A stretch of DNA of 64,000 nt from Verrucomicrobiota bacterium. Lineage in GTDB: Bacteria; Verrucomicrobiota; Verrucomicrobiia; Limisphaerales; AAA164-E04. Position 1 is the stretch's first letter, and the number at the start of each line of letters is the position of its first letter. Made by a program: the position numbers and the translations under genes. Positions 1-64,000 of this stretch are shown piece by piece. The notes beneath the pieces are model-generated. The model was not told the DNA's origin and ran no database searches. It was given only the letters and a program-made list of their open reading frames with translations. The stretch is taken from positions 896,001 to 960,000 of the forward strand of contig CP170459.1 of NCBI GenBank assembly GCA_047947115.1, written 5' to 3'.

Positions 1-156
1 GCCCCAAAAAAAAGCTTCAACCGTTTTCGTTTAGTCATAAGCAGGGAGGTCAAAATTTATTATCGCCAGGGTGTGTCACATCAATCGATCGACCGGCCAG
101 GGATTTTTGATTGGCGTATATTGGACACCGTTGTGAGGTGATAATAATTCATTGAA

Positions 157-2493
157 TTATTGAAAATCTTCATAATTGACGCTTTGTTCTGAATATCCTT
201 GCTGAGCTTGGTTTCCTAATTCCGTTAGAAAACGAGCGAAGCGGTCGATTTCATCCCGTGAAGCATCACGTATTCGCCCCTCTTGCCGCATAACTTTCAC
301 TTCACTGGGAGAAGGAATGGTCACTCTCCCCTTTTCATCAACAGCGAGCGGTACCGCCTCATTAACACAATTGATCATGGTGACTTGAAGGCCTTCAAAA
401 TTTCCTACGGGATTACCTCGACCATCCTCCAATTGCCCCTTCCTGACTCGCCTGGGAGGGGACCAATTGGGATCATCATTAATGGCCGGGTCAGTCGCGT
501 CGTATTTGATTCGAATTTTGCGATCTTCCTCAAACTCTTTCAAAGCGCATTCCTGATACCATCCGATGTAGGGCGAGAGAAGCTTGTCCTCCCCATTCAT
601 CAATGCTTCAAATTCAGGAGAATCACTGTGTAAACTGCCAACGTACGACATAACCTCAGTTGGCAATTCATCCAGCCATTTGATCTCTTTTAGCAGACGT
701 ATGATCAAGCCTTCCATTTCGATCTTGCCGGTCTCAGTGGAAAACTCGGGTTTAAGCCACGCATCTTCGCATAGCATCCTTCGCAACCTCCGAAGCTGAG
801 TCTCAGCTTCCTCTCCACAAGTAACGAATCCAAACATGCTACTCGAAACACGCTTTCCGTCGCGAATAACGTACTCGTCGGGTTCATGTTCAAACGCCGC
901 GTGGTAATATCGGCGAAAAGCGTGAAAGCATTTCCCCACCATCACGGGATTGTGTCCTCGATCATGCTCCTTGAGAATGTTGCAGAAAGTTTCGAATGAT
1001 GAGGTGAAGCGGTTTTCGTCCTCAAAGAATTTCTTAAGGTAAGCGTGATTTGGCCCGATACCCCATTCAGTCTGGCTTCTTCTTTTCCACTGACGACGCA
1101 TTTCCACTTTCTTCTCCGGTGTCAAATGTGAACCACTAACACCATGCAGGTAAAGATAAGGCTGAGATGGATCGAAAGTCAGATTTAGATCATGGGTAGG
1201 TTTCCAAGGGAAATTAGTCTTCCAATGAGCAAGCCTTTCGGCTTCGGCTCTTCGGGCCTTTGGGTCCATGGCAATCATCCTTTGGATGACAATCGATGGC
1301 TCATCCGGACCTGCCCTATGAATGCCTCCGTTTTTTCGCAGGCGTTTGATCTCTTCCGGTGTGGGAATCGTTATGAATCCATCCGCATCTACCTCCACAG
1401 GGATCAGCTCATTTTCACCATTTATTATGCTGACCTTCAGACTGTCACATTGTTCCACGGGTTCTCCCCAATGATCCACCAATCGGCCGAGTTCGACACG
1501 CGCAGTTGGATTTGATTCAGGATCTCTCTGAATAAAGGTCCAAACGGATGCATCATGAATGCGAAACTGTCCATCCAGCTCCGCCTGCAACATTGCACTT
1601 TCTTGATACCAACCGACGTAAGGCGTCAGTAATTGTTCCTCACCATTGACCAAAGCCTGATATTGAGGAGACTCTTTGTTTATTCCCACCAAGTAATTCA
1701 TGATGTTCTTCGGAAGATCATCCATTTCCGGAATTTCCGTCACCAAACGACTGATGAGACTTTCTACCTCAGCCTTACCCGCTGCGGTAGCAAATCGCGG
1801 ACGAAGCCAATCCCAATGACTCAGGTGCCATCTTAGTGAGCCAAGTGTCCCCTCAACCCGATCCGCCCACGTCATATAACCGAACCGCCCCTTCGGAGCC
1901 CGCGATTCATCTGAAGGAAAATATTCGTCCGGTTCGTGTTTAATGACAGCTTCAAAATAGAATCGGAAGGCCTGGAAGGACTCTCCCACCATGGCAGGAT
2001 TATGCCCCCGACCATGTTCCTTGAGTATCTGGTAGAACTTTTGAAACTGGGGCGTGAACCGAATATCATCCTTGAAAAATCCACGAAGAAACCAATGGCT
2101 GCGCCCAATGGAACTCTCAGTCTGGCCTCTCCTTTCCCAAAGACGATGAATCCTTCTATTATCTTCTTGAGTCACCTTCGATATATCATAGGTAAGTAAA
2201 TAATTGTAAGGCTGGGAGGCATCGAAAATCAGCGTGGGGTCATGAGTCGGTTTCCAGGGGAAATTTTCTTTCCAGTTGGCAAGCCTTTTCGCTTCAAGCT
2301 GCCTAGCTTCCTCGCTCAATGGATTCGATGAGATAGAAGTTTTGGGTACTTGTCCCAAATGGAGGGTTTCATTGGGAAATGCTTTATGGTAATTTGAATG
2401 AAATGTCCCCACCCACAACCACACAACCGAGACTGTGATTAACAGGACTGCCATGATCGCGATCAAGTACTGCGGTTTTGTTAGCTGTTTCAT
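157..2493 (-). CDS. Hypothetical membrane-anchored protein: family-A-type leader fused to two tandem copies of the family-B domain (B1, B2)
   Basis: 778-aa ORF with an N-terminal TM (VVWLWV). The motif series WKxNFPWKPTHD...FFxDxxRF...RGHNP...PY[VI]GWYQE occurs twice. Confidence 0.85.
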   Translation of the reverse strand: MKQLTKPQYLIAIMAVLLITVSVVWLWVGTFHSNYHKAFPNETLHLGQVPKTSISSNPLSEEARQLEAKRLANWKENFPWKPTHDPTLIFDASQPYNYLLTYDISKVTQEDNRRIHRLWERRGQTESSIGRSHWFLRGFFKDDIRFTPQFQKFYQILKEHGRGHNPAMVGESFQAFRFYFEAVIKHEPDEYFPSDESRAPKGRFGYMTWADRVEGTLGSLRWHLSHWDWLRPRFATAAGKAEVESLISRLVTEIPEMDDLPKNIMNYLVGINKESPQYQALVNGEEQLLTPYVGWYQESAMLQAELDGQFRIHDASVWTFIQRDPESNPTARVELGRLVDHWGEPVEQCDSLKVSIINGENELIPVEVDADGFITIPTPEEIKRLRKNGGIHRAGPDEPSIVIQRMIAMDPKARRAEAERLAHWKTNFPWKPTHDLNLTFDPSQPYLYLHGVSGSHLTPEKKVEMRRQWKRRSQTEWGIGPNHAYLKKFFEDENRFTSSFETFCNILKEHDRGHNPVMVGKCFHAFRRYYHAAFEHEPDEYVIRDGKRVSSSMFGFVTCGEEAETQLRRLRRMLCEDAWLKPEFSTETGKIEMEGLIIRLLKEIKWLDELPTEVMSYVGSLHSDSPEFEALMNGEDKLLSPYIGWYQECALKEFEEDRKIRIKYDATDPAINDDPNWSPPRRVRKGQLEDGRGNPVGNFEGLQVTMINCVNEAVPLAVDEKGRVTIPSPSEVKVMRQEGRIRDASRDEIDRFARFLTELGNQAQQGYSEQSVNYEDFQ

Positions 2494-2517
2494 TGAAATG
2501 CTCTAGGATATTCCTGC

Positions 2518-3765
2518 CTATTTAGGCGGTTGACTCATTTCCATGATTTTCTGGATGATGGGTGAAGCTTCATCCAAAGTGGCAGGCCTGACATCACCGT
2601 TCTGGCGCATAAGCTCGACCTCCTGGGGCGTGGGTAATGAAATACTCCCATCGTCCTCGACAACGACCGACACCCGCTCACCACGTTCATTAATGAGGGC
2701 TATCTCTCCGCTTTCTGACCATTTGACGGGATCTCCGTCTTTGTCGACAAGTTGACCGTTTATGATATCGACTGGTGGAAACAACTCCGGCATTGCTGCC
2801 TTGAGGAATGGATCCCCCTGTTCATAGCTTGTTTGAAATTGCCTTCTTTGTTCGCCTTCCATCATGGCATGTTCTTCTGTCCATCCAACATAAGGCACCA
2901 AGAGTTCCTCTTCTCCGGAAATTACACCTGCTGCTTCAGGATTAGTAGAATTCATACCACTTACTATCGCGTACTCCATGACGTCAACGGGCAGTTTATC
3001 CAAACCTTCTACTTCACCAAGCAGACGTTCAATCAATGCAAAAGCATCAGCTCTTCCCTCATCGGAAAGGAATCCTGGACGATGCCATCTTGACGTAATG
3101 AGTTTAACATGAAGTGAACCCAGAAGCTTATCTGCATATTGGCCCCATGTTTTGACTTTGAGACGTCGTATTGGAATGTTATCGCTTTCATTGATTTCAT
3201 CGTTTTCACCGTGTTCGTATGCCGCGTGGTAATAGCTTCGTAGTGAGTGAAAAACGGCTGCTGCTGCTACGGGATCATGCCCGCGATCATTTTCTTCAAG
3301 TATTCGGTAAAACTTCTCAAATTGAGGAGAAAATCGTGATTCATCATCAAAAAAGTTTTTCAATACATAATGATTGGCTCCGGTAAACATATCTGTCGCA
3401 CTCATAGGTCCCGGCCTTTTGCTTTCTGCCAAGTAACGACCTGGATCAGATTTAAGATATGGATCATGAGTTGGTTTCCACGGAAAATTGACTTTCCAAT
3501 TCCACAACCTTTCACTCTCTGTATCATGGTTTTGGCTTGTAGAAGCGCCTGGGTTCAATGCAATGCCCGGAAAAGAAGGATTGAATTTCCTATGCTGGTA
3601 ACGGTTTGTTTGTACTGAATCATCTTGATTCAGATTTCCCCTGTTTGTATTAGATGTGATTGACTGCCTTTGTACGAAATTTTGAAATGAGAGCAAAAGG
3701 ACAAGTATTAGCCCTCCCAAACCGCACATGAAAACAATCATTTTCAGCATTTTGTTGTTTTCCAT
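2518..3765 (-). CDS. Hypothetical membrane-anchored protein, family B (B3)
   Basis: 415 aa with an N-terminal TM; WKVNFPWKPTHD, RGHDP and PYVGW motifs; GGAAGG upstream of the ATG. Confidence 0.85.
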   Translation of the reverse strand: MENNKMLKMIVFMCGLGGLILVLLLSFQNFVQRQSITSNTNRGNLNQDDSVQTNRYQHRKFNPSFPGIALNPGASTSQNHDTESERLWNWKVNFPWKPTHDPYLKSDPGRYLAESKRPGPMSATDMFTGANHYVLKNFFDDESRFSPQFEKFYRILEENDRGHDPVAAAAVFHSLRSYYHAAYEHGENDEINESDNIPIRRLKVKTWGQYADKLLGSLHVKLITSRWHRPGFLSDEGRADAFALIERLLGEVEGLDKLPVDVMEYAIVSGMNSTNPEAAGVISGEEELLVPYVGWTEEHAMMEGEQRRQFQTSYEQGDPFLKAAMPELFPPVDIINGQLVDKDGDPVKWSESGEIALINERGERVSVVVEDDGSISLPTPQEVELMRQNGDVRPATLDEASPIIQKIMEMSQPPK

Positions 3766-3785
3766 AAATCACCCTTCCATAGATT

Positions 3786-4289
3786 TCAAAGGTTTTTGTC
3801 ATCCAATACATATGTATACTTCTTGTTAACCCAATTGGTTGTTGTGATCAGAAGTGGATTAATGACATTGTTTTGATTATCAAGGTTGGAAACTGGCGTT
3901 TCCTCTGCTTTAACCGAAGATTTGACCAAGTTTGTATGCCACCAATATTGTTTTCCGCCTGAGACTCCGACATCTGATATTAAACACGATTCAGGGCAAA
4001 CAGGTTCAGATTTATAGTCATATTTGTAAGCGGGAAAACCTATAGCTTTCTTATGACTTTCCCATCCTTCCTTCACCCAAGTTCCGTTGTCGGGATGATT
4101 GAGGTCATTGATATCATCGGCCTGGTTGGACCAGCATGCAACTTGCCCCCAGGTAATAAAAGTTCCTCCAACTTCAAGATGACGAAATACCTTTTGTCCA
4201 GCAGCCACCCATAACCAAACAACCGCAGCTGCGACAAAACTCACCGCTAAGTTCGCGGTCAAATACAGTGGTTCGGGTAATCGTTTCAT
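3786..4289 (-). CDS. Hypothetical protein, family A (A2), possibly internally deleted
   Basis: 167 aa. The N-terminus is collinear with the 778-aa ORF leader (VVWLWV at aa 23-28 in both). FRHLEVGGTFITWGQV resembles YRIISGAGTMITYGQL of A1. Confidence 0.65.
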   Translation of the reverse strand: MKRLPEPLYLTANLAVSFVAAAVVWLWVAAGQKVFRHLEVGGTFITWGQVACWSNQADDINDLNHPDNGTWVKEGWESHKKAIGFPAYKYDYKSEPVCPESCLISDVGVSGGKQYWWHTNLVKSSVKAEETPVSNLDNQNNVINPLLITTTNWVNKKYTYVLDDKNL

Positions 4290-4313
4290 TGATAACCTTT
4301 AAAAGGTATCTGA

Positions 4314-5582
4314 CTACTGGGCCGGTTGTTCCATTTCCATGATACTTTGAATAATAGGAGCAGCCTCTTCCATCGTGGCAGGCCGAATATCACCTCTCTG
4401 ACGCATGAGCTCAACCTCCTCGGGCGTGGGCAACGAAACACTCCCGTCGTCTTCAACGATGACAGGTATTCGCTCTCCACGTTCGTTAATAAGAGCCATC
4501 TGCCTGCTTTCTGACCATTTGACAGGATTATCGTCCTTGTCCACTAACTGACCATTCTTTATATCGACGGGTGGAAATAACTCCGGGGCGGCTTCTTTAA
4601 GAGATGGGTCACCTTGTTTAAAATCCATTTCGAATTGCCGGTTTTGAATTCCTTCATAAACCTGGCTCTGTTCGAACCAACCAACATATGGCACTAACAT
4701 TTCCTCTTCACCATTCCGTATGGATTGATAGTCTGGAGACTGATCGCTCATTCCGGTGCCGTATGCCATCACATCAAGAGGGAGATTCTCCAGCCCTTGG
4801 ATTTCCGTGACCAACCGTTTGATCAACGCATTGGCTTCGGCCTTTCCTGCGTCTGTTCCAAACTTAGGATTCAACCATTCCCAATGTCTTAACCAACCGC
4901 GCAGGCTTTCATACAGCTCATTTGACTTGTCTCCCCATGTAACGTAGCCGAAGAGTCCTTTTCGAATCCGTTTTCCATTTCTTTGAATGTATTCACTTGG
5001 TTCGTGCTCATATGCCGCGTGGTAGTATTGGCGCAAAGCCCAGAAACAGCTCCCTGTCATTACAGGATTGTGCCCGCGTTCATGGTCTTTGAGTATCCTG
5101 CAAAACTTTTCAAACTGGGGGGTGAATCTATTCTTGTCTTGAAAAAATTTCTTGAGAAAGGAGTGGTTCACTCCAGCGGCCATTTCTGAATTGCTTTGAT
5201 GTTTCCAGAAAGCGCTCAGGTCGTCACGTTGCTGATCTGTAAAATCTGTTGCATCCACTCCATTTAAAAACTGGTAGGGTCGCAACGGATCATAGATCAC
5301 TTTAGCATCATGCGTCGGCTGCCACGGAAAATTTTCTTTCCATGATTGCAATCTCTGCTCTTCCAAAAGTTTTTCCTTTTCGCTGAGCAAAGAAGGTTCC
5401 ATTAACTTTTTATAGCTGCTTTTACTTTGGGGCTGGATTTGATTGTCAGACAATTCAATTGTAGATCCTGCTTCCCTTCCGGAGGCAAACTCAAAACCAA
5501 CTTTATTCAAGTAGAAAACACCAATCAAACAAATGACCAATGTCGTTGAAACAACCACATATTGATTAACTTTTCGTTTCAT
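4314..5582 (-). CDS. Hypothetical membrane-anchored protein, family B (B4)
   Basis: 422 aa with an N-terminal TM; WKENFPWQPTHD, RGHNP and PYVGW motifs; last 99 aa are 76/99 identical to B3 (hand count). Confidence 0.85.
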   Translation of the reverse strand: MKRKVNQYVVVSTTLVICLIGVFYLNKVGFEFASGREAGSTIELSDNQIQPQSKSSYKKLMEPSLLSEKEKLLEEQRLQSWKENFPWQPTHDAKVIYDPLRPYQFLNGVDATDFTDQQRDDLSAFWKHQSNSEMAAGVNHSFLKKFFQDKNRFTPQFEKFCRILKDHERGHNPVMTGSCFWALRQYYHAAYEHEPSEYIQRNGKRIRKGLFGYVTWGDKSNELYESLRGWLRHWEWLNPKFGTDAGKAEANALIKRLVTEIQGLENLPLDVMAYGTGMSDQSPDYQSIRNGEEEMLVPYVGWFEQSQVYEGIQNRQFEMDFKQGDPSLKEAAPELFPPVDIKNGQLVDKDDNPVKWSESRQMALINERGERIPVIVEDDGSVSLPTPEEVELMRQRGDIRPATMEEAAPIIQSIMEMEQPAQ

Positions 5583-5596
5583 ACCGGAACAAGAGG

Positions 5597-6643
5597 TCAG
5601 TCATTTGAAAGTTCCGTAGCATACGGAACGTAATTTAGGTTTTGTTGGATCTGTCCTCCTTTTTCTTCGATATCCCCAAATCTGTTTCCAAACCGATCAA
5701 CTTCTTGCACTTGTATCAGTGCTGTTGAATACGTCACATTTCGGTTCCAAACGATATCCATCCCCCCGTTAACGCGCTCCCATGCAATTCGATGATGCGA
5801 TGGGCACAGTTTTTTCGGAACAGTCTTATCCTCGTACCCAGGAAACCAAATTTCTACCGGCTTTTGAGTAAGCATATCACCACTTGCCCAACGACTGCCA
5901 TACTGGTCGGTTATCCATTCTAATTTTTGGAGTTTGAAATGAACTTTTGCAGTGTATCCCATTCCGAGTGCCTTTGCTTGGTTTACCAATTCACCATCCA
6001 ACGCAACTCCAAACCATTCAGGATTCCAAACGTCAGATTCAATGTCGACATCAGGGTATTCAAACTTTGTTGATTCACCATAAGTGAACCAATACCCACC
6101 CTGTTCCCATTCATCTTCCAAAGGCCAAAAAAAAGTTTTCTTTTGAGCTGCTCCAACTAAACCCGTCACCCATTCGAACCTCGACTTATCCCAGTATTCC
6201 GGCATGTACGCTCGTCCCTTGAGGTCTGGATTTACTTTATGTTCCCCTTCTTCTTCATCCCATTCGATGAATATCCAATCAATGTATGTCACCCCATAAT
6301 TGGCTCGATCTCTTACTGAAAAATTCGCAGTTTCCACCGATTCCCCATATGCCACACCTTCATATATGCTCGAATTCCTCATCCTTTCATAGGAAATCAA
6401 ATTTGGACGTGCTCGCAATTTTGAATCCGTGCTATCTGGTTTAAAAATTTCGCGGTATAGTTGTCCGTACGTAATCATAGTACCAGCACCACTAATAATT
6501 CTGTATGCCCACCCAACAGCACTACCCTCACCCACCAACCATGGTCCTGCTACAATCGGAGCTGCAGAATAGATGCTAACAGTGGCCAGCAGTGAGACCA
6601 CCACCATTGTAATAACCTTTTTTGATTGGATGATGTGTTTCAT
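5597..6643 (-). CDS. Hypothetical secreted protein, family A (A1)
   Basis: Start revised to ATG 6643 (AAAGGAACAAAATG, RBS-like). Sec-like signal MKHIIQSKKVITMVVVSLLATVSIYSA, then a Gly-rich hydrophobic segment and a Trp-rich body. Confidence 0.8.
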   Translation of the reverse strand: MKHIIQSKKVITMVVVSLLATVSIYSAAPIVAGPWLVGEGSAVGWAYRIISGAGTMITYGQLYREIFKPDSTDSKLRARPNLISYERMRNSSIYEGVAYGESVETANFSVRDRANYGVTYIDWIFIEWDEEEGEHKVNPDLKGRAYMPEYWDKSRFEWVTGLVGAAQKKTFFWPLEDEWEQGGYWFTYGESTKFEYPDVDIESDVWNPEWFGVALDGELVNQAKALGMGYTAKVHFKLQKLEWITDQYGSRWASGDMLTQKPVEIWFPGYEDKTVPKKLCPSHHRIAWERVNGGMDIVWNRNVTYSTALIQVQEVDRFGNRFGDIEEKGGQIQQNLNYVPYATELSND

Positions 6644-7046
6644 TTTGTTCCTTTGTTTTTCGTTTTTAAATTTGATCAGATCACAGCTCCGCTGGCGTAG
6701 TTCTGCACAGCAGAGTACGTTGATTGAAATTGATTCATTGCTCCGTTTTTTCCGTATGTTCCAGTTGCTGGAACCTGGTGGCTTGATCACCTTGTGTCGG
6801 GCTATTCAGGCAGGACCCGAGATACGGTAAAGCAATAACCAAGCAGTAATGCTACTGTGGAATGGTGTCAATGGGAAAAGTGACTTTTTGCTACAAATTT
6901 ACATAACCGCTAACACACTTGCTACAGGCAAGTTCCACGATATATTAAAATCTTTTGTACTTTCTAATCACAATGTCGGTTTTTCAGACTTATGTCGCCT
7001 TTTTGAACCGATTGTTAGATAATAGGGAAACGGTTTCACACTTTGC

Positions 7047-7138
7047 CTCACACTAAGTCACGAAGCCACAAAGAATCAGGTTTTGATAAAAATATTGAGT
7101 TCCCTTTAAATACTTCGTGACTTTGTGCCTTGTGCGAG
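7047..7138. repeat. Palindromic mini-element with ~27-bp imperfect inverted arms of 8-bp periodic CACNAAG units (REP/MITE-like)
   Basis: Left arm ctcacactaagtcacgaagccacaaag (7047-7073). Reverse complement of the right arm (7113-7138) is ctcgcacaaggcacaaagtcacgaag. AT-rich 39-nt spacer. Confidence 0.65.
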
Positions 7139-7139
7139 A

Positions 7140-8381
7140 TCACTTATCGGTTGGGATGGAACGGATGATTTCTTCCAGGGGGGTTTCGCCGCGGATGACG
7201 CGCTCGATGCCGGCTTGCCAGAGGGTTTTCATGCCTCGTTCGATGGCTATGTCCTGGAGTTTGCGGGTGGGGAGTTTGTCCATGATGGCTTCGCGCATGG
7301 TTTCGTCGACTTCGAGCATTTCAGTGACAGAGGCTTGTCCACTGAATCCGGTTCCCGCGCAATGTTCGCATCCTCCTCCGTTACGTAAACTGGCTTCTTC
7401 CAGGAGCGTGTCGGGTATCAGTTTTTGATATGAAACTTCGGGTTGGTAGGGTTGGGCACAGTAGGGACAGGTGGTTCGGATGAGGCGGAGTCCAAGAACG
7501 CCAATCACGCTGGATGCCAGAAGAAAGGGTTCGATCTTCATGTTGATCATGCGCGCAAAGACCCCGGCAGTGCTGCCGCTGTGAATGGTGCTGATGACCA
7601 GGTGCCCGGTGAGTCCGGCCTGCACCGCGATGTTGGCCGTTTCCGCATCGCGGATCTCACCGACCATGATGACCTGTGGATCCTGTCGCATCAGGGATCG
7701 CAGAGCGACCGGATAGGTGAATTCCTTGGCGTGGTGGATCTGGGCCTGACTTATCATGGGCAGGTTGTATTCCACCGGATCTTCCACCGTGCTGATGCTG
7801 ATGGCCGGTCCGTGTTTTTCAACCAGGTGCGTCAATGCGGCGTAAATGGCGGTGGTCTTACCAGATCCGGTCGGGCCGGTGAGGAGGATCATGCCGCTGG
7901 GTTTGGAGAGCAGTTGTTTCATGCTATCCAAAGTGGATGCTTCGAATCCGAGGTCGTCCAGATTGAAGCTGCGTCGGTTGGGATCAAAGATGCGGATGAC
8001 GATTTTCTCCCCACGCAAAACGCCCCCTTGATGATTCCCCCGAACTACAGGAAAGAAGGACATGCGAAGTTCGACGCCCCCCATCTCCTGCCCTGTCTGT
8101 GCATGCCCTTCCTGAGGGCGGTCCATTTCGTAACTGACCAGATTGGCCATGACTTTGAGCCGGCCTCCGACCTTCTCCATGAGTTCGACCGGCAGATGCA
8201 ACAACTCCTGCAACACCCCTTTCAACCTTATCCGCACGACCAGACTGGCATCCCAGGGTTCGATGTGGATGTCACTGGCACCGGATTCGATGGCATCGCT
8301 GATCATCAGGTCCACCAAGCGCGTGATTTCGAGCGACTCCACGGAGTCCGCTGACTGAAGATATTCGGAGGCCTTGTTCAT
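7140..8381 (-). CDS. GspE/PulE/PilB-family secretion ATPase (short form)
   Basis: ASDIHIEP, Walker A GPTGSGKT, TVEDPVEY, RQDPQVIMVGEIRD, His box TGHLVISTIH, Zn motif CPYC...CEHC. Start revised to MNKASEY. Confidence 0.9.
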   Translation of the reverse strand: MNKASEYLQSADSVESLEITRLVDLMISDAIESGASDIHIEPWDASLVVRIRLKGVLQELLHLPVELMEKVGGRLKVMANLVSYEMDRPQEGHAQTGQEMGGVELRMSFFPVVRGNHQGGVLRGEKIVIRIFDPNRRSFNLDDLGFEASTLDSMKQLLSKPSGMILLTGPTGSGKTTAIYAALTHLVEKHGPAISISTVEDPVEYNLPMISQAQIHHAKEFTYPVALRSLMRQDPQVIMVGEIRDAETANIAVQAGLTGHLVISTIHSGSTAGVFARMINMKIEPFLLASSVIGVLGLRLIRTTCPYCAQPYQPEVSYQKLIPDTLLEEASLRNGGGCEHCAGTGFSGQASVTEMLEVDETMREAIMDKLPTRKLQDIAIERGMKTLWQAGIERVIRGETPLEEIIRSIPTDK

Positions 8382-8494
8382 GTTGTTTATCAATCGTTGT
8401 TTTGCTATAAATGCGAGCACAAAATGTGCCGGTTATTGCCATGCTTTGTCGTAATTACCTATTTCGTAATCCCACTGGATCAAATCTTTGTCAC

Positions 8495-18412: not shown

Positions 18413-19612
18413 TCAGCGCGCCCAACTGGGCTGTGACTGCTCACCGGCGGTTTGACGGACATCCTTGACATGTTTGGTGGGAACGTCAAGCAAAGACAAT
18501 GTTTTCCGGCCGTTTTTCTCACGCATAAAGACCAAATTACGAGAATTGGGAGCCCAGCAGGGATCCTCTCCTGCAAACAACGGTGTTGCCTCGCCTCCAG
18601 ATGATTCCACCACACAAATGGTCCCTCTCCCTCCGATCACGGATGTAAAGGCAATCCATTTGCCATCCGGCGACCAATCCGCTTCGGTAATACTCCCACC
18701 AATCGTTCCGGTGCTGATACGGCGAGCTGTTCCACCTGTGGCGGGTAGGGTGTATAGCCGAACACCACCGCGAGCGGATGAGGTAAAGCATATCGACCGA
18801 CCATCTGCCGACCACGTCGGGCAGGCTTCTTCTTCTAATGATGTTGTCAATCGAACCACTTCCGACCCATCCTTACGGGCCACATAAAGGTCAGGACTGC
18901 CGGCTTTGCTGAGGATCATGGCCAGCTTCTGGCCATCGGGCGAAAGAGCAGCGCTGGTGTTGAGACCGGTGTTGCGGGTGATGCGTGCTCGGTTTCCTGA
19001 CCGCAAATCGTGCGAAACAATGTTGGGACTTCCCAATTTGTAGGAGGTATAGTACAGGCCTAGTTCTCCGGGAATCCAGGTTGGAGCAGCTACATTGGAT
19101 CGGTCATTGGTCACCATACGGGCATTGTGGCCATCAAAATCTGACACAAAAATCTCCCAATGCCCATCCACCTTCCCGCGGAATGCAATGCGCGTGTGTC
19201 CGATGCCATCGGTTCCGAGCACTGCTTTGACCACATCATTCGACAAAGTATGTGCACGATTGCGCTCATCACCTGCATCATAGCCTCGGAAAAACAAGTT
19301 TCGACCACTTCCCGAATCTTTTAGCCGCCCCTCGAGCTTGGCCCGACCGCTGGATCCCAATAACTGGAAGGAGGCCTCAGCGACCGGGACAACCTTAAAT
19401 CCCTGGACCTCGAGGTCATACCGCAGGATGCTGGTAGTCGTGCTGGTAAATCCGCTGAGACTGATGGGGATCTCCTCGCCCTTGCGGGAACGGTCAATGT
19501 GTAAGTCCTGCTGAGCCAAGAGGTCCATCACAAAACAAGCCAGGAGAGTCCAGACGACACCTGCCTGAATGCGGGTTAATAGGGTTGTGCGATTATTGGG
19601 TCGAAAAAACAT
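18413..19612 (-). CDS. tolB: TolB-like beta-propeller (PD40 repeats)
   Basis: AHTLSNDV...TRIAF, SDFDGHN, SPDG/WSPDG/WAPN repeats; tol operon context. Confidence 0.88.
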   Translation of the reverse strand: MFFRPNNRTTLLTRIQAGVVWTLLACFVMDLLAQQDLHIDRSRKGEEIPISLSGFTSTTTSILRYDLEVQGFKVVPVAEASFQLLGSSGRAKLEGRLKDSGSGRNLFFRGYDAGDERNRAHTLSNDVVKAVLGTDGIGHTRIAFRGKVDGHWEIFVSDFDGHNARMVTNDRSNVAAPTWIPGELGLYYTSYKLGSPNIVSHDLRSGNRARITRNTGLNTSAALSPDGQKLAMILSKAGSPDLYVARKDGSEVVRLTTSLEEEACPTWSADGRSICFTSSARGGVRLYTLPATGGTARRISTGTIGGSITEADWSPDGKWIAFTSVIGGRGTICVVESSGGEATPLFAGEDPCWAPNSRNLVFMREKNGRKTLSLLDVPTKHVKDVRQTAGEQSQPSWAR

Positions 19613-19628
19613 GGGCGGAGGTAGGGTA

Positions 19629-20534
19629 TCAGTTAATGTTAAAGTTAATGGTGAAAGTTCGGTCGGATAGCGATGCACCTGCCGGTGGAGCTTCCGGAAT
19701 ATGGGTCACAAGATCCAGCAATCGTTCGATGGATTGGTTCAAGGAAGCCACTCCGGATTCTTTGACAACTTTGGCGGAGACAATCGAACCGTCGGTTCCC
19801 ACCACCACACGGACCTGAACCGTCGCGTTGCGATTGGAAAGGTTCTCCGACTGGGTCCAACGCCGATCATAAGCTGACTGCACCTTCAGCCCATAATTAC
19901 CCAAAGCACTGCCAAACACGGTGGTGACCCCCTTGATCTTACTGCCCTTCCCCACACGCTCGAGCCTGCTTGGGTCAAAATCCGACGCTGGGTTACGTCG
20001 GACGGGTGCAGGCGTCTCATTTTTTTCAGGTGAAGTTTTAACCGGAGCCTTGGTGGTGTTCTTTTTGATGACGGTGCTGATTTTGATGACCGGCTTCTCC
20101 TTTTTCTTGGGCTCCTCCTTTTTCGAAATCGTGTTTTCTTTGGGTAGCTCCTTCTTGGGCACTTTGACAGGCTCCGGTTTGGGTTCCGGCCTGGGCTCGG
20201 GTTTGACCGGCTCCGGTTTCACTGGTTCGGGAATGACGACCGGGGCAGGATCGGGCTCGGCTTGCTTGATGGGTTCGGGTTCTGGCTGAGGCTGTTCAAC
20301 CTCGGGAGGAGTTTGAACGGGTTCCACAACGGGTTCGGGTTGTGGTTCTCCTTGAACATCAGCCGGGTCATCGAACAGAGATTCGATAACAGATGCAGGC
20401 ATCATGTGGAATGGTTCCATGTCCTGCTTGACGAGCTTTTTCGGAAGGAATCCCGCGCCAAATATAACCGCCGCCAGCAGGATCAGGTGGAGCCCCGCTG
20501 AAGCAAAAAAACACTGTTTGCTGAGTCGACTCAT
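19629..20534 (-). CDS. TolA/TonB-family energy transducer
   Basis: N-terminal TM with S-xxx-H, EP/KP-rich linker and TonB-C-like domain; lies between tolR and tolB. Confidence 0.85.
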   Translation of the reverse strand: MSRLSKQCFFASAGLHLILLAAVIFGAGFLPKKLVKQDMEPFHMMPASVIESLFDDPADVQGEPQPEPVVEPVQTPPEVEQPQPEPEPIKQAEPDPAPVVIPEPVKPEPVKPEPRPEPKPEPVKVPKKELPKENTISKKEEPKKKEKPVIKISTVIKKNTTKAPVKTSPEKNETPAPVRRNPASDFDPSRLERVGKGSKIKGVTTVFGSALGNYGLKVQSAYDRRWTQSENLSNRNATVQVRVVVGTDGSIVSAKVVKESGVASLNQSIERLLDLVTHIPEAPPAGASLSDRTFTINFNIN

Positions 20535-20537
20535 GAG

Positions 20538-20951
20538 TTACTGGCTCAATTCGTTTCTGAAATAAATGTTATGCAATCCCAGTCCTTTGGCTTTGTCGAG
20601 CACCTTGTAAATATGCTCCCAAGCCGCTTTCATATCGCCACGAATGACAAGCACCAAGTTGGGGTTTTCACCAAAGGACCGAGCCAAATCCGCCTGGAGG
20701 GCATCCATGGAAACAGGCTGGGTTTCTATGTAGTAATTGCCTGACGGATCCACCTCCACCGTCTTGAGATCACGCTTTTCGGGCGCATGATCGGCGACCT
20801 GCCCTTTGGGGAGCTGCAACTGGAGTCCCTGCTCCATCAACGGAGTCGTGATCATGAAAATGATCAACAAAACGAACGCAAGGTCAAGCAGCGGCGTGAT
20901 ATTGATGTCGCTAAGCGTGACGAGTGCTGTTTTCTGTGTGTAGCGTCGCAT
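20538..20951 (-). CDS. tolR: ExbD/TolR biopolymer transport protein
   Basis: DINITPLLDLAFVLLIIFMIT; IRGD. Confidence 0.88.
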   Translation of the reverse strand: MRRYTQKTALVTLSDINITPLLDLAFVLLIIFMITTPLMEQGLQLQLPKGQVADHAPEKRDLKTVEVDPSGNYYIETQPVSMDALQADLARSFGENPNLVLVIRGDMKAAWEHIYKVLDKAKGLGLHNIYFRNELSQ

Positions 20952-20977
20952 AGGTTTCGATGATTAAAGGCCCTCCG

Positions 20978-21277
20978 TTAAAACAAGGTGAACACAAAAT
21001 ACAAAAAGGCCAGCAAGATGAGGTAAAAGATCAACTGAGGCGCTTTACGCCATAATTTCTGAAGCCGTGTTTCTTTGGAGACATCCCGGAGATGATGGTT
21101 ATTTTCGCCACACGACGGACACAGGTCCAGGAAACGGGCGAATTTCTGCCGGCACTTCCGGCAAATAAGATACAAATGACCACCGCAGGATCGGCATTTA
21201 TTGCGACTCGCTTCGTTATGGGCCCTGCATTTGCCGCATTGCACCCGTCCTATGTTGCTGTTTCCTGCCATTGTCAT
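20978..21277 (-). CDS. Double zinc-ribbon protein with C-terminal TM helix
   Basis: Four CxxC motifs (CGKC, CRSC, CRKC, CPSC) and hydrophobic tail LIFYLILLAFLYFVFTLF; fills the tolQ-tolR gap. Confidence 0.75.
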   Translation of the reverse strand: MTMAGNSNIGRVQCGKCRAHNEASRNKCRSCGGHLYLICRKCRQKFARFLDLCPSCGENNHHLRDVSKETRLQKLWRKAPQLIFYLILLAFLYFVFTLF

Positions 21278-21289
21278 TGATACCAGTTC

Positions 21290-22006
21290 TCATTCGTCAG
21301 GGATGTATTCTGTCTCCATTTTTGATGCGAGTTCCTGGGCGAAATTGTCCATTTCCACGCTGAGCACCCTGATATTATGGACCAACCAGTTGTAACCGAA
21401 CATCGACGGAATCGCCACCAGCAGGCCGGCAACCGTTGTGACCAAAGCACCCGCCACACCGGGCGCAATGGTGGTCAACTGCGCATTTTGTTGACTTGCC
21501 ACACTAGCGAACACGCTCATCACTCCCCAAACCGTCCCCAGCAAGCCAAGAAAAGGAGCGCCGCTCACCGCAATCGCCAACAAAATCAAACCCGACTCCA
21601 ATCGAAGCGATTCCTGAGCCACTCCCCGTTCCAGGGCGCGCTTGACGTGTTCCATGGATTTGAGAGAGATCATATCTTCGTCTTTCCCTCCCTTTTCTTT
21701 ATGATGTCGCTGACAATCCGACAATTCTCGGTTCCCCATGGCATAGATCGTATACAGCGGGCATCCATCAACCTGGATGTTTCGCTTGAAAATATCCATC
21801 AGGCTCTTTTGCTGCCTGAACTCCTGGTCAAACAGACTATTCAGCTTTCTGGCACGACGGATCTGCATCGATTTGGCCGTCATGACAGACCAGGCGAAAA
21901 TAGAAAACAGAACGAGCACGATGATGATCGCCTTGCCCTCCGGGCGCGCCTCGCTCCATACATACAGGAATTCTACCTGCCCTTCTGCCAATAGGATTGG
22001 AATCAT
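21290..22006 (-). CDS. tolQ: MotA/TolQ/ExbB proton channel
   Basis: APFLGLLGTVWGVM, IAPGVAGALVTTVAGLLVAIPS. Confidence 0.9.
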   Translation of the reverse strand: MIPILLAEGQVEFLYVWSEARPEGKAIIIVLVLFSIFAWSVMTAKSMQIRRARKLNSLFDQEFRQQKSLMDIFKRNIQVDGCPLYTIYAMGNRELSDCQRHHKEKGGKDEDMISLKSMEHVKRALERGVAQESLRLESGLILLAIAVSGAPFLGLLGTVWGVMSVFASVASQQNAQLTTIAPGVAGALVTTVAGLLVAIPSMFGYNWLVHNIRVLSVEMDNFAQELASKMETEYIPDE

Positions 22007-22197
22007 TTGTAAGCCGTTGAAAAACCGGATCTGTTCAAAGAAAACAACCTAACACATGTTGAGTCTCGTTTCAAAAAATTTGGTGAGAATCATTAACACC
22101 GACGAGCTAGGGTTCACTGACATTCAGGTTTATTTGATTGATCTTCGTACAAAGGACGGCAATAAATCGGATATCTCAAACGCAACCACCCCGAAAA

Positions 22198-23061
22198 ATG
22201 AAACCGATCCAAGCCTCGCCGTCCCCTCGAATCCCGGTATCACAACAATGGATACTGATAGTTTTCATCACCGTTCTACACACGATCATGCCAGACAAAT
22301 TGAACGCCGGAACGCCTTCAATCGTTGCCCATAGAGGGGCGTCGCACGCCGCCCCGGAAAATACACTGCCTTCCGTATTACTCGCCTGGGAAGAAAACGC
22401 CGACGCGACGGAAGTGGACATCCACCTCACTAAAGACAATCAAGTCATTGTCTTGCATGACAAAACCACCGGTCGAACGGCAGGAACGGATCTGAAAGTT
22501 GCCGAAGTTTCCTATGAAGATCTGAAATCACTGGATGCAGGAACCTGGAAATCCAAGGAATATCAGGGCACGCCGATCCCCCTGCTCAAGGACATCCTGG
22601 CACATATCCCCCAGGGCAAACGCATCTTCATCGAAATCAAATGCCCCAGCGATGTGCTGCCACATCTGGAAAAGGCAGTACGTGACTCCGGCCTCTCATC
22701 CGAACAGACGGTGTTTATTGCATTTGACTGGGACACGATTCGTCTGACCAAGGAACGTTTTCCGAATTGCTCATGTTTCTGGCTGTCGGGATTCAAAAAG
22801 GACAAACAGACAGGCGATTGGGATCCGAGTCCAGACCACGTGCTTCAACGAGCGTTGGACGCCAAAGTGGATGGAGTGGATGTTCACCACGGCGGACCGG
22901 TGGATCGTCACTTTGTTGAATCGGCCAAATCCAAAGGGCTCGAGGTGCATGTCTATACCGTCAATGATCCGGTGGATGGCAAGCGGATGCTGGAAGCGGG
23001 AGTGGACGGCATCACGACCGACAAGCCCGCCTTCATGAAAAAGACTTTGGGATTGGAATAG
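22198..23061 (+). CDS. Glycerophosphodiester phosphodiesterase
   Basis: AHRGAS..APENT, EVDIHLTKD, HD, IEIK, YTVND, GITTDKP. Start uncertain. Confidence 0.9.
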   Translation: MKPIQASPSPRIPVSQQWILIVFITVLHTIMPDKLNAGTPSIVAHRGASHAAPENTLPSVLLAWEENADATEVDIHLTKDNQVIVLHDKTTGRTAGTDLKVAEVSYEDLKSLDAGTWKSKEYQGTPIPLLKDILAHIPQGKRIFIEIKCPSDVLPHLEKAVRDSGLSSEQTVFIAFDWDTIRLTKERFPNCSCFWLSGFKKDKQTGDWDPSPDHVLQRALDAKVDGVDVHHGGPVDRHFVESAKSKGLEVHVYTVNDPVDGKRMLEAGVDGITTDKPAFMKKTLGLE

Positions 23062-23086
23062 CCCAATTGAACTGAGCTGGGTGTTG

Positions 23087-23875
23087 TTAATCAAGGGCGG
23101 GTGCGATTCGCACAGGAATGCCTTTGGCGTCGAGGAAAGTCTTTACTTCACCCACAGTATATTCACCAAAGTGGAAGATACTGGCGGCAAGCACCGCGTC
23201 GGCTTTGCCTTGCTCAAGCACTTCGGCCATATGCTCCAGATTTCCCGCCCCACCACTGGCGACGATAGGAACTGAAGTCGATTCACTGATCTTGCGAGTG
23301 ATCGCCAAATCGTAGCCTGCTTTGGTGCCATCGGCGTCGATGCTGTTCAAGACAATTTCCCCTGCCCCGAGTTCCACGGCTCGACAGGCCCATTCGACAG
23401 CATCCAAGCCGGTGTTTTTACGACCGCCATGGGAGAAGACATCCCACCGGTCCTCACCCACTTTCTTGGCGTCGATGGAAACCACAATGCATTGACTTCC
23501 AAATTTCTGAGCGCCTTGACCGATCAGTTCGGGGTTTGAGATGGCGGCGGAATTGATACTGACTTTGTCAGCCCCCGCTTTCAACATCACCGACATGTCT
23601 TCCAGAGTGCGAATCCCTCCCCCAACAGTCAGAGGCATGAAGCAGCAATCGGCAGCACGTTCAATCACATCCACCATGGATGCACGGGCATGGGCGCTGG
23701 CGGTAATGTCGAAGAACACCATTTCATCAGCGCCCTGGTCATTATAGCGGAGCGCCAACTCGACCGGGTCCCCCACGTTACGCAGTTCACCCGCTTCCGC
23801 GCGGCCAAACTGCACCCCACGGGTCACTTTACCATCATGCACATCCAGGCATGGAATCACGCGTCTTGCCAACAT
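23087..23875 (-). CDS. hisF: Imidazole glycerol phosphate synthase cyclase subunit
   Basis: [50 protein letters not shown]. Confidence 0.97.
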
Positions 23876-23972
23876 GCACTCGAGATAACCGAACCGCCCG
23901 TGCTTTCACAGCCTAAAAACAAATAACGATGCAAAAGATGAACGAACCCGGTCTTATCAAAGTCCGATGATT

Positions 23973-26900
23973 TCAATTGGAAAGCTTGCGCACAGCAACG
24001 CGTGAAGCCGCGATCATTGCCGGCATCCAGAGGACCTTGGCGGAATCGAATGGCGGACCGGCTGCTTCGAGCATCAAATAAATAGCTGCCGCCACGCAGA
24101 ATACGTTCCATCCCACTGACCGGACCCTCTGGATCCGTCACATTGCCACCTGGATACTGATCGGCATACCAATCAGCACACCATTCCCAGACATTGCCGC
24201 TCATATCGTGAAGGCCCCAGGCATTAGGAAGTTTCTGGGCGACCCGTTGGGTGGTGCCTGCGCTGTTAAGGCTGTACCAGGCATAGTTGGGCAATGTCTC
24301 ATATGAGAGATCCTCACAGTAATAGAAGGGAGTGCCCGGTTCCCGGGATGGCAAGGCGCGACAGGCGTATTCCCACTGCGCCTCGGTCGGCAACGCGCAC
24401 TCATATCCATCAAGAAGCAACCCCTGCTCCCGGGCCTTGGCCGTCAGCCATTCGCAGTATGAGACAGCTGCCTGCCAATTGATCCGCACCATCGGCTGAC
24501 GCCCGTCTGATCCCAAGGCATTGCCCCTGAGACTAAACTGCGCATCGTTATTGATCGGGCAATCCGCCGCCGAAAAGTTCACACCCAGCTTGTCGCCAAC
24601 CGCCATCAGGTACTGGCGAAACTGGTCGATGGTGACTTCAGTTTGCCCTAACCAGAAAGCATCGCTGATCGTTACCGTGGTCAAAGGCGCCTCATTGGTG
24701 GACCGATCCAATTCAATGCTAGGGCTGCCCATGACAAAGGTTCCTTCGGGAATGGGCAATAAGGTCATGCTCAAGTCGGATAGAAAAATGGGGTTGCCAG
24801 GCTGAACAGGTTCCGGATCGGTGTTTGGATCAACGGTAAACTTGACTACATTAAATCGCCAAACGGCTCCCTCGCGGGAAGCATCGTTATTGTGTGCGAC
24901 AATTTTCCAATACCAGGCGCCCTCGGACAATTGAACATTCACATTCCATTGCGATTTGGTCACCCCGGACGCCACCAAGGCGGTCGGATCGGGGTTGTCC
25001 TTGTCCAGGAAGACATCATAGCCCGTGCTTGGAGCGGAATCCGTCCATTCAAATTGTTCAGGCACATCGGTGGTAAAGAAAGCGTTGTTATTTCCCGGTG
25101 ATACATTCGCGAATGCGCCGGGGTTTTTTGTCCGGATGTTCAGGCCGTTTTCGGTCCAGTCCGTACTACCGGTGGCATACCAATCATCCAGAAGTGTTTC
25201 GACCATCATCGCATCACTATATGCCCCCACCGATGCGAAGGTTTGATTCCATTCTAGGGTCAAAGTTTCTCCCGCAGGAATGGTGGCTGTGGCCGCTTGA
25301 AACGCGGGGACTTCCGGGCCATTCAGCGGATTCCTTGCATAGACATAGGAGATCCTCACCTCCCTGGCCTGGTCGGAAGGGTTCTTGACCTGGGAGCGAA
25401 CGATGAAAGGATCCTGCTGTTCAAGTTCCACTGCAAGCAACCCATCTGCAGGATCAATCAATGAATAACCCAAAACATAAGGCTGATTCCTGCGAACCGA
25501 CCAATCGTTGTTGCCCGATTCAATGATACCGTAATCTCCGCCCAAAGTTCGGAAACCTCCCAACGATTTCCGCGACGATGGAACACCCTCACATCATGGT
25601 CTCCAGGGAACAAATTAGGCACTTCCACCGTAGAACTTTGTGCCTGATACGTCTGCCCCGAAACCAGCCAAGTTGAATTGTTCACGTTGCTGAGGGAGCC
25701 GTCATCCAGCCGCAACCGACCGATAAAATGAGCATCCGGCAATTCGAATATCGGTTGCCTGCTGACGAGTGCACGGTAAAACTGCAAAGGAAATGCCTGT
25801 CTGTCGCCTGCCAGCACATTGGTCAATCTGAAAGAGGAATTCTGTACGGTGAACGGTCCCTTGATTGCAGGATCTGCAAAGGTCAACTCATTATCCTGTT
25901 GCACATATAAGGTCGTCCCGGCCACCAGGTTTTGAACCAGAAGATCGTCCCCAACCACCTCCAGGCGAGGCTCGGGCAAAGTGGCTTCTGCCGGCTCGCC
26001 AATCCGCCACAGGATCACCCTGCCCGATGTATCCGCGCTAAGCAGCCGACTTCCATCCAGACTAATGATGGGAGACTGATGCCCTTCAGCCACACGCACA
26101 TCCGTTGCGTTTTCCCGGGTGCGGATGGTGACATTCCGGTCAGCACCGGCGGTGGCATACCAATCAGTTCCAGGAATCCATTCCAGATCCCATGCCCCTT
26201 TCAAGCGGGAGTCAATCTGGTACACAGGCGAGGGACTGCTAATGTTGTGCAGAAAGACCTCTCCGAAATCATTGATGACAGCAAAATGGGTGTCATCCGG
26301 CGCAAAATCCAATCCCTCGACGCTTCTGGTTTGGGCAAATCCCCCCAATAGTGCCCCATTGGTGGCATTCCATAAAAAAGTGATGTTGCCGTTTCCGGTC
26401 AATAATTTGTCCCGCCCATGAGAAAACCGGACATCAGATGGCGGTGTGACCCCGCCTGTGAAACTGATTTCCTCAAGGCTGTTCTCCATATTCCAGATAA
26501 CCACCTTATGATCTGCGCTCACACTGGCCAACCTGAGACCGTCATCGGAGAAATCCAGACTATTGATGACATCCTTTTGCTCGGTGAACTTGCCGAGCGA
26601 AAAGTCCGCAACCCCGGACCATAACCAAACATCATGATCATCGTCGGCAACGGCCATCCATGCGCCGTCCGGGGTAAAAACACCAAACGTATAGGTGACG
26701 CCGGCTTCGCCGAAGGTTCGGATGCGTTCGCCGGTTGCCGCATCCCAATGAATGACAAATCCATCACCAAACGTGATGAACGACCTGCCATCAGGCGCCA
26801 GCGCAGCCCCTTGAATATTTCCAGTATCCCACTGTTGAAGGATTACGGGAGTAGGGATTTCGTCGGCGGTTTCTTGCGAAAGGCATTTCAAGGAAGCCAT

Positions 26901-26975
26901 GTTGAAGGTGAGCAGAAATAGCGCGGAGTACCAAAGAGCAATCTTCGGAACCAATGAATTCCAGTTCTTGTGCAT
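23973..26975 (-). pseudogene. Secreted WD40 + beta-sandwich + FGE-sulfatase (SUMF1) protein carrying two frameshifts (decay or assembly error)
   Basis: WD40 ORF 25458-27086 overlaps FGE ORF 23857-25563 (LPTEAQWEYACRA, NAWGLHDMSGNVWEW, RGGSY). Removing one base at 24003 restores the terminal GFRVAVRKLSN* with stop at 23973. Confidence 0.7.
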
Positions 26976-27181
26976 GTCAGTTGGATAGGTTGATGCAGAC
27001 TTGCTTGTTCCGGATACCTCCTGTTTTTTCCGGTAGAATCCTGCGATCCTTGCTACTGATTTAGTGCCAAGTCCTGCTTCGGTCAAGCAACTGTTGGGTC
27101 TTTAGTTGGAGGTAAAGTCATCCCTGAACCTGAAATCCAAAGCCCGTTTCGCTCCCATACATACCTGACCCTGAGTGCATA

Positions 27182-27215
27182 AAACAAAAAAGCCCATGCA
27201 CGCGGCATGGGCTTT
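27182..27215 (-). terminator. Rho-independent terminator after the cytochrome c gene
   Basis: aaagcccatgc-acgcg-gcatgggcttt followed by a T-run on the minus strand. Confidence 0.8.
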
Positions 27216-27232
27216 AAGGAGAAAGGAAAAAA

Positions 27233-27661
27233 TCAGTGCTTGGGTTTGTGCTCGGAATGGCATGCTTTGCAGGAAGCGCCAAGCTTCTTGAAACCGGCCA
27301 ATGCTCCTTCAATATCCTTCTTTTCGATGGCAGCCGCAGCCGCGGCGCTGCCTTCGCGCAGATCTTTGGTGCAAGCGTCAGCCCAAATGCTGTCAGGGCA
27401 ACGACCATCTTCCATCATGGTGTAGCTGGATTCGTTCAAAAGAGCGGCACTCAATGCGAGCTTCTTCCAATCTTCATCGGAAGAAGGCTTGGAATCCACC
27501 AAACCCTTTTTGAGTTCACCCATATGAGGTTTGACGATGGCCTCCATCAACTGTTCGGTAGTTAACGGACGGGTTTTCCCCTTCTTCACCTGAGCCAACC
27601 CCGTGTTCAATGCGCCAATTGCGAGTCCGGCCACAAGAATGGCAGGCAGAATACGTTTCAT
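27233..27661 (-). CDS. Class II (c'/c556-like) cytochrome c
   Basis: Signal peptide, helical Ala/Lys-rich body, C-terminal CKACH. Confidence 0.85.
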   Translation of the reverse strand: MKRILPAILVAGLAIGALNTGLAQVKKGKTRPLTTEQLMEAIVKPHMGELKKGLVDSKPSSDEDWKKLALSAALLNESSYTMMEDGRCPDSIWADACTKDLREGSAAAAAAIEKKDIEGALAGFKKLGASCKACHSEHKPKH

Positions 27662-27856
27662 GGAAATCATCATGTTATGTAAGATATTTCGAATTATTGG
27701 CCAAGAGGATGTTATTTTCCAGTCACCAGAAATCAAACTTTCTTTTTTCTAAAAAAACTGCTGCACCCATTCTTCAAAACAACCCTTTCTCATTCGTTCA
27801 TTCCCGGCAATGTAACTCCAAAGCGGATGTTTACTTCAGGGCTGGAACACTTGACT

Positions 27857-27906
27857 CCACAACATTTGGTATGATAGTTTTTTTGGTATACATTTACATG
27901 TGGTGA
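27857..27906 (+). promoter_or_regulatory. Putative tandem NrdR boxes upstream of nrdR
   Basis: ccacaacatttggtat (27857-72) and catttacatgtggtga (27891-906) resemble the acaCwAtATaTwGtgt consensus; TTGACT at 27851. Confidence 0.5.
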
Positions 27907-27909
27907 CGA

Positions 27910-28365
27910 ATGAAATGCCCTAAATGCAGTTGCATCGATGACAAGGTGGTCGATTCCCGTTCTTCCAAAGAAGGAGCGGTCATCCGTCGCCGCCGTGAAT
28001 GCCTGGAATGTGGGCATCGATTTACCACTTATGAAGAGATCGAACGGGAAATGTTGATGGTTATCAAACGCGATGGCCGCCGGGAACTCTTTTGTAAGGA
28101 AAAACTTGGAGCAGGATTACACCGTGCCTGCGAAAAGCGTCCTGTCAGCCAGCAAGTCGTGCATGAATTGATTGACCGCATCTACAACAGCGTATTGGAC
28201 GAATATGAACGAGAAGTCCCCAGCATGATCATCGGAGAACGGGTCATGAACGGACTTCGGGTGGTTGACGAAGTTGCGTATGTGCGGTTCGCGAGCGTTT
28301 ACCGTCGTTTCACGGATGCGACCGAATTTGTTCAGGAAGTCAGAAAACTGGAAACAACCATATGA
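27910..28365 (+). CDS. nrdR: Transcriptional repressor NrdR
   Basis: MKCPKC, VVDSR, IRRRRECLECGHRFTTYE, ATP-cone, VAYVRFASVY. Confidence 0.97.
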   Translation: MKCPKCSCIDDKVVDSRSSKEGAVIRRRRECLECGHRFTTYEEIEREMLMVIKRDGRRELFCKEKLGAGLHRACEKRPVSQQVVHELIDRIYNSVLDEYEREVPSMIIGERVMNGLRVVDEVAYVRFASVYRRFTDATEFVQEVRKLETTI

Positions 28366-28922
28366 TTCAGCTTAACCCAGATTGTGTGATGGTGGAACTA
28401 GAGAACGGCAAGGCGTTGCCCTGTTCCGTCGAGCTTCTGACCGTTGAAATGCTTGGTGAGAAAGCTTCCTGGATGGACCCCGAAATCCTGCAGAACATCT
28501 GCGAAGCGGTCATGCTTTACCTGAGAGACGAATTAGGGAAGGGAAGTGTCCCGTTCCATGAATTTGCCCAGGTCTTGGAAGATGTGTTGCGAGGGTTTGG
28601 ATTTGAGGTCTGTGTTCCTAAAAAATCCCATCCCTCCCTGCCTGTCAGAAAAACAGATCTTGCCGACTGGTTGGGAAGGCAGGAACTGGGATTTGATCTC
28701 ATGCTTTTCCAACGATTGCGTGAAGAACTCACCGAACGGTTATTGGAAGAACCAGCTGGAGTTCTTTGGATTCATGGCACGCACAACTGCGTGAAGGCAC
28801 ACCTGGGTGCCCGACGTTGGAGCCGCAAATGCCAACAATTGAACGACCAATTGGTGGCCTTTATTCGGGAATGCTTCGACCGTGAAGCCAATGCAGGATC
28901 CTCGCTCATCGTCCACGCTTGA
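28362..28922 (+). CDS. Hypothetical protein translationally coupled to nrdR
   Basis: 186-aa ORF with ATGA overlap on the nrdR stop. Confidence 0.75.
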   Translation: MIQLNPDCVMVELENGKALPCSVELLTVEMLGEKASWMDPEILQNICEAVMLYLRDELGKGSVPFHEFAQVLEDVLRGFGFEVCVPKKSHPSLPVRKTDLADWLGRQELGFDLMLFQRLREELTERLLEEPAGVLWIHGTHNCVKAHLGARRWSRKCQQLNDQLVAFIRECFDREANAGSSLIVHA

Positions 28923-28932
28923 GGAACACATC

Positions 28933-29274
28933 ATGAGCACCACGCTGTTTGAAAAAATCATTGCCCGTGAAATACCCGCAGACATTGTCTTCGAAGATGA
29001 TTCGGTGCTGGCCTTTCGCGACATCAACCCACAGGCCCCCACTCATGTCCTGATCATTCCGAAAAAAGTCATCCCGAGAGTTGGCGAAGCTCAGGAGGAA
29101 GATCAGTTGCTTCTGGGTTACCTCCTCCTGAAGGCGGGAGAGGTCGCCCGAAAACTCAACCTTGAAAACGGATTTCGACTGGTTATCAACAATGGCAGAG
29201 ATGGTGGAGAAACCGTGCCCCACCTCCATTGCCATCTTCTGGGGGGACGCCCTCTGGAATGGCCCCCGGGTTGA
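28933..29274 (+). CDS. Histidine triad (HinT-like) nucleotide-binding protein
   Basis: TLFEKII..EIP, DINPQAPTHVLIIPK, VPHLHCHLLGG; GAGGA RBS. Confidence 0.93.
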   Translation: MSTTLFEKIIAREIPADIVFEDDSVLAFRDINPQAPTHVLIIPKKVIPRVGEAQEEDQLLLGYLLLKAGEVARKLNLENGFRLVINNGRDGGETVPHLHCHLLGGRPLEWPPG

Positions 29275-29275
29275 A

Positions 29276-29866
29276 ATGACCGTTGCGAACCAAATTACCA
29301 TCCTTCGCATCCTGATCGTCCCGGTCTTTATTGTGGCCGTGCTGTACTATGTCCATGGCGGCAATGAATGGATGCGTTATGCGGCTCTCGGACTATTCGG
29401 CCTGGCATCTCTGAGCGACGCCATCGATGGCTTCATTGCCAGAAAATACAATCAGATCAGTGAACTGGGAACCGTTCTGGATCCCCTGGCAGACAAATTG
29501 CTGCTTATTTCGGGCTACATTGTGTTGAGCCTGGATAACGATCCTTACCTCCCGAGCATTCCAATTTGGTTGACCGCCCTGATTTTCAGCCGGGACGTGT
29601 TGTTGGTGCTGGGACTGATCCTCCTTCACTACACATTCGGAAAAATCCAGGTTCAACCCCGACTGATTGGCAAACTGGCAACCGCGCTCCAAATGCTCAT
29701 CATTCTGCTCGTCCTGGCAAAATTGCCGCCACACATGATCATTTATCTGTTCTATGGAGCAGGATTTTGCACGGGTGTGTCGGGAATCCTCTATGTCTGG
29801 GATGGCATCCGCCAACTCGGCACCCATCCTTCCAGCTCTCCCATCCAACCAAAGGATAAGGAGTAG
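29276..29866 (+). CDS. CDP-alcohol phosphatidyltransferase (PgsA-like)
   Basis: ANQITILRI; DAIDGFIARKYNQISELGTVLDPLADK. Confidence 0.92.
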   Translation: MTVANQITILRILIVPVFIVAVLYYVHGGNEWMRYAALGLFGLASLSDAIDGFIARKYNQISELGTVLDPLADKLLLISGYIVLSLDNDPYLPSIPIWLTALIFSRDVLLVLGLILLHYTFGKIQVQPRLIGKLATALQMLIILLVLAKLPPHMIIYLFYGAGFCTGVSGILYVWDGIRQLGTHPSSSPIQPKDKE

Positions 29867-30724
29867 TCAAAGAGTTTGACAGGTGGGGCAGTAGTAAGTT
29901 CCCCGTTGGGAGATCATCATGCGCAGGATCGGTGTGTCGCATGCCGGGCATGGTTGGCCTTCGCGACCATAAACCCTGAAACGTTCCTTCACCTCACGAT
30001 CGGCCTGCCCTGAACGGCCGAAATAAAAAAAACCATCTCCACGCCCGGTGCCTTCAAAATCAAGATCTGAAGAGGTTCCAAGCCGAACCGCTTCCGTCAA
30101 CGTCTTGCGAATGGCCTGACACAGAACGACCAAACCGGGTTTGGGTATGGTCCCGGCCGGCCGCATTGGATGCAAACGAGAAAGAAAAAGGACTTCGTTG
30201 ACATAGATATTGCCCAAACCAGCCACCCGTTCCTGATGCATCAACAGGTCCTTTATTTTAACCGATCGATCACGGCAAATCTGCTGCAGATACTCGGGGT
30301 GAAAGGTGTCTGGGTCCAATGGTTCCGGCCCCATGCGTTCAAGGGACGAAACATCAAAAGTCCAGCGACCAAACCCTCGCACATCCACATAGCACAACAC
30401 CCTGTCATCGCCTTCGAGCGCCACCGCCAGATGAGGGATGTCCTGAAAGGCATCCGACCTATCCCTGAAAAACAGACGTCCACTCATGCCCAGATGGATG
30501 ATCAATGGTTTGAAAGGTGAGCCACCGTTCAGGTGCACCATGAGAAATTTCCCACGCCGATCGATATGGTGAATGGTTTGGCCCCCAAGCAGGCGTTTGA
30601 AAGCCGTGACGGATTCGGGTCGAACGATACGCGGCTTGTTGACGAGGATTTTTTGAACACGGAATCCCCTGGCGACACCGTCCAGGTGCTGACGCAAGGT
30701 TTCAACTTCAGGTAATTCCGGCAT
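29867..30724 (-). CDS. mutM: Formamidopyrimidine-DNA glycosylase
   Basis: MPELPEVET, RRGKFL, HLGMSG, GLGNIY, CPAC...CPTCQ zinc finger. Confidence 0.95.
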   Translation of the reverse strand: MPELPEVETLRQHLDGVARGFRVQKILVNKPRIVRPESVTAFKRLLGGQTIHHIDRRGKFLMVHLNGGSPFKPLIIHLGMSGRLFFRDRSDAFQDIPHLAVALEGDDRVLCYVDVRGFGRWTFDVSSLERMGPEPLDPDTFHPEYLQQICRDRSVKIKDLLMHQERVAGLGNIYVNEVLFLSRLHPMRPAGTIPKPGLVVLCQAIRKTLTEAVRLGTSSDLDFEGTGRGDGFFYFGRSGQADREVKERFRVYGREGQPCPACDTPILRMMISQRGTYYCPTCQTL

Positions 30725-30729
30725 GACTC

Positions 30730-31167
30730 TCAACCTTGATAACGCAACGGTTCCGTCATCGGAAACGCATTGGGAAGATGCCGTACTTCGTCCACATGCT
30801 CCTCATCATCCAACAACACTTCCACGATGTCGAACTGTACCTTGCATCGGGGAAAGTGCAGTTTTTTCAAATAATCCAGAGCCGTTTTGCAGATGTTCTT
30901 TCGTTTGTCAGCATCCACCGCGGCAGCCGGTCTTGACCAGGATTCACCCGTTCGCGTTTTAACTTCCACAAACACCATGCAGTCCCGATCACGAAAGATC
31001 AGATCGATCTCACCGCGTTTGGAAGCGAAATTCCGCGCAAGCAATTTGTAGCCCCGACGGCGTAGAAATCGTTCGGCGGCTTGTTCTCCCAACGAACCTT
31101 TCCGAAGATGATCCGGAGTGTCATCCGGTCGAAAAAGTCCCTGCAGAAGCTGAATCAGTCGTCCCAT
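30730..31167 (-). CDS. YraN (UPF0102) family endonuclease-like protein
   Basis: GEQAAERFL, GEIDLI, VFVEVKTR. Confidence 0.92.
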   Translation of the reverse strand: MGRLIQLLQGLFRPDDTPDHLRKGSLGEQAAERFLRRRGYKLLARNFASKRGEIDLIFRDRDCMVFVEVKTRTGESWSRPAAAVDADKRKNICKTALDYLKKLHFPRCKVQFDIVEVLLDDEEHVDEVRHLPNAFPMTEPLRYQG

Positions 31168-31838
31168 TGAAACAAGGTTTGTTGCTGTATTTTGCCAAGG
31201 AAACTGCGACGATGCAACACGCAGGGACCGTGTTCCACGATGGCAGCACGATGCTGCGGAGTGCCATAACCTTTATGCTGTGAAAAACCGTATTCAGGGA
31301 ATTGGGCATCCCATTCCAACATCAATCGATCCCGATGTACTTTCGCCAGAATGCTGGCCGCCGCGATGGAAAAACTCTTGGCATCACCCTTCACAATAGG
31401 AGTATGTGGAATGGGCAAACCCCGAACCGCCAGTCCGTCCACCAAGGCATGGTCGGCCCGAAATCCTTTCATCTCCTCAACCGCCAGAGCCATGGCTCGG
31501 TGCGTGGCTTTCAAGATGTTGATGGCATCGATTTCCTCCGCCTCGACTTGTGCCAAACCAAAATGAATGTCCGGATGCTGACAAATAACATCAAACAGCA
31601 AGGCACGCTTTGCGGGTGAAAGCTTTTTGGAATCATTGATACCGCTCAGGGTCTCGGGTAATCTGGATCCATACCATGAAGGAGGCAAAGCAACCGCAGC
31701 AGCCACCACCGGTCCGGCCAAAGGCCCCCTTCCCGCTTCATCAATGCCAACCAGAGCTCTCGCACCTTCGTCATGCAGTTTGTTTTCCCAATCAAACCGC
31801 CCGACCATCGCTTCAGTGATAGGTGAACCACTTGTCAT
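31155..31838 (-). CDS. rnhB: Ribonuclease HII
   Basis: GIDEAGRGPLAGPV, DSKKL, INILKAT, KGDAKS.SIAAASILAKV.RD. Confidence 0.96.
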   Translation of the reverse strand: MTSGSPITEAMVGRFDWENKLHDEGARALVGIDEAGRGPLAGPVVAAAVALPPSWYGSRLPETLSGINDSKKLSPAKRALLFDVICQHPDIHFGLAQVEAEEIDAINILKATHRAMALAVEEMKGFRADHALVDGLAVRGLPIPHTPIVKGDAKSFSIAAASILAKVHRDRLMLEWDAQFPEYGFSQHKGYGTPQHRAAIVEHGPCVLHRRSFLGKIQQQTLFQWDD

Positions 31839-34800
31839 GGTTGGGCAAGGTATTCGATCAAATCCCGCAACTCACGCTTGGTCAGCATTTCGATCAATCC
31901 TTCCGGCATGGGCGACAACGTCGATCGACGGCTTTCGATTTCGGATTTGGAAAGAGTATGAACCGTGCCATCCGCAGACTGCAACACGAGTTCTGATTCA
32001 CTCTCTGATTTCAAGACACCGCTGACACTTTCACCATCCTTGAGATCGACCATCACGGAATCGTATCCCTCGGCGATGCGCCGATTTGGATCGACCATGG
32101 ATTCCAGCAAATGTTCCCGGGTCAATTTTTTCGAAGCATCCTTCAGCTTGGGCCCAACATTGCCGCCGTTGTCACCGACGGCATGGCAGCGCATGCAACC
32201 CAACTCCTGACGTTCTTCAAAAATGGTCTTTCCCAGTCTCGCGTTTCCGCCATGCAGGGTGGACCGATAAGCGGCCAGCAAATCGTCGTTGGGAAGTGAT
32301 CCTTCATACTCTTTCAGTCGGGTTGACAGGGATGACTGCCTGGCCGCCACTGCAGCTTCCATGACATCAAGTTTCAGGTGCTCGTGCAAGGAGCCATCAA
32401 CCAGGCGGTCCATCAATGTGTTCAATATATTGAGAGCCTGGGGAGTCTTCAATTTGGAGAGACCTTCAATCGCCGCCTGTCGAACGGGAGTGGATGGATG
32501 TTCCAGATCGATTTCCAGAAGTTGCACCGCTTCTTCGGGTTTCAAGAGGGATTGATGCCTGACGGCAGCGGCATGAACAGCATCCGATTGACTGCCGCGT
32601 GCAACTCTCAATGCCTCGCCCAGGAGGGGACTTTCCAACTTCACCAACGCTTCAACAGCATCCACCTTGACCGGATCCGACACGGCTTGCTCGCTCAGCA
32701 GTTGAATCAAATAAGTGTCCTCACCCTGAATCTGCAGAGCCACCATGGCTTCGATGCATGCCTGCTTGACTGAATCGGGCGCCTGTTTGATGAGTTTGCT
32801 CAAGGCAAGTCGAAAGGGCACAGCGGCCGAACGCGGATCGCGTTGCGGCAAAGGTCGCCAAAGCCCGGTAACCAGATCGCGTTGGGGTGGATTGGCCCAC
32901 TTGGCAAGATGCGACAATGCCGCGGTTCGAAGGGACTCCTTGGCGGCTTTATCCTGTGCCAGCGAAATCAGGAAAGCGGCGTTCTCGGTTTTTCCCAGCC
33001 GGTATTGCGCATTGATCGCCCGCTTGATGGCAGCGTCTGGCAAATTTGAGCGCTGGATCAATTGAGCCAGTTGTTGTTGGGCCGCGTTGATGGGCACGTC
33101 ATTGATGGCTCGGGCCACCTCCGCCACTACGTCAATGTTCGCATCCTTGAGGAAAACGGAAATTTCCGGACGTTCAAGACGACGCAAAGCCAACACTGCT
33201 CCCATGCGAACCGGGACTTCTGGATGACCAGCCGCTTCTACAAGTCCGGCCAGATCGTTGATATGATAGAGTGCCATGACACAGGCATGGCGAATATAGA
33301 GATCCTGATCTTTGTTGTCTGACAAAACTTTGAAAATCGGTTCGCACTGACGCAGGTTGACCAGAGTTTTGGTTTCTTCACTATGTTGCACCTCCTGAAA
33401 ACCAGCCTGGAGCGTTTTCCATAACCACTTGATCCCAAAAAAACGAACACGCGCATTTCCGTGCTGCATCAAACGAAGATAATCCGCATAATATCCCACC
33501 ACACCTCGATCCCCCAGCACATTGGCCGCCTGAGCAACGATTTCGCTGTCGGAATCCTGGAGCAAGTTCACCAGCAACTTGGCGGTTTCCCTATCTTTGG
33601 CAACCAACTGGCCCAATCCCCAGATAGCATGAAGACGACCCAGCGGATTTTTTCCTTCGGAAGCCACACGGGTCAACTCGTCCATGGCGCTGACGTTAAA
33701 CGCGCCGCTCAAGACTTTGACGACCGAAGAGGCAGGTGGTTCGTAACGCCGCACCAACTCAAACTGAGCTTCCTGCCGTACGCGCATGTCCTGGTGCGAT
33801 AGCAACGGCCCCAGCTCCTTGATGGACTTTTCCTTGAGCCCGCCTCCGATCAGCGCATTGACTTCATTGAGGATCGCAGTGTTGGTTCCCTTGGCCTGCA
33901 CTCGGAAAATACGACCCTTGCCGGTCTTCTCCCAACCCTGGATCCAATCTGCCACATAGACACCCGGCCTGGGCCCAAAGGTGATGTCCACCGGTGAAAG
34001 GCCCCAGAGAAGTTTGCCGTCCATGAAATCCCTGGAATTACTCTCCAGATACTCCTCACCATGGAGTGTTTGGAATCCTGCGCCATCGGGCGCCACCGTG
34101 AAATATCGAATCCCACCGGGAAAATCAGATAGAAAAAAATGGTTCCTGAACCGATCCGGCAAGCCGGTCCCCGGATAGTAGGCAAACCCCGCCGGACCAT
34201 GCCCCACGTAGGCGATGGGCGGTATCAGGTGATTCCCCTCGTTGGTCTCGCGCGTTTCCCACAAGCGTTCGGATTTCCAAGGCCCCATGCCGGGCAACCA
34301 CTGCCATCCGATTCGCCAACCACTGTCCGCTCCCTCGACCAGATATACCAGCCTGGCTTTGTCTCCCCCGTCACCATTGTTGTCGACCGTCCACAAATTT
34401 CCATGAACATCGAACGCTAGTTCCTGAGGATTACGCAACCCCATGGCGAATAACTCCAGCTCCGACCCGTCGGGTCTGCATCGATATACAGCGCCCGTAT
34501 GAGGCACGTCCACCAACGTGGCCCCGTCCTTCTCGACATGTGCTCCCCGGTCGGCTATGGAAAAATACAACCGCCCATCAGGCCCCATGATCAACCCATG
34601 CATGTCATGTCCACCAAAGGCTATATGCACCCCGAATCCATGATGCAACTGACTGCGCTGATCGGCATGGCCATCACGATTGGTATCCCGAAGCAACCAA
34701 AGATCCGGAATACAAGTAAACCAAACACGGTCTCCCCGGGCCAACACACCTGCCGCCACACCAGAGACCAGTGAGTTAAATCCATCGGCAAAGACCTTGG

Positions 34801-35350
34801 AAGACTCGGCTACACCGTCTCCATCAGCATCCTCCAGCAGAACAATCCGCTCTGATTCCTCTTCCAGATCTTTCCAGTCAAACACACCGTCCTTGTTGCG
34901 ATCGATGATATACGACTTGGGAATGGAGGGATTTCCTGCCGATAAGTTCTTTTTCAAAAAGTCCGAACGATCCTTCACCGTCTGAAAGGAAAAATCAGCG
35001 TCCAACCAGTCCGGAAACCGCCGAATATCATAAACCGAAGTGCGACGCCGATGCGACTCCACCACGTAGCAACGTCCGAATTCATCGAAATCCAGGCTGA
35101 CAGGATTGGCCAGCAAAGGTTCCGAAGCATAAATCTCCAATTCAAACCCCTCCGCCACACTAAGATTGGCGGCAGCTTCGACTGCTTCAGGACTAGGACC
35201 GCTGGCTATCACAGGAGCCGGCAATTCGGTTTGGCCCCAAACTGGAAGGACCATGAGGAATGTTCCCAAAAACAAAAATCGGGATCCCCATCGCGGAATA
35301 TTGGTAAACATGGATGGCATGAAATCTGAACGTTTCATGACTACTACCAC
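31835..35350 (-). CDS. PVC-type putative membrane-bound dehydrogenase: beta-propeller + HEAT repeats + C-terminal heme-binding CxxCH
   Basis: GLRNPQELAFD, HEAT-like helices, CMRCH...GPKL...S.MP. Start uncertain. Confidence 0.88.
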   Translation of the reverse strand: MVVVMKRSDFMPSMFTNIPRWGSRFLFLGTFLMVLPVWGQTELPAPVIASGPSPEAVEAAANLSVAEGFELEIYASEPLLANPVSLDFDEFGRCYVVESHRRRTSVYDIRRFPDWLDADFSFQTVKDRSDFLKKNLSAGNPSIPKSYIIDRNKDGVFDWKDLEEESERIVLLEDADGDGVAESSKVFADGFNSLVSGVAAGVLARGDRVWFTCIPDLWLLRDTNRDGHADQRSQLHHGFGVHIAFGGHDMHGLIMGPDGRLYFSIADRGAHVEKDGATLVDVPHTGAVYRCRPDGSELELFAMGLRNPQELAFDVHGNLWTVDNNGDGGDKARLVYLVEGADSGWRIGWQWLPGMGPWKSERLWETRETNEGNHLIPPIAYVGHGPAGFAYYPGTGLPDRFRNHFFLSDFPGGIRYFTVAPDGAGFQTLHGEEYLESNSRDFMDGKLLWGLSPVDITFGPRPGVYVADWIQGWEKTGKGRIFRVQAKGTNTAILNEVNALIGGGLKEKSIKELGPLLSHQDMRVRQEAQFELVRRYEPPASSVVKVLSGAFNVSAMDELTRVASEGKNPLGRLHAIWGLGQLVAKDRETAKLLVNLLQDSDSEIVAQAANVLGDRGVVGYYADYLRLMQHGNARVRFFGIKWLWKTLQAGFQEVQHSEETKTLVNLRQCEPIFKVLSDNKDQDLYIRHACVMALYHINDLAGLVEAAGHPEVPVRMGAVLALRRLERPEISVFLKDANIDVVAEVARAINDVPINAAQQQLAQLIQRSNLPDAAIKRAINAQYRLGKTENAAFLISLAQDKAAKESLRTAALSHLAKWANPPQRDLVTGLWRPLPQRDPRSAAVPFRLALSKLIKQAPDSVKQACIEAMVALQIQGEDTYLIQLLSEQAVSDPVKVDAVEALVKLESPLLGEALRVARGSQSDAVHAAAVRHQSLLKPEEAVQLLEIDLEHPSTPVRQAAIEGLSKLKTPQALNILNTLMDRLVDGSLHEHLKLDVMEAAVAARQSSLSTRLKEYEGSLPNDDLLAAYRSTLHGGNARLGKTIFEERQELGCMRCHAVGDNGGNVGPKLKDASKKLTREHLLESMVDPNRRIAEGYDSVMVDLKDGESVSGVLKSESESELVLQSADGTVHTLSKSEIESRRSTLSPMPEGLIEMLTKRELRDLIEYLAQP

Positions 35351-35694
35351 CCCCTCGGTACCATTTCAAGAAAGGGGACCTTTTCTATCTGCCAAAAATA
35401 CCATCTTACCCCCAGTCCCCCCGAAGATGAAAAGGCAAAAGCCGACCATCAAGGCATGGTTGAGGACGGACGCGCCCCTTAATCTCCAGCAAGCGTCTCC
35501 GCCACCTGCTGACCAAACTCGAGCTGGAAGTTCCTTTCACGATTCGCCTGGGCTTCAAGTTTCTCTCTCGAAGGCAAGGGTTCCGTTGCGTTGAGTTCAT
35601 CCGAAGCAAAGGTTGACCTGGTAAACATTTCATATGGCTGATGTGAGATTGATTCCTTGCTTCAATGTGGGGCGTTTCTTACTATCATGGCGTT

Positions 35695-36996
35695 ATGCAA
35701 CCCATTCAGCTACTCCAGAGAGGAGTCTTGGCAGGATGCCTGCTGTGTTCAACAGTGGCGGTTTTGAAGGCACAGCCTTTGGTGATCAACTACGATGAAG
35801 CCAAAGTGCCCCGCTTCACTTTACCAGATCCTTTGACCACGCAGGACGGAATCCAGGTCACCACCCCTTCCGCGTGGAAGGGCATCCGACGCCCGGAAAT
35901 CCTGTCCTTGCTGACAAGGGAGATGTTTGGAGAGGCGCCTGGTAGCCCGGAGAGCATGCAGTTCAAGGTGGAATCCGAGTCGGTCGACGCATTGGACGGA
36001 TTAGCCCGCCGCAAGGAGGTCACGGTCCATCTGGAAGGAACAGCGGATACCGCAGGAGTGGATATAGACGTCCTGATCTACCTGCCGGCCAAAGCAGAAA
36101 AGCCCTCGCCGGTATTTCTCGGACTTAATTTTGCCGGGAACCACTCCATCCAAAACGATCCGGACATCACTCTTTCCAAATCATGGATGCGCAGTAATCC
36201 TCAAAATGGCATCGTGGATCACCAAGCCACCGAGGCATCCAGGGGAAGCGGTTCCAGTCGTTGGCCGGTGGAAACAATCCTCAAACGCGGCTACGGGGTG
36301 GTAACCGCCTACTATGGAGACATTGATCCGGATTTTGACGACGGCTGGCAAAACGGGGTGCACCCCTTGTTTTATCGGGACTCCCAAAAGACACCAGAAT
36401 CACATCAATGGGGATCCATTGCAGCCTGGGCATGGGGATTGAGCCGCATCATGGACTACCTCCAGACGGATCATGATATCGCCGGCAATAAGGTATCGGT
36501 GCTGGGACACTCTAGGTTGGGAAAGACTTCCTTGTGGGCAGGAGCTACAGACGAACGATTTGCACTGGTCATCTCCAACAACTCGGGATGTGGAGGAGCA
36601 GCACTTAGCAAACGTGCTTATGGAGAAACAATTCGGCGCATCAATTCCTCATTTCCACACTGGTTCTGCGACAATTTTACCTATTACAACGACCGTGAAC
36701 ACCTCCTGCCATTCGATCAACACTATTTGATCGCCCTGCTGGCCCCCCGCCCAGTGTATATCGCAAGTGCCCAGGAAGATCGGTGGGCGGACCCGAAAGG
36801 CGAATTCTTGTCTGGTGTTTATGCCGACCCGGTTTATCGCCTACTTGGCAAAAAGGGTATTTCTGCGCGGGAGATGCCGGAGATCAATGAATCCGTGGGA
36901 GACACCATCCGCTACCATATTAGAACAGGCAAGCACGATGTCACGGACTTTGACTGGGAGCAATATATGAACTTTGCCGACCAGCATCTGAAGTGA
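35695..36996 (+). CDS. CE15 glucuronoyl-esterase-like protein
   Basis: AWAWGLSRIMDYL, catalytic GHSRLGK, SGCGG, LLAPRP, DRWADPKGE, GKHDV. Confidence 0.88.
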   Translation: MQPIQLLQRGVLAGCLLCSTVAVLKAQPLVINYDEAKVPRFTLPDPLTTQDGIQVTTPSAWKGIRRPEILSLLTREMFGEAPGSPESMQFKVESESVDALDGLARRKEVTVHLEGTADTAGVDIDVLIYLPAKAEKPSPVFLGLNFAGNHSIQNDPDITLSKSWMRSNPQNGIVDHQATEASRGSGSSRWPVETILKRGYGVVTAYYGDIDPDFDDGWQNGVHPLFYRDSQKTPESHQWGSIAAWAWGLSRIMDYLQTDHDIAGNKVSVLGHSRLGKTSLWAGATDERFALVISNNSGCGGAALSKRAYGETIRRINSSFPHWFCDNFTYYNDREHLLPFDQHYLIALLAPRPVYIASAQEDRWADPKGEFLSGVYADPVYRLLGKKGISAREMPEINESVGDTIRYHIRTGKHDVTDFDWEQYMNFADQHLK

Positions 36997-37225
36997 ACCA
37001 TCAAAACCCGTACCCGTTGACTCCACTTGCAGGCTTTAAATTGGCAATCAAAGCTTGAACTAACCCGGAGGATGCACTAACGTCTGAGGCGCAGTAAAGA
37101 ACTCCACTTACAACATTCCGGGAAAATAGCCGGATAAGTGGAATATGATTGACATTAACCAAAAGATTTGCAAGCTGGTGTGAAATCGATAAGTTAGAGT
37201 TCACATCGATATTGTAGGAGCATTT

Positions 37226-37939
37226 ATGATGAATAAGACTGGTATCCAATCGAAACTCCTTCTGACAGCGGTTGCGCTGCTCACACTGGGTTTTTACACG
37301 TCCGCCTACGGGGAAACAGGTAGTGCCACCATCACCGGTGTTAAAGGTGGGGGATCATTTGATAATGGCAGCGGCAGTCAGGCCATTGTGAAAGGCGCAA
37401 AGATTGCACCTGGCGCAACCATTTCCACAACACCTGATTCCGCCATTACCATGGATCTTGGAGCCGCAGGTTCCATCGAAGTCCAGGGCGGCACGACCTT
37501 GGTGATCGAACGCTTGAACTCAGAACGCAGCGGGGGCGGAACTATTATTGATGTCCAGTTGGACTTGAGAACCGGTTCGTTGACTGGTGCGGTGAGCAAA
37601 TTCTCCTCACCTTTGTCCAAATACGAAATCAAGGTTCCTACCGGTGTAGTGGGCATCGATGCAACCGAAGGCCCTGCAAGCTTTTTCATCAGTGCTCCGG
37701 ATGACATCAACATCATCTCCGGTTCCAGTGTGTTTGTTTATACACGCGATGGAGTTGTTCGCAGTGTGCGTGTCGGAGGCAACCAAATGTTTAACAGCAA
37801 CACAGGTACTGCCGTGGTCATTCCACCAGCCAAGTTGGGTACTCTGCCAAATCCACCAACACCTCCAGTGCCACCCCAAGTGGTGCAGGCAGCGCCCACG
37901 CCGTTCAACTTCTTCATCTCACCTGCCAAAGGTGAATAA
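37226..37939 (+). CDS. Exported FecR-like beta-rich protein
   Basis: Signal peptide; LDLRTGSL...YEIKVPTGVVGI FecR-like strands; Pro-rich tail. Confidence 0.65.
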   Translation: MMNKTGIQSKLLLTAVALLTLGFYTSAYGETGSATITGVKGGGSFDNGSGSQAIVKGAKIAPGATISTTPDSAITMDLGAAGSIEVQGGTTLVIERLNSERSGGGTIIDVQLDLRTGSLTGAVSKFSSPLSKYEIKVPTGVVGIDATEGPASFFISAPDDINIISGSSVFVYTRDGVVRSVRVGGNQMFNSNTGTAVVIPPAKLGTLPNPPTPPVPPQVVQAAPTPFNFFISPAKGE

Positions 37940-37966
37940 TAAGATTTTATAAATATCAATTTCGCG

Positions 37967-37998
37967 AGCCCTTTGGTCCAACCAAAGGGCTTTTTTTT
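37967..37998 (+). terminator. Rho-independent terminator
   Basis: agccctttggt-cca-accaaagggct followed by a T-run. Confidence 0.85.
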
Positions 37999-38034
37999 GC
38001 CTCGAAACCCTCGTTAAGATCCATTACTTGAGAA

Positions 38035-38640
38035 ATGATCATCGATTTCACCCAACTAAGCTCGAGTGAGATTTATCACACCATGACCCAAACGATAATC
38101 CCAAGACCCATTGCCTGGGTGATCAGTGATCATGGAAACGGTCAATTAAACCTGGCGCCGTTCTCATATTTCAGCGCCGTCTCCAGCAATCCGCCTATAC
38201 TATCCCTTTCCGTTGGGTTAAAGCGGGATGGAAGCAAGAAGGACACCTGGCGAAATATCGAGGAACGATCACATTTTGTTGTGCAGATTCCCAAAGTTGA
38301 AGATGTGGACTCCGTATTGCGATCTGCAGAACCCCTCGAACATGGTGAGTCGGAAATCGAACTATGCCACCTGGAACTGGCTGATTTTGAAGGGTCTCCC
38401 CTGCCACGACTCAAAAGAGCTCCCATTGCCTTTTGTTGCGAAAAACACTCAATCATTCCAATAGGCAACGGACCTCAGGGATTGGTCCTGGGTGAAATAC
38501 GCAGTATTTATCTGGACGATCAAGTGGCCATACTTACTCCGGATTCCCCCATTCCCCAAGTTTCAGCCGAGGCCATCAACCCTTTGGCCCGACTCGGCAG
38601 CACAGGAGGTTTTGCCAAAATCGAAACCATCAAAAGGTAG
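38035..38640 (+). CDS. Flavin reductase-like (FMN-binding split barrel) protein
   Basis: IIPRPIAWV, NLAPFSYF, KKDTWRNI, PLARLG. Confidence 0.9.
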   Translation: MIIDFTQLSSSEIYHTMTQTIIPRPIAWVISDHGNGQLNLAPFSYFSAVSSNPPILSLSVGLKRDGSKKDTWRNIEERSHFVVQIPKVEDVDSVLRSAEPLEHGESEIELCHLELADFEGSPLPRLKRAPIAFCCEKHSIIPIGNGPQGLVLGEIRSIYLDDQVAILTPDSPIPQVSAEAINPLARLGSTGGFAKIETIKR

Positions 38641-38782
38641 AACGTGGCGTCCCGCGCACCCCTTGTGGTACCCTTGAGCATCCATTGGTGCCCAATTGGG
38701 GAAGCCTGCGATATCCGATCACCCCACACCCGCATCGCTTTCGCTCGCGGGCGGACCGAGAGGGTCCAATCTATCAGATCAT

Positions 38783-39838
38783 TCAACCCCGCCGCTTTTG
38801 GACAGCTTTCGCCAAGGTTTCCAAAACAGGTTCGGTCTGCTCCCATGACATGCACGCATCGGTGATACTCTTTCCATAGACTGCCGAACCATCTGGTTTA
38901 TAAGACTGACTTCCTTCCACAAGATGGCTTTCCAGCATCACGCCGGACACAGCTTCTGAGCCCCCGGCAATCTGGTCCGCCACACTTTGAGCGGCCAAGG
39001 GTTGTTTTTTATGGTCCTTGGAAGAGTTGCCATGACTGCAATCAACCATCACGCTGGGGTGCAATTGACTCTTTGTGAGTGCTTCACACACAGCCCCAAC
39101 GCTATTCGCATCGAAATTGGGCCCAAGTTTGGATCCACGCAAAATCAGATGACAAGAATCGTTACCTTTGGTCTGAACAATGGCGGCAACACCTTCCTTG
39201 GTGACGGACAGGAAATGGTGCGGTTGGCGAGAGGCGCTGACGGCATCAATAGCAATTTGCACATTGCCATCAGTGCCATTCTTAAAACCTACCGGCATGG
39301 ACAATCCGGATGCCAACTCACGATGCACCTGACTTTCAGTCGTGCGAGCCCCAATCGCACCCCAGGAGATCAGGTCCGCAATGAATTGTGGCACAATGGT
39401 ATCAAGAAACTCAGTGGCAGAGGGAAGCCCCATCTCCGCCAATTCCTGAAGCAGTTTCCTGGCCTGGCGAAGTCCCTTGTTGATTCGAAAACTGTTGTCA
39501 ATGTCCGGATCATTGATCAACCCCTTCCACCCAACCGTGGTGCGGGGTTTTTCGAAATACACACGCATGAAGATGCTCAGGTCCTGCTTGTATCGCTCTC
39601 TGGCTTCAGCGAGTTTGTGCGCATATTCAATGGCGGCACCGGTATCGTGGATGGAACAGGGTCCGGCAATCACCAGTAAGCGATCGCTCTTGCCTCGAAT
39701 AATCTGTTCGGCCTCCCAACGTGCCTCGGAAACGGTCGTGGCGGCCTTTTCCGTCATAGGGATTTCTTCCAGTAAAATCGCAGGCGACAGCAACGGGTGC
39801 AGCGATTGAATCCTTAAATCATCAGTATCCTTTATCAT
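38783..39838 (-). CDS. DAHP synthase, class I (AroG/F/H type)
   Basis: GPCSIHD, RVYFEKPRTTVGWKGLINDP, IGARTTESQVHRE, DCSHGNS, SITDAC. Confidence 0.96.
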   Translation of the reverse strand: MIKDTDDLRIQSLHPLLSPAILLEEIPMTEKAATTVSEARWEAEQIIRGKSDRLLVIAGPCSIHDTGAAIEYAHKLAEARERYKQDLSIFMRVYFEKPRTTVGWKGLINDPDIDNSFRINKGLRQARKLLQELAEMGLPSATEFLDTIVPQFIADLISWGAIGARTTESQVHRELASGLSMPVGFKNGTDGNVQIAIDAVSASRQPHHFLSVTKEGVAAIVQTKGNDSCHLILRGSKLGPNFDANSVGAVCEALTKSQLHPSVMVDCSHGNSSKDHKKQPLAAQSVADQIAGGSEAVSGVMLESHLVEGSQSYKPDGSAVYGKSITDACMSWEQTEPVLETLAKAVQKRRG

Positions 39839-40053
39839 ACGTCCTCAGAGGGGAGTATTATAAGGTTCTGATCACCCGTGCAAAGTCTGACTTGGAAAAA
39901 TTTTCCATTTTGGCAGCCCCGACTAAAGGGAAGCCAAAGGAATAACAAAAAAGTTTAGTGGACTTTTCACTCGTCAAAGTCGTTTCACATGGGATAGGTT
40001 GATTCAACGATTGGCGAGGGAGTCGTCGTATTTTCTTCCTGCCTTGTGAAGGC

Positions 40054-42468
40054 ATGCATTTGGATCAAGACATCATCGATATTCTCAAGATCAAGGCTTC
40101 CTCCAAGAACGGAGGATCACCTAAGGATCGAACACCCCCCTCACTTCCTGAACAACTGCCCATTCTAGGCTTGTCAGACATTGTCATCTTCCCGGGCATG
40201 GTCGCGCCATTGTTGATTGAATCGACTTCGAGTTCGGATTTGATTGATGCAGTGGTTTCTGGCGACCGCCTGATTGGCCTGGTACTGCAAACCTCGCCGG
40301 TGGATGACCCGGAACCTAAGGATCTTTACAGCTATGGCTGTCTGGCTCGAGTCCAGAAGATGGTGAAGCAACCCAACCAGAATGTTCGAATCCTGATTGA
40401 GGGGCTTAAACGCACTCGGATATTAGGATACGAAAAGACCAGTCCATATCTGCTGGCCAGAGTGGAATACCTTCACGAGCCCAAGGAAATTTCGGAAGAA
40501 ACCACATCCCTGGCACGCACCGCCAAGAAGTTGTTTCAGGAGGTTTTGAAACATTCCTCCACCATGGGAGATCAGATTAAATCCACCATCTTGAACATGG
40601 AAGATCCCGAGAAGCTTTCGGACTTGATCGGGGCCAATCTCAATCTGGACCTTTCTGAACACCAGCAACTGCTTGAAACCCACATCGTTGCGGAACGACT
40701 CAAAACCTTGCTTCCCCTGCTCCAGCGCGAACTCGAACTCCAGTCCATCGGAGCACGCATTCAGAAGGAAACTTCATCTTCCATTTCAAAAAGTCAGCGG
40801 AATTTTTACCTGAAGGAGCAGCTTAGAATCATCCAGCGCGAATTGGGCGAAGAGGATCCGGCATCCAGGGAGATCAACACTCTGCGAGAAGCCATCGAAG
40901 CCAGCGGCATGCCTCCCGAAACACAGGAAATGGCACTGAAGGAACTCGAACGCTTGAAATCCATCCCGGCCTCGCTTCCCGAATACACGGTCTCCAGACA
41001 TTATGTGGAATGGCTGGCCTCCCTACCCTGGAATAAAAGTGTCGAACATCACTTGGATCTGGCGGAAGCATCACGCATTCTGGACAAGGAACATTTCGGA
41101 CTCAAAAAGGTCAAAGACCGGTTGCTGGAACACCTCGCCGTCATGAAGCTGCGGAGCAGCATACGAGGACCGATTCTTTGTCTCGTGGGACCACCTGGTG
41201 TGGGAAAAACATCTCTGGGACGCAGCATGGCCGAATCATTGGGACGTCCCTTCGCGCGCATCGCACTGGGAGGCGTCCGTGATGAAGCGGAAATTCGTGG
41301 TCACCGCCGGACCTATGTGGGATCCATGCCGGGCAGGATTCTGCAAACCTTAAAGCGTCTGAAAGCCAGAAACCCGCTGATTTTGCTGGATGAGATCGAC
41401 AAGCTTGGTTCCGATTTCCGTGGTGATCCCGCTTCAGCCTTGTTGGAAGTACTGGATCCTCAGCAAAACAAGCATTTCAGCGATCACTACCTTGAAGTCC
41501 CTTTTGACTTGAGCGATATCCTGTTCATCACCACTGCGAACTGGTTGGACCCGGTGCATCCGGCGCTTCGAGATCGCCTGGAAGTGATCGAACTGCCCAG
41601 CTACACGACTACGGAGAAAATTGAAATCACCCGACATCACCTGTTGCCCAGGCAACTGGAAGATCACGGGATGAAAGCCAATCAATTCAAGCTCCCCACA
41701 AAAAGCATTCGGCATTTGATTGAACTTTACACCAGAGAAGCAGGCGTTCGGCAATTGGAGCGAACGGTTGCATCCGTCCTGCGCAAGGCAGCCCGCGAAC
41801 AGCTGGAGTCCACGGAATCCAAGGGGGCAACCACTGTTGACGAAGCGTGGATCGAGAAACAACTCGGCATGCCCAAGTATCCGGCGCCCGACCATGAAAC
41901 CATTGACGAGTGCGGGATTGCGGTGGGATTGGCCTGGACGCCCAGTGGTGGTGAAATCCTGTTTCTGGAAGCCACTTCACTTCCGGGTAAAGGCAAATTG
42001 ATACTGACGGGTTCACTGGGGGATGTGATGAAGGAAAGCGCTCAGGCAGCGTTGACACATCTTCGATCCCAAGCGGGCCAAATGAAGTTGAAGCTGCCGC
42101 CGATGGACAACCTCGACATTCATATTCACGTTCCGGCCGGAGCCACCCCCAAAGATGGTCCGAGCGCAGGTATCGCCATCTTTGCCGCGCTCGCATCGAT
42201 GTTCATTGGCAAACCCCTGTCCTCCCGCCTGGCCATGACCGGAGAAATCAGCCTCCGAGGCAGAGTCCTGCCAGTTGGTGGAATCAAGGAAAAACTACTC
42301 GCAGCGGCACGCAGTGGCATGCGTGAAATCATTCTTCCCGAAGCAAACAAAAAGGATTGGGTGGAAGCGCCGCCTGAGATTCGAAAGAAATTGAACATCC
42401 ATTGGGTCCGCCACGTCGAAGAAATGATGCCGGTGCTTTTCAAATCAAAACCGGCTGGAAAGAAATAA
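40054..42468 (+). CDS. lon: ATP-dependent protease La
   Basis: LON-N domain, GPPGVGKTS, RGHRRTYVG, PKDGPSAG, GGIKEK. Confidence 0.97.
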   Translation: MHLDQDIIDILKIKASSKNGGSPKDRTPPSLPEQLPILGLSDIVIFPGMVAPLLIESTSSSDLIDAVVSGDRLIGLVLQTSPVDDPEPKDLYSYGCLARVQKMVKQPNQNVRILIEGLKRTRILGYEKTSPYLLARVEYLHEPKEISEETTSLARTAKKLFQEVLKHSSTMGDQIKSTILNMEDPEKLSDLIGANLNLDLSEHQQLLETHIVAERLKTLLPLLQRELELQSIGARIQKETSSSISKSQRNFYLKEQLRIIQRELGEEDPASREINTLREAIEASGMPPETQEMALKELERLKSIPASLPEYTVSRHYVEWLASLPWNKSVEHHLDLAEASRILDKEHFGLKKVKDRLLEHLAVMKLRSSIRGPILCLVGPPGVGKTSLGRSMAESLGRPFARIALGGVRDEAEIRGHRRTYVGSMPGRILQTLKRLKARNPLILLDEIDKLGSDFRGDPASALLEVLDPQQNKHFSDHYLEVPFDLSDILFITTANWLDPVHPALRDRLEVIELPSYTTTEKIEITRHHLLPRQLEDHGMKANQFKLPTKSIRHLIELYTREAGVRQLERTVASVLRKAAREQLESTESKGATTVDEAWIEKQLGMPKYPAPDHETIDECGIAVGLAWTPSGGEILFLEATSLPGKGKLILTGSLGDVMKESAQAALTHLRSQAGQMKLKLPPMDNLDIHIHVPAGATPKDGPSAGIAIFAALASMFIGKPLSSRLAMTGEISLRGRVLPVGGIKEKLLAAARSGMREIILPEANKKDWVEAPPEIRKKLNIHWVRHVEEMMPVLFKSKPAGKK

Positions 42469-42486
42469 TCCAACCGCTTGCGTATC

Positions 42487-43257
42487 ATGAAAATCATTTT
42501 GCCGAACTTGGCATTGCTGTGTGCCGCCATGTTGCTCCTTCCCTCAAAAGGCATGCTCGCCGACCCCATTCAGGATGGCCAATCCCTGGCCGCTGAACTG
42601 CGAGCACTCCAAATTGGGATTCCCGGTGATATTTCCGCAACACTCAAAATCAGAAAGAGCGGAGGAGAGCGTGTCCAACGGCAGGTCCAGAAACAATCCA
42701 TCCAAACAGAGCAGGGCTGGAATGATCTGTTCAGTGTGGCGACCGATGATCAAAGCAACACGGAGTGGCTCCTGATTCGGCACCGCAATGGGGAATCACC
42801 AAGCTATCAAATGGCAAATTCCGAATCGATCCCTATGTCCAACGAGGATTATCAACCTTTGGTCAAGGATGCAGCGATGACACCCGTCGGTGGCAGTGAT
42901 TTCTGGGTGGCAGATCTTGGATTGGATTTTTTACACTGGCCTGACCAGCGTATCGTTCCTTCCCGAATCACCATGCGAAAAGGAGTCGCCTGCAAGGTGC
43001 TCGAAAGTGCCCGTCCCACCCAATCTGAAAATGGATACTATAAGGTCCGTTCATGGATTTCTTCTGAATACGGTGGTGTCGTCTATGCCGAAGCATTTGA
43101 TACCGCCGGCCAAAAAATCAAAATTTTCGAAGTGAACGACGTGGAGAAAATAGACGGACAATGGTACCTGAAAGAGTTGAGAATCCGCAACCTGCGTGAC
43201 CGCTCGACTTCCACGCTGGAATTCAACAATTCCGGACAATCTCTGAGCAATCAGTGA
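42487..43257 (+). CDS. Outer-membrane lipoprotein-sorting (LolA-like fold) protein
   Basis: Signal peptide; GGSDFWVADLG, CKVLES.P, Y.KVRSWI..E, KIDGQW. Confidence 0.7.
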   Translation: MKIILPNLALLCAAMLLLPSKGMLADPIQDGQSLAAELRALQIGIPGDISATLKIRKSGGERVQRQVQKQSIQTEQGWNDLFSVATDDQSNTEWLLIRHRNGESPSYQMANSESIPMSNEDYQPLVKDAAMTPVGGSDFWVADLGLDFLHWPDQRIVPSRITMRKGVACKVLESARPTQSENGYYKVRSWISSEYGGVVYAEAFDTAGQKIKIFEVNDVEKIDGQWYLKELRIRNLRDRSTSTLEFNNSGQSLSNQ

Positions 43258-43397
43258 TAAACTCTTCATTGTAACAACGGTTCCAAAGGGCTATCATGAC
43301 TCCAGCCCTTGGAACCAGGGGATGGTTTCCTGTGGCGATGCGGCTTGTATCACGCAGAAGGGCGGAAGGGTGTTTACAACAAACCATCAAGGTTACC

Positions 43398-43616
43398 ATG
43401 AAAAAACTTTATTACGTGACTCCATCCATGTGCGGTGGAGACCTACCCGAGGATTTTGATTTGGATGATTTTTGTGAGGTGCTCCAAGGAAAACTGGATG
43501 AAGATGTGGAGGTGGTTGCCATCAACGAAGAAGATCTACCATCGGATAATATGGATCCGGATCTCGTTTCGGAGGCGATTTTTAACGAGGCAATGGGCGA
43601 GTACTATCATCGCTGA
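43398..43616 (+). CDS. Small acidic hypothetical protein (72 aa)
   Basis: MKKLYYVTPSMCGG...; 20 of 72 residues are Asp/Glu; AAGG before the ATG. Confidence 0.65.
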   Translation: MKKLYYVTPSMCGGDLPEDFDLDDFCEVLQGKLDEDVEVVAINEEDLPSDNMDPDLVSEAIFNEAMGEYYHR

Positions 43617-43699
43617 CCGCCTCCAGGGAAACCGGTTTCGGAATTGTCCGAGTATCCTCCGAACATCGGGGTGCCTGCTTGGATCTTAGCCCACACAGG

Positions 43700-45856
43700 T
43701 CATGGGATTTCGTGTTGCCACGGAATCTCATCCAACAATCTCACCCCGATGATCTCCCTTGCGAACTGTGTGGCATCAGCCTCCTGAGGAGTCTCCAGTT
43801 TTTGAAATGTTTCCCAAGCCTTCTTTTTGACACCAAAGGGATGTTCCTTCGTAGGCAGGGATCTTAATCCGAGCAACAATCCACCTTCCTGTGGATGATC
43901 CACCCAGCGATGGTTGTGAAACGCTTCGATACTCTGGAGCGGCCGGATTTTATGCCATGTGTAAACGAAGGCTGCGGCCTGAATATCCTGAGCCATGGCT
44001 GATTCAATGGGCGTGTGGTATCCCTGTTCCGACAAGATCACGCCACGCACTTTTTCGCCATTAAACATCATGCACGGCTGGTGCATGTAGGCGTCCAACA
44101 CTTCCAGATTCTTGGGGGTGATCAATGGGGTTTCGTAATCGAATGTTGGCAGCGTATCGTTCCATGCCTGCGGGTTCCACAAACTTTGCGGGTAGGGATG
44201 ATAGGCCAAACCCCATTCATAATCCCCCTCAAGCCTGGATGTTTCCGCCAACCAATCCAGCAACCGTCGCGGCGCATACGTTTTCCACGAAGGATCAGGC
44301 TCGGCATTCCAGTGATGCGTCAATGAAATGAATACGCGGGCATGCGGATTGTAGCGTCGAGCCAATAGATGGGTCAATCGCATGGATCGCATATACACAT
44401 CCATGTAAACTTCCATCGGCTGTTTACCCATGTTGGTCCACACCCATCCGTAATCAATTTCATTGTGCATGATCCAATTCGATACCCGACCATGTGGATC
44501 TCCGGGTTGGGCATAACGGCGAGTCAAATAATCCATCGCGGCCCCATAGGCCAGGACTCCCTCACGGCTGCTGAAATCAGGCATGGCGTAATGGCCTGCC
44601 CGCTCCGCTTCCGGATGCGTTATTTGCCCACCAAATCCCGAATCTCCAAAGCCAACCAGAATGATGGCCGAAACCACCATGCCGTGGTCGGTTGCAAATC
44701 GAATCAATCGATCATGTTGAGAAATAAAACCTGGATTCACCCACCAGGACCTTCCTTGATAACGCGTCTCCTCCCAGCCGGTTCGTTTGGAGGAGCTCAG
44801 CATGTGGGAGATCAACATATTGTCCGTGATGTGACGAACCCCCAAATCGACGAGTTCCTCGAGAATATCATTGGCCCAGACACCCCCCATGCCTTTAAGC
44901 GATCGAGCCCATTTCCGATCGAGCGCATGTTCGGATGCTTCGTCAAGTTGCGTGATGTACCGGGGCAGTGACAATAGACGCCACCGGGCACCTTCATCAG
45001 ACAAAGCGATGGCCCATCGAGATGTGATTCGGTCCCGATCCCCCATTCTTCTGGGGATGGTTTTCACGATGTTTCCAGATGCATCCGCCACGTCGCATTC
45101 AAATATCTCAACCGGCTCAATCGCTTTGGAAGGATCCCACTCAAGAGGAATCTCAATCAACCGCGCCCCCTCCAAAAACAGTGGATGATACGGCATGCGA
45201 AGCGTGATTGTTGTCCGATCAATAGAAATGGTTTCGATGGAAGCAGGATAGGATTGGCGGTAGTATGATCGGATGGATTCGGCTTTGTGGGCTTTGTGCG
45301 CACGTTCCATCGAAGCCGCTTCAACCGCTTTTGCTTCATCTGCATTGGGTGGCCGCAATTTCAGATTGCGCACCCCTATCCGCACCCCGGACTTCCGACC
45401 GAAATCCAGTCTTAAAAGATTGTTGGAAGGCATCCATCGATGACCCGACTGTTCAACGAGGTGCACCGAGAAGGGTATCCAGGACTCCGATTTCATCATG
45501 CTCCCTGCCGTCAGGGAATTAACCGCCCGAATCGGCGGACCAAAAAAAATCTCCAACTCGGATACTCCGTCCGGACAAAAGTAATCAAAAGAAAGCACGA
45601 CGTTTGCCGAACCATGAGAAACATTGGAATAGGGTTTGAGGAACAGATAAGGATCCTCTCCGCTCGTTTCAAAGGTCCAGGCACCTTCACCGGTCTCCAG
45701 CATGCGAATCTGGTTCAACCGGGAAACATCGACTTGCAACTCCACAGAATCCGCACCCTGAACGGGCAAGGCCGAGCAAGACAGGATAAAAGCAAACGAG
45801 GAAAGGTAAACCAACTGCATGTGCCATCGCATGATCGTCAGTTTAGAAGGCATCAT
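43700..45856 (-). CDS. DUF5722-like putative glycoside hydrolase (clan GH-A-like)
   Basis: WIMHNEID, LAYHPYPQ, ILSEQG pattern. Confidence 0.7.
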   Translation of the reverse strand: MMPSKLTIMRWHMQLVYLSSFAFILSCSALPVQGADSVELQVDVSRLNQIRMLETGEGAWTFETSGEDPYLFLKPYSNVSHGSANVVLSFDYFCPDGVSELEIFFGPPIRAVNSLTAGSMMKSESWIPFSVHLVEQSGHRWMPSNNLLRLDFGRKSGVRIGVRNLKLRPPNADEAKAVEAASMERAHKAHKAESIRSYYRQSYPASIETISIDRTTITLRMPYHPLFLEGARLIEIPLEWDPSKAIEPVEIFECDVADASGNIVKTIPRRMGDRDRITSRWAIALSDEGARWRLLSLPRYITQLDEASEHALDRKWARSLKGMGGVWANDILEELVDLGVRHITDNMLISHMLSSSKRTGWEETRYQGRSWWVNPGFISQHDRLIRFATDHGMVVSAIILVGFGDSGFGGQITHPEAERAGHYAMPDFSSREGVLAYGAAMDYLTRRYAQPGDPHGRVSNWIMHNEIDYGWVWTNMGKQPMEVYMDVYMRSMRLTHLLARRYNPHARVFISLTHHWNAEPDPSWKTYAPRRLLDWLAETSRLEGDYEWGLAYHPYPQSLWNPQAWNDTLPTFDYETPLITPKNLEVLDAYMHQPCMMFNGEKVRGVILSEQGYHTPIESAMAQDIQAAAFVYTWHKIRPLQSIEAFHNHRWVDHPQEGGLLLGLRSLPTKEHPFGVKKKAWETFQKLETPQEADATQFAREIIGVRLLDEIPWQHEIP

Positions 45857-45878
45857 TCAGACTGTCGATGCCGATGGA

Positions 45879-46625
45879 TCAGAACTCGGCAAAAATCCGA
45901 TTGGCTTCCTCCAGCGTTTCCTTTGAACCAATGTCATACCACAACCCCGGCAAGGTCCAGGTATAAACGGGCATTCGAGGATAAAGCCACTGGATCATAC
46001 GACCGGGCTGATCCGCATTGTGACCATCTTCAACATATTGGCGTATGACGGGAAGGACAGCTTTTGGATAGTAATAAAGCGCAATACCGATCAAGGTGGA
46101 ATGAGGCTCTTCGGGTTTTTCTTCAAATGAAGAAATCTGCCCTCCTGCATTCATATGCACTTCACTATACTTCTTGGTATCCTCCAGTCGCCCGACATCA
46201 TAAACGCCCAGAACAGGCGCCTGTTTTTCCAGGCAGAATTCCCCAAACGATTTGATACTTTGGCTGAACAAATTATCTCCGGCCACAACGATGATGTCTT
46301 CATCAATAGCGGAAGCTTTCAAGGTGTATACCAGATCACCGATCGCTCCTAGACGATTGTTTTCGTCCGTGGAACCATCGTTGATCACCGTAACCGGGAT
46401 GGACGGACAGCTTGTTTGATAGGCTTTGGCCCAAGTTTCAAAATGCCCGTGAAACTTGTCATTGGAAACGATGAGGATTTCGTTCAATTCTGGCACATCC
46501 ATCAAGTGGCCTAACACATGTTCCACCATGGGACGTCCGGCCACTTCAAGAAGCGGCTTGGGACGAGTCAGAGTCAATGGATAAAGACGAGTTGCGTATC
46601 CGGCTGCTAAGACAATCAATTTCAT
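45879..46625 (-). CDS. Sugar-phosphate nucleotidyltransferase
   Basis: LAAGYATRLYPLT...PKPLL, AGDNLF, FEEKP, WYDIG. Confidence 0.92.
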   Translation of the reverse strand: MKLIVLAAGYATRLYPLTLTRPKPLLEVAGRPMVEHVLGHLMDVPELNEILIVSNDKFHGHFETWAKAYQTSCPSIPVTVINDGSTDENNRLGAIGDLVYTLKASAIDEDIIVVAGDNLFSQSIKSFGEFCLEKQAPVLGVYDVGRLEDTKKYSEVHMNAGGQISSFEEKPEEPHSTLIGIALYYYPKAVLPVIRQYVEDGHNADQPGRMIQWLYPRMPVYTWTLPGLWYDIGSKETLEEANRIFAEF

Positions 46626-46640
46626 GTTTTCGAGAGTTAC

Positions 46641-48410
46641 TTATCCCTGGTTGACGACCATTTCAGGAGCCACACGCTGCACCAATGCGCGGGATGCATC
46701 AAGGATTTCGTGACTATACCGCATTGTCACAGCCTGTTCTGCCAGCTCCCTGGCTTCACTCAATTTCAGTCGTCGGATGAGGTACTTGACGGAAGGCACC
46801 AACGGGGCGGACGCGCTCAATTCATCAACACCCAGCCCCAGCAAAAGAGGCACCAAATCAGGTTCACCGGCCATTTCACCGCACACTCCCACGCGAATCC
46901 CGGCGGCATGAGCCGCTTTTGTGGTTTGCTTGATCGAGCGAACAATACTGGGCGCGGTCGGTTCGTAAAGATGCGCTATGCGATCGTTGGTTCGGTCAAC
47001 CGCCAGCCCATACTGGATCAGGTCATTGGTGCCGATGCTGAAAAACTTTACCTTGCTCGCCAAATCATCGGCCACCATCACCGCAGAGGGGGTTTCAATC
47101 ATGATGCCGGTTTCAATGTGCTCATCGAACGCAACGCCCTCCTCCGCCAATTCACGTTTGCAGGTTTCCAAAAGTTCCAGAGCACGATCCAGCTCGCTCA
47201 TGCTGGTGATCATGGGAAACATGATGCGCAGGTTTCCCTGGGTGCTGGCCCGCAGAATGGCCCGCAATTGCATCTTGAATATGCCTTCATTGTCCAGACA
47301 AAACCGGATGGCACGCCAGCCCAGCGCCGGGTTGGATTCCACACCTGATTTCGTCAGGGAAGACAACTTGTCAGCTCCCAGGTCAAGAGTCCGGATGACA
47401 ACCGGTTTGGGAGCAAGCTTGGAAGCAACCTCGGCATAAACCTCCGCCTGGATTTTCTCTTCAGGCCAATGAGACCGGTTCAAAAACAAATACTCCGATC
47501 GAAACAAACCCACTCCATCCGCCCCAAACTTCATGACATCCTCCGATTCCGATGGTTGATCCAGATTGGCCTCCAGGGCCACTTGAAATCCATCCAAAGT
47601 CACGGCTGGCATCTCCCTGAGCTTGGCCAGTCGTGCTTCCTTGTCCTCATGCCGCCTGATGACATGGCCGTATTCAAACAAGGTCTGATCACTGGGATTA
47701 AGAATGACCAAGCCGCTGTGGCCGTCAAGAAGTACAGTCTGATCATTCTCCAATCGCTTGCTGATATCATGAAAGCCGACAACAGCGGGGATTTTCAAAG
47801 CTCTGGCAAGAATAGCCGTGTGCGATGTTTTACTCCCGACATCAGTGGCAAACCCGAGAACCATGCTGCGATCCAGCATCGCGGTCGTACTCGGCGTCAA
47901 GTCGTGACCGACCACAATACTGGGTTCGCTCAGGGCATAGAGATGATCATGATCATCCTGCCCCATCAGATTGTTCAAGAGCCGGTGTGAAACATCCCGT
48001 AAGTCAACAGCACGCTCACGCAAATACTCGTCTTCCATGCTGTCGAAGGCTTGGGCATATTTTTCAGACACTTCATGATAGGCATGCTCGACATTACACA
48101 TTGTGGACTTAACCAACTTGGTCGCCTCACCAATCAACGCCGGATCATCCAACACCAGAAGATGAGCTTCGAAAATGTCGGCATCATGCGATCCCACACG
48201 TTCACGCAAACTTTGATGCATCTCCTTGAGTTGTTTCCGGGTAATGATCAAGGCCTGCTCCAACCGCTTCAATTCCGCGGCCACATCCTCTTCGGGAATG
48301 TCACGATACGGGACATGAAGCTGCCGCGTGCCAAAGACAAAGACTCGTCCCCGACAGACACCTCCTGAGGCTGGAATGCCCCGAAATGTGATTTCACCTT
48401 TCTCGCTCAT
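46641..48410 (-). CDS. ptsP: Phosphoenolpyruvate-protein phosphotransferase (PTS enzyme I)
   Basis: TSHTAILAR phospho-His, GVGLFRSE, IRTLDLGADK, FSIGTNDLIQY, CGEMAG. Start revised to 48410. Confidence 0.95.
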   Translation of the reverse strand: MSEKGEITFRGIPASGGVCRGRVFVFGTRQLHVPYRDIPEEDVAAELKRLEQALIITRKQLKEMHQSLRERVGSHDADIFEAHLLVLDDPALIGEATKLVKSTMCNVEHAYHEVSEKYAQAFDSMEDEYLRERAVDLRDVSHRLLNNLMGQDDHDHLYALSEPSIVVGHDLTPSTTAMLDRSMVLGFATDVGSKTSHTAILARALKIPAVVGFHDISKRLENDQTVLLDGHSGLVILNPSDQTLFEYGHVIRRHEDKEARLAKLREMPAVTLDGFQVALEANLDQPSESEDVMKFGADGVGLFRSEYLFLNRSHWPEEKIQAEVYAEVASKLAPKPVVIRTLDLGADKLSSLTKSGVESNPALGWRAIRFCLDNEGIFKMQLRAILRASTQGNLRIMFPMITSMSELDRALELLETCKRELAEEGVAFDEHIETGIMIETPSAVMVADDLASKVKFFSIGTNDLIQYGLAVDRTNDRIAHLYEPTAPSIVRSIKQTTKAAHAAGIRVGVCGEMAGEPDLVPLLLGLGVDELSASAPLVPSVKYLIRRLKLSEARELAEQAVTMRYSHEILDASRALVQRVAPEMVVNQG

Positions 48411-48586
48411 ATCGATACGCACTTGATAATATCCCTTTTCCAAGGTGTTGGAAATGAAATTGTCGTTAACGAAAATCCAACATTCATTGAACAAACCACC
48501 CCTCCCCGCTCCTCTTCCAAAGACTTTTCCGAATTCCTGCCAAGCCCCATTGACCACGAAGGATTCCTCTGGCCATAATCCTCGTC

Positions 48587-49378
48587 ATGAACAACAAAGC
48601 GGCGATCATTACAGGAGCTTCAAGGGGCATCGGCCGGGGCATCGGACTGGAATTGGCCCGGATCGGTTATGACCTGATCATCAACTACGCAGGCAATCAG
48701 AAAGCCGCCCTGGAAACAGTCCGGGAATGCGAGGCTGCCGCCACTGAAGCCGGACATGCGATCAAAGCCATACCCGTCAAGGCAAACGTAGGGCACCCGG
48801 ATGACCGGGAACACCTTTTGAATGAAACCAAAAAAGCATTTGGGCGCCTGGATCTGCTCGTCAACAATGCCGGTATCACTTCGATCGGCAGAGCTGACAT
48901 TCTTGAAGCCAAAGAAGAAAACTTTGACCAACTCATGGCGGTCAATTTGAAAGGGCCCTTCTTCCTCAGCCAGCAAGCGGCCAACTGGATGATCGAACTT
49001 TTAAAGGCAGGTAATGTGAATGCTCCAAAAATTGTCAATGTATCATCCATCAGCGCCTACACCGTTTCAGTCAACCGGGCGGATTATTGCATGGCCAAGG
49101 CGGCTCTGGGCATGATGACCAAACTCTATGCCGTCCGGCTCGCGGAACATGGCATCCGGGTCTATGAAATATGCCCGGGTATCATTGCTTCCGACATGAC
49201 AGCTCCTGTGCAGGCCAAATACGACAAACTCATCGCAGAAGGCCTGACGCCCATGCCCAGATGGGGACAGCCTTCGGACATCGGCAAAACCATCACCGCC
49301 GTCGCCCAGGATTACCTTCCATTCAGCACCGGCGAAGTCATCAATGTCGACGGCGGCTTCCACCTTCGCAAACTCTAA
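48587..49378 (+). CDS. SDR oxidoreductase (3-ketoacyl-ACP reductase-like)
   Basis: TGASRGIG, LVNNAG, YCMAK. Confidence 0.92.
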   Translation: MNNKAAIITGASRGIGRGIGLELARIGYDLIINYAGNQKAALETVRECEAAATEAGHAIKAIPVKANVGHPDDREHLLNETKKAFGRLDLLVNNAGITSIGRADILEAKEENFDQLMAVNLKGPFFLSQQAANWMIELLKAGNVNAPKIVNVSSISAYTVSVNRADYCMAKAALGMMTKLYAVRLAEHGIRVYEICPGIIASDMTAPVQAKYDKLIAEGLTPMPRWGQPSDIGKTITAVAQDYLPFSTGEVINVDGGFHLRKL

Positions 49379-49632
49379 ATTCACCCGTCTGCGCTTGACG
49401 GTTCAGCTCCGATCCGCCAGCTTCGCCAGCAGGTGGCGGATTGTATGGAATCTTGATTGGACCCCGAATTGTGAATTCAAACCAAAGACATCCCCCCCTG
49501 AATGGGGGTCAGTCCCAACTATTGACACTGTTTACGGATAAAGGTTTAAAACATATTGATAATGTATGAGTTACATTTCAAAAACCCCGCCAAGCCGTAT
49601 GCACAACAAGGTGCATTTTTTTAGATTTTATC

Positions 49633-49668
49633 TTGATCTTCCCTTTTTCTGACGAGAGAATGCGCGTT
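49633..49668 (+). promoter_or_regulatory. Sigma70-like rpsA promoter with GC-rich discriminator
   Basis: TTGATC-17 bp-GAGAAT followed by gcgcg. Confidence 0.55.
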
Positions 49669-49906
49669 CGCCTGAGTCCCGCGAGTGCGGATGGCTCATT
49701 AGAGGCTGAAATGAGTGTTAACCATCAACCTAACCCTCATTATACTTCTCCGTGCTCCGGTGAACGTGTGTTAGGCCGATGGGTTTTGCTCGAGGAAGTC
49801 GCCGTTTTTGCGGTGAATCCTGAGTCGAACACACAGGTCGGAGCCTCCTTAAAATAAGTAATATCAAAGGCGCAGCATTGCGTCTCGGTTGTATCATTAA
49901 TTCATT

Positions 49907-51589
49907 ATGCTAACCATGGAAGAAGCCATGCAGCAAAGTCCCGTGAACTTTGCTGAAGGCGACATAGTCAAAGGAACCATTATCGAAGTCCGCCACAAAG
50001 AAGTGCTTTGTGATATCGGCTACAAAAGCGAAGGTTCCATCCCCGGAAACGAATTCGACGACATTAAAATGGTCAATGTCGGCGACATCATCGACGTATT
50101 GATTGAACGGTTGGAAGACCGTGAAGGCATGGTCGTCCTCTCCAAAGAAAAAGCGGAATTCAAGCAGAACTGGGAAAAAATCCTCAGCATCTGTAACGAG
50201 GGCGGAACCATCACCGGACGCGTCAAAGGCGTGGTCAAAGGTGGTCTTCTGGTCAACATCGGTGTGGAAGCCTTCCTGCCGGCTTCCCAAATTGACATCA
50301 TTCCTCCAAAGAACCTGACCTCCTACGTGGGCAACACCTACGAATACAAAGTGGTCAAGATCAACCAGGAACGTCAAAACATCGTTCTTTCACGCCGCGA
50401 ACTGATCGAACAGGAACGCGCCGAACGCCGCGCCAAGCTGCTTTCGGACATGACCCCTGGCGACATCCGCAAGGGTACCGTCAAGAACATCACCGATTTC
50501 GGTGCCTTCATCGACCTCAACGGTCTCGACGGTCTTCTCCACATCACAGACATGAGCTGGGGCCGCATCAACCATCCTTCCGAACTCCTGACCATCGGAC
50601 AGGAAATCGATGTGGTTGTTCTGGACATCAACTACGAGAAAGAGCGCGTGAGCCTCGGTCTGAAACAGAAACTCGCCAACCCTTGGGACGACATCGAAAC
50701 CAAGTACCCTGTCAGCGCGAAAGTCAAAGGCCGCGTGGTCAATTTGGTGCCTTACGGTGCGTTCGTGGAACTCGAACCCGGCGTCGAAGGTCTGGTTCAC
50801 GTTACCGAATTGTCCTGGACCAAGCGTATCGCCAAGCCTTCCGACGTCCTGACACAGGACCAGGAAATCGAAGCGGTCGTTCTGGGCATCAACCGCGAAG
50901 AGCAAAAGATCTCCCTGGGTATCCGCCAATTGGAAACCAACCCTTGGGACGAAGCCTTGGAGAAATATCCTCCAGGCACCAAAGTGCAGGGCAAGATCCG
51001 CAATCTCACCAGCTACGGTGCTTTCATCGAACTGGAAGAAGGTCTCGACGGCATGATCCATGTGTCCGACATTTCCTGGACCCGCAAGATCAACCATCCT
51101 TCGGAAGTGCTCAAGAAGGGCGACGAGGTCGAAGCCATTGTATTGGAAATCGACAAGGCCAACCAACGTATCTCCGTGGGTGTCAAGCAGCTTAGCCAGG
51201 ATCCATGGGAAAACATCGACCACTACTACAAAGTGGGTGATCTGGTCACAGGCAGCGTGACGAAGCTCGCAAGCTTCGGAGCGTTCATCGGTCTGGAACA
51301 CGACATCGACGGGTTGGTTCATATCTCCCAGGTCAGCGAAGAACGGGTTGAAAAGATCAAAAACGTTCTGAAGGTGGGTCAGGAAGTGACCGCTCGTGTG
51401 ATCAAGATCGATCGTGCAGATCGTCGCATTGGATTGTCCATCAAGGCAGCCAATTACTCCACCGAGGAATTGGAAGCCGAGCAGCACGCTCTCGACCAGC
51501 TCAAACCTGGCGAAGACCTGGTGGCTCTGCAACACGCCTTTGACGCTGTCACCACCACTGATAACAGTGACGATGACAACGAAGATTGA
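49907..51589 (+). CDS. rpsA: 30S ribosomal protein S1
   Basis: Six S1 repeats (FGAFIDL..GLDGLLHITDMSW etc.). Confidence 0.97.
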   Translation: MLTMEEAMQQSPVNFAEGDIVKGTIIEVRHKEVLCDIGYKSEGSIPGNEFDDIKMVNVGDIIDVLIERLEDREGMVVLSKEKAEFKQNWEKILSICNEGGTITGRVKGVVKGGLLVNIGVEAFLPASQIDIIPPKNLTSYVGNTYEYKVVKINQERQNIVLSRRELIEQERAERRAKLLSDMTPGDIRKGTVKNITDFGAFIDLNGLDGLLHITDMSWGRINHPSELLTIGQEIDVVVLDINYEKERVSLGLKQKLANPWDDIETKYPVSAKVKGRVVNLVPYGAFVELEPGVEGLVHVTELSWTKRIAKPSDVLTQDQEIEAVVLGINREEQKISLGIRQLETNPWDEALEKYPPGTKVQGKIRNLTSYGAFIELEEGLDGMIHVSDISWTRKINHPSEVLKKGDEVEAIVLEIDKANQRISVGVKQLSQDPWENIDHYYKVGDLVTGSVTKLASFGAFIGLEHDIDGLVHISQVSEERVEKIKNVLKVGQEVTARVIKIDRADRRIGLSIKAANYSTEELEAEQHALDQLKPGEDLVALQHAFDAVTTTDNSDDDNED

Positions 51590-51624
51590 GCAATTGATCT
51601 GACGAATCTAAGTCAAATTCTCAC

Positions 51625-51649
51625 AGCCCGCCGCAAGGCGGGCTTTTTT
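51625..51649 (+). terminator. Rho-independent terminator of rpsA
   Basis: agcccgcc-gcaa-ggcgggct followed by a T-run. Confidence 0.9.
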
Positions 51650-51760
51650 ATTACAACTTCAGACTGGAGCGCTAAAGCTGAGGAAATACTTTGGCTTTTG
51701 CAACCCTGTCGCTAAATTCTTGTCAGAAGCCGCAGGATTTCGAAATACTGCCTCGTATTT

Positions 51761-53041
51761 ATGGATATACTGGAAGCATTGAAATGGCGCGGGTTGTTTT
51801 CCGACTGCACCGATCTTGAGCAATTGAGCCAGCGTTTGGCCAAGGGTCCGCTCACGTTGTATTGCGGCTTTGATCCCACTGCGGACAGCCTTCATGTGGG
51901 GCACCTGGTTCCATTGATTGCGTTGAGGCGCTTCCAGGATGTTGGCCATCATCCGATCGCCGTTGCCGGCGGAGCTACAGGTTCCATCGGGGATCCAAGT
52001 GGTAAAAGCGCCGAGCGAAACCTGCTGACGCGCGAAGAGCTGAACCACAATATTGAACGCGTTCAGGAACAACTCAAATGCCTCCTCGATTTCGAATCAT
52101 CGACCAATCCTGCCCGTGTTCTGGATAATGCTGGATGGGTGGGCGGCATTTCTTATCTCGATTTTCTGAGAGATATCGGGAAACATTTTACCGTCAATGT
52201 CATGGTGGCAAAGGAATCGGTGCGTGCCCGTATGGAAGACCGTGATGTGGGCATCAGCTACACCGAATTCAGCTACATGCTGTTGCAGGCTTTCGATTTT
52301 TATCACCTGAATCAATCGACCGATTGCGAGCTTCAGATTGGCGGAAGCGATCAGTGGGGCAATATCACCATGGGCATCGACCTCACGCGCAAGAAGTCGG
52401 GGCGCCAGGTTTTTGGACTAACCCTGCCCTTGATCACCAAGTCGGACGGAACCAAGTTCGGCAAGACAGAATCAGGTGCCATCTGGCTCGATCCTGCCCG
52501 AACAAGCGTTTATCGGTTCTACCAGTTCTGGATTCGGACCGACGACCGGGACGTCATCAAATACCTGAAATACTTCACCTTTTTGCCGAAGGAAGAAATT
52601 GAATCACTGGAAGCCCAACACCAGGAATGCCCCGAGCGCAGGGAAGCGCAAAAAGCGCTTGGCAAAGCCATGACCGACCTGATTCACGGTTCGGAGGCCA
52701 CCCAGGAAGCCATCCGAGCCAGTGAAATCCTGTTCGGTGGCGGATTGGAAGGCATTACCGAGCAGACTTTCAATGATGTTTTGGGCGAAGTTCCCACGTT
52801 CAGCATGAGTGCAGCCTCATTGGAGGGAGACGGTTTGCCATTGGCCGATGCCCTGGCGGAAGCGGGTTTGGCACCATCTAAAGGTCAGGCGCGCAAGGAC
52901 ATCAAGGGTGGCGGAGCAAACATCAACAACATCCGAGAACAAGATCCTCAGAGATTGCTGACAAGAAACGATTTACTGTTTGGAAAACACGTCTTGCTGC
53001 GCAAAGGGAAAAAGCATTACGCGGTGGTTACGTTCGAATGA
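51761..53041 (+). CDS. tyrS: Tyrosine--tRNA ligase
   Basis: YCGFDPTADSLHVGH, QIGGSDQWGN, KFGKT, S4-like C-terminus. Confidence 0.97.
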   Translation: MDILEALKWRGLFSDCTDLEQLSQRLAKGPLTLYCGFDPTADSLHVGHLVPLIALRRFQDVGHHPIAVAGGATGSIGDPSGKSAERNLLTREELNHNIERVQEQLKCLLDFESSTNPARVLDNAGWVGGISYLDFLRDIGKHFTVNVMVAKESVRARMEDRDVGISYTEFSYMLLQAFDFYHLNQSTDCELQIGGSDQWGNITMGIDLTRKKSGRQVFGLTLPLITKSDGTKFGKTESGAIWLDPARTSVYRFYQFWIRTDDRDVIKYLKYFTFLPKEEIESLEAQHQECPERREAQKALGKAMTDLIHGSEATQEAIRASEILFGGGLEGITEQTFNDVLGEVPTFSMSAASLEGDGLPLADALAEAGLAPSKGQARKDIKGGGANINNIREQDPQRLLTRNDLLFGKHVLLRKGKKHYAVVTFE

Positions 53042-53194
53042 TATTCCCGGGGTGAGACGGAATCCGGCATTGATCGTGAAGAATCCTCGGCTCATATCGC
53101 TCCTAGCCATCAACCTTTTGCAATCTGGCAGAGAAAAGTCAATGGATGCAAAAAGGTCCGATTTGTGCTACAAGTTGAGTCCAGTCCGTTCCAT

Positions 53195-54109
53195 ATGCAG
53201 AAAAAACCTGACAATCAGAGTCAAAACCATGTAACTCCGGGAAAGCATGCTCCAGTTGGCGTGCAGCACTTGCGGAACGCTGGCTTCACCCTGATCGAAC
53301 TGCTCGTGGTCATCGTCATCATTGCCATATTGGCCGGAATGTTGTTGCCAGCCATGAGCAAAGCCAAACAGAAGGCCCATGCGATCAGCTGCATGAACAA
53401 CCACCGTCAACTGACCTACGGATGGATCCTTTACGCAGGCGACAACGAAGGAAAAATTACGGCGGCCAGTGACCCAAGAGATGCAGGTGGGCCGGAACCA
53501 TTGAAACCGGCCTGGGTGCGAGGCTTGTTGAATTTCGACCCGGCCAACCGGTCCAACTGGGATATTGAAAAGGACATCAAAACCAGCGTCCTCTGGCCCT
53601 ATGTTCAATCGCCCGACATCTTCAAATGTCCCGCAGACAAAAGTACGGTCAGGGTGGACGGCAAGGTACTGCCAAGGGTTCGGTCAATGGCCATGAACGT
53701 CCACTGCGGTGCATGGGGTGAAAATGAGCGAGTCTATTGGTATGGCTACAAAGTTTACCAACAAGAATCCGACTTCATCGATCCCGGCCCATCGTCGACT
53801 TTTGTTTTTCTGGATGTTCGAGAAGATTCGACCAATTTTGGCAATTTCCTGGTGGCCATGAAAGGGTATCCCAATCAACCCGAACAAACCACCATTTTTG
53901 ATTATCCCGCTTCCTATCACAACCAGTCGGCCACCCTGTCCTTTGCTGACGGACATTCAGAGATCAAGAAATGGCAACATCCAGACACCATGCCCCCCCT
54001 GGTCAAGGGAGAATTATTACCACAAATCGCAGCAGCTCCTGAACCTGTAAACTCTCCCAACAATCCTGACATCAGATGGTTGCAGGACCACAACACACGA
54101 TTACCCTGA
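53195..54109 (+). CDS. Prepilin-type N-terminal cleavage/methylation protein with H-X9-DG motif (DUF1559-like)
   Basis: [38 protein letters not shown]. Confidence 0.92.
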
Positions 54110-54209
54110 CATCAAACCCTGTCTCACGTATCGTTACTTTCATGCGCTAGCAAAATCCCATCCATGCTATTGCACTTCAAACCTGCTCGGTGAATAATGG
54201 CTTTGAACG

Positions 54210-55022
54210 ATGGTTACCTGGACACCTGATTTGATTAAGGCGAGCAAGGGGAAGGAATTTCTACCTGCCCTCACCGTTTATGACTACCCCATGACCCGCA
54301 TGTTGGACGAGCTGGGCATCCCCATGTTGTTGGTTGGAGATTCTCTTGGAATGGTGGTGCTGGGTTATCCGGACACCACACATGTCACCATGGAGGACAT
54401 GATCCATCACGTACGAGCAGCAGCCCGGGCCAAACCCAGGAGTTTTCTGGTAGGCGACATGCCCTACCAGAGTTACGAAACTTCGGAGCAAGCCGTTCGT
54501 AACGCGCGCCACCTGATGGACGCCGGAGCCCACGCGGTCAAACTGGAAGGAGGAAAAGAAATCGGCACCCAGATCAAGGCCATTCGCAACGCAGGAATTC
54601 CTTGTGTCGGTCACCTTGGCATGCTTCCGCAACACATCCTGGAAGAGGGAAAATACCGCATCAAAGGCAGGACCGAGGACGAGAAACAAAGTCTGCTGGA
54701 CAATGCCGCCTTTCTGGATTCCATGGGCATCTCTGCATTGGTATTGGAACTGGTTGAGAGCGAACTCACCGCTGAAATCACCCAGTCCATATCCGTTCCC
54801 ACGATCGGTATCGGATCCGGGAACGGATGCGACGGCCAAATCCTTGTCACCCATGATCTGGTCGGAACCTTCCCATGGTTTCGCCCCAAGTTCGTCCAAC
54901 CCAAAATGGAAGCCACACGCCTCATGCAACAAGCCGTTCAGGAATGGTGCAATGACTGGGAGTCCCTTTACCAGAAACAACGCAACCGCCGGGAATCCAC
55001 CGACTCAAAGCCCGAAGCCTGA
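54210..55022 (+). CDS. panB: Ketopantoate hydroxymethyltransferase
   Basis: LTVYDY, LLVGDSLGM, AVKLEGG, GHLG, PTIGIGSG, DGQILV.HD. Confidence 0.96.
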   Translation: MVTWTPDLIKASKGKEFLPALTVYDYPMTRMLDELGIPMLLVGDSLGMVVLGYPDTTHVTMEDMIHHVRAAARAKPRSFLVGDMPYQSYETSEQAVRNARHLMDAGAHAVKLEGGKEIGTQIKAIRNAGIPCVGHLGMLPQHILEEGKYRIKGRTEDEKQSLLDNAAFLDSMGISALVLELVESELTAEITQSISVPTIGIGSGNGCDGQILVTHDLVGTFPWFRPKFVQPKMEATRLMQQAVQEWCNDWESLYQKQRNRRESTDSKPEA

Positions 55023-55092
55023 ACCACTGTGCCAGACAGAAGGGAACACTCCTTCCTGTTGCACTTCCCCACACAAATGTCACATTGAACCC

Positions 55093-55554
55093 ATGACGAA
55101 TCTCACCCATATCAACGAACAAGGAGAGGCATCCATGGTTGATGTCACCAACAAGCCCGTCGTCCTTCGTGAGGCCATTGCCGAGGGATGCATCTATGTG
55201 CAGTCCGAAACCCTGGATAAAATTGAATCCAACGCCATTGCCAAAGGCAACGTCCTGGCCTCTGCAAGGCTCGCGGGCATCATGGCGGCGAAAAAAACGG
55301 GAGAATTAATTCCCCTGTGCCATCCTTTACCCATCACGCATTGTGAGGTTCAGATGTCCATACCATCGACCCGCGATCGAATCGGCATTACCGCCTCCGC
55401 CAAAATTGCCGCATCCACCGGCATTGAAATGGAAGCGCTCACTGCGGTCAGCGTGGCGGCCCTGACGATTTACGACATGTGCAAAGCAGTGGATAAAACC
55501 ATGCGCATCGGAGACATCCGACTCCTCAAGAAAACCAAGACCGCGTTGGCATAA
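55093..55554 (+). CDS. moaC: Cyclic pyranopterin monophosphate synthase
   Basis: LTHINEQGEASMVDV, LIPLCHP, GIEMEAL, TIYDMCKAVD. Start revised to 55093. Confidence 0.96.
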   Translation: MTNLTHINEQGEASMVDVTNKPVVLREAIAEGCIYVQSETLDKIESNAIAKGNVLASARLAGIMAAKKTGELIPLCHPLPITHCEVQMSIPSTRDRIGITASAKIAASTGIEMEALTAVSVAALTIYDMCKAVDKTMRIGDIRLLKKTKTALA

Positions 55555-55652
55555 AGCCGCACCGTCACATATTTTTCACACTTTGTCTGCTTGACGTTTG
55601 GCGGAAAGCTTGCACACTACGCTGCCCCGCTGTTGTGGGACGTCACTTTCAT

Positions 55653-57491
55653 ATGAAGCAACACATTCGCAATATTGCCATCATCGCTCACGTGGACCAT
55701 GGAAAAACCACGCTGGTCGACTGTCTTCTCCGTCAATCTGGTTTATTCCGGGAAAACCAGCATGTGGAAGAACGCATGATGGACAGCATGGACTTGGAAC
55801 GCGAAAAAGGCATTACCATCAAGGCCAAGAACGCCGCCTTCAAATATGGCGATCACGATGTCAACATTGTGGACACTCCCGGCCATGCGGATTTTGGCGG
55901 TGAAGTGGAGCGTATCATGAGTATGATCGACGGGGTGGTGTTGGTGGTTGATTCCGTGGAAGGACCCCAGGCGCAAACACGATTCGTTCTCCGCAAAGCG
56001 CTTGAATCCGGGGCCAAAGCCATCGTGGTCATCAACAAAATCGACCGCGAGGGAGCAACTCCCAACGAGGTGCTCGACAAAGTATTTGATCTGTTTCTCT
56101 CCCTGAATGCAACGGATGAGCAACTGGATTTCCCGGTGATCTACGCAAGCGCCAAGCAAGGCATTGCCATGAACGAGGTCTCGGATGAAGGCACGGACAT
56201 GAAACCTTTGTTCGAAGCCATCGTGAAACACATTCCGGCACCACGCATCACACAGGATCCGGAATTCAAACTGCTGATTGCCAATCTGGATTATTCCGAT
56301 TATTTGGGCCGAATCGCTTTTGGGAAAATTGTTTCCGGCAAAGTTTCGGTTGGCACCAAGATGTTCCGCGTCCGGGGAGACGGAAAACGCATTCAGGGCA
56401 AAGTCAGCGCCGTCTTCCACTTCGACGGCATGAAGCGCATCCAGGTGGAAGAAGCCTCTGCTGGAGACATTATCGGACTGACCGGGTTTGAGGACATTGA
56501 AATCGGAGAAACACTGACCGATTCCGAAGAGGCAGAACCCCTTCCATTCGTCCCGGTGGATCCTCCCACCATCTGCATGCAATTTGCCGTCAACGACGGA
56601 CCTTTCGCAGGCACCGATGGCAAGCTGGTCACCGCGCGCCACATCAAAGAGCGCCTCATCCGCGAAACACGCACCAACATCTCACTGCGAGTCAACGAAA
56701 CCGATGCGCCAAATTTATTCGATGTCACGGCACGCGGTGAAATGCAGATAGCCATTTTGGTCGAACAAATGCGACGCGAAGGATTTGAAGTATTGGTTTC
56801 CCGCCCTGAAGTCATTTATCACCGGGATCAAAACGGCAAACTCCTGGAACCCATCGAAAGGTTGTTCCTCGAAACCCCTCAGGAGTTCATGGGCCCCGTG
56901 ATGGAGAACCTTGCCAATCGCAAAGGTGACATCCAGAACATGGAACATCGAGGTGATACCATCCTCATCGAAGCGATCATCCCCATGCGCGGCCTGATTG
57001 GCTTTGAATCAGATCTGGTCAACATGACACGCGGCATGGGCGTAATGAGCCACCTGTTCCATGAATACGGTGAAGACCGCGGCGACATTCTCACCCGCAA
57101 AACCGGATCTCTGGTCAGTACGGAAACCGGCGAATCCACCGCCTATGCTCTCGACCAAATCCAGCAACGCGGCAAACTCCTGATCGGACCTGGCGAAAAA
57201 ATTTACGCCGGCATGATCGTTGGAGAAAACGCACGCGACCAGGATCTCCCTGTAAACCCGACCCGCACCAAGAAACTCACCAACATGCGTTCTTCCGGTG
57301 ACGGCAAAGGCATCCAACTCGAACCCCCGATGCTGCTCGGATTGGAAAAAGCCATCGAATTCATCGGTCCGGACGAGTACGTTGAAGCAACACCACACCA
57401 CTTGCGACTCCGCAAAAAGATCCTCTGCGAACACGCCCGAAAACGCGCATCCCAGACACGCCAGGTGAAGGTGATGGCGGAGGCTGTGTAG
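55653..57491 (+). CDS. typA: Translational GTPase TypA/BipA
   Basis: [53 protein letters not shown]. Confidence 0.96.
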
Positions 57492-57496
57492 GTTTG

Positions 57497-58957
57497 TCAG
57501 GAAACAATATCCTTCAACACGCTTGACGGGTGTGCAACACCCGTCAAGCGTGCATCAAGGCCCAGAAAGGGATACGTCAACTTTTGATCGTGGATGCCCA
57601 GACGGTTGAGCATGGTCGCATGCAAATCGCGAACATGCACGTGATTCACGACAACACCAAAACCGATATCGTCTGTTTCACCATAACTGATGCCTCCTTT
57701 GATGCCCGCTCCGGCCATCCAGAGGGAGAAGGCGTCGATGTGATGATCCCTCCCCGGTGAAGACGCTTTCACGCCGCCACGGTTTTCCTGCATGGGGGTG
57801 CGTCCGAATTCACCACTCCAGACAACCAGCGTTTCGTCGAGCAGACCGCGAGATTCCAAGTCCTGCAACAGGGCTGCCATAGGTTGATCCACTTGCTTGC
57901 ATTTGTCGGGAAATCCCTTGTCCAGACCACTGTGATGATCCCAGCCCCAGTCATAGAGTTGAATGTACCGCACACCGCGTTTCACCAGTCGTCGTGCCAG
58001 CAGGCAATTGTTGGCGAAGCTTTCCTTGCCAGGCTGGGTGCCGTAGAGTTTGTGCACGTATTCGGGTTCACGCGTGATGTCCATGGCTTCGCTGGCGCTT
58101 AATTGCATGCGAAATGCCATTTCGTATTGCGCGATGCGCGTCACCGTTTCGGTGTCTCCCACCGCTTCGTAAGTTCTTTGATTGACCTTTTTCAGGGTGT
58201 CAACCATCTGACGACGTAGTTCGGTGTTGATGCCATCAGGATTGGATAAATACAAAACCGGATCACCTTCGCCTCGGCACTGCACACCTTGATAAACACT
58301 CGGCAGGTAACCACTGGCCCAAGCGGCTTTGCCTGCATCGGGTATCTGACCGCCGGACAGAAGCACCACGTAACCGGGTAGATTTTCGTTTTCACTCCCC
58401 AGCCCATAAAGAACCCAGGAACCTATGCTGGCATGACCCAGGTTTTGATTTCCTGTATGCACCAGCAGTTGGGCGGGTGCGTGGTTGAACTGATCGCTCT
58501 GCATGGATTTGATCACGCAGACCTTGTCCATCTGTTGCTCAAGATAAGGAAGGCGATCCGAGATCCACTGCCCGGTCTTCTTTTCCTGATAAAAAGGATA
58601 TTGAGGTCCCAACAACTGAGGAACACCTTGAATAAAAGCAAAGCGTTTGCCTCGCAAAAACTCTGCCGGACAATCCTGTCCGTCGAGCTTCACCAACAGC
58701 GGTTTGTAGTCGAACAAATCCAACTGACTCGGCGAACCCGTCATGTGCATGTAAATCACATGCTTGGCTCTGCCCGGGAGATGTCCGGGGTAGGGCGCGG
58801 CGGGGCGTCTGGGATCTCGCTTCAACATTTCAGCGTGCGATTCCCACCCCTGTTGCGCCATCCACAGAGCGCCAAGACCGGAGGTACATCGCGACAGAAA
58901 GTGCCGACGTGTGATGTTGTGAATCGTTTCCTGTTTGAGGTGTTGGCAGGTATTCAT
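57497..58957 (-). CDS. DUF1501 family protein (Tat signal)
   Basis: TRRHFL, GSPSQLDLFDYKP, CLLARRLV, GWDHH, GEFGRTP. Confidence 0.92.
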   Translation of the reverse strand: MNTCQHLKQETIHNITRRHFLSRCTSGLGALWMAQQGWESHAEMLKRDPRRPAAPYPGHLPGRAKHVIYMHMTGSPSQLDLFDYKPLLVKLDGQDCPAEFLRGKRFAFIQGVPQLLGPQYPFYQEKKTGQWISDRLPYLEQQMDKVCVIKSMQSDQFNHAPAQLLVHTGNQNLGHASIGSWVLYGLGSENENLPGYVVLLSGGQIPDAGKAAWASGYLPSVYQGVQCRGEGDPVLYLSNPDGINTELRRQMVDTLKKVNQRTYEAVGDTETVTRIAQYEMAFRMQLSASEAMDITREPEYVHKLYGTQPGKESFANNCLLARRLVKRGVRYIQLYDWGWDHHSGLDKGFPDKCKQVDQPMAALLQDLESRGLLDETLVVWSGEFGRTPMQENRGGVKASSPGRDHHIDAFSLWMAGAGIKGGISYGETDDIGFGVVVNHVHVRDLHATMLNRLGIHDQKLTYPFLGLDARLTGVAHPSSVLKDIVS

Positions 58958-61950
58958 TTCGTGAGGAATGAGTCCATGTTGAGTAAGGTATTGGCCACCA
59001 GCGTCAAGGCGGCGACTTCCGGCTTGGCGTCCAAACTTTTTGTCAGATCCGGACGGGCCTCATAAGTGGCCAGAGCCGATTCGTAAAGCTTCACCAAATC
59101 TGCCAGATCTTGAGAAGATGGCGATTGCCCCAGCACCTGGCGCCACCCAAAACGGATTTTTTCCTTAACATCGTCACCTGATTGCGCATGCATCCTGTTC
59201 GCCAATGCTGAGGCGCATTCCAGGTAAACAGGGTCATTCATCATGACGAGGGCCTGGAGTGGAGTATTGGTCGAGACACGTCGTGTATTGCAAATAAGCC
59301 GGTTGGGAGCATCAAAGGCGATCATACTGGGATACGGGTTCGATCTTCTCCAAAAAGTGTAGATCGCGCGCCGGTATTGGTCTCCGCCTTCGGATGTTTC
59401 CCATTTCAGGCTGCTGCGCGCGGCACGCCAGATTCCATCCGGTTGCCAGGGCATGACGGGTGGACCGTACATTTTATCGGATAATTTTCCGGAAACTACC
59501 AAAGCGCTGTCCCGCACCATCTCTGCCGTCAAACGCGTGCGCGGACCTCTTGCCAGCAAACGGTTGCCAGGATCCAGTGCGCCCAGCTCGGTGGAAACCC
59601 TGGCATCCTGCCGATAGGTGGAGGATAGCACGATTTCCCGAAGGATGCTTTTGACACTCCACTTGAGTTCATGCTGAAAGCGATGGGCCAGGTAATCCAG
59701 CAAAGCCGGGTTGCTCGGGGGTTGACCGCTGCTGCCAAAATCGCCAAGTGTGGGAACAATGCCGCTGCCGAACAACTGTTCCCAAAGACGGTTCACCATC
59801 ACTCGGGCAGTAAGTGTGTTCTGATCGGAGACCAGCCAGTCGGCCATTCCCAGACGATCCTTGGGATCAGGCGTTTCACCTGAGGCCAGGATATCGGGCA
59901 GGCCCGGTTCGACAATCTCCCCTTTGTTCAACCAATCGCCACGCTTGAAAACAGCCGTGCCACGCTTGAAAGAAGCGTATTGCTCGCGGAGATAGGGCTG
60001 GGCGGAGGATGGAATGCTTCGACGTTGCTTTTCCAGTTGGGCAAGATCAGAATGTTCTCGCTGGAAGGTTTCATCGTTCGCCAATTGTGTCCACCTTTCG
60101 TCGGAACTCAGTGCATAACGACTGCGATTGGCGATAAAAGGCGCCAGGTCGTTGGGTGCGGCTTCCTGTCGAATGATGACGCGCAGGTGACCGGATACCG
60201 GAGCCTGAATCGGTGCTTCAGGAATCAGGATCAGTTGCCGGGCATGCGTGATGCGCGGGATGGCTCCCCACCCTTCTTTGTTGGGGTGCAAGGTATCCTC
60301 GGCTTTGTGAAATGCCTCAGCTTCATCACCCAATGCAAAACGGAACTTGATCTGCCCGGGAAGCGTGAAGTTTTTTTCTTCTATCTTTTCCCCGGTTTTG
60401 CCTGCTTCAGTTCCCGATGAATCCCGAAAGGATGTCTCCCCGATCTGCGCCTTGAATTCGGATATCACAAATCCCAGCTCGGGTTGGTAAAGCGCTTTAT
60501 CGAGATCCCGCGGTAACACATCCATACGCAATGCGGTAATGGTTTCAATCCCTTCAGGTATCTGGAAATCCAGGGTGAATTGGGAATCATGTGAAACCGT
60601 TCCCTCTGTGATCACCTCTGCGCCCCCCTGTTCAATCGGTTGAATGCGCAGCTTTGTTTGCTTGTTGGAAATGGCATGCTCGGGTTTCAACCATTCCCAG
60701 TCCTGTGTTTGTTCAACTGTCCGGCGTGTTTGATCGACAATGAAAGCGGATAGTCTGCTGGTTTCAGCATCCAGCGCCCGGGCTTTGGCAAAGTCGGCGT
60801 TTGAAAGCGGCACGTCCAATTTCGGATCATCGGACCGTAAATCCCAATCCATGCTCGTATTGAAATACGACATGAATTGATAGTATTCCGGTTGGTCAAT
60901 CGGATCATAAGGATGCGAATGACATTGCACACAATTGAAAGTGATGCCCTGCCAGACCTGCCAGGTGGTATTGACCCGATCCAGGATGGCCGTGACCCGA
61001 AATTCTTCATCGTCCGTTCCGCCTTCAGTATTGGTCGGGGTATTGCGATGAAACCCGGTGGCAATCAAATCATCCATGCTTGGGGAAGGAAGCAGATCAC
61101 CGGCAAGTTGCATGCGGGTGAAATGATCGTAGGGAAGGTCTTCGTTGAAAGCCCGGATCAACCAATCACGATAAGGCCACATCGTTCGTTTGCCGTCCTT
61201 TTCATAACCCTGCGAGTCTGCGTAACGAGCCAGATCCAACCACATCGAAGCCCATCTTTCCCCAAAGGCGGAAGCGTTCAACAAGCGATCGGTCATGCGT
61301 TCAAAAGCACCTGGATCCCGATCCTTTAAAAAGGCGTCAATGGATTCCGGGGATGGCGGCAAACCGGTAAGATCAAGACTCGCCCTCCGCAACCACGACG
61401 TGCGGGTGGCGGCAGCCGCGGGTTCAATCTGGTGCCGATCCAATTCCGAAAGAACAAAGTAATCCATACCCTGCGCGCACCAGTCCGGATTTGAAACCAG
61501 CGGCTGTCCGGGTTTTTCAGGCGGCATAAATGCCCAGTGTTCATCCCAGACAGCCCCTTGTTGAATCCACTGCCGGAATAGCTGAATCTCCGCCTCTCCC
61601 AGTTTGGATTCTGATTCGGGAGGTGGCATGACATCGCTTTCATCATGGGTGGTGATGCGGGCGATGAGTTCGGATTCAGTAGGTCGCCCAGGCACCACTG
61701 CAATGGCCCCGGACTTGGTGGGTTCGAACACTTTGGAGCGATACTTGAAGGAAAGATCGCCCGCCTGCTTGACACCACCATGACAATCCATGCAGTGTTC
61801 GTTGAGAAGAGGACGAATATCGCGGGTGAAGGAAACCTCTTGCGCAGCCAGATTTTGCCCCCCACCGGATAGTGTGATCAATCTCATCACCACTAGGACC
61901 ATCACCCCTTTTCCGATGAGGCCCGGATCGTTTATCCAAATTGCATTCAT
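58954..61950 (-). CDS. Planctomycete cytochrome c + DUF1549 + DUF1553 protein
   Basis: CMDCH, HWAF, WLDLARYADS, CVQCH.HPYDPI, TNTPLQAL. Start uncertain. Confidence 0.92.
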   Translation of the reverse strand: MNAIWINDPGLIGKGVMVLVVMRLITLSGGGQNLAAQEVSFTRDIRPLLNEHCMDCHGGVKQAGDLSFKYRSKVFEPTKSGAIAVVPGRPTESELIARITTHDESDVMPPPESESKLGEAEIQLFRQWIQQGAVWDEHWAFMPPEKPGQPLVSNPDWCAQGMDYFVLSELDRHQIEPAAAATRTSWLRRASLDLTGLPPSPESIDAFLKDRDPGAFERMTDRLLNASAFGERWASMWLDLARYADSQGYEKDGKRTMWPYRDWLIRAFNEDLPYDHFTRMQLAGDLLPSPSMDDLIATGFHRNTPTNTEGGTDDEEFRVTAILDRVNTTWQVWQGITFNCVQCHSHPYDPIDQPEYYQFMSYFNTSMDWDLRSDDPKLDVPLSNADFAKARALDAETSRLSAFIVDQTRRTVEQTQDWEWLKPEHAISNKQTKLRIQPIEQGGAEVITEGTVSHDSQFTLDFQIPEGIETITALRMDVLPRDLDKALYQPELGFVISEFKAQIGETSFRDSSGTEAGKTGEKIEEKNFTLPGQIKFRFALGDEAEAFHKAEDTLHPNKEGWGAIPRITHARQLILIPEAPIQAPVSGHLRVIIRQEAAPNDLAPFIANRSRYALSSDERWTQLANDETFQREHSDLAQLEKQRRSIPSSAQPYLREQYASFKRGTAVFKRGDWLNKGEIVEPGLPDILASGETPDPKDRLGMADWLVSDQNTLTARVMVNRLWEQLFGSGIVPTLGDFGSSGQPPSNPALLDYLAHRFQHELKWSVKSILREIVLSSTYRQDARVSTELGALDPGNRLLARGPRTRLTAEMVRDSALVVSGKLSDKMYGPPVMPWQPDGIWRAARSSLKWETSEGGDQYRRAIYTFWRRSNPYPSMIAFDAPNRLICNTRRVSTNTPLQALVMMNDPVYLECASALANRMHAQSGDDVKEKIRFGWRQVLGQSPSSQDLADLVKLYESALATYEARPDLTKSLDAKPEVAALTLVANTLLNMDSFLTK

Positions 61951-62113
61951 ATACCGGAATGATTCCCATCTCGATTCATGGAAATTGCCCGTATAGCCTT
62001 CCAATCATTCGAATGCCAGACAAAACCATTGTGGCGGTTTTCTAATCAAATCTTGCTGACCTCTGGAGGGGGCGTTACGGCAAACCGCGGATTTTCAACG
62101 GATGTGATACCGC

Positions 62114-62722
62114 TTAGGCTGGGTCTTTGTGATTGCCCTCAAAAAATGGCATGGTGGCTTCGCCGGGTGCTTGAATGCCATCACGACGCACGACGGTCAG
62201 CAAGGTGAGCCAGAGAATTTTGATGTCGAGCCACAACGAACGGTGATCAACATACCAGACATCCAACTTGAATTTTTCCTCCCAACCAATGGCATTGCGC
62301 CCATTGACTTGCGCCCAACCCGTGACACCGGGCACGGCTTCATGACGCCGGGCCTGCTCTGTTGAGTAGAGTGGCAGGTAACGCATGAGTAACGGACGAG
62401 GGCCGACGAAACTCATTTCTCCTTTGAGAATGTTCAGTAGCTCGGGCAACTCATCCAGAGAGGTGGACCTCAACCACTGACCGAAGGCTGGAAGCCGGTC
62501 CGCATCCGGCAGCAGGTTGCCGTCGGAATCTCGTTCATCGGTCATGGACCTGAATTTGATGAGATGAAAAGGTTTGGCCTTCAATCCCGGTCGTTCCTGA
62601 CGGAAAAACACCGGGGCTCCCAACCGCCATCGCACCATCAGGGCCACCAGGATCAGTATCGGCACCCAAAAAGGTGCCGATATTATGACCAAAGCCAAAT
62701 CAAAGCATCGTTTCAGAAGCAT
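62114..62722 (-). CDS. Bacterial sugar transferase (PglC-like initiating phosphoglycosyl transferase)
   Basis: KRCFDL, KFRSM, SLDELPEL, SFVGPRP, PGVTGWAQVNGRN. Confidence 0.93.
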   Translation of the reverse strand: MLLKRCFDLALVIISAPFWVPILILVALMVRWRLGAPVFFRQERPGLKAKPFHLIKFRSMTDERDSDGNLLPDADRLPAFGQWLRSTSLDELPELLNILKGEMSFVGPRPLLMRYLPLYSTEQARRHEAVPGVTGWAQVNGRNAIGWEEKFKLDVWYVDHRSLWLDIKILWLTLLTVVRRDGIQAPGEATMPFFEGNHKDPA

Positions 62723-62725
62723 GTG

Positions 62726-64000
62726 TTATTGGGCAGAAGACAATAGTTCTCCCGACACAGACTGTCCGCGATCGAGGACATATTGGAATGTTCCAAAGAA
62801 CATTTCGTCACTGCTTTGCAACCCCCAAGGAACTTCCCTTTCAGGATCGGGATTGGCGGGGTTGCGTTCGGAATTATCCCAGGCGGCGTGCAGGATCAGT
62901 TTACTGCCTTTAGGAACACGTCGAGGTTGAGCCAACACGTAGGTATGTTGCCAGTTGAAGTTGTAATTCGGCACTGAAACCAATGTCTCTTTCTTGCCAT
63001 CGGGTGTTTCAAGCTCAAACCGCATGGCCTTTCCACGAAAGTGCATGTGCGGATTCATCGAGTAAAGGATGATATCCTCCTTGATGTCCTTCGACTGACT
63101 CCACGGAAATGCTCGAGCGTGCGGTGGAATCTTGATCGATTGGTCGATGAACACCCCGGTCCGGAAATCGTGTTCGGTCTTGCCTTCGGCCAGATAAAGC
63201 CCGATTTGGGTGCGATCGATCGTTTCCTTGCCGTAAGAGGTATAATGCAATTCAAACAGCAGCCGTTCATTCTTTCTGAGAAGAATGCCCGAGTCTTTCG
63301 GAAACAAACCACCCCGCACACCGGGAGCGTATCCGGTCAACCACTTCCGTTTGCGCTCGTCATCGCTTTCGCGGGGAACGATATAGATGATCACATGATG
63401 CAAGGCTTGTCGATCGCCTGGGCGAACATCCACGCCGGTAATCCAGGTGTCCTGGTCGAAAGGAGAGTCAATGTGAATATACCTGTAATCAATGATGCCA
63501 TCCGCCGGCACATGCTGCTCGGTAATATCCAGAAAATGATCCGGTTCGCCAAGCATCCAGGGTTTGGCTTCCGGGGGATTGATCGCCAGAAGATCGTTTC
63601 CTTCACCTCGCTGAGTGCCTTGTTCGATCCAATGGAGCAGGATCTGTTGTTCTTCGGGAGTCAGGGACAGATCCTGATCAAATGTCCCGTGATGTGGATC
63701 CGCCTGCCAGGGAGGCATGCGTCTGGTCATGACCACTTCACGCATCATATCCGCCCACCCGCGGGCTTTGCGATAGCTGGTAAACGCGAAAGGACCAATG
63801 CCGCCTTTCATATGGCACCCGGAGCATTTTTCACGAATCAAAGGCGCAACGTCCTTCGCATATGAAACCGGCTGCTCTTCATGCGCCTCCCATGCCGGGT
63901 AATTGATCAGGCACCCGGGTGCGTCGACCTTTGCCGTTTCGACCGTCTTGCCGTCCAGCAAGGCATCCAGAGCGTCCTTCAGATAATGCTCGGCGGCTTC
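62726..64000 (-). CDS. Cytochrome c + copper-monooxygenase-like protein (redoxin-associated type), 5' end outside the window
   Basis: CSGCH, MPPW, ALHHVI, PHMHFRG, YNFNWQ, DEM; frame open to the window edge. Confidence 0.85.
   Translation of the reverse strand, partial: EAAEHYLKDALDALLDGKTVETAKVDAPGCLINYPAWEAHEEQPVSYAKDVAPLIREKCSGCHMKGGIGPFAFTSYRKARGWADMMREVVMTRRMPPWQADPHHGTFDQDLSLTPEEQQILLHWIEQGTQRGEGNDLLAINPPEAKPWMLGEPDHFLDITEQHVPADGIIDYRYIHIDSPFDQDTWITGVDVRPGDRQALHHVIIYIVPRESDDERKRKWLTGYAPGVRGGLFPKDSGILLRKNERLLFELHYTSYGKETIDRTQIGLYLAEGKTEHDFRTGVFIDQSIKIPPHARAFPWSQSKDIKEDIILYSMNPHMHFRGKAMRFELETPDGKKETLVSVPNYNFNWQHTYVLAQPRRVPKGSKLILHAAWDNSERNPANPDPEREVPWGLQSSDEMFFGTFQYVLDRGQSVSGELLSSAQ

Follow-up and report, generated by a model that had tools for sequence, protein, structure and literature searches.

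The window, a 64,000-nt stretch of DNA (positions 896001-960000 of contig C1 of genome G000), carries at its left end an array of genes from two families, here called A and B. As the preliminary description had reported, five co-oriented genes stand close together at the coordinates listed below, all on the minus strand, with intergenic gaps of 14, 24, 20 and 24 nt from A1 down to B1B2. The features of the array are as follows.

5597-6643, minus strand: A1, an intact A-family gene (348 aa) with a putative Sec signal peptide (by eye), a hydrophobic segment and a predicted long-stranded beta body
4314-5582, minus strand: B4, partner of A1 (422 aa), with an N-terminal transmembrane segment (residues ~8-26), a variable linker, a conserved core (~74-300) and a subfamily-specific C-terminal extension
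3786-4289, minus strand: A2, a broken, chimeric A (167 aa); codons 1-26 at 4212-4289
2518-3765, minus strand: B3, intact partner (415 aa) of the broken A2; it stands behind an intact A2 at locus L059
157-2493, minus strand: B1B2 (778 aa), a single transmembrane leader followed by two B domains, without an A of its own
1-53, minus strand: B5, 5' end of a fifth, shorter B gene (~305-310 aa; G000:C1:895121-896053) that leaves the window
6557-7200, minus strand: constant 5' block, consisting of the upstream region and signal-peptide codons 1-29 of A1, delimited by blastn and contig breaks
6446-6526, minus strand: Gly/Ala-rich hydrophobic segment of mature A1 (residues ~40-66), a candidate membrane-inserting element
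4205-4504: repeat copy with the 3' end of B4, the spacer and a B-type leader, 72% identical to 2409-2708
2409-2708: repeat copy with the 3' end of B3, the spacer and the leader of B1B2

The four B domains of these five genes each carry all four motifs that had been noted (WKxNFPWxPTHD, [NS]HxxLxxFFxDxxRF, RGH[ND]P and PY[VI]GW) and share 37-51% identity with one another (E<1e-70), and hydrophobic N-terminal segments were likewise confirmed in all five proteins. The start of B5 lies at window position 53 or 38, and the array extends beyond the left window end. The GC content of the array is 40-49% against ~52% for the remainder of the window; promoter and terminator scans of the locus stayed at chance level, and contigs from RNA libraries, of low depth, span the genes and the DNA between them without distinction.

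Both families had been called unrecognised, and sequence searches bore this out. None of the five proteins has a credible match in Pfam or NCBIfam, PHROGs and PADLOC returned nothing credible for 10 proteins (PADLOC gave one weak match over 37 residues, E 0.001), and the same holds for the PDB sequences when searched with A and B profiles. Pfam revealed no family shared among 68 A sequences and nothing credible in 117 B sequences, no Pfam domain lies on any of the 120 matches listed in the B searches, and no characterised family with an unrelated role was found for B in the sequence libraries. Profiles of A and B compared with each other proved unrelated. The ESM Atlas contained no usable match for A1 and one unnamed cluster for B4 (at 0.76), and listings of the openly accessible literature yielded no description of an A or B family. 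A and B are two undescribed families, and the predicted fold of A is without a solved match.

B was detected in 18 of the 22 genomes of the window's family, including all 13 that are at least 90% complete, with 1-70 matches each, and A in 16 of the 22 with up to 35 matches. Beyond this family, B occurred in all three genomes of one other family among 301 genomes of the order and in one other genome (G070) among 401 of the phylum; a broader B profile applied to 401 genomes of the class detected none beyond the window's family. Relatives that bear a name are assigned to Limisphaerales or 'Verrucomicrobia subdivision 3', apart from a short contig under the label Opitutales. Judged by these genome surveys, the A-B module appears to be lineage-restricted. 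The window stretch was found in estuary, marsh and seawater runs (20 of the 24 entries listed; 15 studies), and a search of 1.84 billion proteins with the A profile gave 165 clusters at 50% identity. In G000 itself, A-B pairs occupy four loci, and divergent B-like genes, two of them matching the B profile (E 1e-11), lie at a fifth site. At 5.51 Mb of the same genome, the gene preceding three divergent B-like genes is A-like in layout and has no match to the A profile.

The adjacency of A and B homologues across genomes and their variable copy number, which the preliminary description had proposed to examine by neighbourhood analysis, were both borne out. Among 163 non-redundant B genes, 91 lie behind an A, 18 behind another B and 1 forms a fusion with an A; for 9 the flanking sequence is too short, and 44 lie behind something else, several of the latter having A-like fragments that the A profile missed, so that B genes without an A are overcounted because the profile misses divergent A genes. 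When the whole of G630 was scanned with both profiles, a B was located within 1.2 kb downstream of 31 of the 35 A matches, the four exceptions being fragments, and by a hand count every one of the 19 long A frames without a break has a B frame of 358-501 aa behind it. Divergence of the partners was compared in 50 cognate pairs, giving a Spearman coefficient of 0.57, with none of 999 permutations exceeding 0.15; joint duplication alone would produce such a correlation of A and B identities. The median identity across these pairs was 14% for A and 30% for B, A being the more variable partner. No third gene recurs beside the cassettes, the largest cluster of 385 neighbouring ORFs consisting of further A-like fragments, and no recurring signalling or delivery gene was seen among these neighbours. 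Together with the persistence of B without A described below, the adjacency, copy-number variation and joint divergence uphold the earlier proposal of an undescribed paired system.

We then compared the region upstream of A1 with its relatives. Five loci (L043, L207, L062, L059 and L044, of which L043 and L207 are one site of one genome retrieved twice) match the constant block by blastn at 81-93%, and every match ends at 6557-6558, which is codon 29 of A1 and the end of the predicted signal peptide. Contigs with loose ends at 6558 were obtained from the RNA-library runs X15 and X17, and X15 contains both alleles. The first 29 residues of A1 are 69-93% identical to those of four other alleles and the mature parts 28-39%, and three comparable cognate B genes show 45-50% identity to B4. 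Relatives retain the promoter and signal-peptide DNA and carry other mature A proteins, each with its own B.

The homology of A1 and A2 is weak in direct comparison (E 7e-4) and real through intermediates: A2 matches a second A of the same genome at E 1e-6, and A1 matches P0068 at E 1e-21, a sequence that aligns with A2 at both ends. Codons 1-26 of A2 match the B1B2 leader within the 300-nt repeat (72%), which reaches into the 3' end of the preceding B, and do not match the full A gene that precedes B3 in relatives; L059 and L044, ~96% identical to the window over B3-B1B2, both have such a full A (365 aa in L059). A2 also has an internal in-frame deletion of 564 nt between copies of a 10-nt direct repeat, the retained copy lying at 4103-4112. 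In runs X16 and X17 both A2 junctions lie within single contigs, so the structure is not an assembly artefact. A2 is a chimeric A with an internal deletion, and its counterpart is intact in other strains. The 'A3 leader' that had been placed in front of B1-B2 turned out to be a B-type anchor rather than an A remnant: an A N-terminal profile scored 29 bits on A2 residues 27-60 and had no match on B1B2 residues 30-60 (the ETLHLGQV region), and B1B2 residues 1-29 scored equally low on the A and B profiles (7.9 and 8.7 bits). The leader resembles the start of A2 because A2 codons 1-26 derive from a leader of the B1B2 type. The suggestion that A shrinks along the array from full to half to leader only is therefore replaced by a series of intact, broken and absent, as A2 is a chimera with a deletion and the B1B2 leader is without the A-specific motif.

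The fate of the two partners was followed in 107 judged A loci, from which loci too close to the end of the flanking sequence had been removed before counting. Both genes are intact in 77 and both are broken in 8; a broken A stands with an intact B in 19 (18 after subtraction of a double count of the window pair), whereas an intact A stands with a broken B in 1 and has no adjacent B in 2. The one broken B (L044) lies on a contig with Ns inside that gene, one of the two loci without B (L003) has an intact B past an inserted transposase, and the other (L242) has an intact A and no B within 2.3 kb. This asymmetry corresponds to binomial p values of 8e-5 (1 versus 18) and 1.5e-3 (3 versus 18), with kin not independent and with intact B favoured in the census because most loci were fetched via B; some of the 18 calls of a broken A rest on partial profile cover, and about 12 show a split frame or the documented deletion. 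Crude dN/dS ratios of B1B2 were 0.26-0.27 in two comparisons, so that this gene, without an A of its own, shows purifying selection. For B3 the ratios were 0.38-0.42 against L059 and L060; a value of 3.4 against L044 (192 nt of B3) was set aside, with less than one synonymous change behind it.

An AlphaFold2 model of A1 residues 28-348 built from 132 sequences reached a pLDDT of 89 and a pTM of 0.74, with strands of up to 24 residues that cross several subdomains and with the first 40 residues uncertain; a model built from only 9 sequences reached a pLDDT of 47, and the N-terminal helices were all that a fold search with it matched. No match with Z>=5 to the A1 model was found among 48,161 PDB representative chains (best 4.2 over 44 residues), a second structural comparison reached a Z of 3.6 at best, and comparison with viral structures a TM of 0.21 at best; class III viral fusogens and intermedilysin, considered as relatives of A1, scored Z 2.0-3.3 and were taken as noise. 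Foldseek placed 5zu4 and Dln1, which we take to be aerolysin-family proteins, among the top PDB ranks for this model (rank 1, E 3e-4), the aerolysin-type matches having TM values of 0.10-0.11 and an rmsd >35 A and not being listed by VIA-align. The absence of a structural match for A does not establish a new fold.

The A alleles are homologous along the whole mature length. In 76 of 104 A sequences, the mature protein has its most hydrophobic 18-mer in the segment that follows the signal peptide. This conserved segment, in which Ala, Gly, Val, Leu and Ile abound, shows no excess of amphipathicity (0.34 versus a background of 0.30), and AlphaFold models it with low confidence, partly as strand. 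In P0069, the only natural A-B fusion found, a polar stretch takes its place (by eye, n=1). A has no invariant catalytic-looking residue, the most conserved positions being L219 (90%) and S203 (85%), and no lipobox cysteine was seen by eye, Cys making up 0.1% of the N-terminal segment. An N-terminal transmembrane segment is present in 102 of 107 full-length B homologues, with few residues before it and no signalling domain, and the B core is conserved at >=95% at W81, F85, P86, H140, F146, F157 and G291; the Atlas model of B is poor (pTM 0.25).

Several known systems share parts of this organisation. As portrayed in PMC3482391, polymorphic toxin systems of the Rhs, CdiA and MafB type have the same toxin-immunity gene order, here A followed by its cognate B; a constant 5' trafficking part, with the rest recombined together with the partner gene, here at junction 6557-6558; and displaced cassettes and tandem partner genes downstream, here A2-B3, B1B2 and B5. 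Unlike the systems presented there, the A alleles form one homologous family and fold rather than a set of unrelated C-terminal toxin domains, and the exchange takes place where the signal peptide ends, whereby the whole mature A changes, with no repeat stalk, delivery system or sequence match. Dozens of dispersed two-gene loci per genome are also characteristic of the myxobacterial SitAI system (25-80, compared with as many as 70 matches to B and 35 to A in the present genomes), and three SitA families too are non-modular allele series, according to PMC8546572. The SitA lipoproteins of that account combine an escort domain with cytoplasmic nuclease domains and are delivered by TraAB, unlike A, which has no lipobox cysteine (by eye) and whose partner B is membrane-anchored. 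The system resembles polymorphic toxins in its gene logic and SitAI in its copy numbers and would work like them, but A is neither a modular protein with a C-terminal toxin domain nor a lipoprotein, so the system is not a member of either. The long strands through several subdomains of the A model recall the beta-pore-forming proteins of the aerolysin fold, which has a core of five strands across two subdomains and is defined by an insertion loop of alternating polar and non-polar residues (PMC3110756). Such a loop was not seen in the 132-sequence A alignment, where the only peaks of alternation (0.21-0.28) fall on core strands with 18-29% charged residues. A search of 251 genomes of the phylum returned no ETX/MTX2 genes, its controls being equally silent.

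Our preferred reading, to which we give about an even chance, is that A and B form a kin-directed toxin-immunity module in which A is an exported toxin and B an inner-membrane-anchored, periplasm-facing immunity protein. A would be exported by Sec and act on close relatives, cleavage of the signal peptide would free its Gly/Ala-rich hydrophobic N-terminal segment, and this segment would damage the inner membrane of the target; B would bind A allele-specifically in the periplasm. Export of both proteins and the elongated beta fold of A are predictions, and the membrane attack is proposed from hydrophobicity only. At the locus studied here, an incoming A1-B4 cassette would have displaced the resident A2-B3, upon which A2 decayed, and B3, B1B2 and B5 may have been retained because they would protect against A alleles of other strains. 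The preliminary description had likened the array to effector/immunity loci; the allele swapping at the signal-peptide boundary and the decay asymmetry strengthen that comparison, and the progressive shrinking of A to a leader found no support. Against a toxin stand the lack of a match of A to a known toxin fold and of a modular C-terminal toxin domain, and the layout of B, with its anchor, linker and soluble domain and a gene behind that of a secreted protein, which is exactly the layout of type II secretion chaperones (PMC4713064).

That layout leads to a somewhat unlikely but substantial alternative, that A is a variable surface or secreted protein (an adhesin, a fibre subunit or an effector on eukaryotes) and B its private membrane-anchored foldase, acting in the periplasm before type II secretion. 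According to PMC4713064, Lif, which serves lipases, and CpaB, which serves CpaA, are membrane-anchored type II secretion chaperones; like Lif/LipB and CpaB, B has a single N-terminal transmembrane helix and a (predicted) periplasmic domain and is encoded right behind a Sec-exported partner, the transmembrane segment and the gene position being the class criteria there. Some eight secretin genes (10 matches, without linkage to the cassettes) are present in the genome, and a GspE-like gene adjoins the array (by eye). Recognition of a fold would be expected to leave B better conserved than A, which it is, and misfolded A could be harmful, which would likewise disfavour an intact A beside a broken B. 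However, B has no sequence match to these chaperones (no Pfam Lipase_chap or SRPBCC match in the 117 B sequences), the clients known from that text are enzymes, and B is found orphaned, doubled and in tandem. A private chaperone would be useless once its client is lost, yet intact, doubled or tandem B genes without A are common and B1B2 is constrained without one; a B working in trans would predict many A genes without their own B, and such genes are uncommon. The toxin-immunity reading is preferred over the chaperone because B is kept, doubled and constrained without A and an intact A is almost never without B.

Joint divergence, allele swapping and the retention of extra B genes would also suit a receptor repertoire, in which A is a diffusible or surface ligand and B a membrane-anchored receptor of a non-lethal self-recognition pair. 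We consider this improbable: B has no signalling domain and few residues ahead of its transmembrane segment, no signalling gene recurs near the cassettes, and the rarity of intact A without B would be left unexplained. Several sites in G630, G707 and G709 carry copies that are identical or broken, and many genomes of the family have no more than 1-4 B matches; this could instead mean that the high copy number in some genomes is a by-product of duplication and decay and that the pair has one ordinary envelope function. We regard that as the least probable account and very doubtful, since intact pairs predominate (77 of 107), their divergence is deep (median A identity 14%), and passive decay is not a process that exchanges alleles at one fixed junction.

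The toxin-immunity reading has a bolder form, which we put forward tentatively and with clearly less confidence than the module itself. A would be a membrane attacker of new fold, armed by cleavage of its signal peptide, and the cassettes would serve as a barcode for kin discrimination, with as many as dozens of alleles in one genome; it would be the first such system in Verrucomicrobia and be diversified by swaps of the whole mature protein at the signal-peptide boundary.

Under either the toxin or the chaperone reading, a set of 50 or more matched, diverged pairs is available together with a confident structural model of A, and the function is therefore directly testable in a laboratory strain. 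If the chaperone reading holds, A would have a new surface-protein fold, and the pairs would make up a large new family of clients and foldases. If the toxin-immunity reading is true, A would contribute a new toxin fold and B a new immunity family, and the module would show how an abundant uncultured aquatic lineage competes against its own kin.

In the source genome (G000), the second locus pairing A, the predicted Sec-exported and highly variable family, with its partner B has the order A-B-B, with a frameshift near codon 300 in the second B (L002, G000:C1:1773888-1777400). The third (L003, G000:C1:1812201-1821799) contains an A-B cassette, a broken A-B cassette and one further A, which a transposase-like gene parts from its intact B. 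The fourth is a single pair (L004, G000:C1:505126-507305), and a PilB/GspE-like ATPase gene, assigned by eye, lies ~4 kb from it. At 5.51 Mb of the same genome (L260:2619-5675), a signal-peptide gene without a match to the A profile is followed by three short, strongly diverged B-like genes; the arrangement at L034 is similar.

Around the window array, a GspE/PulE-like ATPase gene (7140-8420; by eye) has its end ~500 nt upstream of A1, the intact A gene, and the same neighbour was observed at L043/L207, a single site fetched twice. Two large FG-GAP/CRTAC1-like repeat proteins, also recognized by eye and common in the phylum of the source organism, are encoded at 8411-13820.

Among the fetched loci, only L033 carried a natural A-B fusion (16-2409, genome G596), in which A-like and B domains form a 797-aa protein with a single hydrophobic leader. 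Some A genes (L036, L155 and L176) have an additional N-terminal domain of ~100 aa ahead of the Gly/Ala-rich hydrophobic segment, and another unnamed, membrane-anchored and helical-looking family is encoded immediately 5' of some B genes lacking an A (L068:20-1279, L073 and L174). Four A-B cassettes, one of them present as two identical copies, all lie on a single 76-kb contig (G070:C2, L039-L041) of a 2-Mb genome from another class, where their presence may reflect transfer or misbinning.
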